The notes under the pieces were generated by a model. The model was given only the letters and a program-made list of their open reading frames with translations. It searched no databases and was not told the DNA's origin. A DNA stretch of 64,000 nucleotides, taken from an uncultured archaeon (GTDB lineage: Archaea; Iainarchaeota; Iainarchaeia; Iainarchaeales; VGJJ01). The DNA is taken from contig CAYZPC010000001.1 of assembly GCA_964480705.1 (NCBI GenBank), positions 31,297-95,296 of the forward strand, written 5' to 3'. How positions within the stretch are numbered: position 1 is the first letter of the stretch; the number at the start of each line of letters is the position of its first letter. Positions 1 through 64,000 of this stretch are shown in pieces. The position numbers were made by a program, and so were the translations under genes.

Positions 1-70
1 AAAGAAACTCTGGCCGAGGGATTGTGAAACAATTCCTCCACACCTGCCCGCCAGATGTCAATGGCGCGAG

Positions 71-154
71 TGCACGAGGGAGGATTCGAACCTCCGAAGG
101 TACTAAACCACCAGAGTCTGAATCTGGCCCCTTAGACCGCTTGGGTACCCGTGC
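71..154 (-). tRNA. tRNA-Leu (anticodon CAG), class II with long variable arm, no encoded CCA
   Basis: Reverse complement folds as GCACGGG acceptor / D-arm / anticodon stem CCAGA-TCTGG with loop TTCAGAC / long variable arm / T-arm GGAGG-TTCGAAT-CCTCC / CTCGTGC+A. Confidence 0.8.
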
Positions 155-241
155 GTGATATATTTTCGTGGAATTTACCATTTAAACAAACCCGCTTCGT
201 TTGGAGGTTTGCTTTATATTGGAGGGGTGTTTTTTCTTGGA

Positions 242-700
242 ATGGAAAACCCTCGCGATACACTTTTTTCGATGCCCGTGCAGTTTGTTCTAGTGTTGGG
301 CGGTGTCATTGCCCTTATTGCGTTTGTTTCGGCGTATGGAACGAACAATCCGACTATTTTTGGCCATTCTTCCGATGAAATTGAGTTTCCCATGATTCCC
401 AATGAGCGGGATTGTTCGAATGGTCTTGGTCAGTGTCGCGTGAGTTGTGCAGATCCTTCGACTCAGCGCATAATCACGGGAAGTTGTGTCACTTCAAACG
501 GGTGGGCGATGACGGTAATGGGTTTAGATGATGCAGACACTCCTGTTGCCATTGATGATGTCTGGGATTGTACAGATTTATTGTCGTGCAACAATAATGG
601 TTCGTGCGACCCGAATGAAACGAATGCGAATTGTCCTTCGGATTGTACAACGGCTCCCGGCGTATTAATCGCGCGCGTGGTGTGTGTGACGGAGAACTAA
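242..700 (+). CDS. Cysteine-rich secreted/membrane-anchored protein, paralog 1 (N-terminal TM helix then AYGxNxP..FGHSxDEI motif)
   Basis: Internal ATG at 242 (MENPRDTLFS..) inside ORF 155..700; hydrophobic N-terminus; 12+ Cys; N-terminal region conserved with the next two genes. Confidence 0.6.
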   Translation: MENPRDTLFSMPVQFVLVLGGVIALIAFVSAYGTNNPTIFGHSSDEIEFPMIPNERDCSNGLGQCRVSCADPSTQRIITGSCVTSNGWAMTVMGLDDADTPVAIDDVWDCTDLLSCNNNGSCDPNETNANCPSDCTTAPGVLIARVVCVTEN

Positions 701-702
701 TC

Positions 703-1074
703 ATGAATCGTTTTATTTCCTGGGAGATGGTGGGGGGATTTTTTCTCTTGCTCATTGCGTTGGGGGTAGCGTATGGTGGAAACACTCCCAGTCAATTGGG
801 TCATTCTCCGGATGAAATAAAGTGGGTCGTTGCCACGTATGTGGAAAATTGTGATAGTGGAACAGCGGATGGTTCATGCATCGCATCTTGCGCGCAGCCT
901 TTTGAGCGTGCGATTGGGGGAAGTTGTGTGGCACAATTAGGATATGCCTTTAGTGGATGGGCTGTCACGGATGCATTGGACAACCAGGTCGCGTGGGAGT
1001 GCACCGATCGCACGCACGATTTTGGTGCCGTGTTGCGTGCGCAAGTGAATTGTTTGAAAACCGGGGGACCATAA
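703..1074 (+). CDS. Cysteine-rich secreted/membrane-anchored protein, paralog 2
   Basis: ATG at 703 (MNRFISWEMVGGFFLLLIALGVAYGGNTPSQLGHSPDEI) immediately after paralog 1 stop; same N-terminal architecture. Confidence 0.6.
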   Translation: MNRFISWEMVGGFFLLLIALGVAYGGNTPSQLGHSPDEIKWVVATYVENCDSGTADGSCIASCAQPFERAIGGSCVAQLGYAFSGWAVTDALDNQVAWECTDRTHDFGAVLRAQVNCLKTGGP

Positions 1075-2169
1075 ATGAAGTCGCACCGCCCTATTCCTTT
1101 TGTGTTGGGAATTATTCTCCTAGTTGTTTCGGCTGGCGTGGTTGCCTACTTGAGTGGCGGTCCCGCCAATTTTTTTGGTCATTCTCCCGGAGAAATTGAA
1201 AATGATTTCATTACGGTTACACAAGCGTGTAATGATATGACCACGTCGGGCGGACAATACAAGTTTTGTGAAGCGTTGTGCCCGACAGGGGTTATTGATT
1301 ATTACGCGCTGAGCGGTTCGTGCAAAACCATCGTGAATGATTTTCCCACTAATGATAGTGGTTACCGCTACAATTTGTCTGGCGTAATGCCCGACTTGAA
1401 AGGATGGAGTTGTTTCAATGGGGATTTAGCAAATGATTCGAGTGAGTACATTGAAGCCTCGGTGATTTGCGCTCGCACGGGGGGATACTCTCCCATTCCC
1501 TATCAATTTTGCGGAAATTATCGCATTGAACCCTCTACCGGTCAACCCGGCAGTGTGAATGAAGTGTGCGACACCACCAATTTTGGAGATTGGTTGGATT
1601 GTACTGATTTTCTCACGGGCGGCGGAGTGTCATTGTGCAATGGTTCCCTCTCCTGCGGGGCAACGTGTGGCGGGTTTGACATTTCTCATTGTACGTATTG
1701 TAATGGTGGTTGTTCCCCTGGGCGGCAATTATGCGCGAATGGCACGTGCCAAGCCGATTGCTCGGGCAGCGGAGGAGTTGCTCCCGGAAGTAAACTCGTT
1801 GGTCCGGCTGGGAACAATTGCCAGCCCGGCGTTCCATGTGGGAGTGTGCCGGACACGTGGACGAATCCCGGCTTCTGCGGAGATGGCGGTTCAACGGGAG
1901 GCATTCCTGGTCCTGGCGAAGCATGTGATGGAGATGATAGTTTTTGCTCATCCTACGGCACGTTAGGCGTGGTCTGCCCGGATGGCACGAGTGTTTCTTC
2001 CGGATACACGTGCACCAACACTTGCGCATGTGAACCCAATCCCACTCCCTGTTGTACCGATGCCTTTGGCTCTCCGCAGTGTAGGGATAATTTAGATTGC
2101 GGCTTCGCCCAGACTGAAACGGGCATGGCGCATGGTATATGTGTGCTTGGGTGCTGCACCTATGGGTAG
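1075..2169 (+). CDS. Cysteine/glycine-rich secreted protein, paralog 3 (364 aa)
   Basis: ORF starts 1 nt after paralog 2 stop; N-terminus MKSHRPIPFVLGIILLVVSAGVVAYLSGGPANFFGHSPGEIEN matches paralogs; about 45 Cys in CxxC/CxC-rich repeats. Confidence 0.65.
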   Translation: MKSHRPIPFVLGIILLVVSAGVVAYLSGGPANFFGHSPGEIENDFITVTQACNDMTTSGGQYKFCEALCPTGVIDYYALSGSCKTIVNDFPTNDSGYRYNLSGVMPDLKGWSCFNGDLANDSSEYIEASVICARTGGYSPIPYQFCGNYRIEPSTGQPGSVNEVCDTTNFGDWLDCTDFLTGGGVSLCNGSLSCGATCGGFDISHCTYCNGGCSPGRQLCANGTCQADCSGSGGVAPGSKLVGPAGNNCQPGVPCGSVPDTWTNPGFCGDGGSTGGIPGPGEACDGDDSFCSSYGTLGVVCPDGTSVSSGYTCTNTCACEPNPTPCCTDAFGSPQCRDNLDCGFAQTETGMAHGICVLGCCTYG

Positions 2170-2174
2170 TGTAT

Positions 2175-2780
2175 TCACTTACCTATTTTCGCTATTTTGA
2201 GAATGAGTAATTCTTCAAACGCCACTTTTTGCCGCGCGACGATTCTGCATTTCAATCCTTTTTCGGCACATTTTTTTCGTGTTAAATAGATGCTATTGAG
2301 GCTCGTTTGCAGGAGGAAACACCCTCCTTGGGGCGTCAAATGCACGTTCAACCTATCCAAAAAAGCATCAATGATTTCCCTTCCCTTTTTTCCCCCATCT
2401 ACTTCCACCCATTTGATGGTTTCACTCGGAACATACGGGGGGTTGAATACAATGTAATCGAATGGAGTGGTTGGAGAAATTTTTTCAAATAAAAAGGAGC
2501 GTACATAATTTACGGTTGATTTTTTTTCCGGAAAATATTTTTCCACTATTTTTTGTGTTTGAGTCAGCGCGTCCTCATTCACATCTACACTCGTCACGTG
2601 TTTGGCGCCGCTCAACAATAGTGCGGCGGTTTGAATTCCATTTCCGCATCCCATGTCCAAGCATTTTTTTCCACGCAATTGGTTGGAGTTTTTTTCGATG
2701 GCGTGTGCGAGCAACCACGAGTCTTCCGCGGGTGCGTATCCATTGCGCGGTGCGGGGAATGACATTTTTTCCAGTGTCAT
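2175..2780 (-). CDS. Class I SAM-dependent methyltransferase, HemK/Mtq2-like (N5-glutamine MTase family, NPPY motif)
   Basis: LDMGCGNGI SAM-binding motif and FNPPYVP catalytic motif; start uncertain (2825/2780/2765). Confidence 0.75.
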   Translation of the reverse strand: MTLEKMSFPAPRNGYAPAEDSWLLAHAIEKNSNQLRGKKCLDMGCGNGIQTAALLLSGAKHVTSVDVNEDALTQTQKIVEKYFPEKKSTVNYVRSFLFEKISPTTPFDYIVFNPPYVPSETIKWVEVDGGKKGREIIDAFLDRLNVHLTPQGGCFLLQTSLNSIYLTRKKCAEKGLKCRIVARQKVAFEELLILKIAKIGK

Positions 2781-2907
2781 TTTTTTCATTTCATTTTTTG
2801 CAGTCATTATGTTATAGTCACACAAATCAAGCGTTTTAAATGAAACCCCTCACCTTTCTCGAATAGAAAAATTAGTTCAAAATTGTCTCCCAAGACGGTG
2901 AAAAAAT

Positions 2908-3207
2908 ATGTCGATGATTAGTGCATCTCGCTCAGCCTTGGCTAGCGTCGAAGAAAAAGTGTATGGTTTTCAAACCTCATTAAGCGTCTACATTGGATTA
3001 GTCCGCGCGTCCATTCAAGACAAATATCCCCTCTTGCAGAAACACGCGCTCCTCGCGCTCTTCGCCGCATTTGGAGTGGTGGTGTTTGTTCAAGCCCTCA
3101 TTTTGGTGATTACTTTTTTCACGAAGACATTTGCCATTTTTGCAATGGTTTTTGCGGTGTTTGGCAGCCTTCTCGCGTATGTTCCCATTCTCAATAAGTG
3201 GGTTTGA
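2908..3207 (+). CDS. Small membrane protein (2 TM), unknown function
   Basis: 99-aa ORF with two strongly hydrophobic helices. Confidence 0.45.
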   Translation: MSMISASRSALASVEEKVYGFQTSLSVYIGLVRASIQDKYPLLQKHALLALFAAFGVVVFVQALILVITFFTKTFAIFAMVFAVFGSLLAYVPILNKWV

Positions 3208-3252
3208 ATAATTTTGATGCATCGTTCCAACACGGAAAATTGTTAGAAAAAG

Positions 3253-3336
3253 TGCAGGGAGCAGGATTCGAACCTGCGAAGGCACTAAGCCAGTGCGGCC
3301 TAAACGCACTCCGGTTGACCGCTACGGTATCCCTGC
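3253..3336 (-). tRNA. tRNA-Leu (anticodon TAG), class II, no encoded CCA
   Basis: RC: GCAGGGA acceptor, anticodon stem GTGCG-CGCAC with loop TTTAGGC, long variable arm, T-arm GCAGG-TTCGAAT-CCTGC. Confidence 0.8.
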
Positions 3337-3337
3337 A

Positions 3338-3358
3338 AACTTTTTGTCAAAAAGTTTG
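3338..3358. repeat. Palindrome AAACTTTTTGTCAAAAAGTTT (member of recurring A5/T5 palindrome family; terminator-like)
   Basis: Near-perfect inverted repeat read directly; sits between the 3' end of the gene at 3416..4399 and the tRNA-Leu 5' end. Confidence 0.6.
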
Positions 3359-3415
3359 ATCAAAAAGCTCTTTGTATCTAAGGATGGGAAACAGATATAA
3401 ACGCCCGCACGCGTT

Positions 3416-4399
3416 TTACCGCGTCAAATCCGAATAATGTATTTTCGTATCTCTTTCAGGAGGGTTGTCTTCGATATCCTCGCGCAAATCATCCTCTACA
3501 TCCGAGGACCATTTTTTGGGTTGCGCTTCCGCCACTCCGTCGTTTGATTTTCCGCCCGGAACGCCTTTGAATAGCGTGTCGAGTGTTCCTTCAAAGAAGG
3601 GTGTTCCTTTGGTGGGAGCATTAAATCCTTCTTTCTTGCGGCCGTTAAACACGAAGAATGCTAATGCAATTGCCGCGACGATTCCCACCCCAATAATGGG
3701 AGCATTGCTGCTCGTTGCGAGTCCTGTCGCGGGAGAGGATGGTCGGAAAAAGTCTGAGATGAATGGAATTTGCAACCCCGTTTCAACCGGTTCTTCTTTG
3801 GGTGCAATGAGTGGCGCAAGCTGAGCGTTGAGTGTAATAATTTCTGCTTTTGCATCCTCCAATGCTTTCGTGAGCGTGGCATTATTCGTGTAAATATTTT
3901 CTTTCGCAGTAATGGTTTCAGTTTCAAGCGCGCCCACGCGCGTATCCACCGTGTCTACTTTCGTGCTTAGTTCCATTTGCGATGCCGCGTCAACGGCATC
4001 AAACACATTCACGGTAAACAAACTTGTTTCCGCTGCGCTTCCTTGCGTGGATACAAAAATAGTGTGAGGTCCAGGGAAAAATCCCGTGTGGGTGATAACC
4101 GCCGTCAATCCTTCATTTGTTTTGGTGTCCGCATCAAATGTGGCACAATGAATGATGAAGGGAATCCAGTCTGGTTGCACCGCGCACGTTCCGGAGGGAT
4201 AAATGGTTGCCACGAGAATGTTGTCAAAGTGCACCGCGCTCTGAGAAAATGTATCGGTGGCGGGCATGACGACTCTAAATGTGAAGGGTGCATACGATAC
4301 TACTTTTTCAGGGGCTTGAATTTCGGCTGCAAATGCCATGTTGGCGGTAAGTAAAATTAGTAGTAAAATTCCCCACGTTTTCATATTCATTCCTCGCAC
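3416..4399 (-). CDS. Secreted surface protein with signal peptide, coiled-coil segment and C-terminal TM anchor
   Basis: N-terminus MKTWGILLLILLTANMAFAAEIQAP; C-terminal helix IIGVGIVAAIALAFFVF followed by a basic tail. Confidence 0.6.
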   Translation of the reverse strand: MRGMNMKTWGILLLILLTANMAFAAEIQAPEKVVSYAPFTFRVVMPATDTFSQSAVHFDNILVATIYPSGTCAVQPDWIPFIIHCATFDADTKTNEGLTAVITHTGFFPGPHTIFVSTQGSAAETSLFTVNVFDAVDAASQMELSTKVDTVDTRVGALETETITAKENIYTNNATLTKALEDAKAEIITLNAQLAPLIAPKEEPVETGLQIPFISDFFRPSSPATGLATSSNAPIIGVGIVAAIALAFFVFNGRKKEGFNAPTKGTPFFEGTLDTLFKGVPGGKSNDGVAEAQPKKWSSDVEDDLREDIEDNPPERDTKIHYSDLTR

Positions 4400-4464
4400 G
4401 CTTTACCTGTCACGTCAACCCCTTTTATAAGCGTTTTTGGACGACCTTTTGTATATCGTATAAC

Positions 4465-4535
4465 AGTCCCGTAGTGTAACGGTATCACACGACCTTCACA
4501 CGGTCGAGACGGCGGTCCGACTCCGCCCGGGACTA
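4465..4535 (+). tRNA. tRNA-Val (anticodon CAC); atypical T-loop TCCGACT
   Basis: AGTCCCG/CGGGACT acceptor; anticodon stem CGACC-GGTCG with loop TTCACAC; T-stem GGCGG/CCGCC; discriminator A. Confidence 0.65.
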
Positions 4536-4570
4536 TTGTCGCGCCATTATCCATCTGGCGGATCGGTATA

Positions 4571-4606
4571 GGGTTATTGTTTCACAATAACCCGTTTATT
4601 TTTCGC
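4571..4606 (+). terminator. Hairpin GGGTTATTG-TTTCA-CAATAACCC followed by GTTTATTTTTCG, intrinsic-terminator-like, downstream of tRNA-Val
   Basis: 9-bp perfect stem followed by a T-rich tract. Confidence 0.5.
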
Positions 4607-4804
4607 CAGCCTTTTTACTAAAAAGGCTGATTCGACATCCGGCGGGTCGTCCCCAAGGTGTCGAATCGTCGACACCTTTCTGCTTTTGATTAAACTTTTT
4701 TTCCAGTGGGTGTTGCTTGCAACTCCCATTTCTCGCCACCGTTCATCGAAAGGGGCGTTTACTTCAAGCCCTTGTTTTTTATACCTGTAAACATTCACGT
4801 ATGC

Positions 4805-5107
4805 ATGCCTTCTGATTCTCCTCACCAACGTCGTAGAAACGTGGTGCGCCCCCGTCGAACGAGTGAGATGCGTAAAGACCGCTTGCGGCGTATTTCACAG
4901 TTGGAGCAGCGTTCCAATAACCAGCTTGGCGAATTGGCCCGGCAATTGGCCCTTGCGCGTAAAACGCTATCCGAACTTCAGCGAATGACGGATCGCGCGA
5001 GTTCGACTAATATTACTGATTTGCGCGTGCGTATTCGCACTTTGGAAAATAGGATTGCGAATCAAACCGAATTTCTTGAAAAATTAGACAAGCGCAAAAA
5101 ACAATAA
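4805..5107 (+). CDS. Small basic coiled-coil protein
   Basis: Internal ATG (MPSDSPHQRRRNVVRPRR..) then heptad-like LxxLxxL sequence; upstream part of ORF 4706 overlaps hairpins. Confidence 0.45.
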   Translation: MPSDSPHQRRRNVVRPRRTSEMRKDRLRRISQLEQRSNNQLGELARQLALARKTLSELQRMTDRASSTNITDLRVRIRTLENRIANQTEFLEKLDKRKKQ

Positions 5108-5120
5108 TTTTTGTTCTAAT

Positions 5121-5768
5121 TCACACACATTGTAAAATTGTGGTGAGTGTACTCTTGTTCTGCACTCCTTCCAATACTTTCTCATCAATCACTAAAGATG
5201 GGGTTTTTTGGATGGAGTAATCTTTTACTAAGAGCGCGGAAATTTCCGATGTGCCTTCGATGGGGAATGCAAAAATTTGAATCGTTTGCGCGCAAGTGTC
5301 TCTAATTTCATTCAATATTTGTGCTTGAATCAAACAATCCGTGCACGGCCCATCGGGGTAAAAGTACAAAATGGGTTGTCGCATGTCCTGTGCGTCTGGG
5401 CAATTCGCTTGATATGTTTTCAGTGAGAAAAATAGTTGCGCATTCGCTGAAATAAATCGTTGTCGAACCAAATCGTATTGGTTTTGTAAACTATTCTCGC
5501 GCGCCTCATCTAACAATGCAACCAGTGGAAAGAGTTTTTCATTCTGCACCTGAATGTGTTCGCTCAGCACCGCGCAATATCTTTCCGTGTTTTGCGTGGA
5601 TTGTAAATAATTCAAATACGCATTCACTGCATTCTCCTGCGTCATCACCGTGTCAATTTGGGAAATGAGTCGTGTGTTTCGGTCTCCTTCCAGTGCGGAG
5701 GAGAGCAAGAACCACGCGGTTAGAATAATAACCGTTAACACGGCTGCGCGTGCAAATACATTTACCAT
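5121..5768 (-). CDS. Membrane-anchored thioredoxin-fold protein (CxxC, DsbA-like)
   Basis: N-terminal TM; YFYPDGPCTDC CxxC motif; C-terminal PSLVIDEKVLEG typical of the Trx fold. Confidence 0.5.
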   Translation of the reverse strand: MVNVFARAAVLTVIILTAWFLLSSALEGDRNTRLISQIDTVMTQENAVNAYLNYLQSTQNTERYCAVLSEHIQVQNEKLFPLVALLDEARENSLQNQYDLVRQRFISANAQLFFSLKTYQANCPDAQDMRQPILYFYPDGPCTDCLIQAQILNEIRDTCAQTIQIFAFPIEGTSEISALLVKDYSIQKTPSLVIDEKVLEGVQNKSTLTTILQCV

Positions 5769-7093
5769 TTTCCTCGCCCCCCAGATGACATGGCCAAAAA
5801 CAATCCCCACACTTGCGTGGAGAGGATGAATATCCAGTACACGGACAAAAATAAAATGACTCCTACCATGGAGAGATTTTTTGTTTTGACTCCCGCGGCG
5901 CGTGTTCCCATCGCTGCCATCAGGATGGTTAATCCTACTATTAACATGTACAAGAACAAGTCACTGTTCAAGTAAAGGGGAGGCAATACAATCGTCTCAA
6001 ATGCAATCGTAGAATAGGACGTGAACGAGCGATACACATCCGCGAGGCTTTCCGAAAACATTCTTGCGGCGAGTAGTAGAAAGAAAATCGCCCCCGTATC
6101 TAATATCACGCGCAGGGGGAAAAATACGCGGAAGAAAAACTTTTGCGGTGAAAACATTTCGTTGCGATACTTGAAAATAGTCTGCCACCCTCCGCGTGCC
6201 CATCGTTGGCGTTGGCGAAAAAGTTTGCGCAGCGTATCAGGCACATCGGTAAACACTTGCGCGTCCGCTTCTAACACGACGTGATATCCTGCTTTGTGCA
6301 GGGCGAAGGTGATTTCCATATCCTCCGTGATGTTGTGCACGTCATACCCGCCTATTTTTTCAAAGGCGCTGCGGCGATACACGGAAAAGGGTCCCGGCGT
6401 CACGTATAGCGAGTCGAGTGTATTCAACACGGAGTTTTTCAATCCAAATTCTAAAAAGTATTCCACTTCTTGAATGCGTGCGAGTAAGTTGTTTCGGTTG
6501 TGCACGCGCACAATCGTGGTGACTGCTCCTACGTTTTCATTGCGATAAAAATGGGGGATTAGTTTTTCGAGCGTGTCCACATTGGGAAAACTATCTCCAT
6601 CAATCGCGGCGATGAATTCTCCTTTCGTTGAGCGTGCGGCCTTGTTGAGCGAGGCGGCTTTTCCAATATTTTTTTCATTATGAATGACTTTAATTTTTCC
6701 CTTGAATTCATTCAAAATTTCTCGTGTTTGATCCGTGCTTCCATCGTTTATCACAGTAATATCCCACTTTCCGTTGTAATGCATCGCCGTCACGTGTTGT
6801 AAACACGTGCGCAGGCTCTCTCCTCTATTCCATGCGGGGATGATTACACTCACGCTCGGCCACTTGGTGAGAAGTGGCACGTGAACGGTTTGTTTTTCCA
6901 AAAAGGCTAGGAGGAAGAAGCATCCCATGTACAAAAAAAACACCGAGAAGGAGACCATGATGATAAATAAAGGTAAATTGAAAACCGCCCATCCGGCCGC
7001 GCCGATGAAGAGTAAATATGCAAGTGCCCCTGCTACTCGTGCCCGGTCGGATGGCATGTTCTTGTTGAGCGTGGGTCCTTCAGAGCTGTCCAT
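5762..7093 (-). CDS. Family 2 glycosyltransferase, integral membrane, processive type (QxxRW)
   Basis: VSVIIPAWN, DGSTD, AIDGDS and QRQRWARG motifs; N- and C-terminal TM helices. Confidence 0.85.
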   Translation of the reverse strand: MDSSEGPTLNKNMPSDRARVAGALAYLLFIGAAGWAVFNLPLFIIMVSFSVFFLYMGCFFLLAFLEKQTVHVPLLTKWPSVSVIIPAWNRGESLRTCLQHVTAMHYNGKWDITVINDGSTDQTREILNEFKGKIKVIHNEKNIGKAASLNKAARSTKGEFIAAIDGDSFPNVDTLEKLIPHFYRNENVGAVTTIVRVHNRNNLLARIQEVEYFLEFGLKNSVLNTLDSLYVTPGPFSVYRRSAFEKIGGYDVHNITEDMEITFALHKAGYHVVLEADAQVFTDVPDTLRKLFRQRQRWARGGWQTIFKYRNEMFSPQKFFFRVFFPLRVILDTGAIFFLLLAARMFSESLADVYRSFTSYSTIAFETIVLPPLYLNSDLFLYMLIVGLTILMAAMGTRAAGVKTKNLSMVGVILFLSVYWIFILSTQVWGLFLAMSSGGRGKW

Positions 7094-7212
7094 ACTAGGA
7101 ATAACCCCGGAAGCCTCTTTTTAAGGGGTTTTGGGACAACGAGCGAAATGGCCCACTGAGGCATTGCAAATGCCTCGATGTAGTCCGCCGAACGACCATA
7201 TGGTTAATTTGG

Positions 7213-8544
7213 TCACTTTTGAAAGGCATTCGCGGTGGTTCCGCCATCCCAGCTCGTGCGGGGGCGCATTTTCACGGTGTAAATAGACTCGGCGTTGTCA
7301 TCGAGTAAGAGAGCAAACCCTCTTCCGCGAGGCATTTCTGCGTATAATTTGTCAAAGTCTCCGTGCATGTAGGATGGTCGCAGTTGAGACACGGCCATAA
7401 TATCATCTTGCGCCGTCATGCGGTGAGAGATGAATAAATCACACTGCGAAATAGCATCCGGGTGCAATTTATTCGGCCGCTGCGTCGCGAGCACTAAACT
7501 CAATCCCGGTTGGCGCCCCACACGAATCCATTCGAGTAAAACATTCAGCGCAATGTTGGGTTCATCTTTGGGCATGAACATGTGTGCTTCATCAATCATC
7601 ATCCAGACAATGGGCATTTGACTCTCGCGTCCAAGGCCTTTCATTAAGCGAATTTCTTCTTCTTTTCTAAACAACATTCGTTCTTCAAATAATTTTTTTC
7701 CCAACAATGCGACAATAATATCTTTCGTGCCTTCCATTCCAATGGCTTGGCGGTATGCGGACACATCAATAATGGTGATTTTCCCCGCTTCGGCGATGTC
7801 GCGAATTTTTGTTCCTTCTTTTTCTAACAACCCCCATTCTCTCGCCATCTCCACGCGATTTTTGAGGGCTTGTTTGGTGAGCGCATCCGCTTCCGCGTCT
7901 TGAGTAATTCCTAAAATGATCTCATCCAATCCAAAACGCATACCGAGTTTTTCTTTCATGTCATTGATGACGCGTCCTAACAAAATGGCTTCTGGGTCAT
8001 GCCACGTGTATCGAAATAATGCCATCCATTCCGTGATGTCCATTTCTCCCGCGCGAATGGTTAGAGGGCCATCCACCGGGATGTCTTTTTCTTTGTAAAA
8101 GTCCAGTTTTCCTTTGGGAACAAGCACGCGCACTGGAATGCTTTCGGGTGTGAGCCCCCATTCGGATAATTCTTTTTCATTTCCGCGCGTGGGAATTTTG
8201 AGTGTCCAGAATATTCCCACCATGTCAATCACAATCACCGAGACGCGGCGTTTCATTTCGGGTGCGAGTTTGGAAAACTCTTCAATCATCGTGGCCATGG
8301 AGTATGATTTTCCTCCGCCGCGTTTTCCACAAATCAAAATAACATGCGGTTTGGAAACATCCATCAAGACTTTTCGTCCCAACACCGGATTCTCTCCGCT
8401 CGACATAACGACTTTTCCAATGTATGCCGTTCCTTCCTCGCCGTATTTTTGTACATCTGCTGGCGTTCGCCCCACAACGGTGTTGCGTGCCGCAAAATCC
8501 ACTCCCATTTGTTTATCGGCCATTCTTCGAAGGAAAAACCCCAA
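7213..8544 (-). CDS. HerA/FtsK-superfamily P-loop ATPase (DUF87-like), orphan, no NurA partner
   Basis: Walker A ICGKRGGGKSY; Walker B MMIDEAHMF; LVLATQRP motif typical of HerA/FtsK-like ATPases. Confidence 0.7.
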   Translation of the reverse strand: MGFFLRRMADKQMGVDFAARNTVVGRTPADVQKYGEEGTAYIGKVVMSSGENPVLGRKVLMDVSKPHVILICGKRGGGKSYSMATMIEEFSKLAPEMKRRVSVIVIDMVGIFWTLKIPTRGNEKELSEWGLTPESIPVRVLVPKGKLDFYKEKDIPVDGPLTIRAGEMDITEWMALFRYTWHDPEAILLGRVINDMKEKLGMRFGLDEIILGITQDAEADALTKQALKNRVEMAREWGLLEKEGTKIRDIAEAGKITIIDVSAYRQAIGMEGTKDIIVALLGKKLFEERMLFRKEEEIRLMKGLGRESQMPIVWMMIDEAHMFMPKDEPNIALNVLLEWIRVGRQPGLSLVLATQRPNKLHPDAISQCDLFISHRMTAQDDIMAVSQLRPSYMHGDFDKLYAEMPRGRGFALLLDDNAESIYTVKMRPRTSWDGGTTANAFQK

Positions 8545-8632
8545 CTATATAAATCGGCCTTTTTGGAAAAAACATGCGATAACAGAAAATGGAAAAGCGG
8601 GTGTTTTTATATGACAATTTAGTGGTAGGAGA

Positions 8633-9103
8633 ATGCCCTCCAAAGAGTTGAAAGAACGCGAAGAAACCCTGCAAGCGTTACTAAAGAAAATTGACGCGGA
8701 CATTGATGTTTTCACCAAGCGTTTGGAAAAACTCCACGTGAAACACGATGAGCTCACGGGCGTAGTATTAGATGCGGGTCTGGAACCCGTTCCCATTTCC
8801 TTTCAAGCGGGGAAGAATGCGGATGTGATTAGTGAGTTAGAATCCCATGTTCTTGAACTCAACAAGCTCAAAAATTTGCTGAGTATGAAACTCCGCCGCA
8901 TTCTTCAAGAGGAAGATTTGTTGGAACATTTGCAAACCGAGTATGGAAAAAATGTCACATTCAAGCGCAACACCAAAGGTGGAGTGGAGTTGCAAGTGCA
9001 GGATAAGGATGCGGAAGAAGCATTTGCCCAATTGCAAGTGAGCAAGAAAAAATTAGATGAGTTGAGAGAGCAAATTCACGAGTTGGGCGATCCCGAAGAA
9101 TAA
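8633..9103 (+). CDS. Coiled-coil protein (possibly prefoldin-like)
   Basis: AGGAG RBS 5 nt upstream; two long heptad regions separated by a short beta-hairpin-like segment. Confidence 0.45.
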   Translation: MPSKELKEREETLQALLKKIDADIDVFTKRLEKLHVKHDELTGVVLDAGLEPVPISFQAGKNADVISELESHVLELNKLKNLLSMKLRRILQEEDLLEHLQTEYGKNVTFKRNTKGGVELQVQDKDAEEAFAQLQVSKKKLDELREQIHELGDPEE

Positions 9104-9185
9104 GTTGCTATTTTCTCCCCGTAAGCCTTTTTCCTTTGTATTCATACGTGTCTTTTAAAGGAAATTCGCACGTTTATCTTAGTAT

Positions 9186-9848
9186 ATGGCCGATGAAATA
9201 ACGCTCGATAAGGAAGTTTTCAAAGCGCTTGCGGGAGACACACGTGTTTCCGTGTTGAAATCATTAATGCAGCGCCGAAAAACACAAAGTGAATTGGCGA
9301 AAGAATTGAACCTCGCCGCGCCCACGATTAAAGATCATTTGGATATTTTGCAGAAAGCCCAACTCGTGAGAGAAGTGGATGATGGTCACAAATGGAAATA
9401 CATTGAATTAACCGTCAAAGGAAAATCACTCTTACAGCCAACTGACAAGCGTATCATGGTCTTGTTAGGAACCAGTTTGTTTGGTGTTGCAGCGGCCGGT
9501 TTTTTGGCGTATTCAAAATTCTCCTCTCTTGCATTCCAGAATTTTTCCACTTTTGCCGCCGATAACACGGCGGTGATGAAAGCCGGTTCTCTTCCCGCGG
9601 ATGCGATGATTGCGAGTGGGAGCGAATTAACCCAAGCGGCTCCCCTTGTTTCAGGAGAAGGTGCCAATGCTTCTATTGAAGTTGGTCGCACCGCGTTGGA
9701 AGCGGCCGCGCCGAGTGTTTCTCCTCTTGCCACGGATGTGGCGGCGCAAACATTCGCCTGGATTCCCACTCCTGAATTGGCAGTATTAGTAATTTGTTTA
9801 GTCGTTTTTGGTTTAGCGTGTGGAATGTGGATCAAACAGACATACTAA
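9186..9848 (+). CDS. ArsR-family HTH transcriptional regulator with C-terminal membrane anchor
   Basis: N-terminal ALAGDTRVSVLKSL..QSELAKELNLAAPTIKDHLDIL wHTH; C-terminal hydrophobic helix. Confidence 0.75.
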   Translation: MADEITLDKEVFKALAGDTRVSVLKSLMQRRKTQSELAKELNLAAPTIKDHLDILQKAQLVREVDDGHKWKYIELTVKGKSLLQPTDKRIMVLLGTSLFGVAAAGFLAYSKFSSLAFQNFSTFAADNTAVMKAGSLPADAMIASGSELTQAAPLVSGEGANASIEVGRTALEAAAPSVSPLATDVAAQTFAWIPTPELAVLVICLVVFGLACGMWIKQTY

Positions 9849-9849
9849 T

Positions 9850-9872
9850 TGAAACTTTTTGAAAAAGTTTCA
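9850..9872. repeat. Palindrome TGAAACTTTTTGAAAAAGTTTCA (A5/T5 palindrome family)
   Basis: 23-bp inverted repeat 2 nt after the ArsR stop codon. Confidence 0.6.
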
Positions 9873-9954
9873 TCAAAAGCCTACTTGGGGATTCTACGAA
9901 TCCCCAATAGTAGTCCGTCCGCGCGGCCGGAGGTTACCGGCCTTAGAAAGAGTA

Positions 9955-10080
9955 AGGCGGGGACGGGTTGGGTTGTCCCCGGCCTTTGGGTTGGTTGGGT
10001 TGTTAGGCAAATTGGGTTGGTTAAGAAGCATCAACGCAGCAACGGCGGGCCATCTTGGTTGGGTTGGGAGTTAAGGAGGC
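9955..10080 (+). repeat. G-rich GGGTTGG/GGTTGG repeat tract (potential G-quadruplex) in a structured intergenic region
   Basis: Nine or more GGGTTGG/GGTTGG units; no ORF on either strand; the 27-mer TCTTGGTTGGGTTGGGAGTTAAGGAGG is duplicated at 10366. Confidence 0.6.
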
Positions 10081-10138
10081 AGCCCACCGCGCTGAGTTGA
10101 TACAATCTTTCTTGGGAAGCATCATTGTGTTTTTTGAT

Positions 10139-10161
10139 AAAACTTTTTTTCAAAAAGTTTT
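10139..10161. repeat. Palindrome AAAACTTTTTTTCAAAAAGTTTT (A5/T5 family) at the stop of the wHTH gene
   Basis: Inverted repeat read directly. Confidence 0.55.
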
Positions 10162-10635
10162 TCGGACGAACACCACCTTTTTTCCGGATTGGATTTTTCC
10201 AAGGTAGCCGGTTTTGACGAGTGCATTGAGTCGTTGCGAGGCCGCGTTGGGATTTTTGTATCCTGCGTGCGTGCGCACCTCTTCGGCGTTGGCTTTTCCA
10301 TTTTTTTCAATGTATGCGAGTATTTTTTGGTCCGCTTCGGGTAAGAGTGAAATCGAATGCAGGTTCTCTTGGGTTGGGTTGGGAGTCAGGGAGGTTCCTG
10401 CATTCGATTTTAGTGCGAGGGATAATTCATCGTATTTTTCTTCCATCTTGGCGAGCAAATCATTCGTTTGCTTGCGTTCTTGAGCAAGTTTGAATAGGAG
10501 CGCGGCGATAATCATGGGGTTATCTTTCCCCGCTTGCATGACATCATTCAAGTCTGCCGTGAGGGTGGAGAATTCGGGGCTAATCTGCTCCATCAAGGCT
10601 TGCGGAGTCAGTTTTCGATAATCACGATTGGTCAT
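10150..10635 (-). CDS. Winged-helix (MarR/PadR-like) DNA-binding protein with N-terminal coiled-coil domain
   Basis: C-terminus ILAYIEKNGKANAEEVRTHAGYKNPNAASQRLNALVKTGYLGKI wHTH pattern. Confidence 0.6.
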   Translation of the reverse strand: MTNRDYRKLTPQALMEQISPEFSTLTADLNDVMQAGKDNPMIIAALLFKLAQERKQTNDLLAKMEEKYDELSLALKSNAGTSLTPNPTQENLHSISLLPEADQKILAYIEKNGKANAEEVRTHAGYKNPNAASQRLNALVKTGYLGKIQSGKKVVFVRKTF

Positions 10636-10640
10636 GCATC

Positions 10641-10659
10641 GTCATGATGGCATCATGAC
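10641..10659. promoter_or_regulatory. Operator-like palindrome GTCATGATGGCATCATGAC abutting TATA box CTATATAAAG in a divergent promoter
   Basis: Perfect 9-bp inverted repeat 6 nt upstream of the wHTH gene start and immediately 5' of a TATA-like box for the + strand gene. Confidence 0.5.
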
Positions 10660-10749
10660 TATATAAAGCTTGCGGGTGGGAAATGCGAAATGCTGCCTCT
10701 CTTTTTCTATGTCTTTATAGTTTTTATAGGTGGTTCCCGTCTGGTTTGA

Positions 10750-11460
10750 ATGGGCAAATCTTTTCGCTCCAAGCGTCCTTCCCGCGTGCGAGTGTTGCGG
10801 GTTCGCCGAGTGATTCCTCACGATGTCCAGAAACCATCTTCTACACAACCGTTGTTTTTGCAACGCGCTGCCCCCCATTCTTTTTCTTTCCGTGAAACTA
10901 CTTTGTGGCATTATGGTGACCCTGTGGGTTATGGTCGCGTGACGAATCCCATTGTGGGTCACACACGTGATAGTCGGCATTTGGTTTTGGCGGATAGAAA
11001 AAAACCTCGTGCGGCGTTGGCCTACTGGCATAAAGGGGAAGATTGGGTCATTACTTCTATTCAGCGCCTGCGCACCGAATATGTCTTGTCTTCGAAGTTG
11101 GGGGTTCACTCGTTTACGTGGAATGCGCGCAAAGAAACGGAACGTGGGAAGGATTTTGCTCGTGCATTAGGCATGCATCCTTCGGAATTTTTGTTGAGTC
11201 AATTTTTGTTTGCACATCGTGATGAAATCATTTCGGGAAAGAAAATATTTTTGGAACTTGTTGATTATGGTTTTCGGGGCAAAGATAACTCGAATTATTC
11301 CAATCAGGAAATATACGGCCCCATCCTCGAGCGTTTTTTCAAGCGCACTCCTTCGAAAACAGTTTTACTCGGGGAAAATTGTTCGGTGAAAAATTATGAG
11401 TTGAGTTTAGAAAAGCGCCGCGTGCGTGATGCATTGGGTTTGCCTCCGCTAAAAAAATAA
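10750..11460 (+). CDS. Hypothetical basic protein (236 aa)
   Basis: Longest ORF in the region with protein-like composition; start uncertain. Confidence 0.4.
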   Translation: MGKSFRSKRPSRVRVLRVRRVIPHDVQKPSSTQPLFLQRAAPHSFSFRETTLWHYGDPVGYGRVTNPIVGHTRDSRHLVLADRKKPRAALAYWHKGEDWVITSIQRLRTEYVLSSKLGVHSFTWNARKETERGKDFARALGMHPSEFLLSQFLFAHRDEIISGKKIFLELVDYGFRGKDNSNYSNQEIYGPILERFFKRTPSKTVLLGENCSVKNYELSLEKRRVRDALGLPPLKK

Positions 11461-11573
11461 TTTTTATAAAAAAGAAAAATAGAAATTTCCCGTCCTCGTT
11501 GGAGGAGCGGGTAAAAAAATGTCTGGGGAACATTTACGTTCCCCTAACTTCCGCGCGGCCGCAGGTTAGCGGC

Positions 11574-12437
11574 CTACTTCAGATATTTGATGGTGTTCTG
11601 GAATATTCCGCTGGTGACGCCCGGGTTGTAGTTGAAGTAAATGACTTTTCCTCCGCCTAATTGGGCTTGTTCCACAATCGCGGGGAAGTTCTTTCCCGTT
11701 CGTGCGTCTTCAATGTAGGCGATTTCATTTCCCGTGACACCTACATCAAATACTTCCAATGCTAAATATCCTGCTTCGGCTTGTGCGGGCACGCGTTCAA
11801 TTCCCTGCATGATGGGGTGTCGGTAGTCTTGTTGCCAAATAACTCCAATCACTCCAATCGGTCGTTTGCACGTGGGTTGTCCGTCTAAAATAATGTCACA
11901 ATTCACCGGAACAATATTTCCGAAGTTGGCTTTCCAACCTAAAATATCCAATGCGCCCGGTTGTTCAATTCCTGAATCCTTAATGATGACGAGTTTTCCT
12001 CCCGTCTTCACGTAGTTTTGCAACGCGTCTCCCAACTGTCGGGGAATGGCTTTGCTGATTTGTCCGGTTTGATCTAAAACAACTATATCAAATTGGGCGA
12101 GCTGATTTTCAGGATTGTTGGAAAACCCTTCCGCTGCCCGTATGAGTGGACTTCCCACTAAATCCTTGTTGGCGTTCAGCACGGCAATCATTTCGGGCGA
12201 AGGTGCGCCGATGATGAGCATTCGTGCGGTTGCGCTGGGGGATATTGCTCCCACAATGGGTCCGATAACGGGTGTAGATGTGTCAATCACTCCCAACCTT
12301 GCGAGGAGTAAGAATCCAATCACCACAATCAAAATAATGGGTATAATGGCTTCCAAGTTGAAATGCAATCGGCTGCCGATTCCATCATCAATGGGTGGTA
12401 AATCCGCGCCACCGCCATATGCATCTTCATTCGCCAT
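11574..12437 (-). CDS. Membrane-anchored extracytoplasmic protein (paralogous to 13076..14044)
   Basis: N-terminal TM IIPIILIVVIGFLLLA; shared blocks FDIVVLDQTG/FDLVIVTRAK and GGKLVIIKDSG/GGRLVWTGDAG with the second paralog. Confidence 0.55.
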   Translation of the reverse strand: MANEDAYGGGADLPPIDDGIGSRLHFNLEAIIPIILIVVIGFLLLARLGVIDTSTPVIGPIVGAISPSATARMLIIGAPSPEMIAVLNANKDLVGSPLIRAAEGFSNNPENQLAQFDIVVLDQTGQISKAIPRQLGDALQNYVKTGGKLVIIKDSGIEQPGALDILGWKANFGNIVPVNCDIILDGQPTCKRPIGVIGVIWQQDYRHPIMQGIERVPAQAEAGYLALEVFDVGVTGNEIAYIEDARTGKNFPAIVEQAQLGGGKVIYFNYNPGVTSGIFQNTIKYLK

Positions 12438-12503
12438 AGTCTTTTCCTCCCCAATACTTCACTAACCCAATTTGGGCATCTACAGGTTGTGGTTTTCCGG
12501 TCT

Positions 12504-13079
12504 TTATAAACTATGTGGGGGTTGTCGCCCAATTGATTGGCTTCTCCTCTTATCCCCAATCATTCTCGCAATGCCCTGGAAAATAGTGACGAGCCGCAGC
12601 ATGCGTTGGTATTCGGAAAATGCTCCCTCATAATCGCTTCCGCGCTTACCACGCATCCACACGTATAATTGCTTGGCATATTTTTGGTATTCTCTCGCTT
12701 GGTGGCGGAAATATTGTGAAGGTGTTTGCACTCGGGGCGGGTGGTTTTGGAGCAATTGTTTTTGGTTGGCGAGAAATATTTCCTCGAACTCTTTCGCGAG
12801 CATTTCTTTTCGTCCCGGTGAGAGTTGTTCCCACGCGTGCGTGGCGCCATTGCGCACATACCATTGCCACCGTGCTAATCCTGTGAGTTTAATTCCTTCT
12901 GGCGAGTTTGTTACCAATTTTTTTTCGAGTAAATATCCTAATTTGGTTCGCTGTGTTTTTGTCGCGTCATCAAAACTAATTACGCTTCCCTGCAAGAGTT
13001 TATCGAATAATCTTTTTCCGCGCCGGACAGCATTAGCCGGCGAGTTTTTCGCGCGAGGATTTTTTTTGGGTCCGCTCAT
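12504..13079 (-). CDS. Hypothetical basic cytoplasmic protein
   Basis: 191-aa ORF overlapping the upstream paralog stop by 4 nt, operon-like. Confidence 0.5.
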   Translation of the reverse strand: MSGPKKNPRAKNSPANAVRRGKRLFDKLLQGSVISFDDATKTQRTKLGYLLEKKLVTNSPEGIKLTGLARWQWYVRNGATHAWEQLSPGRKEMLAKEFEEIFLANQKQLLQNHPPRVQTPSQYFRHQAREYQKYAKQLYVWMRGKRGSDYEGAFSEYQRMLRLVTIFQGIARMIGDKRRSQSIGRQPPHSL

Positions 13080-14044
13080 CGCAGCATCCCATTGTATAGG
13101 TTCACGAGAAATTGTTGATACTCCATGGGTGGTTGTGCGAGCAATTCGGGTGGAACAGCATAATACACAATTTTTTCTCCCACTCCCGAAGAAACAATGA
13201 TGGGAAACACGCGCCCTAGTTCGTTATTCTCTTTGTCGCGCAGCGTGGTGCTCGTGTCCACGCTCAACACGCGTGTGCTTCCGATTCCAATGTCTCCCAC
13301 AATAGCAAAGTCTCCATACAGTTTCAAGTTGCTCGCAATTCCATACACTAATCGATGGTCGGCTCCTGATTCGGGAACTAACTCTCCAATTTGTTGCGCG
13401 GACGTGAAAATAGTGCAATCTCTAAAATCACAATAATTTCCTTTGTATTCTGTTGACAAGTATTGGTCGAATCGCACTGCAATCCCATCTTCTACATCTT
13501 TTCTCGCCCAGGGTGAAATGAGCGTGTGTCCGGCATTTTCATCCACGTCATCTGCGTACAAAAAATCATCATCCGTTGTGAGTTCGGTTCCCGCGTCGCC
13601 TGTCCACACTAATCGTCCGCCCGAGTCAGCGTATTCCATGAATGCGCGGATTTTGTCGGTGCTCATTTGCTTCGCACGTGTAACAATGACTAAATCAAAT
13701 TGTTTCAAATTTCCGGCGGAAACAAAATCTACTTCTTGTCTGGAAATATTGGTGGCGGCAGTAAAGCGCGGGTCTCGGAGGAGGCGCGCTAATTCATCCG
13801 GGTTTCCCAATCCAGCGTCTCCAAACACAATGAGTGTTTTGGGCGGTCCTTTGATGGTGTAGTACACATCGCACCACCCCGGAATGTCCCTACATGTTAC
13901 AATTCCCGACCACGTGAACAATCCTAAAATGAGCAAAACCATTCCAATGGCTAAACCCACGTGGTAGGCATCTTTCAACACGGGTCGCATTTCGGCCATG
14001 AAACGAAAACAAAGGTTGAGGTTTAAAAGAACACACTTATACAT
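13076..14044 (-). CDS. Membrane-anchored extracytoplasmic protein (paralog of 11574..12437)
   Basis: N-terminal TM; conserved blocks shared with 11574..12437. Confidence 0.55.
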   Translation of the reverse strand: MYKCVLLNLNLCFRFMAEMRPVLKDAYHVGLAIGMVLLILGLFTWSGIVTCRDIPGWCDVYYTIKGPPKTLIVFGDAGLGNPDELARLLRDPRFTAATNISRQEVDFVSAGNLKQFDLVIVTRAKQMSTDKIRAFMEYADSGGRLVWTGDAGTELTTDDDFLYADDVDENAGHTLISPWARKDVEDGIAVRFDQYLSTEYKGNYCDFRDCTIFTSAQQIGELVPESGADHRLVYGIASNLKLYGDFAIVGDIGIGSTRVLSVDTSTTLRDKENNELGRVFPIIVSSGVGEKIVYYAVPPELLAQPPMEYQQFLVNLYNGMLR

Positions 14045-14052
14045 TGGATAAT

Positions 14053-14232
14053 ATGGTTAAGTTCACACAATCCGCCCCTCAAGCGCAAGGCCCGAGCTCC
14101 GGAATTGGCGTTCAGCGATTTTTTGACACCGATGAGGGTGGTCCGCAGTTAACTCCGCAAATGATTTTCGGTTTTACCATTGCGGTGATTATTCTTTTTG
14201 TGGCCGCGCGATTGTTCGGATTTGTGCAGTAA
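14053..14232 (+). CDS. secG: Preprotein translocase subunit Sec61-beta (SecG, archaeal)
   Basis: 59 aa; SSGIGVQRFFDTDEGGPQLTPQMIFGFTIAVIILFVAARLFG matches the archaeal Sec61beta pattern, with a single C-terminal TM. Confidence 0.75.
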   Translation: MVKFTQSAPQAQGPSSGIGVQRFFDTDEGGPQLTPQMIFGFTIAVIILFVAARLFGFVQ

Positions 14233-14266
14233 AGTCGTATTTCCTTTTTTTTAAATTAATTACTAT

Positions 14267-17170
14267 TCACGCGACACTCATTCCAATTTCTATTTTTTCT
14301 TCGCGGATGGTTTCCGTGCTGAGGTGGGCGTGTTTTGTCGTGAAATTGGATACAAATACTAGTTTTTGCGCGCGCACTTTCGCTGCGATTTCCGCGTGGT
14401 GTGCTTTGAGCATGTGGGTGAGTTTTTCGCTCGCGCGAATTTCAACTACCACGTGTTGTTCCGGGTTCAGCACGGCTTTTTTTCTCAAATCTTGAATTTT
14501 TCTTGAAATTTCGCGTGCAAATCCTTCTCCTTCGAGTGCAGCATCCATCGCTGTGTCCAATGATACAATCGTTTCCGGGTCCTCTTCCAATGTGTGTGCG
14601 GCGGCGAATACTTTTTCATTCACGTGAATATTTTTCACATTCAACTGTGTCTTAATCATGTTTTCCAATGTTTGAATCGCGTGTTTTCGCTCTTCACTTT
14701 TCGTGTGCACATTCAGCGCGCGCAGGGGCCATCGCACGTTTATTTTTTCTTTCTCGCGCAAAAACAATCCGGCTGTGATGACTCCTTGTGCGTGGGTCAT
14801 GGCGTTTTCCAGTGTCACATTTCGCGGCGCGGGTTCCGGCCAAGGGGTCGTGTGAATGGAACCTGCTTCGCCGTTTACGACTTCGTGCATGATTTCACTC
14901 ACGTAGGGTGCAATGGGCGCCAATAATTTGGCGAGCGTGCTAAATGTTTGATAAAACACATACGCCACGGCTTCATCTCCTTGTTTGGCGCGTTCACGCA
15001 CGAGCTTGATGTACGTGCGCGAAAAATCCTCATTTACAAACGTTAGCAGGGCTTGCGTGCACGCGTTGAACGCGTACGCGTCATATCCTTCCGTCACGGT
15101 ATCGCGGCACGTGGCTAATCGAGACAAAATCCATTCGTCTTCGGTTTCAAGTTGGGGTGTGCTCACGAGCATTCCTTTTTCTAAATACGGTTGCGCAAAC
15201 AGGAGGCTGTTCCACAGCACATTCAACAAGGGTCGCACGCTCTCATTCATGGATGCTATTCCAATTCTCTTTTCGCTCCCCGGGGGAGTGAGGCACATTT
15301 GCAGTCGCACCGCGTCTACTCCATGAGCGTCAAACGCGGCCGCGGGAACAATGACGTTTCCTTTGGACTTGGACATTTTTTCTCCCTTTTCATCAACCAG
15401 GAGTCCGCCGCAAATGACTGTTTTGTAGGGTGATTTTCCAAACAGGAGTGCGCTGATGACGAGGAGCGTGTAGAACCATCCTCTCGTTTGGTCTTGTGCT
15501 TCGGCAATAAAATCATACGGGAAAAATTTCTCAAACAATTCTTTGTTTTCAAACGGGTAATGTAATTGGGCAAAGGGTGCGCTTCCCGAGTCGTACCAGC
15601 AATCTATTACATCGCTCTCGCGCTTCATTTCGCTATTGCATTTTTCACACGTAAACGTAATTTTGTCGAGGGTGGGTTTGTGTAAATCAAATTCTCCTTT
15701 TGGTGTGTTTTTTCCGCGTGCGCGTATTTCTTCTACGCTTCCCGCGGCGTGCAGGTGTCCGCACTCGTTGCGCGTGCAGCGCCATATGTTGAGCGGTGTT
15801 CCCCAATATCGTTTGCGGGACAATCCCCAGTCTTTGGCGTTGGCAATCCATTCTCCAAATCGCCCTTCTTTCACATGGTCGGGTGTCCACTTTATGTTTT
15901 GGTTAAGCTTTTCCAAAAGCTTACGATGCTGTGACACGTTGATGAACCAGGATTTCATGGCATAATACATCAGGGGGGTGTTGCATCTCCAGCAGTGCGG
16001 GTATTCGTGTTCAAATTTATCTGTTTTGAACAGGAGATTTTTTTCCTGCAGGAATGCAATCAATTCTTTCTCGGCATGTCTGTGGTTTTTTCCCGCCCAT
16101 TCTCCCATTTCGGCTTTGAACAATCCGTCTTCTCCCACGTGTTGTACAAACGCGAGGCCATTTTCTTTGCCGGCTTGGTAATCATCTTCTCCAAACCCGG
16201 GGGCGATGTGCACAATGCCCGTTCCGTCTTGCACGGTGACAAATTCTCCTGAAATAACATGGAATGATTTTCCATTAAGTTTAGCGGTTGAGCGCGTGTA
16301 CGTATCAAATGGCGGCACGTATTCTATTCCCACGAGTTTTTCTCCGCGCAGGGTTTCCTTAATGTGTGTTCCTTCCGGGAAGTGTTTGCTCACGAGCACG
16401 TGTGCGAGAACGTATTCCATTCCCTCACTCTCAACGATGGCGTAATCCACTTCCTTGTTTACCGCGAGTGAAATGTTTCCCGGAAGTGTCCACGGAGTGG
16501 TCGTCCATGCCAAGAAGGCGCGTTTGGGATTTTTTTTCCAAATGAATTTTACCGTTGCCGTGGTGTCTTTCACGGTCTTGTATCCCAATGCCACTTCGTG
16601 CGAGGAAAGAGATGTTTGGCAGCGCGGGCAAAAGGGGGTGGTGCGGTGTCCTTCGTACAAGTATCCGCGTTCAAATAATTGTTTGAGTGACCACCACACG
16701 GATTCAATGTAGTCATTTGACATGGTCACGTAGGGTTTTTCTAAATCCACCCAGTATGCCATTCGCTCCGTCATGACATCCCATTCCTGGATGAATGTGT
16801 TCACATCTTTTCGGCATTCTTCGACAAATTTTTCGGTTCCAAAATGTTCAATTTCGCGCTTGTTTTTCAAACCAAGTTTTTTTTCCACTTGCACTTCCAC
16901 CGGCAGCCCGTGCGTGTCCCATCCTGCTTTTCGTGGCACGGTTTTTCCGCGCATGAATTGGTATCTGTTTACAACGTCTTTGAATACGCGCATTTCCACG
17001 TGATGCAACGCTGGAGGAGCATTCGCAGTGGGCGGTCCTTCTAAGAATGAAAAAATGGGTTTGTGGGGGTTGTATCCCACCGTCTTTTCGATGATTTTAT
17101 TTTTTTTCCATTTCTCGAGCGCGCGCTGTTCGAGTAGTTTGAAATCGTACGAGCGGGGGAGAGATTGCAT
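14267..17170 (-). CDS. ileS: Isoleucyl-tRNA synthetase (archaeal/eukaryotic type)
   Basis: GWDTHGLPVE, KMSKSKGN, class I editing-domain layout, 967 aa. Confidence 0.9.
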   Translation of the reverse strand: MQSLPRSYDFKLLEQRALEKWKKNKIIEKTVGYNPHKPIFSFLEGPPTANAPPALHHVEMRVFKDVVNRYQFMRGKTVPRKAGWDTHGLPVEVQVEKKLGLKNKREIEHFGTEKFVEECRKDVNTFIQEWDVMTERMAYWVDLEKPYVTMSNDYIESVWWSLKQLFERGYLYEGHRTTPFCPRCQTSLSSHEVALGYKTVKDTTATVKFIWKKNPKRAFLAWTTTPWTLPGNISLAVNKEVDYAIVESEGMEYVLAHVLVSKHFPEGTHIKETLRGEKLVGIEYVPPFDTYTRSTAKLNGKSFHVISGEFVTVQDGTGIVHIAPGFGEDDYQAGKENGLAFVQHVGEDGLFKAEMGEWAGKNHRHAEKELIAFLQEKNLLFKTDKFEHEYPHCWRCNTPLMYYAMKSWFINVSQHRKLLEKLNQNIKWTPDHVKEGRFGEWIANAKDWGLSRKRYWGTPLNIWRCTRNECGHLHAAGSVEEIRARGKNTPKGEFDLHKPTLDKITFTCEKCNSEMKRESDVIDCWYDSGSAPFAQLHYPFENKELFEKFFPYDFIAEAQDQTRGWFYTLLVISALLFGKSPYKTVICGGLLVDEKGEKMSKSKGNVIVPAAAFDAHGVDAVRLQMCLTPPGSEKRIGIASMNESVRPLLNVLWNSLLFAQPYLEKGMLVSTPQLETEDEWILSRLATCRDTVTEGYDAYAFNACTQALLTFVNEDFSRTYIKLVRERAKQGDEAVAYVFYQTFSTLAKLLAPIAPYVSEIMHEVVNGEAGSIHTTPWPEPAPRNVTLENAMTHAQGVITAGLFLREKEKINVRWPLRALNVHTKSEERKHAIQTLENMIKTQLNVKNIHVNEKVFAAAHTLEEDPETIVSLDTAMDAALEGEGFAREISRKIQDLRKKAVLNPEQHVVVEIRASEKLTHMLKAHHAEIAAKVRAQKLVFVSNFTTKHAHLSTETIREEKIEIGMSVA

Positions 17171-17312
17171 ACTAGGATGTTGGCACGGGACTGTTTTTAA
17201 GGGTTGAACTGCGCGATTGGCTTTCCATCGTGGTTAAATACGCCAAACCGGTGCATTCATCACTATTCCTGCGTCGCAGGTAATATTTCAACCAAAACGA
17301 GGTGACTTAATA

Positions 17313-17399
17313 ATGGCTAAGAAAGTTCCCAGTAAAGCAAAACATCGCGGTCGAACAATCCATCGCACGAAGCGCCGACCCAAAAAAAGTAAGAAGTAA
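17313..17399 (+). CDS. Very small highly basic protein (28 aa); possible ribosomal-type small protein
   Basis: ATG preceded by GAGGTGA SD-like motif; MAKKVPSKAKHRGRTIHRTKRRPKKSKK; followed by hairpin GGGGC-ACAG-CCCC plus T7. Confidence 0.4.
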   Translation: MAKKVPSKAKHRGRTIHRTKRRPKKSKK

Positions 17400-17405
17400 T
17401 TTCAC

Positions 17406-17425
17406 GGGGGCACAGCCCCTCTTTT
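17406..17425 (+). terminator. GC hairpin plus T7 tract
   Basis: ggggcacagcccctcttttttt. Confidence 0.5.
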
Positions 17426-17474
17426 TTTATTCAATTTCTTTTTTTTGCAATTAGAGACTATTTTTAAGGGTTCT

Positions 17475-18335
17475 ATGGAGATGGTGTTTATGCCTGATTC
17501 AATTATTTTTTCCGACCCTTCTTCGTTTGATTTGAAAAAAGAAGCGTTGATTAGGGGTGGCGCGTCTCGTCTTCATTTAGTGGCGGATTTTGATAAAACT
17601 CTCACAAAGGGAATTTGGAAAGGAGAAAAGCGTTTTTCACTAATTGAATTGATTCGAAAATACCACTATCTGCCCGAAGGATATGTTACGGAAGCCTATG
17701 GTCTTTCCGACACGTATCGACCGTGGGAGAATGATCCTTCTCTTTCGTTGGATGAGCGAAAAAATAGAATGGTGGAGTGGTGGTCCACGCATGTGAAAGT
17801 CATGAGCAAATATGGTTTGTCCCGCGAAATCGTGGAGAAAATAATTCACGAACAGGAGATGGGGCCCCGCGAAGGATTGGGTACATTCTTGGACATTCTT
17901 TCTGCCAAAAACATCCCCTTACTCATTTTATCTGCCGCCGTCACCGATTTGATAGAAGGTTTTTTGCGCAAGGAGAAAATGCTTCACTCTAATATGCATG
18001 TTATTTCAAACGCGTTTTCGTATGATTCGTTTGGAAAAGTCACCGGCTACCGTGGAAATATTATTCACAGCTTAAACAAGAGTGAAGTTACAGTGAAAGA
18101 CACTCCTTATTATTCTCAAATTGTTTCGCGTCCAAATGTTATTTTGTTAGGCGATGGTTTGGGTGACGCGGAAATGGTAGATGGACTTACCCATGAGTGT
18201 GTGCTCAAAATTGGTTTTTTGAACGAAAATGTGGAAAAGAATTTGGACGCGTTCAAGCAGGCGTTTGATGTGATTATTTTGAATGATGGTAAAATGGATT
18301 TTGTGAACGATTTTCTGAAAGAAATTTTGGGGTGA
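17475..18335 (+). CDS. HAD-superfamily phosphatase, pyrimidine 5'-nucleotidase (UMPH-1)-like
   Basis: LVADFDKTLTKG motif I; ILLGDGLGDAEM motif IV. Confidence 0.7.
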   Translation: MEMVFMPDSIIFSDPSSFDLKKEALIRGGASRLHLVADFDKTLTKGIWKGEKRFSLIELIRKYHYLPEGYVTEAYGLSDTYRPWENDPSLSLDERKNRMVEWWSTHVKVMSKYGLSREIVEKIIHEQEMGPREGLGTFLDILSAKNIPLLILSAAVTDLIEGFLRKEKMLHSNMHVISNAFSYDSFGKVTGYRGNIIHSLNKSEVTVKDTPYYSQIVSRPNVILLGDGLGDAEMVDGLTHECVLKIGFLNENVEKNLDAFKQAFDVIILNDGKMDFVNDFLKEILG

Positions 18336-18397
18336 AAAGAGTGGTGCCATTTATTGGCACCACGACACCGATCCGCCAGATGGATAATGGCGAGGCA

Positions 18398-18469
18398 TGG
18401 ACCCGGGAGGGGTTGAACCTCCGACCTTCGCTGTATAAGAACGCTGCTCTACCACTGAGCTACGGGTCC
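18398..18469 (-). tRNA. tRNA, probable tRNA-Ile (anticodon TAT) with G27.A43 mismatch
   Basis: RC: GGACCCG-TA-GCTC-AGTGGTA-GAGC-A-GCGTT-CTTATAC-AGCGA-AGGTC-GGAGG-TTCAACC-CCTCC-CGGGTCC-A. Confidence 0.6.
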
Positions 18470-18525
18470 GTTCTAAAGTAACTAATTTCTCTCCCAAAAG
18501 GGCTTTAATAGTCGCCGGCCATGGT

Positions 18526-18831
18526 GTGCATATGATAATGCACCAGCCCAATTTTCGCGGCAAGCGTTTTCGAATCAAGGGCGGGAAATTAACGCCTGTT
18601 CCAAAATCCAAAAAAACCACTCCTCGTCAGCGGGCGGCGAAGGATTATATTGCTCGTGCGGCTCAAAAGCGGTGGAATTTTTTTCTGCGCACTGCGCGCG
18701 AATACACTTCCAAACACCGTCACGTGAATGCGGCTGAATTGATTGTGCATTTTTACATGAAAAAAATTTCCTTGCCGGAAGCGTTGGCCAAAAAGTTGTT
18801 GGCTGAAATTGCGCGAGAAAAAGAGAAGTGA
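18526..18831 (+). CDS. Hypothetical small basic protein
   Basis: 101-aa ORF; start uncertain. Confidence 0.35.
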   Translation: MHMIMHQPNFRGKRFRIKGGKLTPVPKSKKTTPRQRAAKDYIARAAQKRWNFFLRTAREYTSKHRHVNAAELIVHFYMKKISLPEALAKKLLAEIAREKEK

Positions 18832-18883
18832 AAATAAATGGGGGGTGAGTGGTTTTTTTTCCACTCACGTGCTAATGGTTTCG

Positions 18884-20521
18884 TTAGTCCATTCCCATTC
18901 CGCCCATGTCCGGCATTCCGCCTTTGGGGCCTCGTCCGGACGATGTGGCTGCGATGATGTCGTCAATGCGCAACAGCATTTGAGCGACTTCGGATGCGGA
19001 TGATAATGCTTGCGTCTTGATGCGCAAGGGTTCAACCACATTTAATTTTCGCATGTCGTCAATTTTGCTGTCGTGCACGTTCACACCTAAGTATTTTCCT
19101 TCTTTTCCTTTGTGTCGCGCGCGGAGTCCAACGAGTGTGTCGATGGGGTCCATTCCGGCTGTTTCCGCAAGCGTTTTGGGTATGATTTCCAACGCTTCTG
19201 CGAATGCGTTAATGGCGAGTTGTTCGCGTCCGCCCACATTTTTGGCGTATTCTTGCAACTGCATTGCGATTTCAATTTCGGTGCTTCCTCCACCCGTGAC
19301 GGTTTTTCCGTCTTTGATGGATGATGTCACGGCGCCCAACGCATCGGTGAGTGCGCGTTCGGCTTCGTCAATCACGTGTTGTGTTCCGCCGCGGACTAAG
19401 ATGGTAACGGCCTTAGGATTCTTGCATCCTTCGATGAACACCATGCTGTCTCCCGCAATTTTCTTTTCGGAAACCATTTTGGCGTGTCCCAAATCGTCTT
19501 TCGTCATGTCTTGCAGGCGTGAAATAATTTTTCCGCCGGTGCTTTTGGCCATTTTTTGTAAATCGCTCTGCTTGACTCTTCGCACGGCAAGAATTCCTGC
19601 TTTGGCGAGGAAGTGTTGGGCTAAATCGTCAATTCCTTTTTGGCAGATGACGACATTGGCTCCGCTCTTCTGAATGTTTTCCACCATTTTTTTGAGCATT
19701 CCTTCTTCTTGGTCTAAGAATGCTTGCAGCTGGTCTGGTGATGTGATTTCAATTTTGGCATCCGTTTCGGTTTCTTTGATTTCCAACGCGGCGTCAACCA
19801 ATGCAATTTTTGCATTCTCAACATGACGTGGCATTCCGGTGTGAACAATTTCTTTGTCTAAGACAATTCCCTTGATCAATTCAGAATCGTGCAAGCTGGC
19901 GCCTGTTTTCTTTTCAATTTTGACGTGGTCTAAGTCGATGGAATATTTTCCGTCTTCTTTTTCGGCAACCGTTTGAACGGCTTCCACAACCAAGTCAGAC
20001 AATCGTGCTTCGGCTTCGGCTGATTTTCCTGTCATGGATGTCATGGCGATTTTGCGCAGTGTTTTAGTGTCGTCAAATGTTAAGTTGTCGGCAATGTCTG
20101 CCGCAATGTCTTTGGCTTTCTTTTCAGCCATGCGGTATCCGTTGATAATAATGCTCGGATGAATTTCATCGTCGAGTAAAGATTCGGCTTTCTGCAAGAG
20201 TCCGCCGGCGAGGATAACAGCTGATGTGGTTCCGTCTCCGACTTCGCGGTCTTGTGTTTTGGCAACTTCCACCATCATTTTTCCGGCAGGGTGGTCGATT
20301 TGCATTTCTCCTAAGATGGTTGCACCGTCGTTTGAAATGGTGACATCGCCCATGTCGTCCACGAGCATTTTGTCCATTCCTTTGGGTCCGAGCGTGGATT
20401 TCACGGCATTGGCGACTGCTTTGGCAATCAGGATGTTAATTCGTTGAGCGTCTCGTCCGAGTACTCTTCGAGAACCTTCGGGCAGGAACATCATTTGTTG
20501 GTTCATTTTATTTTCGGTCAT
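18884..20521 (-). CDS. thsA: Thermosome subunit (group II chaperonin)
   Basis: [15 protein letters not shown], full-length CCT/thermosome architecture ending in [11 protein letters not shown]. Confidence 0.92.
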
Positions 20522-20716
20522 TTTTTGATTCCTCCTAAAAATAGAATCTTTTATCGTTAAACGTCGTTTTTCGGGTTGTTTTTGGCCTGTTTTTGGGGTT
20601 TTAGTCCATTTTTAGCCAAGTAATTCATTATTTAGATGGATGTAACTGTTTAAAAATCGAACTTTTTCGATGGATATGGCTGTTGAAACATAACTTTTGG
20701 CGGGGTTGTTTTGATA

Positions 20717-21577
20717 CTAGAAGGGGGCTGCGCGCGGGTCTGCCCATCCTTGCGGGCGGGGGTAGAAATCGTACACGTTCACCCGCGCGTCATTGGTTTT
20801 GCGTTTGCGCACGAAAAACTCGAGCAGCGTGCCTCGTTCGGCAGGCACGTGTCGCTGGCGCGCGTGCCACTCTGTTAGCATCTGCAGGGTCGCCGCGTAT
20901 TTTTTTCCTCCCAATCGGTTGCGATACCGTGTGAGTATGTCCTTCGCAGCCGTGATGCTGGGGATTTGCGCTAAAATAAATGAAAAAAATTCCGGATCAT
21001 TTGTGATGAATGGTTTGTTGATATAATCCAACACATCTCGCGTGAATCGATTGAATCGACCGCTTTTATTGTATTGAAAAAATAAGTTACCAACCATTCG
21101 CGCCACATTTTTTCCGAGTGCAGATACTCGTTTCCATTGCCGCAGTCTCTCCACGCGGGATGATTCGCGCGCGATAGAATCAAAGTGTTGCACTACTAGC
21201 GTTGCTTCGCTCGGCACACTTATTCGCAGGGGTTTTTGTACCATGTATGTTTTGCGCCATTGTTTCTGACGCACGCGGCCCCCTGGCGTGAGCATGGAAT
21301 AACGCTGAGCGGCAGTTTTCTTTCCCTGGCGTTTTCCCATTTCATCCAACACTTCCATGATGGCTTGTTTGACGCGCGCAAACTCCTGCGCTGTTATTTT
21401 GCGTGTGATGCGTGCTGTCGCCGAATTTTTTCCCAAACCAATCGTAAGTACGTGTTCGCTTCTGCGTCCTGTTTTTTTCTGAATGGTGACGCCAGGCTCG
21501 CCGTGTCTGCGCGAATGTGCAATCGCATTTGTGTGGATATTAATCATCACGCGCTTAGCGCGTGCGCGGGGTTTCAT
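20717..21577 (-). CDS. Hypothetical highly basic protein (286 aa) with GC-rich 3' end
   Basis: R/K-rich ORF; local GC clearly above the surrounding sequence (20700..20900). Confidence 0.5.
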   Translation of the reverse strand: MKPRARAKRVMINIHTNAIAHSRRHGEPGVTIQKKTGRRSEHVLTIGLGKNSATARITRKITAQEFARVKQAIMEVLDEMGKRQGKKTAAQRYSMLTPGGRVRQKQWRKTYMVQKPLRISVPSEATLVVQHFDSIARESSRVERLRQWKRVSALGKNVARMVGNLFFQYNKSGRFNRFTRDVLDYINKPFITNDPEFFSFILAQIPSITAAKDILTRYRNRLGGKKYAATLQMLTEWHARQRHVPAERGTLLEFFVRKRKTNDARVNVYDFYPRPQGWADPRAAPF

Positions 21578-21614
21578 CCTAGCTATTATTATCTGTTTGT
21601 TATTAATTTATTCT

Positions 21615-22220
21615 ATGGACTTTCGCCCCGAGCTTTCAACTAGACAAACGGATTGGTTGCACAATCATTCGTATGAGCTTATTTCCTTCATCGCTCGCGG
21701 AATGAACGCGGGGGTGTGGCTCGTTTCTAAGAATGGAAAAAAGTTTGCCGCCAAAATCGCTCATGCTAAATCGCGCCGCGTGCGAATGAGTGCAAAAGAA
21801 GTGCTGCATTTGCACGTGGCGAACGTGTTGAGCGTGGGTCCAAAAATAGTGGAAAGCGATGCGTCTGAAAATATTTTGATTATGGAATATGTCAATGGCA
21901 TTCCCCTCGCGGATTGGTTGAATAAAAATAATTCAAAAAAATTATTGAAAAAACTCCTCACTAAATTATTTGCACAGGCACGCACGCTCGACAACGGAAA
22001 ACTCGACCACGGCCAGTTGGGGGGAAAGCTGCACAACATTTTAGTGGATGCGAAAAGCAATCCTCATATTATTGATTTTGAAAAAGCTTCGTATGTGCGC
22101 GCGGCCAAGAATGTGAATGCGCTCACGCACACTTTGTTGAGCGGTCACACGGGTTTCTCCGTGCGCGTGCGTGAAATGCTCTCGGAAGAGGATGTGCGCG
22201 CGTTGCGTTTCCCACGATGA
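21615..22220 (+). CDS. Bud32/RIO-like small kinase-fold protein with substituted catalytic motifs (HGQ, DFE); possible pseudokinase
   Basis: ILIMEYVNGIPL hinge; LDHGQLGGKLHNILVD catalytic loop; IIDFEKAS in place of DFG. Confidence 0.6.
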   Translation: MDFRPELSTRQTDWLHNHSYELISFIARGMNAGVWLVSKNGKKFAAKIAHAKSRRVRMSAKEVLHLHVANVLSVGPKIVESDASENILIMEYVNGIPLADWLNKNNSKKLLKKLLTKLFAQARTLDNGKLDHGQLGGKLHNILVDAKSNPHIIDFEKASYVRAAKNVNALTHTLLSGHTGFSVRVREMLSEEDVRALRFPR

Positions 22221-22783
22221 GTGGTGTCATGTTTATATTGTCCATTTTTTTTTGTTCCCGAATGAATGGCAATTTTGGATACAAAACACACAATTTATTT
22301 TTGCGCGATTGGATGTTTTATGTCACCGTGCAGGCGGTTATTTTCATTAAAGTCGTGGCGTTTTACACGATGTTTGGTCACGGCATTTCCTATTTTGGCC
22401 AGCCGCTCATGTTGAATGTTCCTTTCATGGCCGTTCCTGTGTTTGGAAACTTGTATCATGTCTGGGAGTATTTTTTCCACCAGATCATGCACATTTTCAT
22501 TTTATTCTGGACACTCTTGCTGGCGAAGCATATTGTGAAAGTCGATTGGTTGGCGTTAGGAAAACTTTTTTTCATCGCAGTCGTGTTGCATAACATTGGA
22601 TACTGGTTTACGTTTTCGCATCCTTCGCTGATATTTTCTCTCCGCGATTTTGCCACTGATTTTGTTGCATTATTTTTGTTTTTTGCATTGTTTAGATTAG
22701 GATTCAAACTCGTTCCGCAATCCAAGAAGTGGACGATTCCTCTGTTTGATGAAGTGAAAAGCAGCGGTGCAAAAAATAAATGA
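22217..22783 (+). CDS. Polytopic membrane protein, His-rich TM helices
   Basis: 188 aa, 5-6 TM helices; overlaps the kinase-like gene stop by 4 nt. Confidence 0.5.
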   Translation: MSGVMFILSIFFCSRMNGNFGYKTHNLFLRDWMFYVTVQAVIFIKVVAFYTMFGHGISYFGQPLMLNVPFMAVPVFGNLYHVWEYFFHQIMHIFILFWTLLLAKHIVKVDWLALGKLFFIAVVLHNIGYWFTFSHPSLIFSLRDFATDFVALFLFFALFRLGFKLVPQSKKWTIPLFDEVKSSGAKNK

Positions 22784-22825
22784 AAAAGAGTGTGCCACTG
22801 CCTGGCACGGGCATAAGTTGTTTAT

Positions 22826-23218
22826 TCAAAGAGTGAATTTTCGGTCAACTTCTCGAATCAGCACATCACATTGTGATTTGACGGCTTCGAGTTGTTTGAT
22901 GATGTGTTCTTTTTCTTGTTCCACATCTTGAATTTTTTCGTAGGGTTCAATGGCTTCTTTCAACATTCCATAATCCACATACGTGTAGGGGTGTGCGTTC
23001 ATTTTTTTGGCAATGCGTTCGACCATTTTTCCTAACCAGATGTTCATTTCATCTTTCACTTGTCCCTTGATTTGTTTTCCATCATCAAGGTATTGTCGCA
23101 TCATGTTAGTAACCGTAGCGCGGGGAAAGGGGAGTTTGCTTTCTTCCATGGTTCCTTCTTCATCCGTTTCAGCGACAGGTGTTTCCTGTTGAACGTCCAT
23201 TTTTTCTTCGTCAGCCAT
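22826..23218 (-). CDS. Histone-fold protein (archaeal histone/NF-Y-like) with acidic N-terminal extension
   Basis: LPFPRATVTNMMRQYL..QIKGQVKDEMNIWLGKMVERIAKKM resembles a histone-fold helix-strand-helix. Confidence 0.5.
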   Translation of the reverse strand: MADEEKMDVQQETPVAETDEEGTMEESKLPFPRATVTNMMRQYLDDGKQIKGQVKDEMNIWLGKMVERIAKKMNAHPYTYVDYGMLKEAIEPYEKIQDVEQEKEHIIKQLEAVKSQCDVLIREVDRKFTL

Positions 23219-23333
23219 TGAATGTTCCTCCCATTCTATGTACGTAATACACGCCAAAAGCGGTTTTAAACCCTTCCCGAATGAGGCGCAAAGCAAGGTT
23301 TTTTATGCGCAAAAAAGGTCGTTTGAGTTGATT

Positions 23334-26300
23334 ATGCGCTGGTTTATTTTTGGTTTGATTTTGGTGAGTTTTTCCTCGCTTGCCTGGGCGCAAGTACTGG
23401 GTGGTGAACCCGATTTTGGTTCGGCTCCTGCCAACACGACCATTAATTCTAGTCCGGCTCCCATTGGGGGTTTTCTCTCTTTTTACTCCTCATGTCAAGA
23501 TGGCGTGTTCATGCGCAGCGTCGTGTGCGATTCTCCTTCGTGTGATGTGTCTTCTCCTTCCCTCTGTTCTTCCACTTTTTCTTCTACCGCAAGTAAATCG
23601 TGCGCCGCTCCCACAACTGTTTCAGATTGGGGGTATCATTTTCTCGTGAATTCAGCGTGCTGCAATGCGCAAAATAATTGTACGCTTCAGCAAACCACCG
23701 ATCCCTGGTTGGTGGGAGTGGAACCTTTTCCGGTGAGTACACAGATGGTGGATGTTTCCGGAATGGATCCCCGCGGGAATAAGTTGGCTCGTCGTTCGTA
23801 TTCGAGTTGGGTTTCGGTCTTCAACACATCTTCGGATGCAAAAATTTCCACCACCACTGACGCTGGTCTCACGTGGTCGAGTCCTCTTTCCATCAAATCA
23901 CTTTTTTCTCAAGCTCAATTGCCATTGGGTGTGAGTTATTCGTCTGTGCGCGTCGTTAATCCTGCGCTTGCGGTTGGAAATAATTCCGTTGAACTTGTTT
24001 TTGAAGTGGTGGACACTTCTGGAAAAAGCAACGTGTATTATTCTCACTGCGTCTCTTCTGCTTGTTCGAATGCAGCTGCGTGGTCGCTGGCTGTTCCCGT
24101 TCTCGATCCCATTGTCACGGAAACAAATCCCGGTGCGGCCGATTCAACATGGATGTATTCACTTGGTTCCCCTAAAATTGGAATCACTTCCTCTTCCATC
24201 GTGCATGTTATTTTTGATGACTCTCAAACGAATCCTTCGCTTCGCATTCAGGGAATTTTTCACCGGTATTGTTCTCTCGTTGACGGGTGTGACAAAGTAT
24301 CTGCGTGGAATGCTTCCACGAATGGGACGGATATTTTAGGGGGAGTCAATAACGGATACCCCCGCTCGCCTCACCTTTCCATTAGTTCAAAGGGCGTGTT
24401 TGCCATATGGATGGATTATTCTTCTTCCGGAAACCCGTCTTCAAATAGCATCTTTGTCTCCCTCTACGCAATTCCAACCAACACGTGGCTTTCTCCCGTT
24501 TCGGTTGGGAGCGCGAGTAGTTTTTCATTCCCCTGGATTTCGGCCGCTGGTAATCGCGCCGGAATTTCCGCGCTTTCTGGAAGCACCGTGCGCGTGTGGA
24601 ATTGTGATTCTTCCTGCATGAGTTCTCCTTCAACTCCAACGGCGTGGTCGGATGTTTCCTCCACTTTTTCTCCATTCAACACACTCACTTCCCTCTCCGA
24701 AGTTGCCATCGCAATTTCTCCTCTTGACTCGAGTGAATCCGTGCTGTTGGCTGCTGGAAACTTGGCGGGAAACAGACAATTATTTGGAATGTACTCTCGC
24801 GCGGGGGGCATCACGACAACTCTTCGCCGCATTTCCAACACTCCCACTTCATTCACTTTTACAGGATTGTCTGATGTGAGTGGAAATTTTTTGTGGAGCA
24901 GTCAACCTTTTTTGCAGTGGGCCGGCGCCACTCCAACAAGTGGTTCGGTTTATTCATCTAATGTTTTTTCATCAAACAATGCATTTCCATCCATCACTAT
25001 TACCGCGCCCACCACTCCCGTCACGTGGCAGTCAGCAAGTTCTTCCGCGTACTCTCAAACAATCACCTTCACCGCGCAGGATAATGATATTGAAGATGAA
25101 TTGTATGCGTCCATTTACTTTGGCACATCGCCCAACACCACCACTTATTTGCTTCGTGACCGCGTGGATTTGAAAACACTTCAAGGGACACAGAGCACTG
25201 ACACGTGTGCATCCGGTTCTTTTACGTCTCCCCGCACGTGCGTGTTGAACTTGCCCCTTTTCGATCCCGCCACGGGCTTGTTAGCTCCGAATGGAAATTA
25301 TTATTTGGTTGCTGTTCTCGCGGATTCAAAATCAGGGAGTGATGTTTTTTCCACTCCCAATCAAGTGACTTTTTCTCTCCCTTCCGGGACGATTTCCATT
25401 GCCGCACCCACTGCTGGCTCGTCGTGGTCGGGTCCGGGAACGAAACAGTTGGCGGTGGATGTGAATAATCCCCTCTTCTCTCAATTGTTTTCACTCACCC
25501 TTTCTGGCAATTCTCCGAGTGGTTCATTCATGTTTCCCTCGTATCCTGTTTCCTCGTACGGGAGCACTATTCCTCCGTGCGTTAAAGTGGGAAATAATTA
25601 TTCATGCGCGTATCCTATTCTGCCCTCTTCTTCTATTTCAGAAGGAGTGTACGCGTTGTCTCTCGACTCTAGCGTTGATGGCTTGCCCGGCCCCACGGCG
25701 AGCGTGAGTAATATTACGATTGATTTCATTGCCCCGCGCGTGGTCTCGGCGCAGCCGCAAGGCACGCTCACGAGTCCCCCTTCGTCTGTTTCATTTGCCC
25801 TGCAGGATTTTTCTCCCATTGCAACTGTGCCATCCATTCTCATCAATGGTCAGACAGCCACTCCTACTTGTTCATTTGGAGCACAGCCCGTCACGTGTTC
25901 CGCGCCCTTCCCTTCATCCATAACCACGGGCCCGGTCGTGGTTCAAGTAACCGCCTCGGATGCGTTTGGAAATAGTTCTCCGAGTAATTTTTCATTTACC
26001 ATCGATGGTGGAACCACTGTTCCTCCAGGGCCTGGCGGAGAAGGCGGAGGCGGTGGCGGAGGTGGCGGTGGCGGTGGGGGCGGCGGTCCAGGTAAAGTAA
26101 TTCCGCGAGTAGAAGATGTAATCACGCGCGACAGTGAGGGAAATGTTCTCGTGAATGGTACTCCAGTCGTGATTCCCAAAACAATTGTGGAAACTGTGGG
26201 AACATTTTCCAATAATGTGGTCACAGCCACGAGTAATTTGGTTGATGTGGTAGGTCCGAGTGCGCATGCCATATTTTTGGGGTTGTGCGTGATTGCCGGA

Positions 26301-26597
26301 CTGGCATCCGATGTGGTGTTTCGCCGTGTCTTTTCAAAAATTCGCGCGGACACCTATAAGCAGCGCGAGCGTTTGGTCCGAGCCCTCCTCGCGGGAATAT
26401 TTTTCATTATCCCTCTTGCCATTGGCTGGTCTTTTTCACTCGTGGCGGGATTTATTTTCACCGTAATGGAGATTGTGGGGTTTGTCGCTGCCGCATATGC
26501 GATCAAAATTCTCCAATACTATGACACGTTCGGCTACAAGGCCATTCAAGGGGTGGCGTCTGCGATTACTCCCCCGCCCCGACCTCCCTCCATGTGA
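23334..26597 (+). CDS. Giant S/T-rich surface protein with signal peptide, poly-Gly linker and C-terminal TM helices
   Basis: MRWFIFGLILVSFSSLAWA signal; over 1000 aa Ser/Thr/Cys-rich; G18 tract; three C-terminal hydrophobic helices. Confidence 0.7.
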   Translation: MRWFIFGLILVSFSSLAWAQVLGGEPDFGSAPANTTINSSPAPIGGFLSFYSSCQDGVFMRSVVCDSPSCDVSSPSLCSSTFSSTASKSCAAPTTVSDWGYHFLVNSACCNAQNNCTLQQTTDPWLVGVEPFPVSTQMVDVSGMDPRGNKLARRSYSSWVSVFNTSSDAKISTTTDAGLTWSSPLSIKSLFSQAQLPLGVSYSSVRVVNPALAVGNNSVELVFEVVDTSGKSNVYYSHCVSSACSNAAAWSLAVPVLDPIVTETNPGAADSTWMYSLGSPKIGITSSSIVHVIFDDSQTNPSLRIQGIFHRYCSLVDGCDKVSAWNASTNGTDILGGVNNGYPRSPHLSISSKGVFAIWMDYSSSGNPSSNSIFVSLYAIPTNTWLSPVSVGSASSFSFPWISAAGNRAGISALSGSTVRVWNCDSSCMSSPSTPTAWSDVSSTFSPFNTLTSLSEVAIAISPLDSSESVLLAAGNLAGNRQLFGMYSRAGGITTTLRRISNTPTSFTFTGLSDVSGNFLWSSQPFLQWAGATPTSGSVYSSNVFSSNNAFPSITITAPTTPVTWQSASSSAYSQTITFTAQDNDIEDELYASIYFGTSPNTTTYLLRDRVDLKTLQGTQSTDTCASGSFTSPRTCVLNLPLFDPATGLLAPNGNYYLVAVLADSKSGSDVFSTPNQVTFSLPSGTISIAAPTAGSSWSGPGTKQLAVDVNNPLFSQLFSLTLSGNSPSGSFMFPSYPVSSYGSTIPPCVKVGNNYSCAYPILPSSSISEGVYALSLDSSVDGLPGPTASVSNITIDFIAPRVVSAQPQGTLTSPPSSVSFALQDFSPIATVPSILINGQTATPTCSFGAQPVTCSAPFPSSITTGPVVVQVTASDAFGNSSPSNFSFTIDGGTTVPPGPGGEGGGGGGGGGGGGGGGPGKVIPRVEDVITRDSEGNVLVNGTPVVIPKTIVETVGTFSNNVVTATSNLVDVVGPSAHAIFLGLCVIAGLASDVVFRRVFSKIRADTYKQRERLVRALLAGIFFIIPLAIGWSFSLVAGFIFTVMEIVGFVAAAYAIKILQYYDTFGYKAIQGVASAITPPPRPPSM
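26031..26090 (+). repeat. (GGN)n simple repeat encoding an 18-20 residue poly-glycine tract
   Basis: ggcggagaaggcggaggcggtggcggaggtggcggtggcggtgggggcggcggt. Confidence 0.8.
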
Positions 26598-26885
26598 GAG
26601 GTTTTTTTACTCACATGACCTATGTTTGCGTGCCGAATGACGACATGCATTGCTCTGATTCATGATGATTGATGGGCACTCGGACGGCGTACTATTCTTT
26701 TTTTCCCCGGATTTTGTCCGCAGGCAAAAGGCCGATGCGACACTCGCTTGTAATGTCAAATGCCCCTAAATCGCCTTTTTGAGGGGTTTTATGGGTTAAT
26801 CCTTATATAGTCGGGCAGGGCCACTCCTATAGATGCCTGTATTTGGGGGTTATTCCCTGATTGGGCGGATTGGGAGGAATACACT

Positions 26886-27065
26886 ATGGCCAGCGAAACA
26901 TTCATTGTCAAAAGTAAAGTTGCGGATTTCATTCGCGGAAAGGACATGATGATGAGTTCAGATGCGTACGACGCATTGAACGACGAAGTCGAAAAAGTCA
27001 TTAAGCGCGCCGTTGAGCGATGCTCGCAAGGCGGACGAAAGACTGTCAAGCCCTTTGACTTCTAA
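26886..27065 (+). CDS. Small histone-fold-like protein (59 aa)
   Basis: MASETFIVKSKVADFIRGKDMMMSSDAYDALNDEVEKVIKRAVERCSQGGRKTVKPFDF; the C-terminal AGRKTVK-like motif matches archaeal histone helix 3; TATA-like cttatatag about 80 nt upstream. Confidence 0.5.
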   Translation: MASETFIVKSKVADFIRGKDMMMSSDAYDALNDEVEKVIKRAVERCSQGGRKTVKPFDF

Positions 27066-27218
27066 TTCATTCGCGGAGGCGGTTCTCGCCTCTTCTTTTT
27101 CTTTTTTTTGAATTTCATTTTTTCTATTTTTTAAAATAGTTTATTTTTCTCTCATTGTCGTTGTTTTGGTTTTCTCAAAGTGTCCGAATTTTATACTTAT
27201 ACACTACATAATGAGTGT

Positions 27219-27626
27219 ATGAACACACTCCAACTTTTCACCATTGGATTTATTTTCACGTTATTTGCTTCACCTGCGTTTGCGTGGCCGGCTTTTGTAG
27301 CCGACACGTGGAACACCAATCAAGTGTACGCGGGCTCGTATTACGCCCCTTCATCCCCTTATTCGGGCTGGACATACAACGCCTACTACCCTAACTCCGG
27401 CTACCCTGTCATGGGCGGCGGACGCATGTATCCGTATGGGTACAATTCGGGTTCGTACGCGGTTCCCAATTACTATTATGGAACTGGCTACACTGCGTAT
27501 GCTCCTCCTTCCTATCCTGGGCATTATGTGTCAGGAAATTATTACGGAATGCCCGTTCATTCCTCGCTTGAAGTAGGTTTCGGGAATGATAATTTTTACG
27601 TGCGCTGCACCTACTATTCGTGCTGA
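27219..27626 (+). CDS. Secreted Tyr/Gly-rich low-complexity protein
   Basis: Signal MNTLQLFTIGFIFTLFASPAFA; mature part about 30% Tyr with GY/YY/SY repeats. Confidence 0.55.
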   Translation: MNTLQLFTIGFIFTLFASPAFAWPAFVADTWNTNQVYAGSYYAPSSPYSGWTYNAYYPNSGYPVMGGGRMYPYGYNSGSYAVPNYYYGTGYTAYAPPSYPGHYVSGNYYGMPVHSSLEVGFGNDNFYVRCTYYSC

Positions 27627-27643
27627 GCACTTTTTTTTAGTTT

Positions 27644-28087
27644 TTAGTGCGCAATCTTCACCACACGCGCCTCAAATGCGTGTTCCAAAATATCTTTGGT
27701 TTGAATTTTGAGTAAAGAGAATTTGTCTCCCCCGCCGGCAATCACCCACGCATGTTTCGTAATGGCTTCATCCACTAGTGTTGGAGTCCCATAGATGGAA
27801 ATGGGTGGCACGCCCCCAACTTCATACCCCGTCACGGCCTCTACTTCGGCAGGGGTGGCTAAGCGAATATTTTTCGTTTCAAGCAAGGCAGCAATGGCTT
27901 GCGTATTCACTTTCTTCTCCCATTCTACTATTGCAAGTACGAACCCTTTTTCATGTGCGAAAAGGATGGTTTTGACTCCCGGGAAGGAGGATTCAATGGC
28001 CGCCGCTTGCTTGCTATTAGCCACTTCCGCGTCAAAGTGCATAATCTCGGCGTTTGGCCCATTTACGGCAATATACTCGTCAAGCAT
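27644..28087 (-). CDS. YbaK/ProX-type aminoacyl-tRNA deacylase
   Basis: GYEVGGVPPISIYG and overall YbaK domain pattern. Confidence 0.75.
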   Translation of the reverse strand: MLDEYIAVNGPNAEIMHFDAEVANSKQAAAIESSFPGVKTILFAHEKGFVLAIVEWEKKVNTQAIAALLETKNIRLATPAEVEAVTGYEVGGVPPISIYGTPTLVDEAITKHAWVIAGGGDKFSLLKIQTKDILEHAFEARVVKIAH

Positions 28088-28166
28088 CGTAACTCGTATA
28101 TATTGGTTTCCGCACGGTTTAAATAAAAGATAGGCCCATATTCTTATTATTCACATGAATTAGTGA

Positions 28167-28766
28167 ATGAGCCTTCCCATGTCTACCAAAGCACGTATTC
28201 CCAATGGCGCCAAGCTCATTATTATCGTCTTGAGCTTCTTTCTCGCCCTCACGTTTGTGCGTGCGGTCACTCTACAAGCCGACTCTCAAGAGGTTGTTTT
28301 TTCAGGTTCGCAATCTATTGTGTTTCCCGTTTCGGTGACGAACCCCACTAATTCACCCGTCATTCCTAACTTTTTAGCGGACGGACCATTCACTATTATT
28401 CTTCCTTCCGATAACGCCCCCATTCCTGCGAACGATTCCAAATCGTATGCGTTACAATTTTTCCCCGCCTCCACATTCAAAGTGGGAGATGTGTATGCTG
28501 GACAGTTGCGCGTAATTACGGGCGATGGTGAAACAGCCCTTCCTCTCACTTTTCGCATGAACCCCGCTCCCTTGTTCAACAACCCTTCCAATCTTTCGGC
28601 GCCAGTTTCCCCTACGGGATTCTTTTCGTTTGCCTCATTGTTCAATTTGTCCTTTTTTTCATCCCTTTCAATTGTGGATGTTTTCTTGGTGGTTATTGTC
28701 ATTGTTCTTACCGTTGCACTTGTTGCGCGTATCAAGAATAGATTGATTGGGGAGGAAAAATCATGA
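28167..28766 (+). CDS. Surface protein 1 of a three-gene operon (signal peptide plus C-terminal TM)
   Basis: Signal LIIIVLSFFLALTFVRAVT; C-terminal helix VFLVVIVIVLTVALVA. Confidence 0.6.
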   Translation: MSLPMSTKARIPNGAKLIIIVLSFFLALTFVRAVTLQADSQEVVFSGSQSIVFPVSVTNPTNSPVIPNFLADGPFTIILPSDNAPIPANDSKSYALQFFPASTFKVGDVYAGQLRVITGDGETALPLTFRMNPAPLFNNPSNLSAPVSPTGFFSFASLFNLSFFSSLSIVDVFLVVIVIVLTVALVARIKNRLIGEEKS

Positions 28767-30559
28767 ACACACTCTTGAAAGTTCTTGCATTCATTGCCGC
28801 GGTGTTATTTGTCGCGCCTGCGGTGCACGCCATTCCCTACACTGCTTCCTTTACTTCTCCCTCAGCCGTCTCGCTTCTCGAGAATATGTCGGTTTCTATT
28901 CCCCTTGAAATTCAAAACAATGATTTTCAGTCTCATACGGTTACATTGTCCGGTTTCTCCGATGAAGCAACCGTGAAAATTATCCCCAATTTGAAAACAT
29001 TCACCATTGCGCCCTATGAAAAAGTCACGGTTGGAATTACTGTGCGCGCCACCGATGATGCCGACCATGAAACGGTTCCCGCCCGAGTGCGAGTCAGTTT
29101 AGATGGTGACACGCGCGATGTTCCCCTCACAGTTTATGTGGGTTCCAATCCCTTCCTCACGCTCACGACATTCAATTCTACCGTGTGCGCCAATGAGTAT
29201 GTGGAAAGTATTTCTGTTTTAGTGGAAAATCGCACGAGCGCTGACACTCAAGTAACATTGCGCGCCGAGCAATCCATTTTGCTTCCCTTCACGGAAGAAG
29301 AAACCCTCACGTTAGAGAATGGAATTGAACAATTTGTCACCTTCCGCGTGAACGTTTCCCCTGCGAATGCGGGTAAATACACGGGAACCATTTTCGCGGA
29401 CACGAATCAAATCGTGGTGGTGCGTCCATTCGTTGTGAGTGTAAATGATTGCCCCGAAACGGTGGAGAAAACCATTTCTCTCAAATTGCCCACGAAAGTG
29501 TATGATTTAACCAAATTGAAAACCACGAATGTTCCTCTTTCGGTGAAAAACCTCACCGATGAAGCACAGTTTGTGGAATTCTTTGTGGACACGGACATGG
29601 GGTACACGCTCAATAGCATCACCATTGCCCCCCGCGACACGGCTAACATTAATCTCTCCCTCACTCCCGACACGAGTATTCCCGCGGGAAAGAAAGCCAT
29701 CACCATTACAGCCATTGCCGGCGGGTATCGCATTGCGCAATCGTTGAATGTGAATGTGCTTCCTTTGGATTTGTTAGAGTTGGAAAACGTTTCCTCCATT
29801 TACACGCTCTTTGAGGGAGATTCATCCTCAATGGATTTCATCGTGCACAATCGCGGAGATTCATCTCAAAGCATTTCATTGGGAATGCAGTCCAGCGTCT
29901 CCGATATCACATCCACTTTTACCCCTGCGAATGTGACCGTGTCACCCGGAAAGTCCGTGCGTGTCCAACTCACACTCACTGCGAATGAACACGTTTCGGT
30001 GACGCGCGTGAATACTTCTATTGTTGCGAATGGAAACAAGTCCAGTGCCACTCTTCCCTTGTCCTATGTAGTGGAACCCAACCCCACTGCCTTAGAAGGG
30101 GCATTGAAGTTTGTGAGCATTCCAAAAGAAATCTCCCTGAACGCAGACGAACAGAAAGAAATCACCATTACGTTGCGCAACGAGTCCGACACTGCCATTA
30201 CGGGCGTTCGCTTCCGCTTGTTGGGAGTGAGCGGCGCTAACATTAGTGTTGTGGGCCCTGCCTCCGCCACGTTGGCACCGTATGAGACGCAATCCTTCAC
30301 GTTACGTGTTGTCACACAAGAAGACACTCCTTCCGGAGTCTATTCTCCTATTCTCATCGCGCAGGGCGACAACGGCTCCGGCCGCGCTCCCATGAGTATT
30401 CGCGTGAATGATGGTTTCGTGAATGGACTCTTGACGGGTTTAGTCACGTTTGCCAATGAGCGTGCGGGAATTTTGGGTTTCATTGTTCTCGTGATTCTCG
30501 CGGGATATTATATTTTTTCCCGCTCCGAGAAACGCTCTCCTGTTTGGACGGCGAAATAG
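28763..30559 (+). CDS. Surface protein 2 (598 aa, signal peptide, repeated beta-rich domains, C-terminal TM)
   Basis: Start overlaps the upstream stop by 4 nt; MNTLLKVLAFIAAVLFVAPAVHA; C-terminal GILGFIVLVILAGYYIF. Confidence 0.65.
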   Translation: MNTLLKVLAFIAAVLFVAPAVHAIPYTASFTSPSAVSLLENMSVSIPLEIQNNDFQSHTVTLSGFSDEATVKIIPNLKTFTIAPYEKVTVGITVRATDDADHETVPARVRVSLDGDTRDVPLTVYVGSNPFLTLTTFNSTVCANEYVESISVLVENRTSADTQVTLRAEQSILLPFTEEETLTLENGIEQFVTFRVNVSPANAGKYTGTIFADTNQIVVVRPFVVSVNDCPETVEKTISLKLPTKVYDLTKLKTTNVPLSVKNLTDEAQFVEFFVDTDMGYTLNSITIAPRDTANINLSLTPDTSIPAGKKAITITAIAGGYRIAQSLNVNVLPLDLLELENVSSIYTLFEGDSSSMDFIVHNRGDSSQSISLGMQSSVSDITSTFTPANVTVSPGKSVRVQLTLTANEHVSVTRVNTSIVANGNKSSATLPLSYVVEPNPTALEGALKFVSIPKEISLNADEQKEITITLRNESDTAITGVRFRLLGVSGANISVVGPASATLAPYETQSFTLRVVTQEDTPSGVYSPILIAQGDNGSGRAPMSIRVNDGFVNGLLTGLVTFANERAGILGFIVLVILAGYYIFSRSEKRSPVWTAK

Positions 30560-30568
30560 TGCGAAAGG

Positions 30569-32062
30569 GTGATGGATTACATGAGTAAGCGTTGGGCGCA
30601 GCCTTCAACACGCTCCACTCCGGAGTTATTCATTAAGCGCAGCCTCATTCGACCGGTGCACGTCATGCTGATCCTCGCGGGAATGGCGTTGCTTCTTTCC
30701 GCGGCGCAGATGCACGCGTACACACCTTCTTCCACTGCCATTTTCTCATCTGTTTCAACGCAGGAATTATTTCTCCAGCCCGATTCGGAGTTGCCCGTGG
30801 ATATTTTCGTCAACACCCCGTATGGGAAACCCGTGAATGTTTCTTTTTCCACTGATTACCCTTCGCACGTATTGCGTGTCGATGGAGAATTGCATTCCAT
30901 TTCCACGTCTTTTCCGTTGCAACGCGAGATGCGCGTGTATGCGAATTGGAACGCTCCGCAGGGAGATTATTTAGTTACCTTGCGCGTGCACGTGCAAGAT
31001 GGTGGACAATCTTTCACTGAAACCCACCCCATTCGTGTTCACGTTGGAGAAAAGGGTTTGCTCACGTACTACACCACATCCAACACTACCCTTCCCGCGC
31101 GTGTTTCCGCGCCCATTTTTTCCACGAATGCCATTAATCTCTCCCGCACCGAGCGCACCACCGTTTCGGTTTCATTTCTCAATACGGGTTCCTCGACTGA
31201 TTATTTGGTTCGTCTCGCCGAACCCTCGTTGAATTTGCTTGTTCACGTGGTGAATGAAACCCATCGCCTCGTGGAAGACGGTTCGCGTGTCACATCTTGG
31301 TTGGATATTACGGCGCGCACGAATACTCCCTTTGGTGAAACTCCCTTGTATGTGGAAGCATACAATATGGTTTCCGGAGAAAAAACTCTTTTGGGCGTTG
31401 TCCGTGTGAATGTGTATGAGACATTCAACCTTGACGCGCGATTGCCTTTTCACTCATTTGTCGTTGAAGAGAATGATTTGATTGAAACCACTCTCTCGCT
31501 TGAAAATACGGAATACTCGGATGTGGATGTCATCATCGAGTCGAGTTCCTCACTCGCTCAGCCTGCCAATTCAACCATTCGTGTTCCGGCAAAAACTTCT
31601 ATTACCGTTCCTCTGTCCATTCACGCTTCCCCCTCACTGGGTGTGCGCGGCGACACATTGTATGTGATGAACCCCAATCTCACCGAGCAGGTTTCTTTTA
31701 CGGTTGAAACGGTTCCCCGCGGCACGTTGAAACCCATTGTTTCGGATGAGAATGCGAGAGGAAATGGTTCTCCTTTCACTCCAATTTCTGGCTTTGTTTC
31801 AGGAGTTTTTTCATCCGTGTGGGGATTGGTAATTATTGCGCTCGCCGGGTTGATTATTTTCTCTCAAAAATTTAGAGAGGGTGTCGTGGCTCGTTTGCCC
31901 AAGCCGGTTCCTCCTGCTAAAGCGCCTCCGGTTCCTAAACCGTCTTCACTTCCCGCACCATCTGCTCCTGCGCCCGTCCCATCCGCGCCTGCTCCAGGAA
32001 TTGTTTCAAATGTTCCTGTTCCCACTTCCAAAACGGATGCGACGCCGGCACAAAATAATTAA
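30569..32062 (+). CDS. Surface protein 3 (signal/anchor, C-terminal TM plus Pro-rich tail)
   Basis: VHVMLILAGMALLLSAA N-terminal helix; C-terminal VWGLVIIALAGLIIF then PKPVPPAKAPPVPKPSS. Confidence 0.6.
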   Translation: MMDYMSKRWAQPSTRSTPELFIKRSLIRPVHVMLILAGMALLLSAAQMHAYTPSSTAIFSSVSTQELFLQPDSELPVDIFVNTPYGKPVNVSFSTDYPSHVLRVDGELHSISTSFPLQREMRVYANWNAPQGDYLVTLRVHVQDGGQSFTETHPIRVHVGEKGLLTYYTTSNTTLPARVSAPIFSTNAINLSRTERTTVSVSFLNTGSSTDYLVRLAEPSLNLLVHVVNETHRLVEDGSRVTSWLDITARTNTPFGETPLYVEAYNMVSGEKTLLGVVRVNVYETFNLDARLPFHSFVVEENDLIETTLSLENTEYSDVDVIIESSSSLAQPANSTIRVPAKTSITVPLSIHASPSLGVRGDTLYVMNPNLTEQVSFTVETVPRGTLKPIVSDENARGNGSPFTPISGFVSGVFSSVWGLVIIALAGLIIFSQKFREGVVARLPKPVPPAKAPPVPKPSSLPAPSAPAPVPSAPAPGIVSNVPVPTSKTDATPAQNN

Positions 32063-32086
32063 TGAGAATTATTATTTCTGATTGAA

Positions 32087-34018
32087 TTATTTTCGATAAC
32101 TAGTCGCAATGCCCTCATCTAAGCATGAGAGGCACGACACTAAGTTGCTGCACACAGTGGTACAGTCTTTTTCGAGTTTGAAGTTTGGAATGGCCATTTG
32201 GTAAATGTGGCTTGCATTAATGTTGCTTGTTTTATCGGTGGTTAATTTTTCTGTGCTCAAAGAAAAATTGAATTTGTATTCTTTGTATCCGCGGATTTTG
32301 AGAACGGCTTGATACTCTCCTGGGTAAATAGGATTGTATTCCTGCAATTCCGTTGGTTTTCCATTCGGGTCGCGTTTACTTACGGCTGCAGCTGTTGTCA
32401 AATATTTTCCAGGGTTGGCTTGGTTGAACAACAATCCCTCATATGCTTTGTCGCGTGTCGTCGCTGGTTCATTTGCTTCAGGCTGTTGGAGTGGTTCGGC
32501 CAACCAGGATGTTCGGTCATTCACATGAATGAGTTCAAGTGTCATCATGTCATGAATGGCATCATTCGAGAGGCGATCATCCGTGTTGGGGTCGTTGTCC
32601 GGGTCGTTTAATTCAGGATTATTTTTGCGTAATACGTTGAGCGTGTCATTCGTGAGTTTAAATCGGAAAATGTCTTTGGAAGGGTCTTCGCTTGCTTTGA
32701 TGCGCACGGTTTGAATAGTGTCTTCGGTTCCCGGCACGTTGGTTTGTTTGATGCGGTACAACACCGTGATTTTTCCGCGCTGGGATGAGAGGAACGTGGC
32801 TTTGTAATCAAGCACGCTGGCTAATGGAGTAATGTCTCCGAAATCGGCTAAAATTTCTTTGCTGTGAGTGACTGTTTTCCAATAGGGAACAAATGTTCCA
32901 TTTTCCGCGGCACATAATCGCATTCCAAGAGTGAGTTTTCCCATTCCGGGTAAATTTACAATTTTATTGGACGCGTATTCTTTCGTAGTGTTGGGGTGCG
33001 CGGTGTTGTATGCATCTACTGCTCCCGTAATCGTACTAACCGGTTGTCCAATGTCGGTTCCAAACAATCCGACCGTTTGAATGGTTGTATAAATATCAAT
33101 TCCTTGTCCTATTAAATTGCGAAAAATATCCCATCCAATACTTTGTACGGTGTCAATGCGCGACGCGACACTTGCGGCAATGGTTTCATTATTGTTGAAG
33201 TGCCAAATTTGCAGCAAATAAACAGCGTTTCCTTTTGAATCTTGGAAAATAATATTTCTCGGGCTTAGTGCATATTCGGATGTCGTTGTAGTGGAGATTT
33301 TCTCATCCAAGTCTGCTCCCCCTTCGCGAAATTCAGGAGAGGAATCTCCTAATGTAATGAATTGGGGCGCGTCATTTCCAATTTCACAATATTCATTCAA
33401 CACCGGCGTTGCTTCCGCCACTTGCTGAGCAGTGGGTGTTGCGGTTGGAGCGGTGGGTGTGGTCGTTCCGGGCGTGGATGGATTTACTGCTTGTAACACG
33501 GGCAAGCTTGCTTCGAGTTTAGGCAAAAAATCCGTTGCCATGTAGGCTCCTTCCGTGTCATCGAGCTGGCAATCGCTGTTTGATAATAATCCTGAGAAGC
33601 TCATGTTGCTTGATTCTAATTCCGATTCATAATCTAATGCATACTGCGCCGAGAACGCGTCCCACACGCTGGTTTCACAATCAATCGCAGAATAGGTGTC
33701 TCCAATTTTAACGTAAACAATTCCTTCCGTGTTATCCGTTTCTTCTTCCACAAAGAGATACGTGTTGTTAATGGTTGGATCTGCTCCTTCGGTGAAAATG
33801 AATGCTTGTTGTCCGGCTAAATCGCGCATTTTTCTCAATAGGGGAACAACATTGTCTCCTGATGAGAGCGCGGGAATATTTTTTCCCCCAATGCTTTCTT
33901 GTCGAATAACCGTGTATCCTCCGCTGCCCTGTGCTTCGGAGTCGGTGGCATAAAAGAGGAATAACCCCCCTACTACGAGTGTTAGAATGATTCCGGCGGC
34001 GAGATAATGGGGTTGCAT
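32087..34018 (-). CDS. Large N-terminally anchored extracellular protein (643 aa)
   Basis: MQPHYLAAGIILTLVVGGLFLFYATDSEA; T/P-rich linker; no recognisable catalytic motif. Confidence 0.6.
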   Translation of the reverse strand: MQPHYLAAGIILTLVVGGLFLFYATDSEAQGSGGYTVIRQESIGGKNIPALSSGDNVVPLLRKMRDLAGQQAFIFTEGADPTINNTYLFVEEETDNTEGIVYVKIGDTYSAIDCETSVWDAFSAQYALDYESELESSNMSFSGLLSNSDCQLDDTEGAYMATDFLPKLEASLPVLQAVNPSTPGTTTPTAPTATPTAQQVAEATPVLNEYCEIGNDAPQFITLGDSSPEFREGGADLDEKISTTTTSEYALSPRNIIFQDSKGNAVYLLQIWHFNNNETIAASVASRIDTVQSIGWDIFRNLIGQGIDIYTTIQTVGLFGTDIGQPVSTITGAVDAYNTAHPNTTKEYASNKIVNLPGMGKLTLGMRLCAAENGTFVPYWKTVTHSKEILADFGDITPLASVLDYKATFLSSQRGKITVLYRIKQTNVPGTEDTIQTVRIKASEDPSKDIFRFKLTNDTLNVLRKNNPELNDPDNDPNTDDRLSNDAIHDMMTLELIHVNDRTSWLAEPLQQPEANEPATTRDKAYEGLLFNQANPGKYLTTAAAVSKRDPNGKPTELQEYNPIYPGEYQAVLKIRGYKEYKFNFSLSTEKLTTDKTSNINASHIYQMAIPNFKLEKDCTTVCSNLVSCLSCLDEGIATSYRK

Positions 34019-34086
34019 GCACGTTTACGGTTTTGGGCCTTTAAATAGGTTTTCACGTTCCCATTCCATTTGGCAAATCCCTTGAG

Positions 34087-36039
34087 TTAAATCCGCTTAT
34101 TTTCCTTTTCTTTCCAAAATCCCTTTATTTTTTCAGCGGGGCTCGTGGAGAGTTCATACTCGTGGGCGGGAGGAAAACAGTCCTTGTAGTTGGTTTGCGT
34201 GTAGCGCTTGTCCAGAAACACCACCACTCCCTCGTCTGTGGGGGTGCGAATAACCCTTCCAGCGGCTTGCAATGCTTTATTCATCGCGGGATAAATGTAT
34301 CCGTATTGCCATCCTTTCTGGAAGCGTTTTTCATAATAATTAACCAGTGCTTGCGTTTCCAAATTCATTTCCGCGAGGGGAATCCCCACGACAATTACTC
34401 CTAACAATTCGTTTCCAGGAAAATCCAATCCTTCTCCAAAACTCCCGCTCGTGCACGCCAGCAACACGGCTCCAAATCCGCGCGAGTGTTGTTTGAACTC
34501 ATTCAACAATTTTTCGGTTTCGTGCATTTTCATTCCTTCGCGCTGAAATAATAATTGTCGCGGCGTGTAGTCCTGCATTTTTCTCCCAATGTTATCCAAT
34601 AATTGAAACGATGGAAAAAATACTACGGTGTTTCCCGGAATTTGGTTGACCATTTTTCCGGTCTCGGATGCAAATGTGGTGAATGTTTCCTCGCTGCGTT
34701 CCGTAAATTTAGTCGATGCAAGGGGAGCAATCATTTGCAACCTATTTTGTTTGGGAAACGGAGAGGGGTAATACCCGTGTTCTGTTTTTTCTTTATTTAC
34801 TCCAATAATATCCGCAAACATTTTCGTGGGATGCAGGGTGCCTGACATGAGTAAGCATCCGTGCATTTTCTCCAACACTTTTTTGGTAAGCGGAGCCGGG
34901 TCGAGTGCTTTTACACCAACCGAATAATCATCTGCGTATCCCCATTTTTTGACTACTCGTGCGAGTCCTTCGCTTTCATTCGCCCATTTTTCTAAAAATT
35001 CTCCCACTTGAATAAGGAAAGAGGAATCTTTTCCGCTTTTTTCTAAATAATCCACTCCGCGCATTTCGCATTGCAGCGCAAATTCTTCCACATCCAGTTT
35101 TTCGGCTAAAAAAGTGCTCCATTTTTTTTCATCTAATAATTCTTCATTTCCACTCATTTTTTTTCCGTGCGCGCGCAAATGATGCTCCATGCGCGAGAGA
35201 ATTTTTTCCATTTCTTCATCTTTCAAATAGTGTGCTTCCTCTGCCGCTCGTGTGAGTTGTTTCGTGTTGAGCGTCGTTGAAAGTAATCCGCGCACACGCT
35301 CGGGAAGGTTGTGCGCTTCATCCACAATCAATAGACAATTTTCAGGTTTCTTTCCTAATTTTGGCAGCACGAGTTCACTGACACTCGGAGAAAAAATGTG
35401 ATAGTAATCCGCAATAATCACATTTGCTTTTTTGGCTAATTCCATGCTGGTTTCAAATGGACACATGGCCCAGGGCTGCATGCCCATTTGAAATGTGCTT
35501 GATTCATCTTTGATTTCTGCAGAGGAATGAACACCTTTCATTCTCGTGGAAAACTCTTGCCGGGCAATTTTGGCTTTTTCGCGTTGCAGCGTATCATATC
35601 CTTTCGCGTGTCCGTATGGAACGCACGTTTGGCTTTCTCTCTTCTTTCGGCACATCTCATAAAATCCTCTCCCTTCTTTCTGCTGGGTTTGCTCATCAAT
35701 GCATAAGTGTTTCTTCCCCACCAAATCCACCACGCGGAGTTTCAAATCATATTTAGCATTTATTCCACGTAACACGTCTACTGCAATAGCGTGCTGAGCG
35801 TTTTTGGGGGTGAGAAAAATAATCGTGAGAGTAGGGTCCTTTTGCAGTGCCACTCCAAGTGCGGCGCTCAAACTCGCGTCCGTTTTTCCTAATCCTGTTT
35901 CCGCATGTGCGAGGAAAATTTTTCCATTTTCAAATGCTTCATGTGCATCTATGATGAGTTTTTCCTGTCCTTCGCGCGGAGCATCAAACCGGAATGGAAT
36001 GGTTTTGGGCAGCATGCTAGAGTTACGGCCGGCACGCAT
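34087..36039 (-). CDS. xpd: XPD/Rad3-family (DinG-like) Fe-S DNA helicase
   Basis: AETGLGKT Walker A; LIVDEAHNLP DEAH box; 4-Cys Fe-S insert; QAAGRVIRTPTDEGVVVFLDKRY motif VI. Confidence 0.88.
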   Translation of the reverse strand: MRAGRNSSMLPKTIPFRFDAPREGQEKLIIDAHEAFENGKIFLAHAETGLGKTDASLSAALGVALQKDPTLTIIFLTPKNAQHAIAVDVLRGINAKYDLKLRVVDLVGKKHLCIDEQTQQKEGRGFYEMCRKKRESQTCVPYGHAKGYDTLQREKAKIARQEFSTRMKGVHSSAEIKDESSTFQMGMQPWAMCPFETSMELAKKANVIIADYYHIFSPSVSELVLPKLGKKPENCLLIVDEAHNLPERVRGLLSTTLNTKQLTRAAEEAHYLKDEEMEKILSRMEHHLRAHGKKMSGNEELLDEKKWSTFLAEKLDVEEFALQCEMRGVDYLEKSGKDSSFLIQVGEFLEKWANESEGLARVVKKWGYADDYSVGVKALDPAPLTKKVLEKMHGCLLMSGTLHPTKMFADIIGVNKEKTEHGYYPSPFPKQNRLQMIAPLASTKFTERSEETFTTFASETGKMVNQIPGNTVVFFPSFQLLDNIGRKMQDYTPRQLLFQREGMKMHETEKLLNEFKQHSRGFGAVLLACTSGSFGEGLDFPGNELLGVIVVGIPLAEMNLETQALVNYYEKRFQKGWQYGYIYPAMNKALQAAGRVIRTPTDEGVVVFLDKRYTQTNYKDCFPPAHEYELSTSPAEKIKGFWKEKENKRI

Positions 36040-36100
36040 TTAAGCACGTTTCAACGAAAATTCCGACGCGTTTTTTAATGATGAATGGTTTGTTCAGCGT

Positions 36101-36877
36101 ATGCCCGAACTCTTAGACTTGTCTCTCCCCACCTCCAGCGGGTTGTCTGCCGAAAAATCGAAGCATGCCGTGCGGCGTGTTCCCACGGGCATACCTGGTT
36201 TTGATGATTTGATTCAGGGTGGTTTTGAAGAGAAAACAAATACTCTTGTAGCGGGCTACGCGGGCACGGGCAAGACTACTTTTTCGATGCAGTTTTTGTA
36301 TAATGGTGCGACGCAGTGGAACGAACCTGGCGTCTATTTGAGTTTTGCTGAGAGTAAAGAAAGTATTTACAATCACTGCATGAATTTTGGGTGGGATTTT
36401 TATGCGTTGGAAAAGCAAGGTCTTGCGCGCCACTTATTTTACAAAGCCCACCAAGTCAACAAGCTCTTAGAAGAGGGCGGCGGCACCGTGCGCGATACAA
36501 TTGCAGAGATTGGTGCCAAGCGCCTGGTGATTGATTCCATTACCGCGTATGGATTGTTGTTTCGTGATGATTACAAGCAGCGCGAAGCATTATTGTTGTT
36601 TTTTGATATGCTGGTGAAGTGGGGTTGCACGAGTTTGATTATTGCCGAACAACTTACTGGTATTCAGGATGCGCGCGCCGGGGAAATTGGCTTTTTGACG
36701 GATGGAATCATCTCTTTTTCGTATGCGCAAGTAGAAGATGACGTGGGCCGGCGTACGCGACAGCACCAGATGGAAGTCTTGAAGATGCGCGGCACGAACC
36801 ATTATAATGGAATTATTGAAATCCAGTTCACTAAGCAGGGATTAGTCTGCCATAAAGCCGTTCGCGACGGAGAATAG
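36101..36877 (+). CDS. KaiC/RadA-like RecA-superfamily ATPase (single-domain KaiC homolog)
   Basis: LVAGYAGTGKTTFSMQFLYNGA Walker A and KaiC-like layout. Confidence 0.75.
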   Translation: MPELLDLSLPTSSGLSAEKSKHAVRRVPTGIPGFDDLIQGGFEEKTNTLVAGYAGTGKTTFSMQFLYNGATQWNEPGVYLSFAESKESIYNHCMNFGWDFYALEKQGLARHLFYKAHQVNKLLEEGGGTVRDTIAEIGAKRLVIDSITAYGLLFRDDYKQREALLLFFDMLVKWGCTSLIIAEQLTGIQDARAGEIGFLTDGIISFSYAQVEDDVGRRTRQHQMEVLKMRGTNHYNGIIEIQFTKQGLVCHKAVRDGE

Positions 36878-36956
36878 GTTTTTTCGGGTTTTAATCAAAT
36901 TTTTCTCAAAAATTTGGCGCACTAGCCTTAAATCATTCTCTCGTGTATGAGAGTAT

Positions 36957-37775
36957 ATGTCCCCCATCCGTGTTTCCATTGAATCCCTGGGTAAAGTCCT
37001 CTCGCCCGAACAGCTAAAGCAGGCGGGTCTTCCGGCAAAAGGGGATTTGGAGCTTTCATCTTTAGAATCGAACACGTGGCTTCTCACTCTTTCTCCCGCG
37101 CAAACCGATTTACTGTCCTCGCAAAGCGCACCCCTTTCTCCCATGCAGCAGAAAGTGCTCCGCTTGCTCAAAACCCATCGCTTGCCTGATTTGATTGAGG
37201 GTCGTTTTGAGCGTTTTCTCGCCGATGAAGAGTTGAAAGCCTTCCGCGAACTCATTGAGCGTGGAAAAATTATTGTGATTAAATCCAATCCCAAATTTGA
37301 CAAGGGAATTTACCGCGAAGCCATGTCAGAAGAACTTCGCGCGGCCGTGCAAACACATGCTTCGCGCGGCGCTTCGTTTTCTCCGTCACCTGTGGAGAAA
37401 AAAATAGTCACTCACACGGTTGTTGAAGAGAAGCCCGTGGAGGAATACTCGCTCGTGAATGATGGTTTCATGGTTTTGCGCAGCGATGGTGCGGCAAAAG
37501 CGGCGAGTTTTGATTTGCAGGAAAGAATTCGCGCGGGTGAAGTGAAAGGAATCAAAACCTTTGATGGTTTTTACTATATTATTGAAAATTCTCTCTTGGA
37601 AAAGTTTACGCTGCCAGTCGTGAATGCGTTGAAGGCGAAAAAGCGCGAAGAGCTTGCACCCTTATCCCTCTCGCTGGCCATTCCTCCCTTGCTCACGCGC
37701 ATTGTTTTAGAGTTTGCTAAAGAAGATGGTCTCGTGATTGAGAAACAGAAGAATATGTTTGCGTACGTCGGATGA
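36957..37775 (+). CDS. Hypothetical protein with central winged-helix-like segment
   Basis: 272-aa ORF; QQKVLRLLKTHRLPDLIEGRFERFLADEELKAFRELIERGKIIV. Confidence 0.45.
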   Translation: MSPIRVSIESLGKVLSPEQLKQAGLPAKGDLELSSLESNTWLLTLSPAQTDLLSSQSAPLSPMQQKVLRLLKTHRLPDLIEGRFERFLADEELKAFRELIERGKIIVIKSNPKFDKGIYREAMSEELRAAVQTHASRGASFSPSPVEKKIVTHTVVEEKPVEEYSLVNDGFMVLRSDGAAKAASFDLQERIRAGEVKGIKTFDGFYYIIENSLLEKFTLPVVNALKAKKREELAPLSLSLAIPPLLTRIVLEFAKEDGLVIEKQKNMFAYVG

Positions 37776-37809
37776 ATTGGAAAATGCCCGCTGGATTTGG
37801 AGTGGATGA

Positions 37810-38199
37810 TTGATGCGTGTCCTCGTTCCTATTCTCTCTCATTCGGATGTGGATGATGTGTTTGTGCAGCATATTTCCGAACAAGCCTCGGTGGTGTATT
37901 TGCTCCTAGTTCTTGACCCCAAATCTGCCTCTGCATCGTTTGGTTTCAAAACCAGTGAAATAATGTCCGGCCGAGAGACCATGGATAAAATGAAGCTCAA
38001 AATTAAAGAAAACAAGCGCTTGTGCACGGACATTTTAGAATGGGGAAACACCCTTGAAAAGATTGCGCAGATTGCGGAGATGAAGCAAGTGGAAAAAATC
38101 CTCGTGTATAATGGAAAAAAGAATCCGTATTTTCAGCACGTGGTGAATGACATTCAGAAGTCAACGACCATTCCCATTGTCGCATTCCCTTTATCTTAA
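37810..38199 (+). CDS. Universal stress protein (UspA)-like
   Basis: MRVLVPILSHSD N-terminus and TTIPIVAFPL C-terminus fit the Usp alpha/beta pattern. Confidence 0.45.
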   Translation: MMRVLVPILSHSDVDDVFVQHISEQASVVYLLLVLDPKSASASFGFKTSEIMSGRETMDKMKLKIKENKRLCTDILEWGNTLEKIAQIAEMKQVEKILVYNGKKNPYFQHVVNDIQKSTTIPIVAFPLS

Positions 38200-38223
38200 A
38201 TACCTGAATTTTATTCTCTTGCA

Positions 38224-39246
38224 TTGATGACTCGCGCCAAACCTCGTTCTGCAGGTGGTTATTTGAGTAAGCGTAAACGAAATTTGCTCTTACAATCGCG
38301 CATTGCGTGGCTGCGCGAAGTGCATGAAAAACATCCGGATCTGATTCGACTGACGACTCGTGAAAAAATAGAAAAACGGTATGGCATTCCTAAAAACTAT
38401 TTGGAACAATTCTTTGAAGGAAATAATTCCACTCGACAGCTGCGCACAAAAATCGAATTGGCGCAGAGGGTGCTAAATGATCCTGACCGCAAGTGGTTGG
38501 CGGAGGATTATCGCATCTGGCCATATGCTCGAATTGTTGCTCTCGCCCCCACTAACTCTGCAAAAGAAATTTATCAAACAATTCTCGCTGAACGTGCTTC
38601 ATTTCCGGATGCTTCCCGGCGAAAAGTTTTCTCTATTCATGCTATCAGTAATTTGATTAAGACATTTCTTCTTCGCCCAGATGGAATGGGGGTGATTTGG
38701 GAGAAGCGTGCAAAGAAAATGAAAAATGCTCGTCCAGATAACCGTTTATCGGAAGAGGTGCGAAGAGAATTGGTTCAAGAAGCGATTCCCTTGTCCAATG
38801 CTTCAAAACGTGCTTTGGAGGTTAGTGATTTACTCTTGGACCGTTTAATCTATGAGTCGAGAAAAGTGAAAGGTTTAGAGAATTTGTCTCAAAGTGAGCG
38901 CATAACGCGTTGGAGAAAATTTGTCAGGGTATGTATGCATCGGTGGGTGATCGATGCTTTGCGGAAAAGAGATTTTCAAAGTCGACGCACTAGCCCGCTT
39001 AAACAAAAATTTGTTGAAGTGAGTGAGTTGCCATCCTCCAAGATTTCGGTTTCGCTTGATTCTCATTTGCCAACCGGTTTTAAGTTAACGCCAAAAGATA
39101 GGGAAGTCCTTGATTTGTTGCGGAGGGGTTTTACTAAAATTCAAATTGCTCGCGAATTAGGGCTTACTGCGCACGCGATTACGCTCAGACTATTTTCGCT
39201 GCGCAAGCGGATTAGCAAGGCTTCTCAAAAAAATTCAAAATTGTAA
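38224..39246 (+). CDS. Putative transcriptional regulator with C-terminal LuxR/GerE-type HTH
   Basis: LTPKDREVLDLLRRGFTKIQIARELGLTAHAITLRLFSLRKRI. Confidence 0.55.
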   Translation: MMTRAKPRSAGGYLSKRKRNLLLQSRIAWLREVHEKHPDLIRLTTREKIEKRYGIPKNYLEQFFEGNNSTRQLRTKIELAQRVLNDPDRKWLAEDYRIWPYARIVALAPTNSAKEIYQTILAERASFPDASRRKVFSIHAISNLIKTFLLRPDGMGVIWEKRAKKMKNARPDNRLSEEVRRELVQEAIPLSNASKRALEVSDLLLDRLIYESRKVKGLENLSQSERITRWRKFVRVCMHRWVIDALRKRDFQSRRTSPLKQKFVEVSELPSSKISVSLDSHLPTGFKLTPKDREVLDLLRRGFTKIQIARELGLTAHAITLRLFSLRKRISKASQKNSKL

Positions 39247-40374
39247 AAAGTGCACTTCGTCCATTTTTTCGCGGTACATTTCTACATCGTCATTAAATTT
39301 TTTCATGAATGTAGTCATTTTTTCCACCGTGATTTGTTTCAATTCTCCGGAGAGCATTTTTCCGCTTTTGTAATCATCATGAATTTTTTTCAATTCATTA
39401 TCATTCTCAACTAAATGTTGTTTCAGCAATTCATACACCATGTCTTTCTCAATTTCCGCACCCAGTTTTCGTTGTTCTTCCGCTGTTTTTCGTCCACCGG
39501 TGACAGCGCCCTTGATTACTTTTTCAACCGCTTTCAAATCATCCGGCAGGGTAATGTTTCCTTTGGGATTTGATTTGCTCATCTTCGCATTTCCATCCAT
39601 GGATGGGAGAAATTTGTGATACATCGAAGAAATGGGCATGAAGCGCTGCGTGCTTTCCATCTTATGCAAGTAATCTCGACACAAGCGCACGTGGGGTTCC
39701 TGGTCTAATCCCACGGGAATAATTCCTGGTGTTGGGCGTCCCGCTCTTTCTTGGGGGAAAATCATATCGCCTATTTGCGTGACCGCACTCATGATGCGTC
39801 CCGGGTCGGCGTTTCCATACACTCCTTTGAACTCGTTGAGCGTAATGCGTTGCGCGGCCTCAAATGCAAGTTTGGTTACCGTGCGGTTTTCGCTTTGAAA
39901 ATAAAAATGGGTTTTTTTGATGTCTAATCCCAACGCCAAATACGCTGGAATGTGAAATCGCATCGCGCGTTTTTTTCCTTCTTCAATGCTCACGCCGCGC
40001 GCCGCAGCGCTTTCCAAGTCTGCCACGAGAACAAATGTTTCTCCTCCCTGCTCTTGGAAATATTTTACATTTTCTACCACACTCTTGGTTCCAAAGTGGA
40101 GTTTTTCGGCGGAAGGCATGACTCCGGTTAGCACATAGAATGGTTTGTGATTTTTGATGCACTCGGAAATGCGTTTCATGTCGCGCCCCGCGAACACTAC
40201 CTCGCGGCGCATGAGTCGGTTGGGGTTGGGGAACATTTCCACGTTAAACGGTTCTAACCCAAAGTGCTGCGCCACTTGCTTGTAGTCCGAAATCAGGTTG
40301 TCTCCCCATGGGTCGAGTTGTTCGCTGGCCATACGTGTACAAGCGCACACGGCCTTTAAAATCGGGGGGTGCAA
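39235..40374 (-). CDS. trpS: Tryptophanyl-tRNA synthetase (archaeal/eukaryotic type)
   Basis: Class I fold; VGLDQEPHVRLCRDY (GxDQDPx); KMSKS; C-terminal SGKMLSGELKQ resembles TrpRS anticodon-binding helix. Confidence 0.75.
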   Translation of the reverse strand: MHPPILKAVCACTRMASEQLDPWGDNLISDYKQVAQHFGLEPFNVEMFPNPNRLMRREVVFAGRDMKRISECIKNHKPFYVLTGVMPSAEKLHFGTKSVVENVKYFQEQGGETFVLVADLESAAARGVSIEEGKKRAMRFHIPAYLALGLDIKKTHFYFQSENRTVTKLAFEAAQRITLNEFKGVYGNADPGRIMSAVTQIGDMIFPQERAGRPTPGIIPVGLDQEPHVRLCRDYLHKMESTQRFMPISSMYHKFLPSMDGNAKMSKSNPKGNITLPDDLKAVEKVIKGAVTGGRKTAEEQRKLGAEIEKDMVYELLKQHLVENDNELKKIHDDYKSGKMLSGELKQITVEKMTTFMKKFNDDVEMYREKMDEVHFLQF

Positions 40375-40380
40375 CCATCC

Positions 40381-40830
40381 TCATTCGATGAACTGTTTAA
40401 TGTGTTCAAGAATTATATCCAATTTTTCTTTGGGTAAAATGTCGCTAGTCTTTGGCAAATAGTGCCGACCAAATTCCGTATCCATCCACGTTTTTCCGTC
40501 AAAAGTAATTGGTTCGTCATGTCGCGGTTTCATGTGCCAGTGAACGTGAGGGTTGTATGGTTTTTCTTTGAACGCGTGATTCATGAGGCATGTCCAATTA
40601 AACAGCGTAAATGGAAATGCCTTTTTGAGACCCGTTTCAAGTTTTTCAGTCACGCGGTGAAAGTCAACCATCTCTTCATCCGTAAGTTTAGACAAACTTT
40701 CAACATGACGTTTGGAAGAAATGAGGCATCTTCCCAAATAATTTTGGTCCCAGCTCAGGAAAACGTTCCAGTGTTTCGTTTCAAAAATAGGGTATTCCTT
40801 GATTGGGCAGATGTGGCATTCTTTTTCCAT
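40381..40830 (-). CDS. HIT-family (histidine triad) hydrolase
   Basis: NPHVHWHMKPR HxHxHxx motif. Confidence 0.8.
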   Translation of the reverse strand: MEKECHICPIKEYPIFETKHWNVFLSWDQNYLGRCLISSKRHVESLSKLTDEEMVDFHRVTEKLETGLKKAFPFTLFNWTCLMNHAFKEKPYNPHVHWHMKPRHDEPITFDGKTWMDTEFGRHYLPKTSDILPKEKLDIILEHIKQFIE

Positions 40831-40952
40831 AATTTACTTGTGAAACGTAGAGATAAAATCCTATGTTTTATTTTTTTCGGCGGTTTACCTTCCGCCCGTT
40901 TTTATTCAGTTTATTCGTGTTCGTTTCGCACTCACTTTTGGAGGTCGTTTCT

Positions 40953-41801
40953 ATGGATCAAAAAGATGCGTTGGTTGTTTTTCAAGATACAAAAATTAGG
41001 AGAATATTACATAATAATGAATGGTTTTTTTCAGTCGTAGACGTGGTTGGTGCTTTGACAGATAGTCCAACGCCCCGACAATACTGGGGCAAAGTAAAGG
41101 ATAGGGAGTTCAACGAGATTCAGTTGTCCCCAATTTGGGTACAACTGAAATTACCTTCTTCGGACGGCAAACTATACGAAACCGACTGCGCCAACACCCA
41201 AAACATGTTCCGCATCATCCAATCCATCCCTTCTCCCAAAGCCGAGCCCTTCAAACAATGGTTAGCCAAAGTAGGCTATGAGCGCGTGAAAGAAATTGAA
41301 AACCCTGAATTAGCCCAAGCGCGCATGGTCGAAACCTACCGCGCGAAAGGATATTCCAATGAGTGGATTGAAAGACGTCTGCGTGGCATTGCCGTGCGGG
41401 ACGATTTGACGAATGAGTGGAAAAAACGCGATGTGAAAGAGGGAGTGGAGTTTGCCATCCTCACGGCGGAAATTTCTTCCGCCACATTCGGAATGACTCC
41501 AACCGAATACAAGGATTTCAAGGGGTTGAAAAAAGAAAACTTGCGCGACCACATGAATGATTTGGAGTTAATTTTTACCATGCTCGGAGAAGCATCCACT
41601 GCACACGTTGCGCGTGGAAAAGACGCGCAGGGTTTTGTTGAGAACCAGCAGGCCGCCGTGGTGGGTGGAACGATTGCAGGGAATGCGCGAAAGGAATTGG
41701 AAAATAAAAGTGGAGAAAAGATTTCCACATCTGAAAATTATCTTTCTGTTCCTGAGAGTCAGAAGCGTTTGGAGCGCTCGGCTAAAAAACACATTGAGTG
41801 A
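40953..41801 (+). CDS. Bro-N / DinD-like (DNA-damage-inducible protein D family) protein
   Basis: N-terminus IRRILHNNEWFFSVVDVVGAL fits Bro-N; C-terminal NEWKKRDVKEGVEFAILTAEISSATFGMTPTEYKDFKGL block. Confidence 0.55.
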   Translation: MDQKDALVVFQDTKIRRILHNNEWFFSVVDVVGALTDSPTPRQYWGKVKDREFNEIQLSPIWVQLKLPSSDGKLYETDCANTQNMFRIIQSIPSPKAEPFKQWLAKVGYERVKEIENPELAQARMVETYRAKGYSNEWIERRLRGIAVRDDLTNEWKKRDVKEGVEFAILTAEISSATFGMTPTEYKDFKGLKKENLRDHMNDLELIFTMLGEASTAHVARGKDAQGFVENQQAAVVGGTIAGNARKELENKSGEKISTSENYLSVPESQKRLERSAKKHIE

Positions 41802-41825
41802 ATAGTTTATTGGAGATGCTTCACG

Positions 41826-42296
41826 ATGGTCAAAAAGCGCTGGGATAAACCCAAATCGGACAATGCCTTCCTGAATGATGTTTCATTCATTGTTTTCGTC
41901 GTGCGTTTTAATTATCGGGTGGTTGAGAAGAAGTGGCCGGAAATAACGAAAGCGTTTCATCATTTTGATATTGCAAAGCTCTCCAAATTAGACGAAACGG
42001 ATGAAAAAACCATGGAAAAATTCTTGCGTGCGCCGGGAATGATAAAAAACAAGTGGAAAATGCAAAGCGTTATCATCAACGCCAAAAAGTGTGCGGAGAT
42101 TCAACGCGAACATGGAAGTGTGTTGAAGTGGATTGCTAAAGCCAAAAAAGAATACAAAAAATCCCCCTTGCTCGCTCCCGAATTGAGAGATATTTTCCGC
42201 GTGTTTAGGGGAATTGGCCCGATGACAAGCACGTGGCTGGAAAGTTTGTTCATGTCTGATAAATCGTATGTCGAGTATGAAATGCCCGACAAGTGA
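41826..42296 (+). CDS. tag: DNA-3-methyladenine glycosylase I (Tag)-like, divergent (lacks canonical N-terminal Zn-binding residues)
   Basis: Colinear with E. coli Tag core (FHHFDIAKLSKLDETD..IKNKWKMQSVIINAKK). Confidence 0.6.
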   Translation: MVKKRWDKPKSDNAFLNDVSFIVFVVRFNYRVVEKKWPEITKAFHHFDIAKLSKLDETDEKTMEKFLRAPGMIKNKWKMQSVIINAKKCAEIQREHGSVLKWIAKAKKEYKKSPLLAPELRDIFRVFRGIGPMTSTWLESLFMSDKSYVEYEMPDK

Positions 42297-42306
42297 GTTG
42301 TTGATC

Positions 42307-42329
42307 AAACTTTTTGGTAAAAAGTTTGG
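42307..42329. repeat. Palindrome CAAACTTTTTGGTAAAAAGTTTG preceded by TTGAT (A5/T5 family)
   Basis: 11 nt after the tag stop; near-identical copy at 53261. Confidence 0.6.
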
Positions 42330-42562
42330 TAGGGTATGAAATGCCGGACTAATATCAACTGCTTTGTGCAGGAATGCTTCGCCATCGTTCAAATCCGCAC
42401 GCGTAACAGTGCAGCGCCACACTTCCTTGTGCGGGGTGCACTATTTTTTTCGAGTGGCACGTGGGACATTTGCTCGCGCGCGTGGGGATCATAAAAGATA
42501 ACGACTTTTAGGTGTTGATAAATGCTTGCCAGCCAAATCGCCAGCAAAAATTATTCAAATGA

Positions 42563-42922
42563 CTATCGTTGCGTTTCCAAATAGGCTTGTCGCGCGAGTG
42601 TTAGCGCGTCTTGGAGTGTTTCATCCGACTCAATAGTGACTTCTACCCATCCATTGTTCGCCATATTTTTGTCTCGGGGCACGCGTGCCATGTTTGAGTT
42701 GATGGCGCGCTGCTGGTGCGTGCGTGGTAGTTTAATGCGCATGGAAATCTGTCGCATGGTGGTGTACATTTCGCAGAATAGTTCTCCATTCGCTGAAACC
42801 GAGTCTCCTAATCCGGAGCGCTGCGGCTGAATGCCTTTCCAGCGTTTGATTCCATTCATGAATCCTTCATTCCATCTTTCCACGTCGAGTGGTCCTTTCG
42901 TGAGTGTTACATTGTCGTTCAT
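42563..42922 (-). CDS. Hypothetical protein (119 aa)
   Basis: ORF only. Confidence 0.4.
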   Translation of the reverse strand: MNDNVTLTKGPLDVERWNEGFMNGIKRWKGIQPQRSGLGDSVSANGELFCEMYTTMRQISMRIKLPRTHQQRAINSNMARVPRDKNMANNGWVEVTIESDETLQDALTLARQAYLETQR

Positions 42923-43053
42923 CGGCTAATTCCCCCTTCGCCGTACTGGGACTGAACGGAGGAAGTATGCTTCATTGGAATAAAAGGCTTGACACTCTAG
43001 CGGGAAAAAAGGGCACCCCACCCCCATTTCCTCAACATAATTTGGTGGGTTTG

Positions 43054-44079
43054 TTACAGCAACACGGCCACAATCACGAAATACAATATGATAGATGTCA
43101 CATCCGAGATAATCGTTGCGAGGGGCCCGCTTCCTAATGCGGGGTCGTGTCCTGTTTTTTGGAATGCGTATGCGGTGACAAAGGAGGTGATGCTTGATAT
43201 CATGAGTGTGGCGAATATGGCGGCTGAAATTACAAGTGTTTCTCCATTTCCTTTCCATAAGAGGAAAATAATTCCATACACGATGGATGCAATCATGAGG
43301 CTGATGATGATGGAGATGGTGAGTGTGCGCACAAAATAGGGAATCGTTTTCAATTCCTTTCCCATAATGGATATGTCTCGAATGTAGAGTGTTTGATTTT
43401 GCGTTCCAAGCGCATTACTCATGTACAATATCGCTGGGATGAAAAACGCCACGATGAGATGTTCATCCAGCACGCGTGCAAACTGGTCCATGATTCCCGC
43501 GGCAATAATCACTCCCACTAATCCAATGAGCAGCCATGGGGCGCGGTGCACAATGCTTTCGCGAATGGGAATGTGCATCGTGTCTTCATAATCTAAGTGC
43601 GCGTGGTGCACACCCGAAAAGGACAGGATGTGTTCGCGCAGGGTTCGGTTGATGATGTGGAGAATTTTATTCGTGACAATGACTCCTACGAGTTTTCCTT
43701 GTTTCACAATGGGGATGGCTCGCAGGTTGTGCTGCAATGCGAGGTGTGCGATTCGTTCGCGGTGCGTGTCGGGTCGAACGTAAATGATTTCTTTTTGCAT
43801 GACGCTTTTGATGGGCGTGGTGGGGGCGTAGCGAAATAAATCGCGGATTGAAATAACCCCCACTAGTTTTTCGGAGGAATTTTGAATGTAAATGTATTCC
43901 ACTTCATCAAAGTCTCCTCCATTTTTGGAGATGTGTTCGTCCACTTGCTTGATGGTCCATGTTTCGGGAACCACAGGAAAGTGTCCCGCTCCATAATATG
44001 CAGCCGTTCCATGCGCGGTGTGTTCGGCTGAAAAAGTGCTCCGCATTTCGGGGGTGGTTGGTTTGCGGGCAATCGTCAT
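43054..44079 (-). CDS. mgtE: Magnesium transporter MgtE (CBS pair plus TM domain, no N-domain)
   Basis: Two CBS motifs then 5 TM helices with a conserved MgtE-like pattern. Confidence 0.8.
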   Translation of the reverse strand: MTIARKPTTPEMRSTFSAEHTAHGTAAYYGAGHFPVVPETWTIKQVDEHISKNGGDFDEVEYIYIQNSSEKLVGVISIRDLFRYAPTTPIKSVMQKEIIYVRPDTHRERIAHLALQHNLRAIPIVKQGKLVGVIVTNKILHIINRTLREHILSFSGVHHAHLDYEDTMHIPIRESIVHRAPWLLIGLVGVIIAAGIMDQFARVLDEHLIVAFFIPAILYMSNALGTQNQTLYIRDISIMGKELKTIPYFVRTLTISIIISLMIASIVYGIIFLLWKGNGETLVISAAIFATLMISSITSFVTAYAFQKTGHDPALGSGPLATIISDVTSIILYFVIVAVLL

Positions 44080-44206
44080 GAGTGGGATGATTTTTTTTAG
44101 AGATTAAAAAGGAGCGTTCAGCGAAAAAGAAGAGGTGACGCAGCGGGTGAGTGCTGCGTACCAAAAAACAGACGAGTAATGTTTCGGCCGTTGAGAGTTA
44201 GTGGAT

Positions 44207-44674
44207 TTAGTTGGCCACGAATGTGAGTTCTTTCACATCGAGCACGTCTTCTTTATCCACGCCTTCGACGCTCAAACCGACGGTCATTCCTTGCTTGGCA
44301 ACCGCGCAGTTGGGGTATTTGCTCTCGATTTCTGTCACGCGGAATGTTTTTCCGGATGGAGAGATTCCCATCATGCGGGGGGCGATAACACCGGATTTGA
44401 CTTTGCCGATGATATAAACGCCGTTAAATCCTAAGAATGTGGAGATTTTTTGAACCTCTAATTTGGGCTCTTTGCCCGGTTCCACTCGAATGTGGTCCTC
44501 CGGACGCGAAATAATTTGGATACCGCTACTTGCTGTGGCGGCTACACTCATTTTGGATCGGCCATTGCCGAATGTTAGGCTTATCAGACTCATTTTATCC
44601 TCACCCCGAAGATACACTATTGGCGTTTTTTTCTGGGACTGGGTGTTGATTAAGGTTCTGGTGGGCAAAACCAA
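44207..44674 (-). CDS. Stand-alone EF-Tu domain-2-like beta-barrel protein
   Basis: GVYIIGKVKSGVI..GMTVGLSVEGV matches translation-factor domain II signature; start uncertain (MSLISL at 44594). Confidence 0.4.
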   Translation of the reverse strand: MVLPTRTLINTQSQKKTPIVYLRGEDKMSLISLTFGNGRSKMSVAATASSGIQIISRPEDHIRVEPGKEPKLEVQKISTFLGFNGVYIIGKVKSGVIAPRMMGISPSGKTFRVTEIESKYPNCAVAKQGMTVGLSVEGVDKEDVLDVKELTFVAN

Positions 44675-44935
44675 ACCTTACACCCATTGCAGACTTTGAG
44701 TTCTTTACTTTGGACTTTATAACCCTTTTCCTCTGTTGTGCGTTGTTTGTTTCAAAAAAGGGGGTAGGATAACCCTTTTTCCCCAAAATGGGGGGTAATT
44801 AAGGATTTTTAAAATTATAAAAAGGGTTAGTTTTCGTTTTTTGTCGTGCGAATATGGGCACAATCTTGGACGAATTTGCGGTTCATTTTGCTCCCAATAC
44901 ACAGACATAAATTCTCCTCCCTCCCTGCTTTCCTC

Positions 44936-45574
44936 ATGCTCGGCCAACTCCGTTCCGCGTTCAAGCCCATTTTCAACGTGCTCGCCCAACCCTTCATTGC
45001 CCTGCGAATCAACCCCTTGTGGGTGACCTTAATCGCTATTCCCTTTGCCCTCGCATGCGCCTATGCGTATGCCACGCAGCAATTCTGGCTCGCTCTCCTC
45101 CTTTTACCCCTTTCAAGTCTCTGGGATGCTATCGATGGCACGGTTGCCCGGGCGCAGAAGAAGGAGTCCCTCTGGGGCAATTATTTTGAGACGATGATTG
45201 ACAAGCTCATTGAAATCATTATTTTCATCGGACTCTCAACGGTTGCCCCTATTGCTGCCATTTCCGCGCTCGGTTTTGGCCTATTATCATCCTACGCCAA
45301 GCCCCGCGTGGCGCTCGTGATTATCACCGACAACCATGACTGGCCGGCCATTGGTGAACATGCGGATAAAATGGTCATTTTGTTTGCGGGAACCCTGTGG
45401 GCGGCACTCTCTCCGTTTGCCGCGGTGGAAATCCTGACATACACGCTTTGGATGGTTGCGCTCGTTTCGTTGGTGGGGAGTATCCAGCGCGTGGTTTATG
45501 CCAAGAAATTAATTCATCTTGCTGAAAAAAATGGCTCTATTCTTCCGTATCTCAAGAAAGGAAAGGAACGTTGA
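44936..45574 (+). CDS. CDP-alcohol phosphatidyltransferase family protein
   Basis: DAIDGTVAR..G..D..D motif; 5-6 TM helices. Confidence 0.75.
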   Translation: MLGQLRSAFKPIFNVLAQPFIALRINPLWVTLIAIPFALACAYAYATQQFWLALLLLPLSSLWDAIDGTVARAQKKESLWGNYFETMIDKLIEIIIFIGLSTVAPIAAISALGFGLLSSYAKPRVALVIITDNHDWPAIGEHADKMVILFAGTLWAALSPFAAVEILTYTLWMVALVSLVGSIQRVVYAKKLIHLAEKNGSILPYLKKGKER

Positions 45575-45614
45575 CCTCGCCGGTAAGGCTAAAAGAGATT
45601 CCCCGTCCTTTGAT

Positions 45615-46040
45615 ACTATGAATCCGCAATTGAATCTTTCCGAATCTCAACATGTGAGTCATACACTTACTCCTCCCGCTTCAACGCATACCGTTGCGCC
45701 AGCGAGTAACCAGATTACCATTGACCAATTCTTGAACCTGGTGCAACTCCGCACCGCCAAGATCGTTTCAGTTGAACGTATTCCCAACAAAGACAAACTA
45801 TTGAAACTCACACTTGAAGTGGGAAATGAAACCCGCACCATTGTTTCGGGCATTCGTACTTTTTTTCCGGATGAAACTATTTTAGTCGGAAAAATGATTG
45901 CCATCGTTGCCAACCTTGAACCCAAAAAACTCGGCGGCGTGGTGAGTGAAGGAATGCTCCTTGCCGCGTTGGATGATGAGGGAAAATTTTCCCTGCTCGT
46001 CGCCGAGAATGATGTGAAGAGTGGCGCAGAAGTTCGTTGA
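45615..46040 (+). CDS. tRNA-binding protein (Trbp111/CsaA/EMAP-II-like OB fold)
   Basis: AKIVSVERIPNKDKLLKLTLEVG..LVGKMIAIVANLEPKKLGGVVSEGMLLAA. Confidence 0.75.
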   Translation, partial: TMNPQLNLSESQHVSHTLTPPASTHTVAPASNQITIDQFLNLVQLRTAKIVSVERIPNKDKLLKLTLEVGNETRTIVSGIRTFFPDETILVGKMIAIVANLEPKKLGGVVSEGMLLAALDDEGKFSLLVAENDVKSGAEVR

Positions 46041-46533
46041 GCGGAGCGTGTTGAACGTGCGCGTGCTTGTTGATAACGAAAAATCGCGCGCGGAAGAATT
46101 TTTTCAAGAAGCATTGAAAGAATGCGAAAAATCATTTTGCCTCTCTTCTCAATCCGGCTGCGTAATTGCGAACAACAATCTCATCATTGGCCGCGGCACA
46201 AACTCTCCTCCGGGGAATGTTAAAATAGAAAAATGTCTCAAGGATGATTTGCCGGAGAATTTTCGTTCCGACAAAACGTGTTGCATTCACGCTGAGGAGC
46301 GTGCGATTTTAGACGCTCTTTCGTTGGGAAAAAAACGTCTGCACGGTTCCACGTTATATTATATTCGAAAAAAATTTGGAGAAAAAGTTTTTGCAGGAAA
46401 ACCATACTGCACTATTTGTTCAAAACTTGCATTGGATGTTGGGGTAAAAGAATTTGTTCTCTGGCATGAAAATGGTATTGTAGCGTACGATGCGTGTGAG
46501 TATAATGAACTCTCTTTCGCACATCGTCTGTAA
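46021..46533 (+). CDS. dCMP/CMP deaminase-family zinc enzyme
   Basis: CIHAEERAI and PYCTICSKLA Zn-ligand motifs. Confidence 0.7.
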   Translation: MAQKFVERSVLNVRVLVDNEKSRAEEFFQEALKECEKSFCLSSQSGCVIANNNLIIGRGTNSPPGNVKIEKCLKDDLPENFRSDKTCCIHAEERAILDALSLGKKRLHGSTLYYIRKKFGEKVFAGKPYCTICSKLALDVGVKEFVLWHENGIVAYDACEYNELSFAHRL

Positions 46534-46585
46534 TTTCTTTTCTTTACTTTTTTTTTGTTTTTGTTTTGAAAAAATCGTTTCGAAC

Positions 46586-46981
46586 TTAATCGCCGAGTGT
46601 GTAATCGAATGCAATCGCCCACGTGGGTTGCACTGCGATTCCATCAATCAATATTTGGTCTCCGCACGCATACTCGCGAATTCGTCCGCCCGCGAGAACT
46701 TTCTCTTGGAGGGTTCGGGCGATGGATTGTTGCATATTGACAATTTGAATTTCTCCGTGAAAAGTGGGGTTGAATCCATTATCTTCATCTTCGCACGTGA
46801 ACATGGCGCGTGCACTTACAGCGTTCGCCCAGTATGTTTGTCCTGTTCCAATGTCAGTGACGTGAACGTAATACCCTTGCGCCGCGTTGGTTGCGCCGGC
46901 ATTTGACAATGCTAAAATGGCGAGGATGCTGATGGTTAGGAAGAGTCGTAAAATCATATTTTTCAACATAACTTGGTGCAA
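46586..46981 (-). CDS. Small secreted protein, unknown function
   Basis: Signal MILRLFLTISILAILALSNAGA. Confidence 0.45.
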   Translation of the reverse strand: MHQVMLKNMILRLFLTISILAILALSNAGATNAAQGYYVHVTDIGTGQTYWANAVSARAMFTCEDEDNGFNPTFHGEIQIVNMQQSIARTLQEKVLAGGRIREYACGDQILIDGIAVQPTWAIAFDYTLGD

Positions 46982-47023
46982 AAGCGTTATAAACCCAATA
47001 AAATGCCTTTATTCGCCCTTTCT

Positions 47024-48199
47024 CTACCCTAAAGTAGTGAGCAAATATGGCACGACTGCAAGTGTCGCGAGCATGCTCCCCAGATTGGCGAGCACGGTGA
47101 TAAGGAGGATTTGTGTCACGCGGTTTTTTCGAAACGATTGAAGGGAGTTCAACTCGCTTAATCCTGTGAAGTCCTTCATATTGGGCGCATCGCGTTTCGC
47201 TTCCATCGCCGCAGCCACCCATCCTGCTGCAATTAAGGGGTGGAGCGCGGCCAGCCACGCCGTGAGAAAAACACCTATGGCAGTACTCCAGTGCGCTCCG
47301 CCTAACATTGCTCCAATGGATGCGAGCACGCCGTGTCCCACAAACCAAAATAATAGGAAATGCAGCGAGGATTCAATTCCGCCTTGTAAAAATAACCATC
47401 CAAACACTGCGACAAATACCACTGGGATTCCCCATTCTATCCATTTGTTTTTTTTCTCGGTGGGAACAATATTCAATTCGGCCAGAGGGATGAGTTTTTC
47501 CGCGTTTCCTTTGGTGTGTGCGTGCAAGTGTTCGATTATTCCTTTCACGTGTCCCGCCCCCACTATTCCAACAATTTTTTTTCCAGGAGTTTGAATGAGC
47601 GCATGCGCAATGTACGAATCGCGTTCATCCACCAGCGTTCGTTTGAGTTTGGGATATTCGCGCGATAAATCTTCCATGAGTTTTGTCACGAGGTCGCTTT
47701 GTTTCATTTCTTCAATTTTTTTTTCATCGAGTTTTTCTTCCACTCCGCCAAATAATCCCATCACGAGGCTTCCGCCAAGTTTTAATTTTTCCCAAATGCT
47801 AACGTTGGCGAGGGCGCGCTTCATGGTGATTTGTAAACTTCTATCCATGAGCAATAGCGGTGTTTTAGTCTGTTGCGCGTACTCCACCGCAACTTTCATT
47901 TCATCCCCGGGTTTTACTCCCACATTTTCTCCTAATCTTTTTTGCATGTTGGAGAGGAACAAATTCAATAGCACTAATCCGCTTTGCCCCGACTCAATGA
48001 GCTTCAACACATTCGTGTTTTCCCACTGGTCACCATTCATGAGTTTTTGCAATCGTATTTCGTCTAATTCTACTCCCACAATAGTGGGTTTTTCTTCTTC
48101 AATCGTTTTTTGTACTAATTCCACACTCGCTCTGGAGATGTGTGCCGTTCCCACGAGGATGATTTCTTTTTCTCCTACTTTAATGCGGAAAATGCTCAT
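47024..48199 (-). CDS. TraB/PrgY/GumN-family protein with C-terminal TM domain
   Basis: VGTAHISRASVELV..VGVELDEIR N-terminal motif; 4 C-terminal TM helices. Confidence 0.7.
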   Translation of the reverse strand: MSIFRIKVGEKEIILVGTAHISRASVELVQKTIEEEKPTIVGVELDEIRLQKLMNGDQWENTNVLKLIESGQSGLVLLNLFLSNMQKRLGENVGVKPGDEMKVAVEYAQQTKTPLLLMDRSLQITMKRALANVSIWEKLKLGGSLVMGLFGGVEEKLDEKKIEEMKQSDLVTKLMEDLSREYPKLKRTLVDERDSYIAHALIQTPGKKIVGIVGAGHVKGIIEHLHAHTKGNAEKLIPLAELNIVPTEKKNKWIEWGIPVVFVAVFGWLFLQGGIESSLHFLLFWFVGHGVLASIGAMLGGAHWSTAIGVFLTAWLAALHPLIAAGWVAAAMEAKRDAPNMKDFTGLSELNSLQSFRKNRVTQILLITVLANLGSMLATLAVVPYLLTTLG

Positions 48200-48404
48200 T
48201 TACATGTGTGAGTCCGTGCTTATTAAAAAAGGGTTGATGGGGAAAATAACATATGACAACTGTATTATCTCAGGAAGTGTTATCCGTTCTCGTCTGTCCC
48301 AAGGATAGAGGGGAATTATCCTATTCTTCCTCAGCAAACACCCTCACGTGCAACACGTGCAAACACGTGTATTCGATTGTGAATGGCGTTCCCAACATGC
48401 TGAA

Positions 48405-48962
48405 CTAATTAGTTGGTTTGCGTCCCGCCCATTTTCTCCACATTTCCTCAGGATTTTCCAGCAAATATTTTCGAATGCGATCCCCAATCATTTTGGGCGT
48501 CATGTCGCGCGCGACAAGAACCATGACTGTTTTTTTTCCACCGTGTGAAATTTCTCCCACGTATCCCATTTGGGGATTGAGAAATTGAATAAGTATTCGT
48601 TTCATTTGTTTTATTTCTGTCCGTTTTCGTGCATCAAGTATTGGTGCGTTTCGCAGGGCATTATATTTTTTCCAAAACGAAAGTACGGGACTTTCTTTTG
48701 TTTGGTCGGCAAAAAATTTTTCGGGGGAAGAATACCATTTCCACGGGAGTAAAAGTTTTTCAGTCATGCGTTTTTGTTCGGCGGGTGTGGCGCGTGAAAA
48801 AAGATTTCCAACTACTCGTTCTCGAACGGCTTTCATTCGCGCAGAAAAGTGTTCTGCATTTTCCCGATGCGTCGCATACGTGGGTGTGGGTTTTTTCGCG
48901 GCGCGGCGTTGTATGCGCACTACTCTTCGCTGTCTGCGCTTAGATGCCGGTTGCCCATTCAT
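48405..48962 (-). CDS. Hypothetical basic protein, third gene of the Lhr-MPE operon
   Basis: 185 aa, R/K-rich N-terminus; 20-nt gap from the MPE stop. Confidence 0.5.
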   Translation of the reverse strand: MNGQPASKRRQRRVVRIQRRAAKKPTPTYATHRENAEHFSARMKAVRERVVGNLFSRATPAEQKRMTEKLLLPWKWYSSPEKFFADQTKESPVLSFWKKYNALRNAPILDARKRTEIKQMKRILIQFLNPQMGYVGEISHGGKKTVMVLVARDMTPKMIGDRIRKYLLENPEEMWRKWAGRKPTN

Positions 48963-48981
48963 GCGTGGAATGGGTTTTTGT

Positions 48982-49809
48982 CTAATTTAAACGTTCCAAC
49001 AACCCAAAATCGTACACGCTGTCTTCCACTAACCACGCGCGAAAATGGTCCAGTTTTCCTTGCAGAAAGGGCGATAGTGCTCCTTCTCGCGGATCGCTTC
49101 CCGGCGCAGCAAAATTGAATGAGGGCAGCACTAAAATGCGCTTGTTTTCATAATTTCCCACGAGAAAGCATTTGTATTTTTGTTTGGTGGCCCCATCTTG
49201 TAATTCAATCGCGGGGTGGTCGTGTCCAATAATCACCGTGTGAGCGTTTTCATACGCTTCATCGTTTGGAATTTCGTGTCCGTGGCACACGTATGCGCGC
49301 GAGTGTTCTAACAGCACGCCTTTTTTCTCTAATTTTACTTTAGCAAATCGTGCAATGGGTTCAATGGCAATGTCATGATTTCCTTTGATAATGGTTATTC
49401 TGTCCGAGTGTTCGCTCAATAATTCAAGTAGTTGAATGACCTCTCTCCATTCTTGGTTGGATGCATTTCCAAACCCATGTTTAATATCTCCATTCAAAAA
49501 AATGTGCGAAACATGTTTTTTTTCGGTAAAGAGCGCGCGCAAATGTTCCTTCACTTCTTTGAAATTGAATCGCGGAAGAAACACTCCTTGGTTGTTGTAG
49601 TGTTCTTCTAATCCTAATTGTAAATCCCCCAAAATGAGGCAATCATCCGCAGGCACGTAGAGTGCTAAATCCATTGCTTGAAAACCTGGGGCAATTTCCA
49701 CGGGAAGAAGTGTAGTGTGCGTGTGGGCAGGCGCCTCACTATGCGTCGCGTGAATTAGTTTTCCCAGGGGGTGTTTTTCTTTTTTCTCAGGCTTCTTGGG
49801 CGGTGACAT
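48982..49809 (-). CDS. mpe: Metallophosphoesterase (calcineurin-like), MPE nuclease partner of Lhr
   Basis: GDLQLG, NGDIKHGFG, GNHD, GHEIP, GHDHP motifs; overlaps the Lhr stop. Confidence 0.75.
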   Translation of the reverse strand: MSPPKKPEKKEKHPLGKLIHATHSEAPAHTHTTLLPVEIAPGFQAMDLALYVPADDCLILGDLQLGLEEHYNNQGVFLPRFNFKEVKEHLRALFTEKKHVSHIFLNGDIKHGFGNASNQEWREVIQLLELLSEHSDRITIIKGNHDIAIEPIARFAKVKLEKKGVLLEHSRAYVCHGHEIPNDEAYENAHTVIIGHDHPAIELQDGATKQKYKCFLVGNYENKRILVLPSFNFAAPGSDPREGALSPFLQGKLDHFRAWLVEDSVYDFGLLERLN

Positions 49810-52381
49810 TCTGCATCACCTTCTCGTGCATGCGCTTGATAAAACTGAGCCTGTCTTCGAGTTTGACCAGGTCATAGTGTCCTTGCGCAATGAGGTTGAA
49901 CGCGAAGGGAGAAAACGTGTCGAGGTGCACAATATTCACCTTAATCATTCCCTGCTCAATGGCGGTGATGATTTCTTTGGCGTGGGGCATGTCCATTAAG
50001 TCTTCTAATACTTCACGGCGTGCCTCGCGTAAAATGGGGAAGTTTTCATCCATTCGCATAACAGCTGAAAGTAAGAGGCGTGAGGACATTTGCTGTCGTC
50101 CAACAGACTTGGTGCGCCCCATGTAGGTGCGCAATATCATAAACGCTCGCGTCGCACAATGTCTGAATCTCCTTCGGAGAACTTCCGAGGTGCGCAATGC
50201 TATTTCTAGAATTTTTTCAAACTCCCATGAGTGTACGAGTGAGATGAGTTTTTCGGGCGAGGCTTTTCCTCCAAATCGGAGGGCAAAGCCATTGTCTCCG
50301 AGTAATATGTCCACATCCTGATGAATCATTCGTCCTAATGCATACGCGTAGGCGCGCGACATCGCATCATTTACTCTCCTTCCAAAGAGGGTGTGAAAAA
50401 CAAAATTGGTCATTCCTTCTTCTTTCACTACTTCTAACAACACGCTTCCGTGGTGGGGAATCTCGGCAAAATGGAATTGCTGGTAAAAATATTCATAGAT
50501 GGCATTCGCTGCGTATTTGTCCACATACAAGTAGGAGTCAATGAAAGTGAGAATTTCTTTTTTGCTTTTTTTGAGTCGGAATTTTTCTTGCATGAGTTTT
50601 CTAAATTTTTGAATTTCCAGCGCCAAATCGTATGATAGTGGGAGCATCTCTGACACCCAGCTTGGAATCGTGGGGATTCCTCCGGATGCTTTAGCTTGTA
50701 CGGTCATTCCGCGTGCGAATTGAAACTCCATTGTGTTTCCACCTAATGCAAATCGGTCTCCTTTTTTGAGGCGGTCCATGAATGCTTCATCAAATGTTCC
50801 AATGACGTGTTCGCCAATCTTCACTTTCACTTTTGCTTCATCGGGAATCGTTCCCAAGTTTGTCATGTATAGCATGCGCGCCATTTTTCCGCGTTTTCCC
50901 ATCATGCCAGTGGCTTCATCTATCCACACTTTCGCGTACACGTGTCTAACTTCCAATCCCGCGTAATGTCCGCTCAAATAATCAATGATCGCATTGAAAT
51001 CCGCTCGCGTGAGGGTCTCATACGGGTATGCGCGCGTGACTTCCTCATACACTTCTTCAATTTTTCGCGGATCATTTACGACCATTCCAATAATGTGCTG
51101 CGCCAACACATCAAGTGCATTTTTGGGTACGTGAACACGGTCAATGTTTTTTTCAATGGCATTTTTCAGCAGCACGCCGCACTCTACTAAATCATCTCGG
51201 TCTAACACGACAATTCGTCCCTTCACCACATCATGCAGTTTGTGTCCCGCGCGTCCAATTCGTTGCAATGCGCGCGCCACTCCCTTTGGGCTGCCTAACA
51301 AAATGACCAAATCGATGTATCCAATGTCAATTCCTAATTCAAGCGACGTAGACGAGACGCACACTTTGTATTTTCCCGTTTTCAAGTTGTCCTCTACTTG
51401 AAGTCGGTGTTCGCGTGACAAACTCGAGTGGTGGGCGCCAATAAATCCTTCATATTTGCTCGGATATTTTTCTTTCAAGTGATGCACCACTCTCTCGGTG
51501 GCCGCCCTCGTATTCGTGAAAATTAATGTTGAGCGGTGGTTTCCAATTAAATCATCTAGCAAGCGGTACACCGCTTCATCCATTTTTTTCTGAGTAGTAT
51601 TAATCAAATCCGGTAATGGAGAGAGTACTTTCATGTCCATTTCCTTGATGTGGGACACATCCACTACTTTGCACGGTCGCGTTTTTCCCTTGTTTTCGTT
51701 TCCAACTAAATAGTTAGCCACTTCATCCAACGGTGCCACGGTCGCGGATAACCCAATGCGTGTAATAGCTGGAGAGAGTCGCTGCAAGCTTTCCATGCTG
51801 AGTGCGAGCATCGTTCCTCGTTTTCCGCTGGCAATCGCGTGAATTTCATCCACAATAATCCAGCGCGCCTCTTTCATTGCGAGAGAAAATTTTGGTGCGG
51901 TGAGCATGATAGCAAGTGTTTCCGGTGTCGTGATGAGGATGTGAGGCGGTTTCTTCAGCATCGCTGCGCGTTCATTTTGAGGCGTGTCTCCGGTTCGCAC
52001 CCCAATGCGAATAGGATATTCTTTTCCCAATTTTGCGGCTGCCTTTTGAACTTCTTCTAAGGGTGCTTTCAAATTTTTTTCAATGTCGTTTGACAATGCT
52101 CGCAGCGGAGAAACATACACCGCGTACACTTTGTCCTCCAGTTGTTGTGCGTCCGAGAGGTGCATTAATTCCGATAACACGGCCGCAAACGCGGAGAGTG
52201 TTTTTCCCGTTCCGGTGGGGGCGGAGATGAGAATGTTGTCGCGGCGGTGAATGGATACAATGGAATAAAGCTGCGGCTCCGTAAATCCCTTGAAGTGGTG
52301 CTTGAAGTACCCCCCCAAGAGCGGGTGCAAGGATGCATACACTTCCGTCTCGGGAAACTTTTGGGTGAGGCGCGTAATCAT
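49787..52381 (-). CDS. lhr: Lhr-like large superfamily-2 DNA helicase (Lhr-Core: RecA1-RecA2-WH-domain 4)
   Basis: APTGTGKT, DEIH, SATV, and 864-aa length with Lhr-like C-terminal domains. Confidence 0.85.
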   Translation of the reverse strand: MITRLTQKFPETEVYASLHPLLGGYFKHHFKGFTEPQLYSIVSIHRRDNILISAPTGTGKTLSAFAAVLSELMHLSDAQQLEDKVYAVYVSPLRALSNDIEKNLKAPLEEVQKAAAKLGKEYPIRIGVRTGDTPQNERAAMLKKPPHILITTPETLAIMLTAPKFSLAMKEARWIIVDEIHAIASGKRGTMLALSMESLQRLSPAITRIGLSATVAPLDEVANYLVGNENKGKTRPCKVVDVSHIKEMDMKVLSPLPDLINTTQKKMDEAVYRLLDDLIGNHRSTLIFTNTRAATERVVHHLKEKYPSKYEGFIGAHHSSLSREHRLQVEDNLKTGKYKVCVSSTSLELGIDIGYIDLVILLGSPKGVARALQRIGRAGHKLHDVVKGRIVVLDRDDLVECGVLLKNAIEKNIDRVHVPKNALDVLAQHIIGMVVNDPRKIEEVYEEVTRAYPYETLTRADFNAIIDYLSGHYAGLEVRHVYAKVWIDEATGMMGKRGKMARMLYMTNLGTIPDEAKVKVKIGEHVIGTFDEAFMDRLKKGDRFALGGNTMEFQFARGMTVQAKASGGIPTIPSWVSEMLPLSYDLALEIQKFRKLMQEKFRLKKSKKEILTFIDSYLYVDKYAANAIYEYFYQQFHFAEIPHHGSVLLEVVKEEGMTNFVFHTLFGRRVNDAMSRAYAYALGRMIHQDVDILLGDNGFALRFGGKASPEKLISLVHSWEFEKILEIALRTSEVLRRRFRHCATRAFMILRTYMGRTKSVGRQQMSSRLLLSAVMRMDENFPILREARREVLEDLMDMPHAKEIITAIEQGMIKVNIVHLDTFSPFAFNLIAQGHYDLVKLEDRLSFIKRMHEKVMQNVTAQEA

Positions 52382-52505
52382 TGTTTTTCACTAAAATGGT
52401 TATCTATCGGTCATGCGATAGGCTAGTATACGAAAACGTGGAAATAGGATTAAAATGCCATGCGGGGTGGAGCGCCAATATATACTCTTTTTTCCTTGGC
52501 TCTTA

Positions 52506-53141
52506 ATGGAAATTCTCTCCTATCGCGAATCGCGTATTTTCTCAAAGCAGGCAACCGACCGTATTTTGCAGTCCATTGCTCGAGCGAATGGTCCGATTGT
52601 TCTTCCGGTGGATATTGAATCAATTGCCCATTGCCGCCGCGCCGCACGAGACCCCGCAGTGGTTGCTTCCATTGCAAAAAACCCGTATGGTTTGGACGTA
52701 ATCTCTCTAGCCATTTATTCGATGGCACAAGGAAAGCAAATCGTTCCCATGTTTAATTCAGCGTGGAAAAAACTAGGCAAGCAACATCATCAAGCCTATG
52801 CCGCTTTCGAATCATTGTCAAGTCGTTCGAATGATTTGGCTCGTGCACGCGTGCAGTACGCCCATCGCGAATATTCAATTGAAGCGGCTCGTCTCAAAAA
52901 TTTTTATGAGCGTTTTAGAAAAATTTCTCCTGCGTTGATTGTGGCGGAAGATAATTATGCGATTATTTTTGGCAAACTATTTCGCACCCGCGTACAGAGA
53001 CTCAGCCGACATTCCCGGAGCGGTTTGATGATCATTCGTAAAGTTTGGCCTCACGTAGTGGAAGCATTTAGGGATAATCCCGTTGCTATTCACTCGCGCA
53101 GGCATGGGAGAAAAATAAGGCGTTTGAGAAAAGGAAAGTGA
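52506..53141 (+). CDS. Hypothetical basic protein
   Basis: ORF only. Confidence 0.4.
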   Translation: MEILSYRESRIFSKQATDRILQSIARANGPIVLPVDIESIAHCRRAARDPAVVASIAKNPYGLDVISLAIYSMAQGKQIVPMFNSAWKKLGKQHHQAYAAFESLSSRSNDLARARVQYAHREYSIEAARLKNFYERFRKISPALIVAEDNYAIIFGKLFRTRVQRLSRHSRSGLMIIRKVWPHVVEAFRDNPVAIHSRRHGRKIRRLRKGK

Positions 53142-53260
53142 GTGCAAAAACGGGCGCGGGAAATTTCTTTCCCGCTACCCAATTTGCTGAGGAGATGTTT
53201 CTGGGAAGGGTGATAAAATGCGTCTGCCCCTTTGTGGGGCAATTTTTACTTGTTTTTGAT

Positions 53261-53283
53261 CAAACTTTTTAGGAAAAAGTTTG
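53261..53283. repeat. Palindrome CAAACTTTTTAGGAAAAAGTTTG preceded by TTGAT (A5/T5 family)
   Basis: Near-identical to the copy at 42307. Confidence 0.6.
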
Positions 53284-53581
53284 GTGGTTGGGAGCCTTCG
53301 GAATTATCCTGTTCGAGCCAGGTGAGCCTACTCCCAAACCAAGTTTGAGATTGTCATATTCCGATCTTGTTCAACCACCTCGCGCAATCTTTACTCGTTT
53401 TCTCATATATAATCCTGCCAAAACCATATTTCCGCTCTTTTGTATCATGTATTCATGTTTGCTATTTTTTTTGTTTCATCGATTGTTGTTCCACTCTCTA
53501 AATGAAACAATTCTCTCGAAGGAGCCATTCTTCGAGTATCGCACGAAACGCGTTTAAAGGAGGAAATTCCCTTGTACGTGT

Positions 53582-54244
53582 ATGCGAAATTCCCTTTCCC
53601 ATAAAGAAAAGCAGGTTTTGATTGAGCTCGCCAAAAATGCGCGCCTCTCCGATAGAGAATTGGCTTCGCGGTTGAAAACGTCACAACCCACCGTCACACG
53701 CATTCGTACTCGTCTCATTGAAGATGGCTTCGTGGACCGCTTCATGATTCTTCCCCGCTTGGAAAAATTGGGATTGAAGTTTCACGCATTCACGTTTGTG
53801 CGCACTAACGCGTTTGCTTCGAGCAAAAAAATGGCGGCGTGGGCAGCGGAGCAGCCGTGTGTTGTTTTTTCCTCGGAAGGAGATGGTATTCGCAATCATT
53901 CGGTGGTGTTTGAGTCTTTTCACGAGGACTATGCGGACTATTCTCAAGTCATGCGCTCGTTTAAGGAAAAATTTTCAGGACAATGGGTGGATGTCACTCC
54001 TTTTTTCTCGGATGTGCAGAATATTTCCAAATATTACCACTGGCACCCCCTCATCGAGGATCGTGTACATAAAATCAAAACAGAATTAGGGGAGAAGCGT
54101 GTCTCCAATCGCGAGCGTTTGCGCGCGGCGCTGGAAAAGTTTCCCAATCCCTTGGAACGAATTTCCAATCCCCTGCGTTCGCGTGATGGAAAAGAGTTGA
54201 AAGATGAAAAAAATGATGATGCTGAAAAAGTTCCTGAAAAATAA
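53582..54244 (+). CDS. lrp: Lrp/AsnC-family transcriptional regulator with acidic/basic C-terminal extension
   Basis: N-terminal HTH KQVLIELAKNARLSDRELASRLKTSQPTVTRIRTRLIEDGFV plus RAM-like domain; AAGGAGG RBS. Confidence 0.8.
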   Translation: MRNSLSHKEKQVLIELAKNARLSDRELASRLKTSQPTVTRIRTRLIEDGFVDRFMILPRLEKLGLKFHAFTFVRTNAFASSKKMAAWAAEQPCVVFSSEGDGIRNHSVVFESFHEDYADYSQVMRSFKEKFSGQWVDVTPFFSDVQNISKYYHWHPLIEDRVHKIKTELGEKRVSNRERLRAALEKFPNPLERISNPLRSRDGKELKDEKNDDAEKVPEK

Positions 54245-54255
54245 TCATTCAGCAC

Positions 54256-54522
54256 TTACAGCATGTCGGGCTCTTCCATGGGTGTGAAGAGGTTGCGCGT
54301 TCCAAAACAATTGGGATAGTCTGGGCAGCTCCAGAATGAGTGTTTTTTTCCTGTTTTGATGACCATTTTGGTATCGCAATTCGGGCAGGGCGGAATGGTG
54401 GTGGGAACATTCACGTGCATCTCGCACGAGGGTAAATGAAGTGTATTCGTGGTGGTGGATTTTTTTCCACAGACCGAGCAAAAAGTAAGAGTTGTTTCCA
54501 CTGTTTTACTCACCGCACGCAT
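54256..54522 (-). CDS. Zinc-ribbon protein (topoisomerase-type C4 zinc finger)
   Basis: CPNCDTKMVIKTGKKHSFWSCPDYPNC plus an upstream CSVCGKK pair. Confidence 0.6.
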   Translation of the reverse strand: MRAVSKTVETTLTFCSVCGKKSTTTNTLHLPSCEMHVNVPTTIPPCPNCDTKMVIKTGKKHSFWSCPDYPNCFGTRNLFTPMEEPDML

Positions 54523-54613
54523 ATCACTATTTCTCGTGAAAAGGTGTTTTAAACCGCTCGTTTCCGGGTGGTTTTCCCCACACTTTATATCTCTGTTTCA
54601 CGTTTTTTTCTGC

Positions 54614-55408
54614 ATGCCTCCTGCATCTTCCTCTAAGTCTCCGGCTGCTATTTCCAAAAAGGTTATTTTTGTGGCGCTGGAAAATATTCTCATTCCCGGC
54701 GAGGCGGTCAAGGATATTTCTCCTGCCAACGTAGAATCTTTTTTAGTAGAATTATCGGCGTTTGCCAAATCCGCCAATGTTCGCGTCTTCCTTCTTTCGG
54801 TTCACGATAAAACCTGGGCTGAAAATCTCGTGCGTGAGAAGAAATGGGAGAATTTTTTTCCCACTTCCACTATTTTTGGCATTACAGAGGCCTATTTGGA
54901 TAGCATGCAGCCCGTGGATCGTGCTCGGTTTGAAACCAAGCGGAAAGAAAACCCCGAATCGGTGGATGAGTATTACCGTCAAGTTGCCATGCAGGAAATT
55001 ATTTCCACCCACCATTTTTCTCCGGAAGAATGCGTGTTAATTGGTCAAGATTATTGGTTTGATGGGTTTTACACTCGAAGGTATGCCCTGGTGGACATTC
55101 TCTTCATTGAAAGCGCTCTCACCTCGCGGGGAAAACCCATTCCGGAGAAAATTAGTGGATTGTGGTATGCTCCCCTCGACTTCAAATCCGTTCAGTCTTT
55201 TTTCCGCAGCGATGCTTCCGCACCAAACTACAAACCCTTAGACACGTGGGCGAGTGTCACGCTCACGGAGGAATTGTTGGGTGCCCAAAAGTTCAACATG
55301 ATTAAGCGCCTCGTTTTGGAAAAAAAGAAAGACGGCACCATCCATCCGGTGTCATCCTCCTTTCACACGACTCCTTCCTCGGACAATGGCCCCCCTCCCG
55401 TGGTGTAA
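54614..55408 (+). CDS. Hypothetical protein
   Basis: ORF 54449..55408 with N-terminal hydrophobic stretch; start uncertain. Confidence 0.4.
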   Translation: MPPASSSKSPAAISKKVIFVALENILIPGEAVKDISPANVESFLVELSAFAKSANVRVFLLSVHDKTWAENLVREKKWENFFPTSTIFGITEAYLDSMQPVDRARFETKRKENPESVDEYYRQVAMQEIISTHHFSPEECVLIGQDYWFDGFYTRRYALVDILFIESALTSRGKPIPEKISGLWYAPLDFKSVQSFFRSDASAPNYKPLDTWASVTLTEELLGAQKFNMIKRLVLEKKKDGTIHPVSSSFHTTPSSDNGPPPVV

Positions 55409-55531
55409 CGCCAAAAATCCCTATTTTGCCTTTATTTTCCATTTTAATCTGTTTCTGGCCTCCTCCGAGACAGTCTTTTAACCCTTGACGCATATAGCAT
55501 TGCCATCTCTTGAAAGAGGGTGAAATTACCC

Positions 55532-56809
55532 ATGAAAAGTCCGTTTGCTGTCGAAAAAGTTCGTGCTCATTTAGTGTATGACTCGCGTGGCTTCCCCACG
55601 ATTGAGGTTATTGCCAATTCAGGTTCCATTTCTGCCTCCGCCACCGCTCCTGCGGGAGTGAGCAAGGGTCGTTTTGAAGCCCATGATTTGCGCGATGAGG
55701 AATCATTTATGGGAATGGGTGTCCAGAAGGCCATCCGGAATGTGAACGGCCCCATTAATAGTGAACTCAAAGACATGAATGCGGTTGCCCAAGCGGATAT
55801 TGATAAGGCCCTCATTGAGTTGGATGGAACCCCCAACAAGTCAAAATTGGGTGCCAATGCTCTCATTGCCACGTCCATTGCCATTACTCGTTTAGGTGCT
55901 TTGTTGCAAGACAAGCCCTTGTATGAGCACATTCACTCTCTCGCCACCGCGGGAAAGCCCGGAAAGTCTGCTCCCACGCTTCCATTGCCCATGATTAATG
56001 TGTTGAATGGTGGAAAGCACGCTGGAAACGATTTGCCTTTTCAAGAATTTTTGATTACTCCCACGAAAGCCAAGAGCGTCGCAGATGCGATTCAAATTTC
56101 GTCTGAAATTTATCACACCTTGCGCGAGCACGTGGGGAAAAATTTTGATATTCGTGCCACAAACGTTGGAGAGACGGGCGGTCTAGCCATTCCGACGGGT
56201 AGTGTCAACGTGGCGCTGGATGTTATTCTCGCAGCGGCCAAAGAGGCGGGTCATGAAAAACAAATCAAAATTGGTTTGTCAATTGCGGGTTCGCACATGC
56301 GCAAAAAAGGCGCGTATGTTATTGATGGTAAACCCCTCACGCATCGCCAGCTCGTTAATTATTATGTGAATCTCGTCGAGCAATACCCTATTTCAATGCT
56401 CGAGGACCCGTTTGCAGAAGATGATTTGCAGGGTTATCAAGGTTTGATGACGCGCGTGGGAGCGACTCACTCAATTGTGGGGGACGATTTGCTCGTTTCC
56501 TCTCCTACTCGAATTAAGCGCGTGTTGGATTTGAAAGCGTGCAATGGGTTGAACTTGAAACCCAACCAGGTGGGAACCGTTTCCGAAGTGTTGGAAGCAT
56601 TCCACCTCGCGCGCAATGCCAAGTGGACTACCATTGTGAGTGACCGTGCCGGAGAAACCGAGGATTCATTCATCGCTGATTTAGCCGTTGGAATTGGTGC
56701 CGAATATTTGAAAGCCGGCGGAATGGCCCGCTCGGAGCGCGTGGCGAAATACAACCGCTTGTTGCGAATCGAGGAAGAGTTAGGAAAGAAAGCCGTTTTG
56801 AAGAAATAA
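55532..56809 (+). CDS. eno: Enolase
   Basis: Full-length enolase layout with RBS GAGGGTGA upstream. Confidence 0.92.
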   Translation: MKSPFAVEKVRAHLVYDSRGFPTIEVIANSGSISASATAPAGVSKGRFEAHDLRDEESFMGMGVQKAIRNVNGPINSELKDMNAVAQADIDKALIELDGTPNKSKLGANALIATSIAITRLGALLQDKPLYEHIHSLATAGKPGKSAPTLPLPMINVLNGGKHAGNDLPFQEFLITPTKAKSVADAIQISSEIYHTLREHVGKNFDIRATNVGETGGLAIPTGSVNVALDVILAAAKEAGHEKQIKIGLSIAGSHMRKKGAYVIDGKPLTHRQLVNYYVNLVEQYPISMLEDPFAEDDLQGYQGLMTRVGATHSIVGDDLLVSSPTRIKRVLDLKACNGLNLKPNQVGTVSEVLEAFHLARNAKWTTIVSDRAGETEDSFIADLAVGIGAEYLKAGGMARSERVAKYNRLLRIEEELGKKAVLKK

Positions 56810-56864
56810 TTTTTGAAAAAAAGAGTTCGGGGAATTATTTTTCCCCATTTTTTGTTTTTTCTAA

Positions 56865-59432
56865 CTAATCGTCTTTCCAAATTTTTTTCTTAGTTGGAGC
56901 GTTTTCTTTTTTGGCAAAATTAATGGGCTTTTTCTCGCGGAGCTTTTGTTCAAGCTTGCTTCCAATGGGTGCTCCTCCCACAATTTTAGATGCAATTTTT
57001 TGGCTGGCGCTCATTTTTCCGCTTACGAGCATGCTCGATTCTTTTTTCTCAGACTTGGGTGCAGGCTTTGGAAGAGAAGGGAGTTTGAATGCTGGAAGTT
57101 TGAGTAATGGTTTTGACGCGGATGTTTCCACGCGCACGGGTGATTTATTTGAAATAGTTGGAAGTGCCAGTTTAACTTTTCCCGTTTTCACGAGGTAAAA
57201 CAAAACGCCCCCACCCACAATTAGTCCAACAATAATGAATCCGGCTAAAAAGTAGGGGTTGCTTGTGAAAGGGTTTGGTTTTCCACTCGCATTCACATCG
57301 CTGTTCAAGTCCACTGCCGAAGTGGCTTGCATGTAAATCTGCACATTGTTTCCCGGAGCATATGTTACGGCTTCCGATGCAATTCCGCGTTGGGGAATAT
57401 TTGCCAACGCTTGATATTTTCCCGCGTCCGCAATGTCAAACAAACAGTACCCATTCGCGTCCGTGGTGCACGTTCCTACGGTCGCGCACTGGTTTTTGAT
57501 TTGGGGAATGTTGTTGGCTAGTGATGCAAATGACCCTGCGCACACATTTCCATATTCAATGAAAACAATTTCCACGTTTCCTATTCCTGAGTTGTCCACA
57601 TTATTGAGCTGCACTTCAATTCCCGCATCATCTATTTTTCCATTGCAGTCATTGTCTAAATTATCTTCGTTTTCCGTTGCACCCGGGTATATTTTGTCGC
57701 TGTTATCATTGCAGTCTTTTGGTACTGCACACGTGGACACGCCATCGTCGTCTTCATCAAATCCATTGTCTACTTTTCCATTACAATCATTATCCACTGC
57801 GTCGCACACTTCACTTGCTCCAGGGTGAACAGCGGCATCGTTGTCATTGCAGTCAAATTTAACCGTGTCTTTGGCACAAACCCCGTCGATGTATCCATCT
57901 CCATCATTGTCCACACATTCTTCGCATCCCACGGTGATGATTTTCCACGCATCGGCCGCAGCGGATACTGCGAGAATGTTATTGTTAGGGTCAGACGCGA
58001 GCGCGTTGGCAATTTTTCCATCTAATTCGCTGGGGAAAAAGTTATCCGCTTTGTCAAACAATGCATATGCTTGCTGCTGGAGTCTTCGTTCCATTGTTTC
58101 TTCGCTTTCCACGCACGATGCGCGGAGGAAAACGTGTCCAAGCATGAGCTGCGCAAATGCTCTTCCTTCCGTGTCAATGGAGTAGCTCGCATACTTGAGT
58201 AAATCACCATTGCGCGAGAGCCCTGATCCCGCGTCATCTTCCTCTAAAACGAGCAATGATTGCACAGCCTTTTTGAAATTGGTATTTTCAGTGTAAATTT
58301 TTGGATTCGATTTTTGAAGTAAATGAAGAGTCACACTCATGTCGGTAATGAATCCTTTCGTCTCACCCACTGCCACATACGCAGGATAGGCTTCATACGC
58401 TGCACTTCCATCATCCGGGGTGCAATTGTTGGGATTGATCCCTGCTCCTTCCCAGCGCATGTAATCCTTGTATGTGCCATCGCATTCTTGCAGGGCGAGC
58501 ATTCCTTTTTCGGCAATTCGAGCAGCGCGGGAATATTTAGTGTCTCCCGTTTCCTTTGCTAGCGCGTCCCAAAATAGAATCGTTTGCGCCATGTGTGTTT
58601 TTCGGCTTTCGTGGAGTTTGATATTTCCCCCATCCGTGCACAATTCGGTGTCTGCTGAATCCGTTTGAATGATGAATTGATACGGCATCAATCCCACTGG
58701 AATAGTGTGCCCATACGTATCGGCTGTTTTGGAGGAAGGTATTCCAAATGTTTCTCCTTCTTCCACTACAATCGCGTCGAGGAGCATGTTTCCAATTCCC
58801 GTGGCAATTTTCATGTAATCATTTTTTCGCGTAGAGTCAAAATCGGCTGCGCGCAAAAACAAATATCCCGCTCCTGCGAGCGTGGAGAGTTGTGCCTGTG
58901 TTTGTTTGTTGATGGTGTCCTTGGGCACGCCCCACGTGTTGAATGCAATGCTTTCGTCTTTCATGCACGCATTACTCGTTGCGTTTATTCCCAAAATGGA
59001 TGGGAGAACATTTGCAATTCCATTGTTGGGAAGTTTTTCTTTGTGTCCCGTTCCAAATGTTTCCGTGTTGGGAGTCCACACCCAGGGAAGGGTTTGCGTG
59101 GCAACGTGTGTGATTTTGCTGGACAATCCATCATTCAAATCCAATCCCGCGAGCTGCGGGTTGAGGAGTGTGTCCATTCCAATAATATACAAGCCAATTT
59201 TTCCAAATTCGTTTGAGTTGTCAAAAAAATCGACATCATCAATGGAGAATTGCGATTGGGGCAAATCATACACGCTTCCCCATCCCCGCGTGTTGTGGGA
59301 GGTGACAAATCCTCTCTCCACCATGTTTTCGAGCGTATCATCCAGCCCATCAGGCGGCGTTTCAGCCAGTGCAAAGGTAAGCGGAGATAGCCCAGCGAGA
59401 AGCAGAATTGACAATAGCACTCGCTTCCACAT
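56865..59432 (-). CDS. Large surface protein with MopE-like putative metal-binding repeats and C-terminal TM plus Lys-rich tail
   Basis: Signal peptide; CVDNDGDGYIDGVC..DCNDNDAAVHP..DNDCNGKVDNGFDEDDDG repeats; TM FLAGFIIVGLIVGGGVLFYLV. Confidence 0.7.
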   Translation of the reverse strand: MWKRVLLSILLLAGLSPLTFALAETPPDGLDDTLENMVERGFVTSHNTRGWGSVYDLPQSQFSIDDVDFFDNSNEFGKIGLYIIGMDTLLNPQLAGLDLNDGLSSKITHVATQTLPWVWTPNTETFGTGHKEKLPNNGIANVLPSILGINATSNACMKDESIAFNTWGVPKDTINKQTQAQLSTLAGAGYLFLRAADFDSTRKNDYMKIATGIGNMLLDAIVVEEGETFGIPSSKTADTYGHTIPVGLMPYQFIIQTDSADTELCTDGGNIKLHESRKTHMAQTILFWDALAKETGDTKYSRAARIAEKGMLALQECDGTYKDYMRWEGAGINPNNCTPDDGSAAYEAYPAYVAVGETKGFITDMSVTLHLLQKSNPKIYTENTNFKKAVQSLLVLEEDDAGSGLSRNGDLLKYASYSIDTEGRAFAQLMLGHVFLRASCVESEETMERRLQQQAYALFDKADNFFPSELDGKIANALASDPNNNILAVSAAADAWKIITVGCEECVDNDGDGYIDGVCAKDTVKFDCNDNDAAVHPGASEVCDAVDNDCNGKVDNGFDEDDDGVSTCAVPKDCNDNSDKIYPGATENEDNLDNDCNGKIDDAGIEVQLNNVDNSGIGNVEIVFIEYGNVCAGSFASLANNIPQIKNQCATVGTCTTDANGYCLFDIADAGKYQALANIPQRGIASEAVTYAPGNNVQIYMQATSAVDLNSDVNASGKPNPFTSNPYFLAGFIIVGLIVGGGVLFYLVKTGKVKLALPTISNKSPVRVETSASKPLLKLPAFKLPSLPKPAPKSEKKESSMLVSGKMSASQKIASKIVGGAPIGSKLEQKLREKKPINFAKKENAPTKKKIWKDD

Positions 59433-59576
59433 CTCCCTCGACCTCCCCTCGCGTGTATGATTTTCTTTTTGCTATTTAAAACCACGTTCACGAAGGGGAT
59501 TTTTTCAACAATTTTTTTTCTCCCGCGAGAGGTTATTAAACTCCCCGACTCCTTTTTTGGATAATTATTCACTTTT

Positions 59577-60080
59577 TTGGAGGAAAAAAACATGAATGGA
59601 ATACATAAGGCTATTTTCCTGTGGGGAGTCGTCTGCCTGCTGGGATATGGTGTCTATCATTTTGCATTAATGGATCCCAATTTTCCTAAACCGCTTCCGT
59701 TGTGGAGCGTGCTCACGATTATTGGTGTAGTTGCCATGATTAAGCTTGTTCCCAACTGGAAAAAAAATAATGTTGTTTGGGTTTGGGCCACAATTGGTGT
59801 GGTTGGAATGCTCTATCATTGGGCGTTTGCCAGCAATATTTTACCCGCCATCATTCCGTCTCCCTGGGCATATTGGGCATTGTTGCATGCCATTGGATTC
59901 ATTCTAACGGGCTACTACTGGACGAACAAAAACTTCTGGTATGGTGTGGGAGTTGTCAACGCGCTCGCGTTCGTGGCATTCTTTGCTTTTCCCACGTCCA
60001 TTGGAATGTATTCATCTGCGCTCCTTGCCGCGGTGAGCGGATTACCCTTGATGTATAATGGGTATTTCAGCAAGCTGTAA
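59577..60080 (+). CDS. Small polytopic membrane protein (4-5 TM)
   Basis: Hydrophobicity pattern. Confidence 0.5.
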   Translation: MEEKNMNGIHKAIFLWGVVCLLGYGVYHFALMDPNFPKPLPLWSVLTIIGVVAMIKLVPNWKKNNVVWVWATIGVVGMLYHWAFASNILPAIIPSPWAYWALLHAIGFILTGYYWTNKNFWYGVGVVNALAFVAFFAFPTSIGMYSSALLAAVSGLPLMYNGYFSKL

Positions 60081-60131
60081 AATAATGGGTGAAGTGCGCC
60101 GCGAGGCGCATTTCTTTTTTCTTTTTTTTAT

Positions 60132-60944
60132 TTATTTTTTACTCGCTTTTGGTGTTTTTGTTTTTGCCGTGTTATTCGTTTTAGCATTGTCTTCCAAAGC
60201 CTGAAATATGGTTCGTTGTTTAGAGTCAATTCCATCAATCGTTGCTTTAGGCTGTGTCACGTCAAAGGTGTAGGAGAAATATTCTAATCCATTATTTTTC
60301 AATAGTTCAAGCGCAGGCCTTCCAATAGTGGGCGCGACCAAGAGTCCGCGCGTTTTCCTATTCTTAATTTTCTTCACTTCATTCACATACCTCACGAGCT
60401 GCATGACTGAATTGTAATCCGCCTGCCTTCGCTTGAGTTCAATCACCACTAAATTTCCATCCTTATCCTCTGCCATAATGTCAATCAATCCCTTCCGCAG
60501 GGCGCTTTCTTGTTTCAGGGGTTTGAGTCCTTTTTCCAACACATCTAAATCCGTCATGAGTTGGTCATTCAATTCTTTTTCCGTCCCCACAAGTTTGAAA
60601 TCCTCGGCGTGGTCTTCCATCGCGTGAATGGTAATCATTTCCACATTTTTCAAAAAAACAGTTAATGTTTCACGTGGGGAACGTTTAATCGCCGACACCG
60701 TGAGGGTGTCATTTTCGAGTACAGTTGACCACGTGTTGCTCATCAAATAATTCGTCGGCCGCAAGAGTCGGTTTTGATGGATGGCAAACGACCCATCTCC
60801 CTTAATCAACAGCAGGCGCGAACCCAGCGGAAGATTGCTTGCTGCCCTCCCTTGATATTTGACTTCACAGTCTCCCACGAGCATAATCAAGTCTTTGCGC
60901 GCCAATGCGGCATCTAATCTTTCTTTGGCTTGGGAAAGTTGCAT
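60132..60944 (-). CDS. nucS: Endonuclease NucS/EndoMS (mismatch-specific)
   Basis: N-terminal KGDGSFAIHQ; C-terminal RecB-like DIMAEDKDGNLVVIELKRRQADYNSVMQLVRY. Confidence 0.8.
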   Translation of the reverse strand: MQLSQAKERLDAALARKDLIMLVGDCEVKYQGRAASNLPLGSRLLLIKGDGSFAIHQNRLLRPTNYLMSNTWSTVLENDTLTVSAIKRSPRETLTVFLKNVEMITIHAMEDHAEDFKLVGTEKELNDQLMTDLDVLEKGLKPLKQESALRKGLIDIMAEDKDGNLVVIELKRRQADYNSVMQLVRYVNEVKKIKNRKTRGLLVAPTIGRPALELLKNNGLEYFSYTFDVTQPKATIDGIDSKQRTIFQALEDNAKTNNTAKTKTPKASKK

Positions 60945-61008
60945 TTACTAAAAACGGATTGTACCATTAAAAGCCCATGCGCCTGCCGTGTTTGAAACTT
61001 TTTTTGAT

Positions 61009-62073
61009 TTATATTTCAATGAGTTTTTTGGGCGCAAAACTCAATCGTTCATTCGTTGAGCGTGTGACAATCGCATCATCCTCTATTCGGATTCCCCATT
61101 TTTTTCCATAGTAGCCGGGCTCCACCGCCACCGCCATATCAGGCTGATATTTCCACGTGGCGAGTGCGTGAATCGCTCCCGGCATGTCATGCGTTTCCAG
61201 CCCAATTCCATGTCCTAATGCATGGGGGATTTTGTGTCCGAGTGTTTTTTCGGCCGCAATAAACGTGTCTCGCGCGTGCGCGCCCGGTGCAATATGTTCG
61301 AATGCCGCGTTTTGTGCCGCGACACACTTCGCATACATTTCTTTCTGCTCCTCGTTTGCGCTTCCGAATACAAACGTTCGCGAGAGGTCAGCACAATACC
61401 CCTCATATTTTGCCCCGCAATCGATTAGAACATTTTCTCCTTTTTGGAGTTTTTTGTGTGAGTTAAAGTGATGAATATTCTGAGAGTTTTTTCCAAACGC
61501 CACAATCGTAGTAAACGCGGGCGGGCATCCTTCGCGTGCAAATGCGTGGTTAATTTCTGCTGCGAGGGAAATTTCACTCATATTGTTTTTCACCGTCGTT
61601 GGAATTTTTTTCACCACGTCTTGGGTGATGTTCACCGCTTCGCGAATTTTTTTCAATTCCTCGCGTGTTTTAATTATTCTACTCTCCGCAAGCGCGGTGC
61701 TTACATCCAAGAATTTGGCCGTTGGAAAATTTTTCTTTAGTGCAACAAGTTGTCCCGCGGTGATGTAATTTAAATTGACTCCCACGCGTTTTTTTCCAAA
61801 GTATTTTCGCAAGTTTTTGAGCACATCTTTTCGCGAACGCACAACATGTATTTTTCCTGCGTATGTTTGTTTTACCGTTCCCGCTTCGAGGGGGCTGGTT
61901 AGGAGCAATTGTTGCGCGTCGGTTTGCACGAAGCGGAATGAAAAGTCCGTGTGAGAAATACCCGTAAATTTGGTGAGGAGGGGGTCCTGCATCTGTTCAC
62001 TTGTAACGGTATAAAGCGTGTCAATTTTCTGCTTGGCGAACCATTCCGGCGTAAAATGAGGGGTTTTTTTCAT
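61009..62073 (-). CDS. M24-family Xaa-Pro aminopeptidase/prolidase
   Basis: HGIGLETHDMP and pita-bread metal-ligand pattern. Confidence 0.8.
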   Translation of the reverse strand: MKKTPHFTPEWFAKQKIDTLYTVTSEQMQDPLLTKFTGISHTDFSFRFVQTDAQQLLLTSPLEAGTVKQTYAGKIHVVRSRKDVLKNLRKYFGKKRVGVNLNYITAGQLVALKKNFPTAKFLDVSTALAESRIIKTREELKKIREAVNITQDVVKKIPTTVKNNMSEISLAAEINHAFAREGCPPAFTTIVAFGKNSQNIHHFNSHKKLQKGENVLIDCGAKYEGYCADLSRTFVFGSANEEQKEMYAKCVAAQNAAFEHIAPGAHARDTFIAAEKTLGHKIPHALGHGIGLETHDMPGAIHALATWKYQPDMAVAVEPGYYGKKWGIRIEDDAIVTRSTNERLSFAPKKLIEI

Positions 62074-62128
62074 GGCTAATTAAACGAAAAGAGTTGGGAC
62101 TTTTAAGGGTTCACCCGCGAGTAATAGT

Positions 62129-63307
62129 ATGGTCCAAAACCCCATTTCTGCCGATTATACCATTCCCCCCTGGGTCTCCCCATTAGTGTGGAAAGACAAG
62201 CCTCGCCTCGATGCGGCTATTGCTTTTTTGCGCGCCCTCACGGAAGAGGATAATGTGGCAGTGTTGTATGATGATGATGGGGATGGCATGTCCGCTGCCG
62301 CGAGTGTAGTGGTGGGTGTGGAGCGTCTCACGGGAAAAAAACCCTTTTTGATTCAGACATTTGAACATTCTCCTTCGTACGTGGATGAGTTGCTTCCCCA
62401 AAAATTGCAAGCGGAAGGAGTAACAAAAATTATTACCGTTGACAAACCCATTGACCAGAAGGGTGAAACATTTCTTCGCGCGCTTGAAAAAATAGCTCCT
62501 GTGTTGGTGATTGACCACCATAAAATCTACTGCGATTATTCCTCGGAAAGATTCATCATGGTGAAGCCCCATTTGGTTTGGGAAACCGAGCCGAGTTCAT
62601 TTCCCACGGCCATTTTAGCGTACACTCTTTTTTCTATGGTCACCGATCTTTCAGATAGAGATTGGATTCCCTGCATTGGAATTGTTTCCGACTCGGCATA
62701 CCCCCGCTGGAAAGAGATGGTGGATGCCTCTGCGCAAAAGTGGGGCTTAGATGCCGTGAAAGATGATCCCTTTGAAGCGCCTTTTGGTATCATGAGTGGG
62801 ATTGTGTATTGCACGCAGATTCTTTCCTCCTATCAAATGCCCGAATTGTTGGATTTACTCGTTTCCTCGACCCACCCAAATGAGGTGTTGAATTCTGGTT
62901 TTCGCACGCTTGTGAATGTGGTGGATGCCGAAGTGAAAGAGTGGTTGGAGCGCTTGAAAACGGAAATTAAATTATTTCCGGAGATTGAGCTCGCGCTCGC
63001 GCACGTGCAGCCGCGTCATGGGATTAAAAGTTTGTTAATCAACAAGCTCTCGCGTGATCGTTATTCCAATTGGAATTTGGTTATTTTGCAGGATGTGGCG
63101 AATGGCACGCGCGTTACTCTTTCTGCGCGCCGGCAGGATTTCAAAGTCCCCATGAATGATATGTTAGAATTTGCGGTGAAAGGTTTTTCTGAAGCCAACG
63201 CAGGAGGACATATTCCTGCTGCTGGGGGATTAATTCGGAAAGAGGATGAGGAAAAGTTTATTGAGAATGTGAAGACGTTTTTACAAAATTATTATTCTAA
63301 AAAATAA
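62129..63307 (+). CDS. DHH/DHHA1 phosphoesterase (RecJ-like/NrnA-like)
   Basis: DDDGDG, VIDHH, and NAGGHIPAAGG (GGGH) motifs. Confidence 0.75.
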   Translation: MVQNPISADYTIPPWVSPLVWKDKPRLDAAIAFLRALTEEDNVAVLYDDDGDGMSAAASVVVGVERLTGKKPFLIQTFEHSPSYVDELLPQKLQAEGVTKIITVDKPIDQKGETFLRALEKIAPVLVIDHHKIYCDYSSERFIMVKPHLVWETEPSSFPTAILAYTLFSMVTDLSDRDWIPCIGIVSDSAYPRWKEMVDASAQKWGLDAVKDDPFEAPFGIMSGIVYCTQILSSYQMPELLDLLVSSTHPNEVLNSGFRTLVNVVDAEVKEWLERLKTEIKLFPEIELALAHVQPRHGIKSLLINKLSRDRYSNWNLVILQDVANGTRVTLSARRQDFKVPMNDMLEFAVKGFSEANAGGHIPAAGGLIRKEDEEKFIENVKTFLQNYYSKK

Positions 63308-63330
63308 TTTTATAATAATGCGCTATTTTA

Positions 63331-63801
63331 TTATTTCTCTACGCGAACAAACACGCTAGTTTGATATGTTTTTTCTCCAATTTTCGCGCTCACATCCACG
63401 CGATAGGTTCCAGGAAAAAAAGGCGTTGATGCTGCATCAACTGGCGAAATCAAAAACTCGAGTTTGCGCGTTTCTTGCGGTCCAAGCGTTTGAATCGTCA
63501 ATTTTTCCGGGTACAAACTAAGTTGTTCCGACCCCGGCGCGGCGAGGGAAACCACCACATTGCTTACGGAAGCATTCGCGGGGTTCGTGACCAATACTTC
63601 TAGCATCGTGGAATCGTTTCCAGACAAGGAGAGGGGGTTTTGTTTCAACTCTGCGTGCAAGGCGTTAAACGTCTGCGTCGTGAAGACAAGGACAAGAATG
63701 GCCAATACTACTATTGCCAGCAGCGGCTTAGCCACTCCGGAGAGGGGTCCTAAATCAATGTCGAGAGGGTTGCTCTGATATACCTTCATACTCTCAACCA
63801 A
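63331..63801 (-). CDS. N-terminally anchored extracellular protein, beta-rich
   Basis: TM LLAIVVLAILVLVFT. Confidence 0.5.
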   Translation of the reverse strand: MVESMKVYQSNPLDIDLGPLSGVAKPLLAIVVLAILVLVFTTQTFNALHAELKQNPLSLSGNDSTMLEVLVTNPANASVSNVVVSLAAPGSEQLSLYPEKLTIQTLGPQETRKLEFLISPVDAASTPFFPGTYRVDVSAKIGEKTYQTSVFVRVEK

Positions 63802-63856
63802 TCATTCGTCCCTTTTTAGGCTTGCCTTTTTGCAACCGTTATTTTGGGCAATGTGC

Positions 63857-64000
63857 TAGTGGGGCAGCGTAAAGAGTCTATCATCTTCTTTTCCATCTAA
63901 TATTCCTGCGCGCACTCCCGCGTCCATCCATGCATGTGCGTACGAGTATGCGGCGAGCGCGAGCAATAATTCTCCATTTTTTTCAAAGTGCGCGGCATCG
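63857..64000 (-). CDS. Partial CDS, C-terminal 47 codons only, unknown function (5' end outside window)
   Basis: Open frame to window edge ending ..ILDGKEDDRLFTLPH-stop. Confidence 0.3.

Follow-up and report, generated by a model that had tools for sequence, protein, structure and literature searches.

The described systems closest to the element reported here are the archaeal oligo-U terminators that work with aCPSF1/FttA and the REP/REPIN elements. The former are also the subject of in vivo work in Thermococcus, and to our knowledge they require no hairpin and have no fixed flanks. REP/REPIN elements are bacterial and are mobilised by RAYT transposases of the Y1 HUH type. We know of no description of REP elements in DPANN archaea, nor of anything established experimentally about transcription termination in this group. 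In Methanococcus maripaludis, a higher number of U4 tracts gives a higher termination efficiency, and aCPSF1 requires at least 18 nt of RNA that contain two U4 tracts (PMC8716108).

We analysed a stretch of 64,000 nucleotides (64 kb, hereafter the window) from a Diapherotrites-like DPANN archaeon, in which a sequence-only reading had picked out a recurring palindrome, AAACTTTTT-N1-3-AAAAAGTTT. The window has a G+C content of 46%, and proteins from metagenome bins of Candidatus Diapherotrites and other DPANN archaea share 93-57% identity with its Lhr helicase. Five exact matches to the palindrome were found, at 3337-3357, 9852-9870, 10140-10160, 42307-42327, and 53262-53282, the number claimed before with coordinates off by at most 2 nt. 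The chance expectation is 0, and no match arose in 100 dinucleotide-preserving shuffles. All 18 arm bases are invariant in the five copies, and all the loops are different (GTC, G, TTC, GGT, and AGG). The wider context TTGATCAAACTTTTT-RGN-AAAAAGTTTGGT, which had been pointed out for two of the copies, is indeed shared by those starting at 42301 and 53256.

A looser pattern, CTTTTT-N0-8-AAAAAG, gave six matches against 0.36 expected. Its sole addition is the related palindrome CAGCCTTTTTACTAAAAAGGCTG at 4607-4629 (CAGCC-TTTTT-ACT-AAAAA-GGCTG), also recognised by the earlier reading, in which the T-run/A-run layout is kept and the outer arms differ. This palindrome lies 72 nt downstream of tRNA-Val, and its RNA hairpin has a predicted energy of −12.9 kcal/mol. 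A half unit without the second arm, TTTTGATTAAACTTTTT(TT), is present on the plus strand at 4684-4700. Allowing up to three mismatches brought in no real degenerate copies in the window, and the motif family is therefore all-or-none. The single word AAACTTTTT occurs 16 times when both strands are counted, with 10 of the 16 occurrences inside the five palindromes. Since this 9-mer is not over-represented on its own, a DNA uptake sequence was rejected.

The palindrome forms the core of a unit about 30 nt long, AAACTTTTT-loop-AAAAAGTTT-NATC-AAAAA. The motif is given its orientation by a third block, NATCAAAA(A), that flanks the palindrome on one side. This flank always reads NATC-AAAA(A), with TTTTGATN on the opposite strand. 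The three blocks are about 12-13 bp apart, and the half sites are separated by 1-3 nt in the window and by 0-3 nt elsewhere. There is one T5 run on the unit strand. The opposite strand, TTTTTGATN-AAACTTTTT, has the form T4-6-GATN-AAAC-T5-7 and carries two T-runs in about 19 nt; this two-tract layout is seen in units 1, 2, 3, and 5 and in a T/A variant described below, and unit 4 has a degenerate first tract (TTGTTG). The units are predicted to form RNA hairpins of modest stability (−7 to −10 kcal/mol, z-scores −1.6 to −3.1). These are A/U hairpins whose 5' arm is the U-run itself, and no U-run comes after them. An alignment of 24 units was made for a covariance model, which was dropped in favour of a census by constrained regular expressions, the motif being too short and A/T-rich.

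All five units lie at transcription-unit boundaries. Unit 1 (3337-3366, plus strand) reads AAACTTTTT-GTC-AAAAAGTTT-GATC-AAAAA, with CTTTTTGATCAAACTTTTT on the minus strand. It ends exactly at position +1 of tRNA-Leu(tag) (UAG anticodon; 3252-3336, minus strand), whose 5' end it adjoins, and lies 58 nt past the stop codon of 3416-4399(−). Units 2 and 3 bracket a structured ncRNA of about 250-260 nt (9879-10129) that is conserved in four genomes. Unit 2 (9852-9878, plus strand; AAACTTTTT-G-AAAAAGTTT-CATC-AAAA) begins 3 nt past the stop codon of the ArsR-like gene 9186-9848(+) and adjoins one end of the ncRNA. In unit 3 (10130-10160, minus strand; AAACTTTTT-G-AAAAAAAGTTT-TATC-AAAAAA), the loop contains the stop codon of gene 10150-10635(−), and the plus strand carries runs of T6 and T7. 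Unit 4 (42298-42327, minus strand; AAACTTTTT-ACC-AAAAAGTTT-GATC-AACAA) separates the convergent Tag-like gene 41826-42296(+) from a conserved gene for a 45-aa zinc-ribbon protein, 42355-42492(−). Unit 5 (53253-53282, minus strand; AAACTTTTT-CCT-AAAAAGTTT-GATC-AAAAA) starts immediately past the last base of a 99-nt ncRNA (53283-53381, minus strand); on the plus strand there are three T5 runs past ORF 52455-53141. The T/A variant, at 36889-36915 on the minus strand, reads TTTTAATC-AAATTTTT-CTC-AAAAATTT on the plus strand and stands 11 nt past the stop codon of 36101-36877(+).

The extragenic set in the 64 kb comprises the five identical cores, the variant, the half unit, and the related palindrome. 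The five copies and the variant are all intergenic, and on one or both strands each follows a stop codon or an RNA 3' end by 0-58 nt. Four of the five copies are at 3' ends or between convergent genes, and four of the five adjoin stable-RNA genes. The sequence-only reading had placed four of five copies within about 12 nt of a stop codon; for credible protein genes the number falls to three, those beside 9186-9848(+), 10150-10635(−), and 41826-42296(+), each with the stop codon at most 10 nt away. The exceptions are the copy at 3337, next to the 5' end of tRNA-Leu(tag), and the copy at 53262, next to the 3' end of the 99-nt ncRNA.

We then compared T-runs within and after genes. About half of the window genes have a run of T5 or longer after them, and the density of such runs rises 3.6-fold, from 2.6/kb in genes to 9.4/kb in the 66 nt downstream. 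Double T5 runs within 12 nt become 15-fold denser, from 0.07/kb in genes to 1.04/kb after them, and T5-N0-5-A5 about 20-fold, from 0.09/kb on coding sense strands to 1.83/kb in the 66-nt intervals downstream. Between genes in the window there are 12 T5-then-A5 sites versus no A5-then-T5 site. Complementary outer arms are found in 7 of these 12 sites, and the AAAC/GTTT family makes up five of the seven. A bacterial-type intrinsic terminator, with a G+C-rich hairpin directly before a U-run, does not describe the unit: its hairpin is of A/U with no U-run after it, and the reverse order is never found between genes. On the sense strand of genes, T5+ runs were observed 144 times versus 100 ± 9 in codon shuffles, which is no depletion. 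Because such runs are not avoided on the sense strand, a lone T5 cannot be a strong stop in this organism.

We consider it moderately probable that the unit is a bidirectional oligo-U terminator and insulator module of about 30 bp, REP-like in its dispersal and placed at transcription-unit boundaries. The U-tracts on both strands resemble the signals of aCPSF1/FttA, which makes this the most likely role. For both directions of transcription, the oligo-T is on the non-template strand. Polymerase moving along one strand would produce (stop codon)-AAAC-UUUUU, and along the other UUUUU-GAUN-AAAC-UUUUU, with two U-tracts within 19 nt. Such tracts are the type of signal used for efficient termination by archaeal RNA polymerase with aCPSF1/FttA, and the two-T5 strand fits the two-tract requirement of aCPSF1. 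We infer that transcription ends at the unit with the involvement of aCPSF1. The unit would thereby end the adjacent gene and shield its neighbours, stable-RNA genes above all, from read-through. A hairpin formed in the read-through RNA, or in the DNA, may add to this function, for example by protecting 3' ends; as the complementary outer arms are under selection, such a contribution is probable. The module itself is gained and lost blockwise, in the manner of REP elements.

Judged from sequence, the terminator reading is the best supported. It has on its side the positions of the units, the enrichment after genes, the conservation of orthologous sites, and the two-tract rule from the literature. 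Unit 5 also speaks for it, since it follows directly on the 3' end of an ncRNA whose promoter and strand are supported. The earlier claim of a bidirectional oligo-T terminator is partly supported, on grounds of position: the copies are placed between transcription units, T5-N0-5-A5 is enriched after genes, and the layout is kept in orthologs. The argument that a strand reading CTTTTT is for that reason a terminator was too simple, however. T5 runs are abundant in genes, and units are found in a conserved tRNA leader and within tRNA introns. A T-run signal alone, moreover, accounts neither for the invariant AAAC/GTTT and NATC nor for a near-identical unit in bacteria.

The leader in question is that of tRNA-Leu(tag), where unit 1 separates the tRNA from a conserved TATA box (−65 to −58), the two-T5 strand of the unit being in the sense direction. 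In L129, a related metagenome contig (L-numbers here and below denote sequences compared with the window), this leader is about 94% conserved with unit 1 identical, and the 3' flank of the tRNA is not conserved. The sequence TTTTTGAT is found at −30 to −23 from the +1 position, the same position as TTTAAATG of tRNA-Leu(cag). If TTTTTGAT served as the TATA box of a leaderless tRNA-Leu(tag), it could reconcile the terminator reading with the position of unit 1. The same arrangement could be taken to mean that the unit is a promoter cassette, with TTTTTGAT as TATA box, the A/T-rich second arm as melting region, and transcription starting at the G after the unit; a G-rich start does follow many units. 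We regard this as highly improbable. Units 2 to 5 would give transcripts antisense to gene 3' ends, and a general promoter role is unlikely because most of the predicted transcripts would be of this kind. Real promoters in the window and in relatives, furthermore, have canonical TTTATATA-like boxes, and TTTTTGAT is a poor TATA box.

Two further observations count against the terminator reading. In two other DPANN genomes, units are present inside tRNA introns at the canonical position, one in tRNA-Asn of L022 and three in tandem in tRNA-Arg(UCU) of L025, where an efficient terminator would be harmful. In addition, the two-T5 strand mostly faces the upstream gene in the window, but its orientation is inconsistent at other archaeal loci, and an orientation rule was therefore not upheld.

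The positions of the units beside stable RNAs were examined from the side of the RNAs as well. The 99-nt ncRNA next to unit 5 is conserved in six genomes and has an upstream conserved TATA box, ATTATATAT; U-G pairs fix it to the minus strand. In the ncRNA of about 260 nt, the hairpins show compensatory changes across four genomes. Rfam searches, with gathering thresholds and by E-value, returned no family for the units or for either ncRNA. The presence of units at ncRNA ends and in tRNA leaders, trailers, and introns would be accounted for if the unit acted at the RNA level, as a U/A hairpin with an A-rich tail in precursor RNAs that some processing or stabilising factor binds or cuts. The four window copies that adjoin stable-RNA genes are consistent with such a role, as are the related units in the L129 tRNA-Val leader, the L025 tRNA-Leu trailer, and the L022 and L025 introns. 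The hairpin energies and z-scores given above, and the preservation of arm complementarity by compensatory changes, point in the same direction. We nevertheless find an RNA-level element rather improbable. Unit 4 and many units in other archaea are flanked by protein genes only, and the hairpins are weak; if polymerase stopped at the first U5, the hairpin would never be made. The ncRNAs also occur without the unit in L121, L123, and L128, and it follows that the unit is not needed for their maturation.

Comparison with related genomes, toward which the sequence-only reading had pointed for conservation of the flanks, revealed that orthologous sites keep the T-run/A-run palindrome and GAT-AAAAA. 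At the position orthologous to unit 5, the closest relatives are L124, with AAATTTTTTATTTAAAAAAATAATCAAAAAC, and L125, with AAATTTTTTTATAAAAAAATTTGATAAAAAAC. The counterpart of unit 2 at the same ncRNA end is AAACTTTTTGCAAAAGTTT in L129 and the T/A variant AAATTTTTTGCAAAAATTT in L067, and a degenerate counterpart of unit 4 stands at the same place in L123. The changes from C:G to T:A at these sites (unit 5 in L124 and L125; unit 2 in L067) are symmetric. Among the matches listed, units found without requiring arm identity have arms that are again complementary (AACC/GGTT three times and AAAT/ATTT three times). That the arms stay paired through double changes and that orthologous copies persist argues for selection on the unit itself. 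A recent insertion at unit 5 was rejected, as close relatives have a T/A variant at the same place.

The symmetry of the unit had also suggested a protein-binding site. A double-stranded site for a dimeric DNA-binding protein, either a regulator or a roadblock to polymerases arriving from both sides, would agree with the perfect palindrome, its invariant 9-bp half sites, and the regular distance between the three blocks. Winged-helix regulators are encoded beside several copies (9186-9848, 10150-10635, and 53582-54244), and in the leaders of tRNA-Leu(tag) and of L129 tRNA-Val the unit is just past the TATA box, the usual position of archaeal repressors. The proposal was weakened by our results, and we hold it to be very unlikely. 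The spacing of the half sites is not fixed, and 3' ends rather than promoters hold most copies; these two features make a palindromic operator for a dimeric transcription factor unlikely. The symmetric swaps of C:G for T:A, in turn, suit base pairing better than base-specific contacts.

Copies are also gained and lost between relatives as clean blocks of about 30 nt. L128 has neither unit 2 nor unit 3. Unit 3 is a clean indel, with 33 nt in the window versus GTTGG in L129 and unrelated sequence in L128. Conversely, L129 has an extra unit, AACCTTTT-AGG-AAAAGGTT-CATCAAAAC, between the TATA box and tRNA-Val, where the window has one arm only. The density of units in relatives is 3 in 15 kb in L129 and 3 in 8 kb in L067. 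These differences, together with a flanking duplication at one copy, support the dispersed repeat proposed earlier, and they are REP-like in that many near-identical extragenic palindromes come and go as discrete blocks. The duplication consists of a left copy, GTATGAAATGCCCGAC (42275-42290, plus strand), in which the Tag-like gene ends (YEMPD), and a right copy, GTATGAAATGCCGGAC (42334-42349, plus strand); it looks like a target duplication, and the 16-nt repeat exceeds all of 400 null pairings made from mismatched flanks. In L025, likewise, a unit after tRNA-Leu(gag) is followed by a 21-nt copy of the tRNA 3' end, which also exceeds the null from mismatched flanks.

These findings bear on the possibility that the unit is primarily a selfish or neutral REP-like micro-repeat, copied into tolerated non-coding spots such as spacers and tRNA leaders, trailers, and introns. 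New copies might be made in trans, for instance by an HUH/Y1-type enzyme that recognises hairpins, and any terminator effect would be incidental. The clean presence or absence of blocks among close relatives and the duplicated 3' end of the upstream gene beside two units count in its favour. Tandem copies (in the L025 intron, L093, and L003), units within tRNA introns, and the occurrence of the unit in distant archaea, Clostridia, and Cloacimonadota agree with it too, and a short constant motif joined to a palindrome with variable loop resembles the architecture of REP elements. We judge it possible but unlikely. No transposase, integrase, or HUH gene was found among the proteins scanned beside the copies, and the flanking duplication is seen at one window copy only. 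The loops vary and the arms never do, unlike decaying copies, and orthologous copies persist with their arms kept in pairing by double changes. A selfish micro-repeat and a terminator role are not exclusive of each other.

Other mobile elements were considered and rejected. A MITE or IS does not describe the unit, as the palindrome is internal, the outer flanks are asymmetric, and a flanking repeat (16 nt) is present at unit 4 only. The motif as the terminal repeat of an IS or MITE was considered for L064, a Cloacimonadota contig, where inverted copies 1.5 kb apart flank an ABC-transporter operon rather than a transposase. A search of IMG/VR (2.9 million viral contigs) gave one match to the unit; we rejected a virus-borne element for this reason, and the result counts against the micro-repeat as well.

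The distribution of the unit outside the window was examined by a scan of species-representative genomes, which gave at least 120 loci, most of them from unrelated organisms. Most of the archaeal matches listed have the full unit including NATCAAAAA. They come from Micrarchaeota (L022, L054, and L095), Woesearchaeota (L103), Nanoarchaeota (L009), unclassified archaea (L025, L066, L067, and L093), Methanosarcina (L007 and L017), and ANME-1 (L021 and L032); two matches listed from Nitrososphaeria are both without the flank. Of the 32 archaeal units in the matches listed, 24 are preceded, on one or both strands, by a long ORF that ends no more than 120 nt away, and in 10 a long-ORF stop codon is at most 11 nt from the start of AAAC. 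Bacteria contributed at least about twenty matches, mostly from Clostridia and Cloacimonadota, of the form AGTTTTTGATC-AAACTTTTT-NN-AAAAAGTTT-G between G+C-rich hairpins. A literature search for the sequence words of the unit found nothing relevant.

On the basis of this distribution, it can be tentatively proposed that one and the same element extends across DPANN archaea, Methanosarcina, ANME-1, and some anaerobic bacteria, although we think this doubtful. It might be the signal at which a conserved 3'-end factor binds and cuts. Alternatively, it might be a cross-domain micro-mobile element that inserts with target duplications of 16-21 nt at the 3' ends of genes and tRNAs, colonises tRNA leaders, trailers, and introns, and has been co-opted as a bidirectional terminator. 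If the element is shared in this way, a unit of the form AAACTTTTT-N-AAAAAGTTT-NATC-AAAAA would be previously undescribed, a proposal about which we are just as hesitant.

A fixed unit that can be recognised at transcription-unit boundaries would serve as a marker for the ends of genes and ncRNAs in annotation, and here it led to two unannotated conserved ncRNAs. As a compact candidate bidirectional terminator, it may be of use in archaeal genetics, and the idea that archaeal terminators spread as REP-like modules can be tested on it. The copies in tRNA introns, distant archaea, and bacteria would, if they reflect mobility, bear on how archaeal tRNA introns and spacers gain sequence.

How, then, does the unit compare with known systems? 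The inverted pairs of DNA uptake sequences at Neisseria and Haemophilus terminators share with it a conserved 9-10-mer that is inverted around a variable loop past genes. Bacterial bidirectional Rho-independent terminators are likewise palindromes with A- and T-runs that serve both strands between convergent genes. Bacterial intrinsic terminators have the order A-tract, G+C stem, loop, stem, and T-tract, however, whereas the T-run of the unit is the 5' arm of the hairpin. REP/REPIN elements and the unit are both palindromes of 20-40 nt with a constant motif on one side, a variable loop, and many near-identical extragenic copies; both favour gene 3' ends and convergent pairs, are gained and lost blockwise, and may act in termination or mRNA stabilisation. 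The stem of the unit is A/T-rich, in contrast to the G+C-rich REP stem, and its sequence recurs across phyla and across domains too, in contrast to REP families, which are usually species-specific; no RAYT-like gene (Y1 HUH) was found among the proteins scanned beside the copies. With the archaeal oligo-U terminators that act with aCPSF1/FttA, and were studied by Term-seq in M. maripaludis (PMC8716108, PMC7515710), the unit shares non-template-strand runs of at least 4-5 T shortly past genes, as well as use at both coding and non-coding RNAs. It differs from them in that its tracts are set in a fixed palindrome of about 30 nt with invariant AAAC/GTTT/NATC and selected arm pairing, and in that a single T5 is not avoided inside genes here. 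On one strand it has two tracts in a span of about 18-20 nt, as does the efficient, factor-bound class of these terminators.

Two of the RNA features that adjoin copies of the oriented palindromic unit carried no prior annotation. The first is a 99-nt ncRNA on the minus strand (53283-53381), with a terminal stem of 8 bp (GGUGGUUG/CAACCACC). Six Diapherotrites-like genomes retain this RNA, together with an upstream TATA box that is itself conserved; it is without a family in Rfam. The second is a structured ncRNA of approximately 250-260 nt between units 2 and 3 (about 9879-10129), which is common to the window and to the loci L129, L128, and L067 of other genomes or metagenome contigs. Its hairpins carry compensatory changes, and the motif CCCAACC, which reads GGGTTGG on the plus strand, recurs in it; Rfam gave no match for this RNA.

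Three of the four tRNA genes of the window lead directly into a trailer composed of a conserved sequence, (T)CGCGCCATT(ATC)CATCTGGCGG(ATCGG), and a hairpin that varies: those for Val (trailer at 4536-4595), Ile-UAU (18338-18397, minus strand), and Leu-CAG (10-69, minus strand). A counterpart lies at 14625-14657 in L129. The tRNA-Ile gene (18398-18469, minus strand) has the anticodon UAU, which is uncommon except in a few archaeal and bacterial lineages. The remaining gene, tRNA-Leu(tag) (3252-3336), is without the conserved trailer and has a T5 run in its place. It was detected by ARAGORN and missed by a scan of the whole window at the Rfam gathering threshold. This non-detection is probably a miss of the speed filter, since an identical gene in L129 scores 50.8 bits.

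The word composition of the window was also examined. GATC is about 5-fold rarer across the whole window than base composition predicts (47 observed versus about 243 expected), and is present in three of the five units despite this scarcity. Within genes, both A5+ runs (299 versus 191) and T5+ runs (144 versus 100) exceed the codon-shuffled expectation. The commonest 9-mer in the window, TGGAAAAAA (TTTTTTCCA on the other strand), occurs 29 times, mostly on the sense strand of genes, as at 2665, 16532, 48532, and 61790.

Outside the window, the unit occurs singly and in tandem. Three tandem units with a 41-nt period are found in an uncultured archaeon (L003, 5812-5914), and two adjoining units lie between rpoN-like and rps2-like genes in L093 (3732-3791). 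In an ANME-1 contig (L021), a unit at 3071-3102 sits where ORFs converge tightly, and a match to a group II intron domain (Rfam RF00029, 3562-3634) lies about 460 nt away. Composite repeats of Clostridia and Cloacimonadota (L052, L060, L064, L018, L059, and other bacterial loci) consist of a GC hairpin followed by AAGAGTTTTTGATC, AAACTTTTT-NN-AAAAAGTTT, and GTGGGGTTCAGGGGCAnCGCCCCTG; in L064, an ABC-transporter operon lies between two copies in inverted orientation.

Units were also found within and beside tRNA genes. The canonical-position intron of tRNA-Asn(GUU) in a Micrarchaeota bin (L022, 4381-4509, minus strand) is made largely of one unit, and that of tRNA-Arg(UCU) in archaeon Dive96_bin10 (L025, 4152-4339) largely of three tandem units. 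In the latter genome (L025, 636-780), tRNA-Leu(gag) leads into a unit, behind which 21 nt of the 3' end of this tRNA are repeated. The arrangement, in which the insert measures only about 38 nt, is reminiscent of a scar left by integration or target duplication.

Follow-up and report, generated by a model that had tools for sequence, protein, structure and literature searches.

A clade-restricted, fast-diverging orphan gene behind the Lhr-Core/MPE gene pair of Candidatus Iainarchaeum

Results

The lhr-mpe pair and the gene behind it

We analyzed a 64,000-nt stretch of DNA from an uncultured archaeon (GenBank assembly GCA_964480705.1, contig CAYZPC010000001.1, positions 31,297 to 95,296 of the forward strand), which is referred to here as the window. 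An earlier note, made from the sequence alone, had described three co-directional genes in it, encoding an Lhr helicase, an MPE nuclease and a small basic protein that was proposed as a new accessory of the first two. The three minus-strand ORFs were recovered at the positions that had been given for them; the third gene and its family are called FAM below. Together with their surroundings they make up the following features:

47024-48199, minus strand: traB-family gene (TIGR00261, 314 bits), the conserved downstream border of a variable slot
47700-49300: peak of nucleotide divergence from the closest relative (L001), centred on FAM
48253-48408, plus strand: trm112-like gene, 51 aa (Pfam Trm112p, E=2e-10), convergent, its 3′ end overlapping the 3′ end of FAM by 4 nt
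48405-48962, minus strand: FAM, the third gene, behind mpe, encoding a 185-aa basic orphan protein with a pI of 11.0
48963-48981, minus strand: mpe-FAM spacer, 19 nt
48982-49809, minus strand: mpe, archaeal MPE-type binuclear metallophosphoesterase, 275 aa, its start overlapping the 3′ end of lhr by 23 nt
48983-48991, minus strand: TATA-like TTTAAATTA, at -29 to -21 of the FAM ATG, overlapping the mpe stop codon
49787-52381, minus strand: lhr, Lhr-Core SF2 helicase of 864 aa without the C-terminal extension
52455-53141, plus strand: basic orphan ORF of 228 aa, pI 10.8, divergent, on the other side of lhr; outside the unit and given for context only

The identities assigned to the first two genes were confirmed, both proteins scoring above curated family thresholds. 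Lhr reaches 1155 bits against NCBIfam PRK13767 (cut-off 849), and its Pfam architecture (DEAD 35-217, Helicase_C 273-379, WH_Lhr 410-568 and DEAD_assoc 641-827) is accompanied by all of the SF2 motifs, namely GTGKT57 (Walker A), DEIH178 (DExH), SAT212 and QRIGR373 (motif VI, QRxGR). The protein shows the four domains of Lhr-Core, RecA1-RecA2-WH-domain 4, and the C-terminal domain of bacterial Lhr is missing; the closest solved structure is that of M. smegmatis Lhr (5v9x, E=1e-116). MPE scores 157.6 bits against TIGR00024 (archaeal, COG1407), for which the cut-off is 115.2, and contains the motifs GDIKH107, GNHD143, HGH176 and GHDH195. Membership of the ligase-associated families was rejected for both proteins, because MPE reaches only 80 bits against PdeM (TIGR04123, cut-off 150) and Lhr 562 bits against DEXH_lig_assoc (TIGR04121, equivalog cut-off 850), and because a search of the lhr-mpe neighbourhood for a ligase or Exo gene found none. 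The 23-nt overlap of lhr and mpe also stands (49787-49809), for the ATG-started longest ORF, and the starts of the longest ATG ORFs in the window match those chosen by independent gene callers in near-identical contigs. The spacer that separates mpe from the third gene, at 19 nt, is one nucleotide shorter than the 20 nt that had been reported.

Both enzymes are under strong constraint, with dN/dS values of 0.02-0.03 for lhr and 0.06-0.10 for mpe. The seven binuclear-metal ligands of the P. putida MPE are Asp33, His35, Asp78, Asn112 and three His (PMC7826289). Motif I of the MPE in the window is GDLQLG61 (D62-L-Q64), which, as the motif reads, would put a Gln at the position equivalent to His35. 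This Gln is invariant across the Iainarchaeum clade, and the distant DPANN homologs have D-x-H. The MPE of the clade thus appears, by motif reading, to have lost a canonical metal-ligand His, yet the strong constraint on it persists.

A conserved linkage of lhr and mpe in archaea had been expected to be new. It has in fact been published: an archaeal two-gene Lhr-Core/MPE cluster is stated in a passage of PMC7826289 that cites Ejaz & Shuman 2018, it is found also in PMC7437997, and linkage of aLhr2 to a TIGR00024 gene has been reported for DPANN genomes (PMC8301817). The locus in the window resembles the known two-gene cluster (Ejaz & Shuman 2018; Hajj et al. 2021) in its protein families, in the order lhr then mpe, in the common direction of the genes and in their overlapping or abutting frames, and differs from it in the Gln that seemingly stands for the first His metal ligand of MPE and in the clade-specific third gene that some genomes carry.

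FAM is a real gene of patchy occurrence in one clade

The peptide quoted in the earlier note, GEISHGGKKTVMVLVARDMTPK, occurs in the third ORF, and the R/K-rich N-terminus ascribed to the protein is present, with R or K at 10 of the first 30 residues and 42 K+R against 16 D+E overall. The dN/dS of FAM is 0.14-0.34, compared with 0.02-0.10 in the neighbouring genes, and the ORF is unbroken in nine diverged alleles, at lengths of 167-235 aa, despite saturation of the synonymous sites. Since it has stayed intact in these alleles at such dN/dS values, FAM is more than a chance ORF, and it is a real protein-coding gene under purifying but relaxed selection.

Searches for relatives of FAM returned four close clusters among 5.8 billion clustered proteins and five further credible, distant clusters among 1.84 billion representative proteins, with no homologs elsewhere in the latter set. 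None were found in two JGI metagenome scans, queried with the subfamily alignment and with the relative P0128, or in one viral scan. A 696-aa repeat protein (P0130, E=3e-4) was rejected as a relative, as it matches only through short W-K-W-Y-like repeats.

All nine FAM alleles with known context belong to one Candidatus Iainarchaeum clade, and each is the next gene on the 3′ side of mpe, co-directional with it and at a gap of 19-38 nt (the window, L001, L005, L096, L016, L019, L014, L023 and L013); the positional rule covers these nine, and P0126, P0128 and P0129 stand outside the count. When a family HMM was run over 80 mpe loci, it matched only loci of the Iainarchaeum clade, in which MPE is at least 61% identical, and each match lay directly after mpe. 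FAM was absent from the roughly 63 other, non-Iainarchaeum DPANN mpe loci in which it was sought, 24 of them with lhr within 10 kb. Even within the clade it is present in only four or five of the 14 species-representative genomes (L016, L018, L019 and L023, with L021 doubtful) and absent from nine (L017, L020, L041, L022, L024-L027 and L084), in all of which lhr-mpe is intact. The lhr-mpe pair can do without FAM, which most related species have lost or replaced.

The earlier note had staked its proposal on the third gene being syntenic with lhr-mpe in other genomes, and here the outcome is divided. The gene is kept beside lhr-mpe in every carrier with known context, but the carriers form a single clade, most of whose representatives lack it, so that synteny fails outside the clade and holds only in part within it. 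The relatives are moreover collinear from enolase to traB and share the whole 20-kb neighbourhood, and because of this collinearity of the entire block synteny by itself is uninformative.

A variable slot between mpe and traB

The slot that FAM occupies is variable in content and is bounded by mpe on one side and by the conserved trm112-like and traB genes on the other. The traB gene follows the slot in every clade locus of sufficient length, and the trm112-like gene, which closes the lhr-mpe-FAM unit, occurs in 13 of 17 clade loci, encoded on the other strand. Other cargo found in the mpe-traB slot of relatives includes cluster-10 ORFs and an RNase T-like gene, and insertions such as the latter always lie beyond FAM, never between mpe and FAM. 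The cluster-10 ORFs are basic and run on the opposite strand; that they are inverted relatives of FAM was rejected (hhalign probability 0.4%). The RNase T-like gene, a DEDDh exonuclease gene present in the slot of eight Iainarchaeum relatives, recalls the linkage of full-length lhr to rnt (RNase T) in bacteria, although in the relatives it is encoded on the other strand and past FAM; the window lacks it, and it is unrelated to FAM. A search around FAM for flanking repeats that would mark a cassette or mobile element gave only short matches at chance level.

The divergent 228-aa orphan next to lhr has no credible family match. Its identity to the counterparts in L001, L005 and L096 is 100%, 81% and 33%, and other relatives have different ORFs or none at that place. 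As a second fast-evolving basic orphan thus flanks lhr, such genes appear to be a property of the gene gaps of this lineage.

No Shine-Dalgarno sequence was found in the 19-nt spacer between mpe and FAM. A candidate promoter for FAM is the TATA-like sequence in the last part of mpe, and the other alleles have A/T-rich boxes at a comparable upstream distance even where the sequence differs; the TATA-like sequence overlaps part of the region of the mpe stop codon and could also be coincidental. FAM might be expressed through transcription that continues from lhr-mpe, or from a leaderless mRNA started at this box.

FAM diverges far faster than its neighbours

Identities to the window for Lhr, MPE, FAM and TraB are 100, 97, 78 and 98% in L001, 96, 90, 27 and 84% in L016, and 93, 78, 46 and 79% in L096. 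The alleles of FAM make up five or more deeply separated classes at 18-32% identity, while MPE remains 64-90% identical, and the rate of evolution of FAM is about ten times that of Lhr and MPE. In 200-nt windows compared with L001, identity is 77-80% at 48504-48903 and 86-92% in the shoulders of this trough, and it is 95-100% in the rest of a block of about 17 kb. In a blastn comparison with L016 similarity ends at 48975 and restarts at 48417. The dS between the window and L001 is 0.80 for FAM and 0.08-0.26 for the flanks; between the window and L005 it is 0.49 for FAM and 0.71-0.96 for the flanks. The identity matrices of MPE and FAM likewise disagree. Because the history of the FAM alleles is incongruent with that of the flanks, these comparisons point to an exchange of alleles by recombination.

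Predicted structure of the FAM protein

FAM gave nothing credible against Pfam, NCBIfam, PHROGs or PADLOC. A structure prediction, which the earlier note had called for, produced an AF2 model of medium confidence (pLDDT 72.7), and the fold search with it returned no significant match and no viral one. According to the model, the N-terminus forms an Arg-rich helix, the conserved W-x-W motif lies in a strand, and a beta-hairpin and two helices make up the C-terminal part. In the family alignment (A2) only W74, V150, T155 and L167 are invariant or nearly so, and not one His, Cys, Asp or Glu is conserved. The best lead in a sequence-profile search of the PDB was SSV ORF E73 (E=0.16, residues 135-180). 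We rejected a ribbon-helix-helix reading because the beta-hairpin of the AF2 model joins a third strand, unlike the RHH strand, and because no RHH protein is among the fold matches; a zincin or Wss1/SprT-like metalloprotease was also rejected, as an HExxH site on a zincin fold was not found.

Since FAM has neither a conserved His, Cys, Asp or Glu nor a known catalytic fold, we infer that it is non-enzymatic. It most likely acts by binding, and the Arg-rich N-terminal helix suggests, from its composition and the medium-confidence model, that nucleic acid is what it binds. The compact alpha/beta body would then be the conserved core, and the N-terminal helix would make the contact with nucleic acid.

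Discussion

The locus is probably best described as the ordinary archaeal Lhr-Core/MPE cassette of a DPANN archaeon, followed by a clade-restricted, dispensable and hypervariable orphan gene in a variable slot, and not by a conserved accessory. What might be expected of a conserved third component was found as regards adjacency and co-orientation, whereas neither co-occurrence across lineages nor retention within the clade was seen. Being confined to one clade and often missing in close relatives, FAM does not qualify as a general new partner for the two repair proteins, and the idea of a new accessory of the Lhr/MPE module falls with its absence from 9/14 clade genomes and from the approximately 63 other DPANN loci. 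Any functional tie of FAM to Lhr-MPE would accordingly be a clade-specific modulation rather than a core subunit role.

The strict adjacency of mpe and FAM in nine alleles, amid turnover downstream, counts against this description, as just such a pattern would be expected if FAM were tied to lhr-mpe in function or in transcription. FAM could be an accessory subunit of Lhr-MPE in Iainarchaeum only, a co-transcribed small DNA/RNA-binding factor that recruits or modulates the enzymes; we regard this as unlikely, while taking it more seriously than the alternatives discussed below. Its place right behind mpe, in the same direction and at a distance of 19-38 nt in alleles of as little as 18% identity, is what such a subunit would show, and the purifying selection on FAM, its basic character and Arg-rich N-terminus, the convergent gene that closes the unit, and the recruitment of extra genes such as Exo and Lig by bacterial Lhr-Core/MPE clusters are all consistent with it. 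However, the nine species-level relatives without FAM keep an intact and strongly constrained lhr-mpe, the other DPANN loci have no FAM, and the gene evolves about ten times faster than its supposed partners and seems to have been exchanged independently of them. It possibly has its own promoter as well, and since all carriers share the collinearity of the whole block, a single ancestral insertion explains the adjacency. The third ORF might also be non-functional, a chance ORF or a decaying spacer remnant, given that it has no known domain, is often missing in relatives and is shortened in L011/L021 (136-144 aa, without the W-x-W core); this is scarcely credible in view of the intact alleles and their dN/dS, of an architecture kept across alleles, and of an AF2 model that improves when diverged alleles are added.

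Somewhat less probable than an accessory subunit is a conflict-driven FAM, acting as a specificity, immunity, anti-mobile-element or host-interaction factor of an episymbiotic lineage, whose allele classes would be held by diversifying or frequency-dependent selection, with or without the helicase-nuclease as effector. The presence/absence polymorphism, the deep allele classes and their recombinational exchange, the sharp divergence peak with its hitch-hiking shoulders, and a slot that also takes cluster-10 ORFs and the RNase T-like gene would all fit conflict. Yet PADLOC, PHROGs and viral fold searches returned no match, no relatives were found on viral contigs, and pairwise dN/dS stays well under 1; rapid evolution is common in small proteins of high charge even where no conflict is involved, and the 228-aa orphan next to lhr behaves alike. 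We give even less weight to the thought that a hypervariable FAM, as a specificity or targeting subunit, couples Lhr-MPE to particular foreign or damaged nucleic acids in Iainarchaeum. If it were true, the repair cassette would act as a defence-like module whose alleles are kept by an arms race and shuffled by recombination.

The four-gene Exo-Lig-Lhr-Core-MPE cluster of Pseudomonas putida, in which an exonuclease and an ATP-dependent ligase are added to the pair (PMC7826289), is a precedent for the taking in of extra genes. Those additions are enzymes conserved across phyla, whereas FAM is an orphan of one genus-level clade and probably not an enzyme. FAM is closer to the lineage-specific ORFans of DPANN, in that it is small, patchy, fast to diverge and without detected homologs outside a narrow clade, but unlike a typical ORFan it is found behind mpe in a strictly fixed place and direction, with exchange of its allele classes.

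Lhr and MPE form a widespread repair cassette with a poorly understood cellular role. A conserved third partner would have been of use in getting at its function; the evidence is that there is no such partner here, and the result spares follow-up on a supposed pan-archaeal accessory. FAM itself is of mild interest, as an orphan with a fixed address behind a conserved operon whose sequence is replaced allele by allele.

The lhr-mpe locus

Three consecutive minus-strand ORFs lie where the earlier note had placed them, as the ORF listing confirmed, and the peptide that it quoted was found in the window. The locus is arranged as follows:

49787-52381 (-), lhr, ORF of 864 aa
48982-49809 (-), mpe, ORF of 275 aa
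48405-48962 (-), FAM, ORF of 185 aa, the basic orphan behind lhr-mpe
48253-48408 (opposite strand to FAM), trm112-like gene, 51 aa (Pfam Trm112p, E=2e-10)
47024-48199, traB, a gene of its own beyond the co-directional unit

The lhr and mpe ORFs overlap by 23 nt, as had been stated, whereas the spacer between mpe and FAM measures 19 nt (48963-48981) and not 20. Because the trm112-like gene is opposite-stranded and overlaps the 3′ end of FAM by 4 nt, the co-directional unit terminates at FAM.

Curated family scores, Pfam and motifs bore out the identities given earlier for Lhr-Core and MPE. The 864-aa protein is identified as an Lhr-Core helicase by NCBIfam PRK13767 (1155 bits, cut-off 849), by Pfam matches to DEAD, Helicase_C, WH_Lhr and DEAD_assoc, and by the motifs GTGKT, DEIH, SAT and QRIGR; its closest solved structure is mycobacterial Lhr. 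The 275-aa protein is, by its score of 157.6 bits (cut-off 115.2), a member of TIGR00024, which comprises MPE-type phosphoesterases of archaea; against bacterial ligase-associated PdeM it stays below the equivalog cut-off (80 vs 150 bits). The nearest named relatives of both are from Candidatus Iainarchaeum/Diapherotrites MAGs, which places the window in a DPANN archaeon of this clade. The Lhr of one related locus, L014 (5153-9157; contig shared with L018), has 1334 aa and an intein inside the helicase (Pfam Intein_splicing and LAGLIDADG_3) that is absent from the window Lhr.

The window MPE retains four of the five canonical metallophosphoesterase motifs, the exception being motif I, which reads G-D-L-Q-L-G (residues 61-66; 49612-49629, -). 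His35 of the Pseudomonas putida MPE is a manganese (Mn1) ligand (PMC7826289), whereas, judged by the motif, the equivalent residue here is Gln. This Gln is invariant across the Iainarchaeum clade, to which the window belongs, while D-x-H is kept in more distant DPANN homologues. Since selection on mpe is strongly purifying (dN/dS 0.06-0.10), the Gln-bearing motif may belong to a variant metal site that is functional.

The archaeal lhr-mpe linkage, which the earlier note had regarded as new, is already published: a two-gene Lhr-Core/MPE cluster is described for archaea in PMC7826289 (citing Ejaz & Shuman 2018) and likewise for archaeal lhr-core in PMC7437997, and a TIGR00024/COG1407 gene adjoins alhr2 in DPANN, Thermoproteales and scattered Euryarchaeota (PMC8301817). 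The 80 mpe loci that we surveyed in species-representative genomes fit this picture. In the Iainarchaeum clade lhr immediately precedes mpe, and 24 other DPANN loci have lhr within 10 kb of mpe, six of them directly adjacent.

FAM is a real but patchily distributed gene

FAM matched nothing in Pfam, NCBIfam, PHROGs or PADLOC. Among 5.8 billion protein clusters, a word-indexed search recovered four FAM clusters at 64-100% identity. Five further credible clusters, at ~25-46%, came from a profile search run exhaustively on 1.84 billion representatives; one repeat protein matched by the latter was rejected as spurious. Two JGI metagenome scans and one viral-contig scan returned no relatives. The 13 aligned alleles are built alike: an Arg-rich N-terminus, an N-P-x-x-F segment, a W-x-W strand, F-x-N-P, a beta-hairpin and T-P...L-x-x-F-L helices. 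The dN/dS of FAM was 0.14-0.18 for close alleles and 0.34 for one more distant pair, compared with 0.02-0.03 for lhr and 0.05-0.10 for mpe and traB, which indicates that FAM is translated and constrained, but less tightly than its neighbors.

In every allele with readable context (window, L001, L005, L096, L016, L019, L014/L018, L023 and L013), FAM immediately follows the 3′ end of mpe in the same orientation, after a gap of 19-38 nt. The proposed conservation of this neighborhood thus holds among carriers but not beyond them: FAM is patchy among 14 species-representative genomes of the clade, and none of ~63 mpe loci outside the clade carries a family member.

Occupant of the slot beside mpe in the 14 clade genomes
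FAM: L016, L018, L019, L023
Shortened, doubtful version of FAM: L021
Empty up to trm112/traB: L017, L020, L041
RNase T-like gene, opposite strand: L022, L026, L027
Cluster 10 basic ORF, opposite strand: L024, L025, L084

Eight relatives carry the RNase T-like DEDDh exonuclease gene (Pfam RNase_T, E=1e-9) in the slot between mpe and traB, on the opposite strand (L011, 4172-4786; L013, 7331-7945; L022, L023, L024, L026, L027 and L084), an arrangement that recalls the bacterial lhr-rnt linkage; tblastn found no match to it anywhere in the window. Cluster 10 is a second small basic family (148-156 aa, pI ~11), mpe-proximal in relatives without FAM and on the strand opposite to mpe (L024, 5126-5572; L025, 10736-11194; L084, 10724-11194). 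Its proteins have no Pfam match, and profile comparison ruled it out as a FAM relative (hhalign probability 0.4%).

FAM alleles are hypervariable

Protein identity to the window (%)
L001: Lhr 100, MPE 97, FAM 78, TraB 98
L096: Lhr 93, MPE 78, FAM 46, TraB 79
L016: Lhr 96, MPE 90, FAM 27, TraB 84

At the DNA level, the window and L016 are 83% similar across lhr-mpe and 76% across traB, and their alignment is lost at 48975 and regained at 48417, leaving FAM alone unalignable. Compared with L001 in 200-nt windows, the sequence is 95-100% identical across ~17 kb and falls to 77-80% at 48504-48903, with shoulders that reach the 3′ portion of mpe and the 5′ portion of traB. The dS of FAM was 0.80 vs 0.08-0.26 for the flanks in the L001 comparison, and 0.49 vs 0.71-0.96 with L005. 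Groupings differ between the MPE and FAM identity matrices, and there are at least five FAM allele classes with only 18-32% mutual identity. A higher rate of amino-acid change can by itself neither increase dS nor rearrange the groupings, so these sequence comparisons imply that recombination must have swapped FAM alleles or that the alleles were kept as old polymorphism.

On the other side of lhr, upstream of it, lies a divergently oriented basic orphan (52455-53141, +; 228 aa, pI 10.8, Arg-rich C-terminal tail). Its identity is 81% in L005 and 33% in L096, and further relatives have other ORFs or nothing at its position, so that variable orphan slots flank lhr-mpe on both sides. A pI of at least 10.8 is found in 8% of window ORFs.

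Predicted structure and expression of FAM

An AlphaFold2 model built from six diverse sequences (pLDDT 72.7, pTM 0.59) has an Arg-rich N-terminal helix (8-22), more helices, a three-stranded sheet formed by the conserved WKWY strand (74-77) and a hairpin (134-149), and two C-terminal helices. Foldseek found nothing significant in the PDB (first model, pLDDT-64) or BFVD. A ribbon-helix-helix (RHH) protein like SSV E73 was rejected, the profile match being weak (E=0.16) and at odds with the predicted topology. From these results we infer a non-enzymatic binding protein; nucleic acid would be its most likely ligand, given the protein's charge (42 K+R vs 16 D+E) and Arg-rich N-terminus.

The 19-nt spacer contains no Shine-Dalgarno-like sequence. 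At 48983-48991, TTTAAATTA occupies -29 to -21 relative to the FAM ATG, which in archaeal promoters is the TATA box position for leaderless mRNA, and other allele classes have A/T-rich boxes at a similar distance even where the sequence differs. FAM could possibly be co-transcribed with lhr-mpe, expressed from its own putative promoter, or both.

Other features of the window

Over 38400-59000, blocks of 100% and ~95% nucleotide identity to L001 alternate, a patchwork that points to homologous recombination being frequent in the Iainarchaeum population. Between the aminoacyl-tRNA synthetase and adenine glycosylase genes there are two ORFs, one with a HIT domain (40381-40830, -) and one with a Bro-N domain (40863-41801, +); 40381-41801 is missing from L001, otherwise 95-100% identical, and the Bro-N domain points to a small insertion of mobile-element origin. 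The 855-aa protein at 56865-59432 (-) is probably a surface protein, with N-terminal signal-like and C-terminal membrane anchor-like segments and Cu-binding_MopE-type Cys-rich repeats (Pfam E=7e-17); its position is conserved in relatives. A tRNA-Ile with anticodon TAT (UAU) lies at 18398-18469 (-; Rfam 65.7 bits), while most archaea decode AUA by means of a modified CAU anticodon. The tRNA-Leu(TAG) at 3252-3336 (-) was called by ARAGORN and not reported by the Rfam tRNA model at gathering threshold; the remaining three window tRNAs are supported by both.

Discussion

FAM is not a conserved accessory of Lhr-MPE, since it is patchy in the clade and absent from the ~63 loci outside it, and lhr-mpe is maintained under strong constraint in clade genomes without it. 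What the earlier note proposed as a candidate new accessory of the Lhr/MPE module is instead a clade-specific, dispensable and hypervariable orphan. We consider it probable that FAM, in its variable slot behind lhr-mpe, serves as a binding protein and has no catalytic role. Its strictly fixed position would favor a genuine clade-specific accessory subunit, which we nevertheless regard as unlikely: all carriers with readable context keep one gene order throughout the block (MopE-like, enolase, Zn-ribbon, MarR, orphan, lhr, mpe, slot, traB, tRNA-binding protein, CDP-OH transferase), so a single ancestral insertion explains the common address.

The divergence of its alleles might point to a conflict-driven hypervariable factor, a still more doubtful reading; the orphan across lhr diverges fast too, which marks fast-diverging orphans as a trait of the lineage's gene gaps. 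A non-functional ORF is hardly credible beside the selective constraint on FAM. Nothing directly supports a hypervariable targeting subunit; if true, it would be of interest, as it would make Lhr-MPE a defence-like module.
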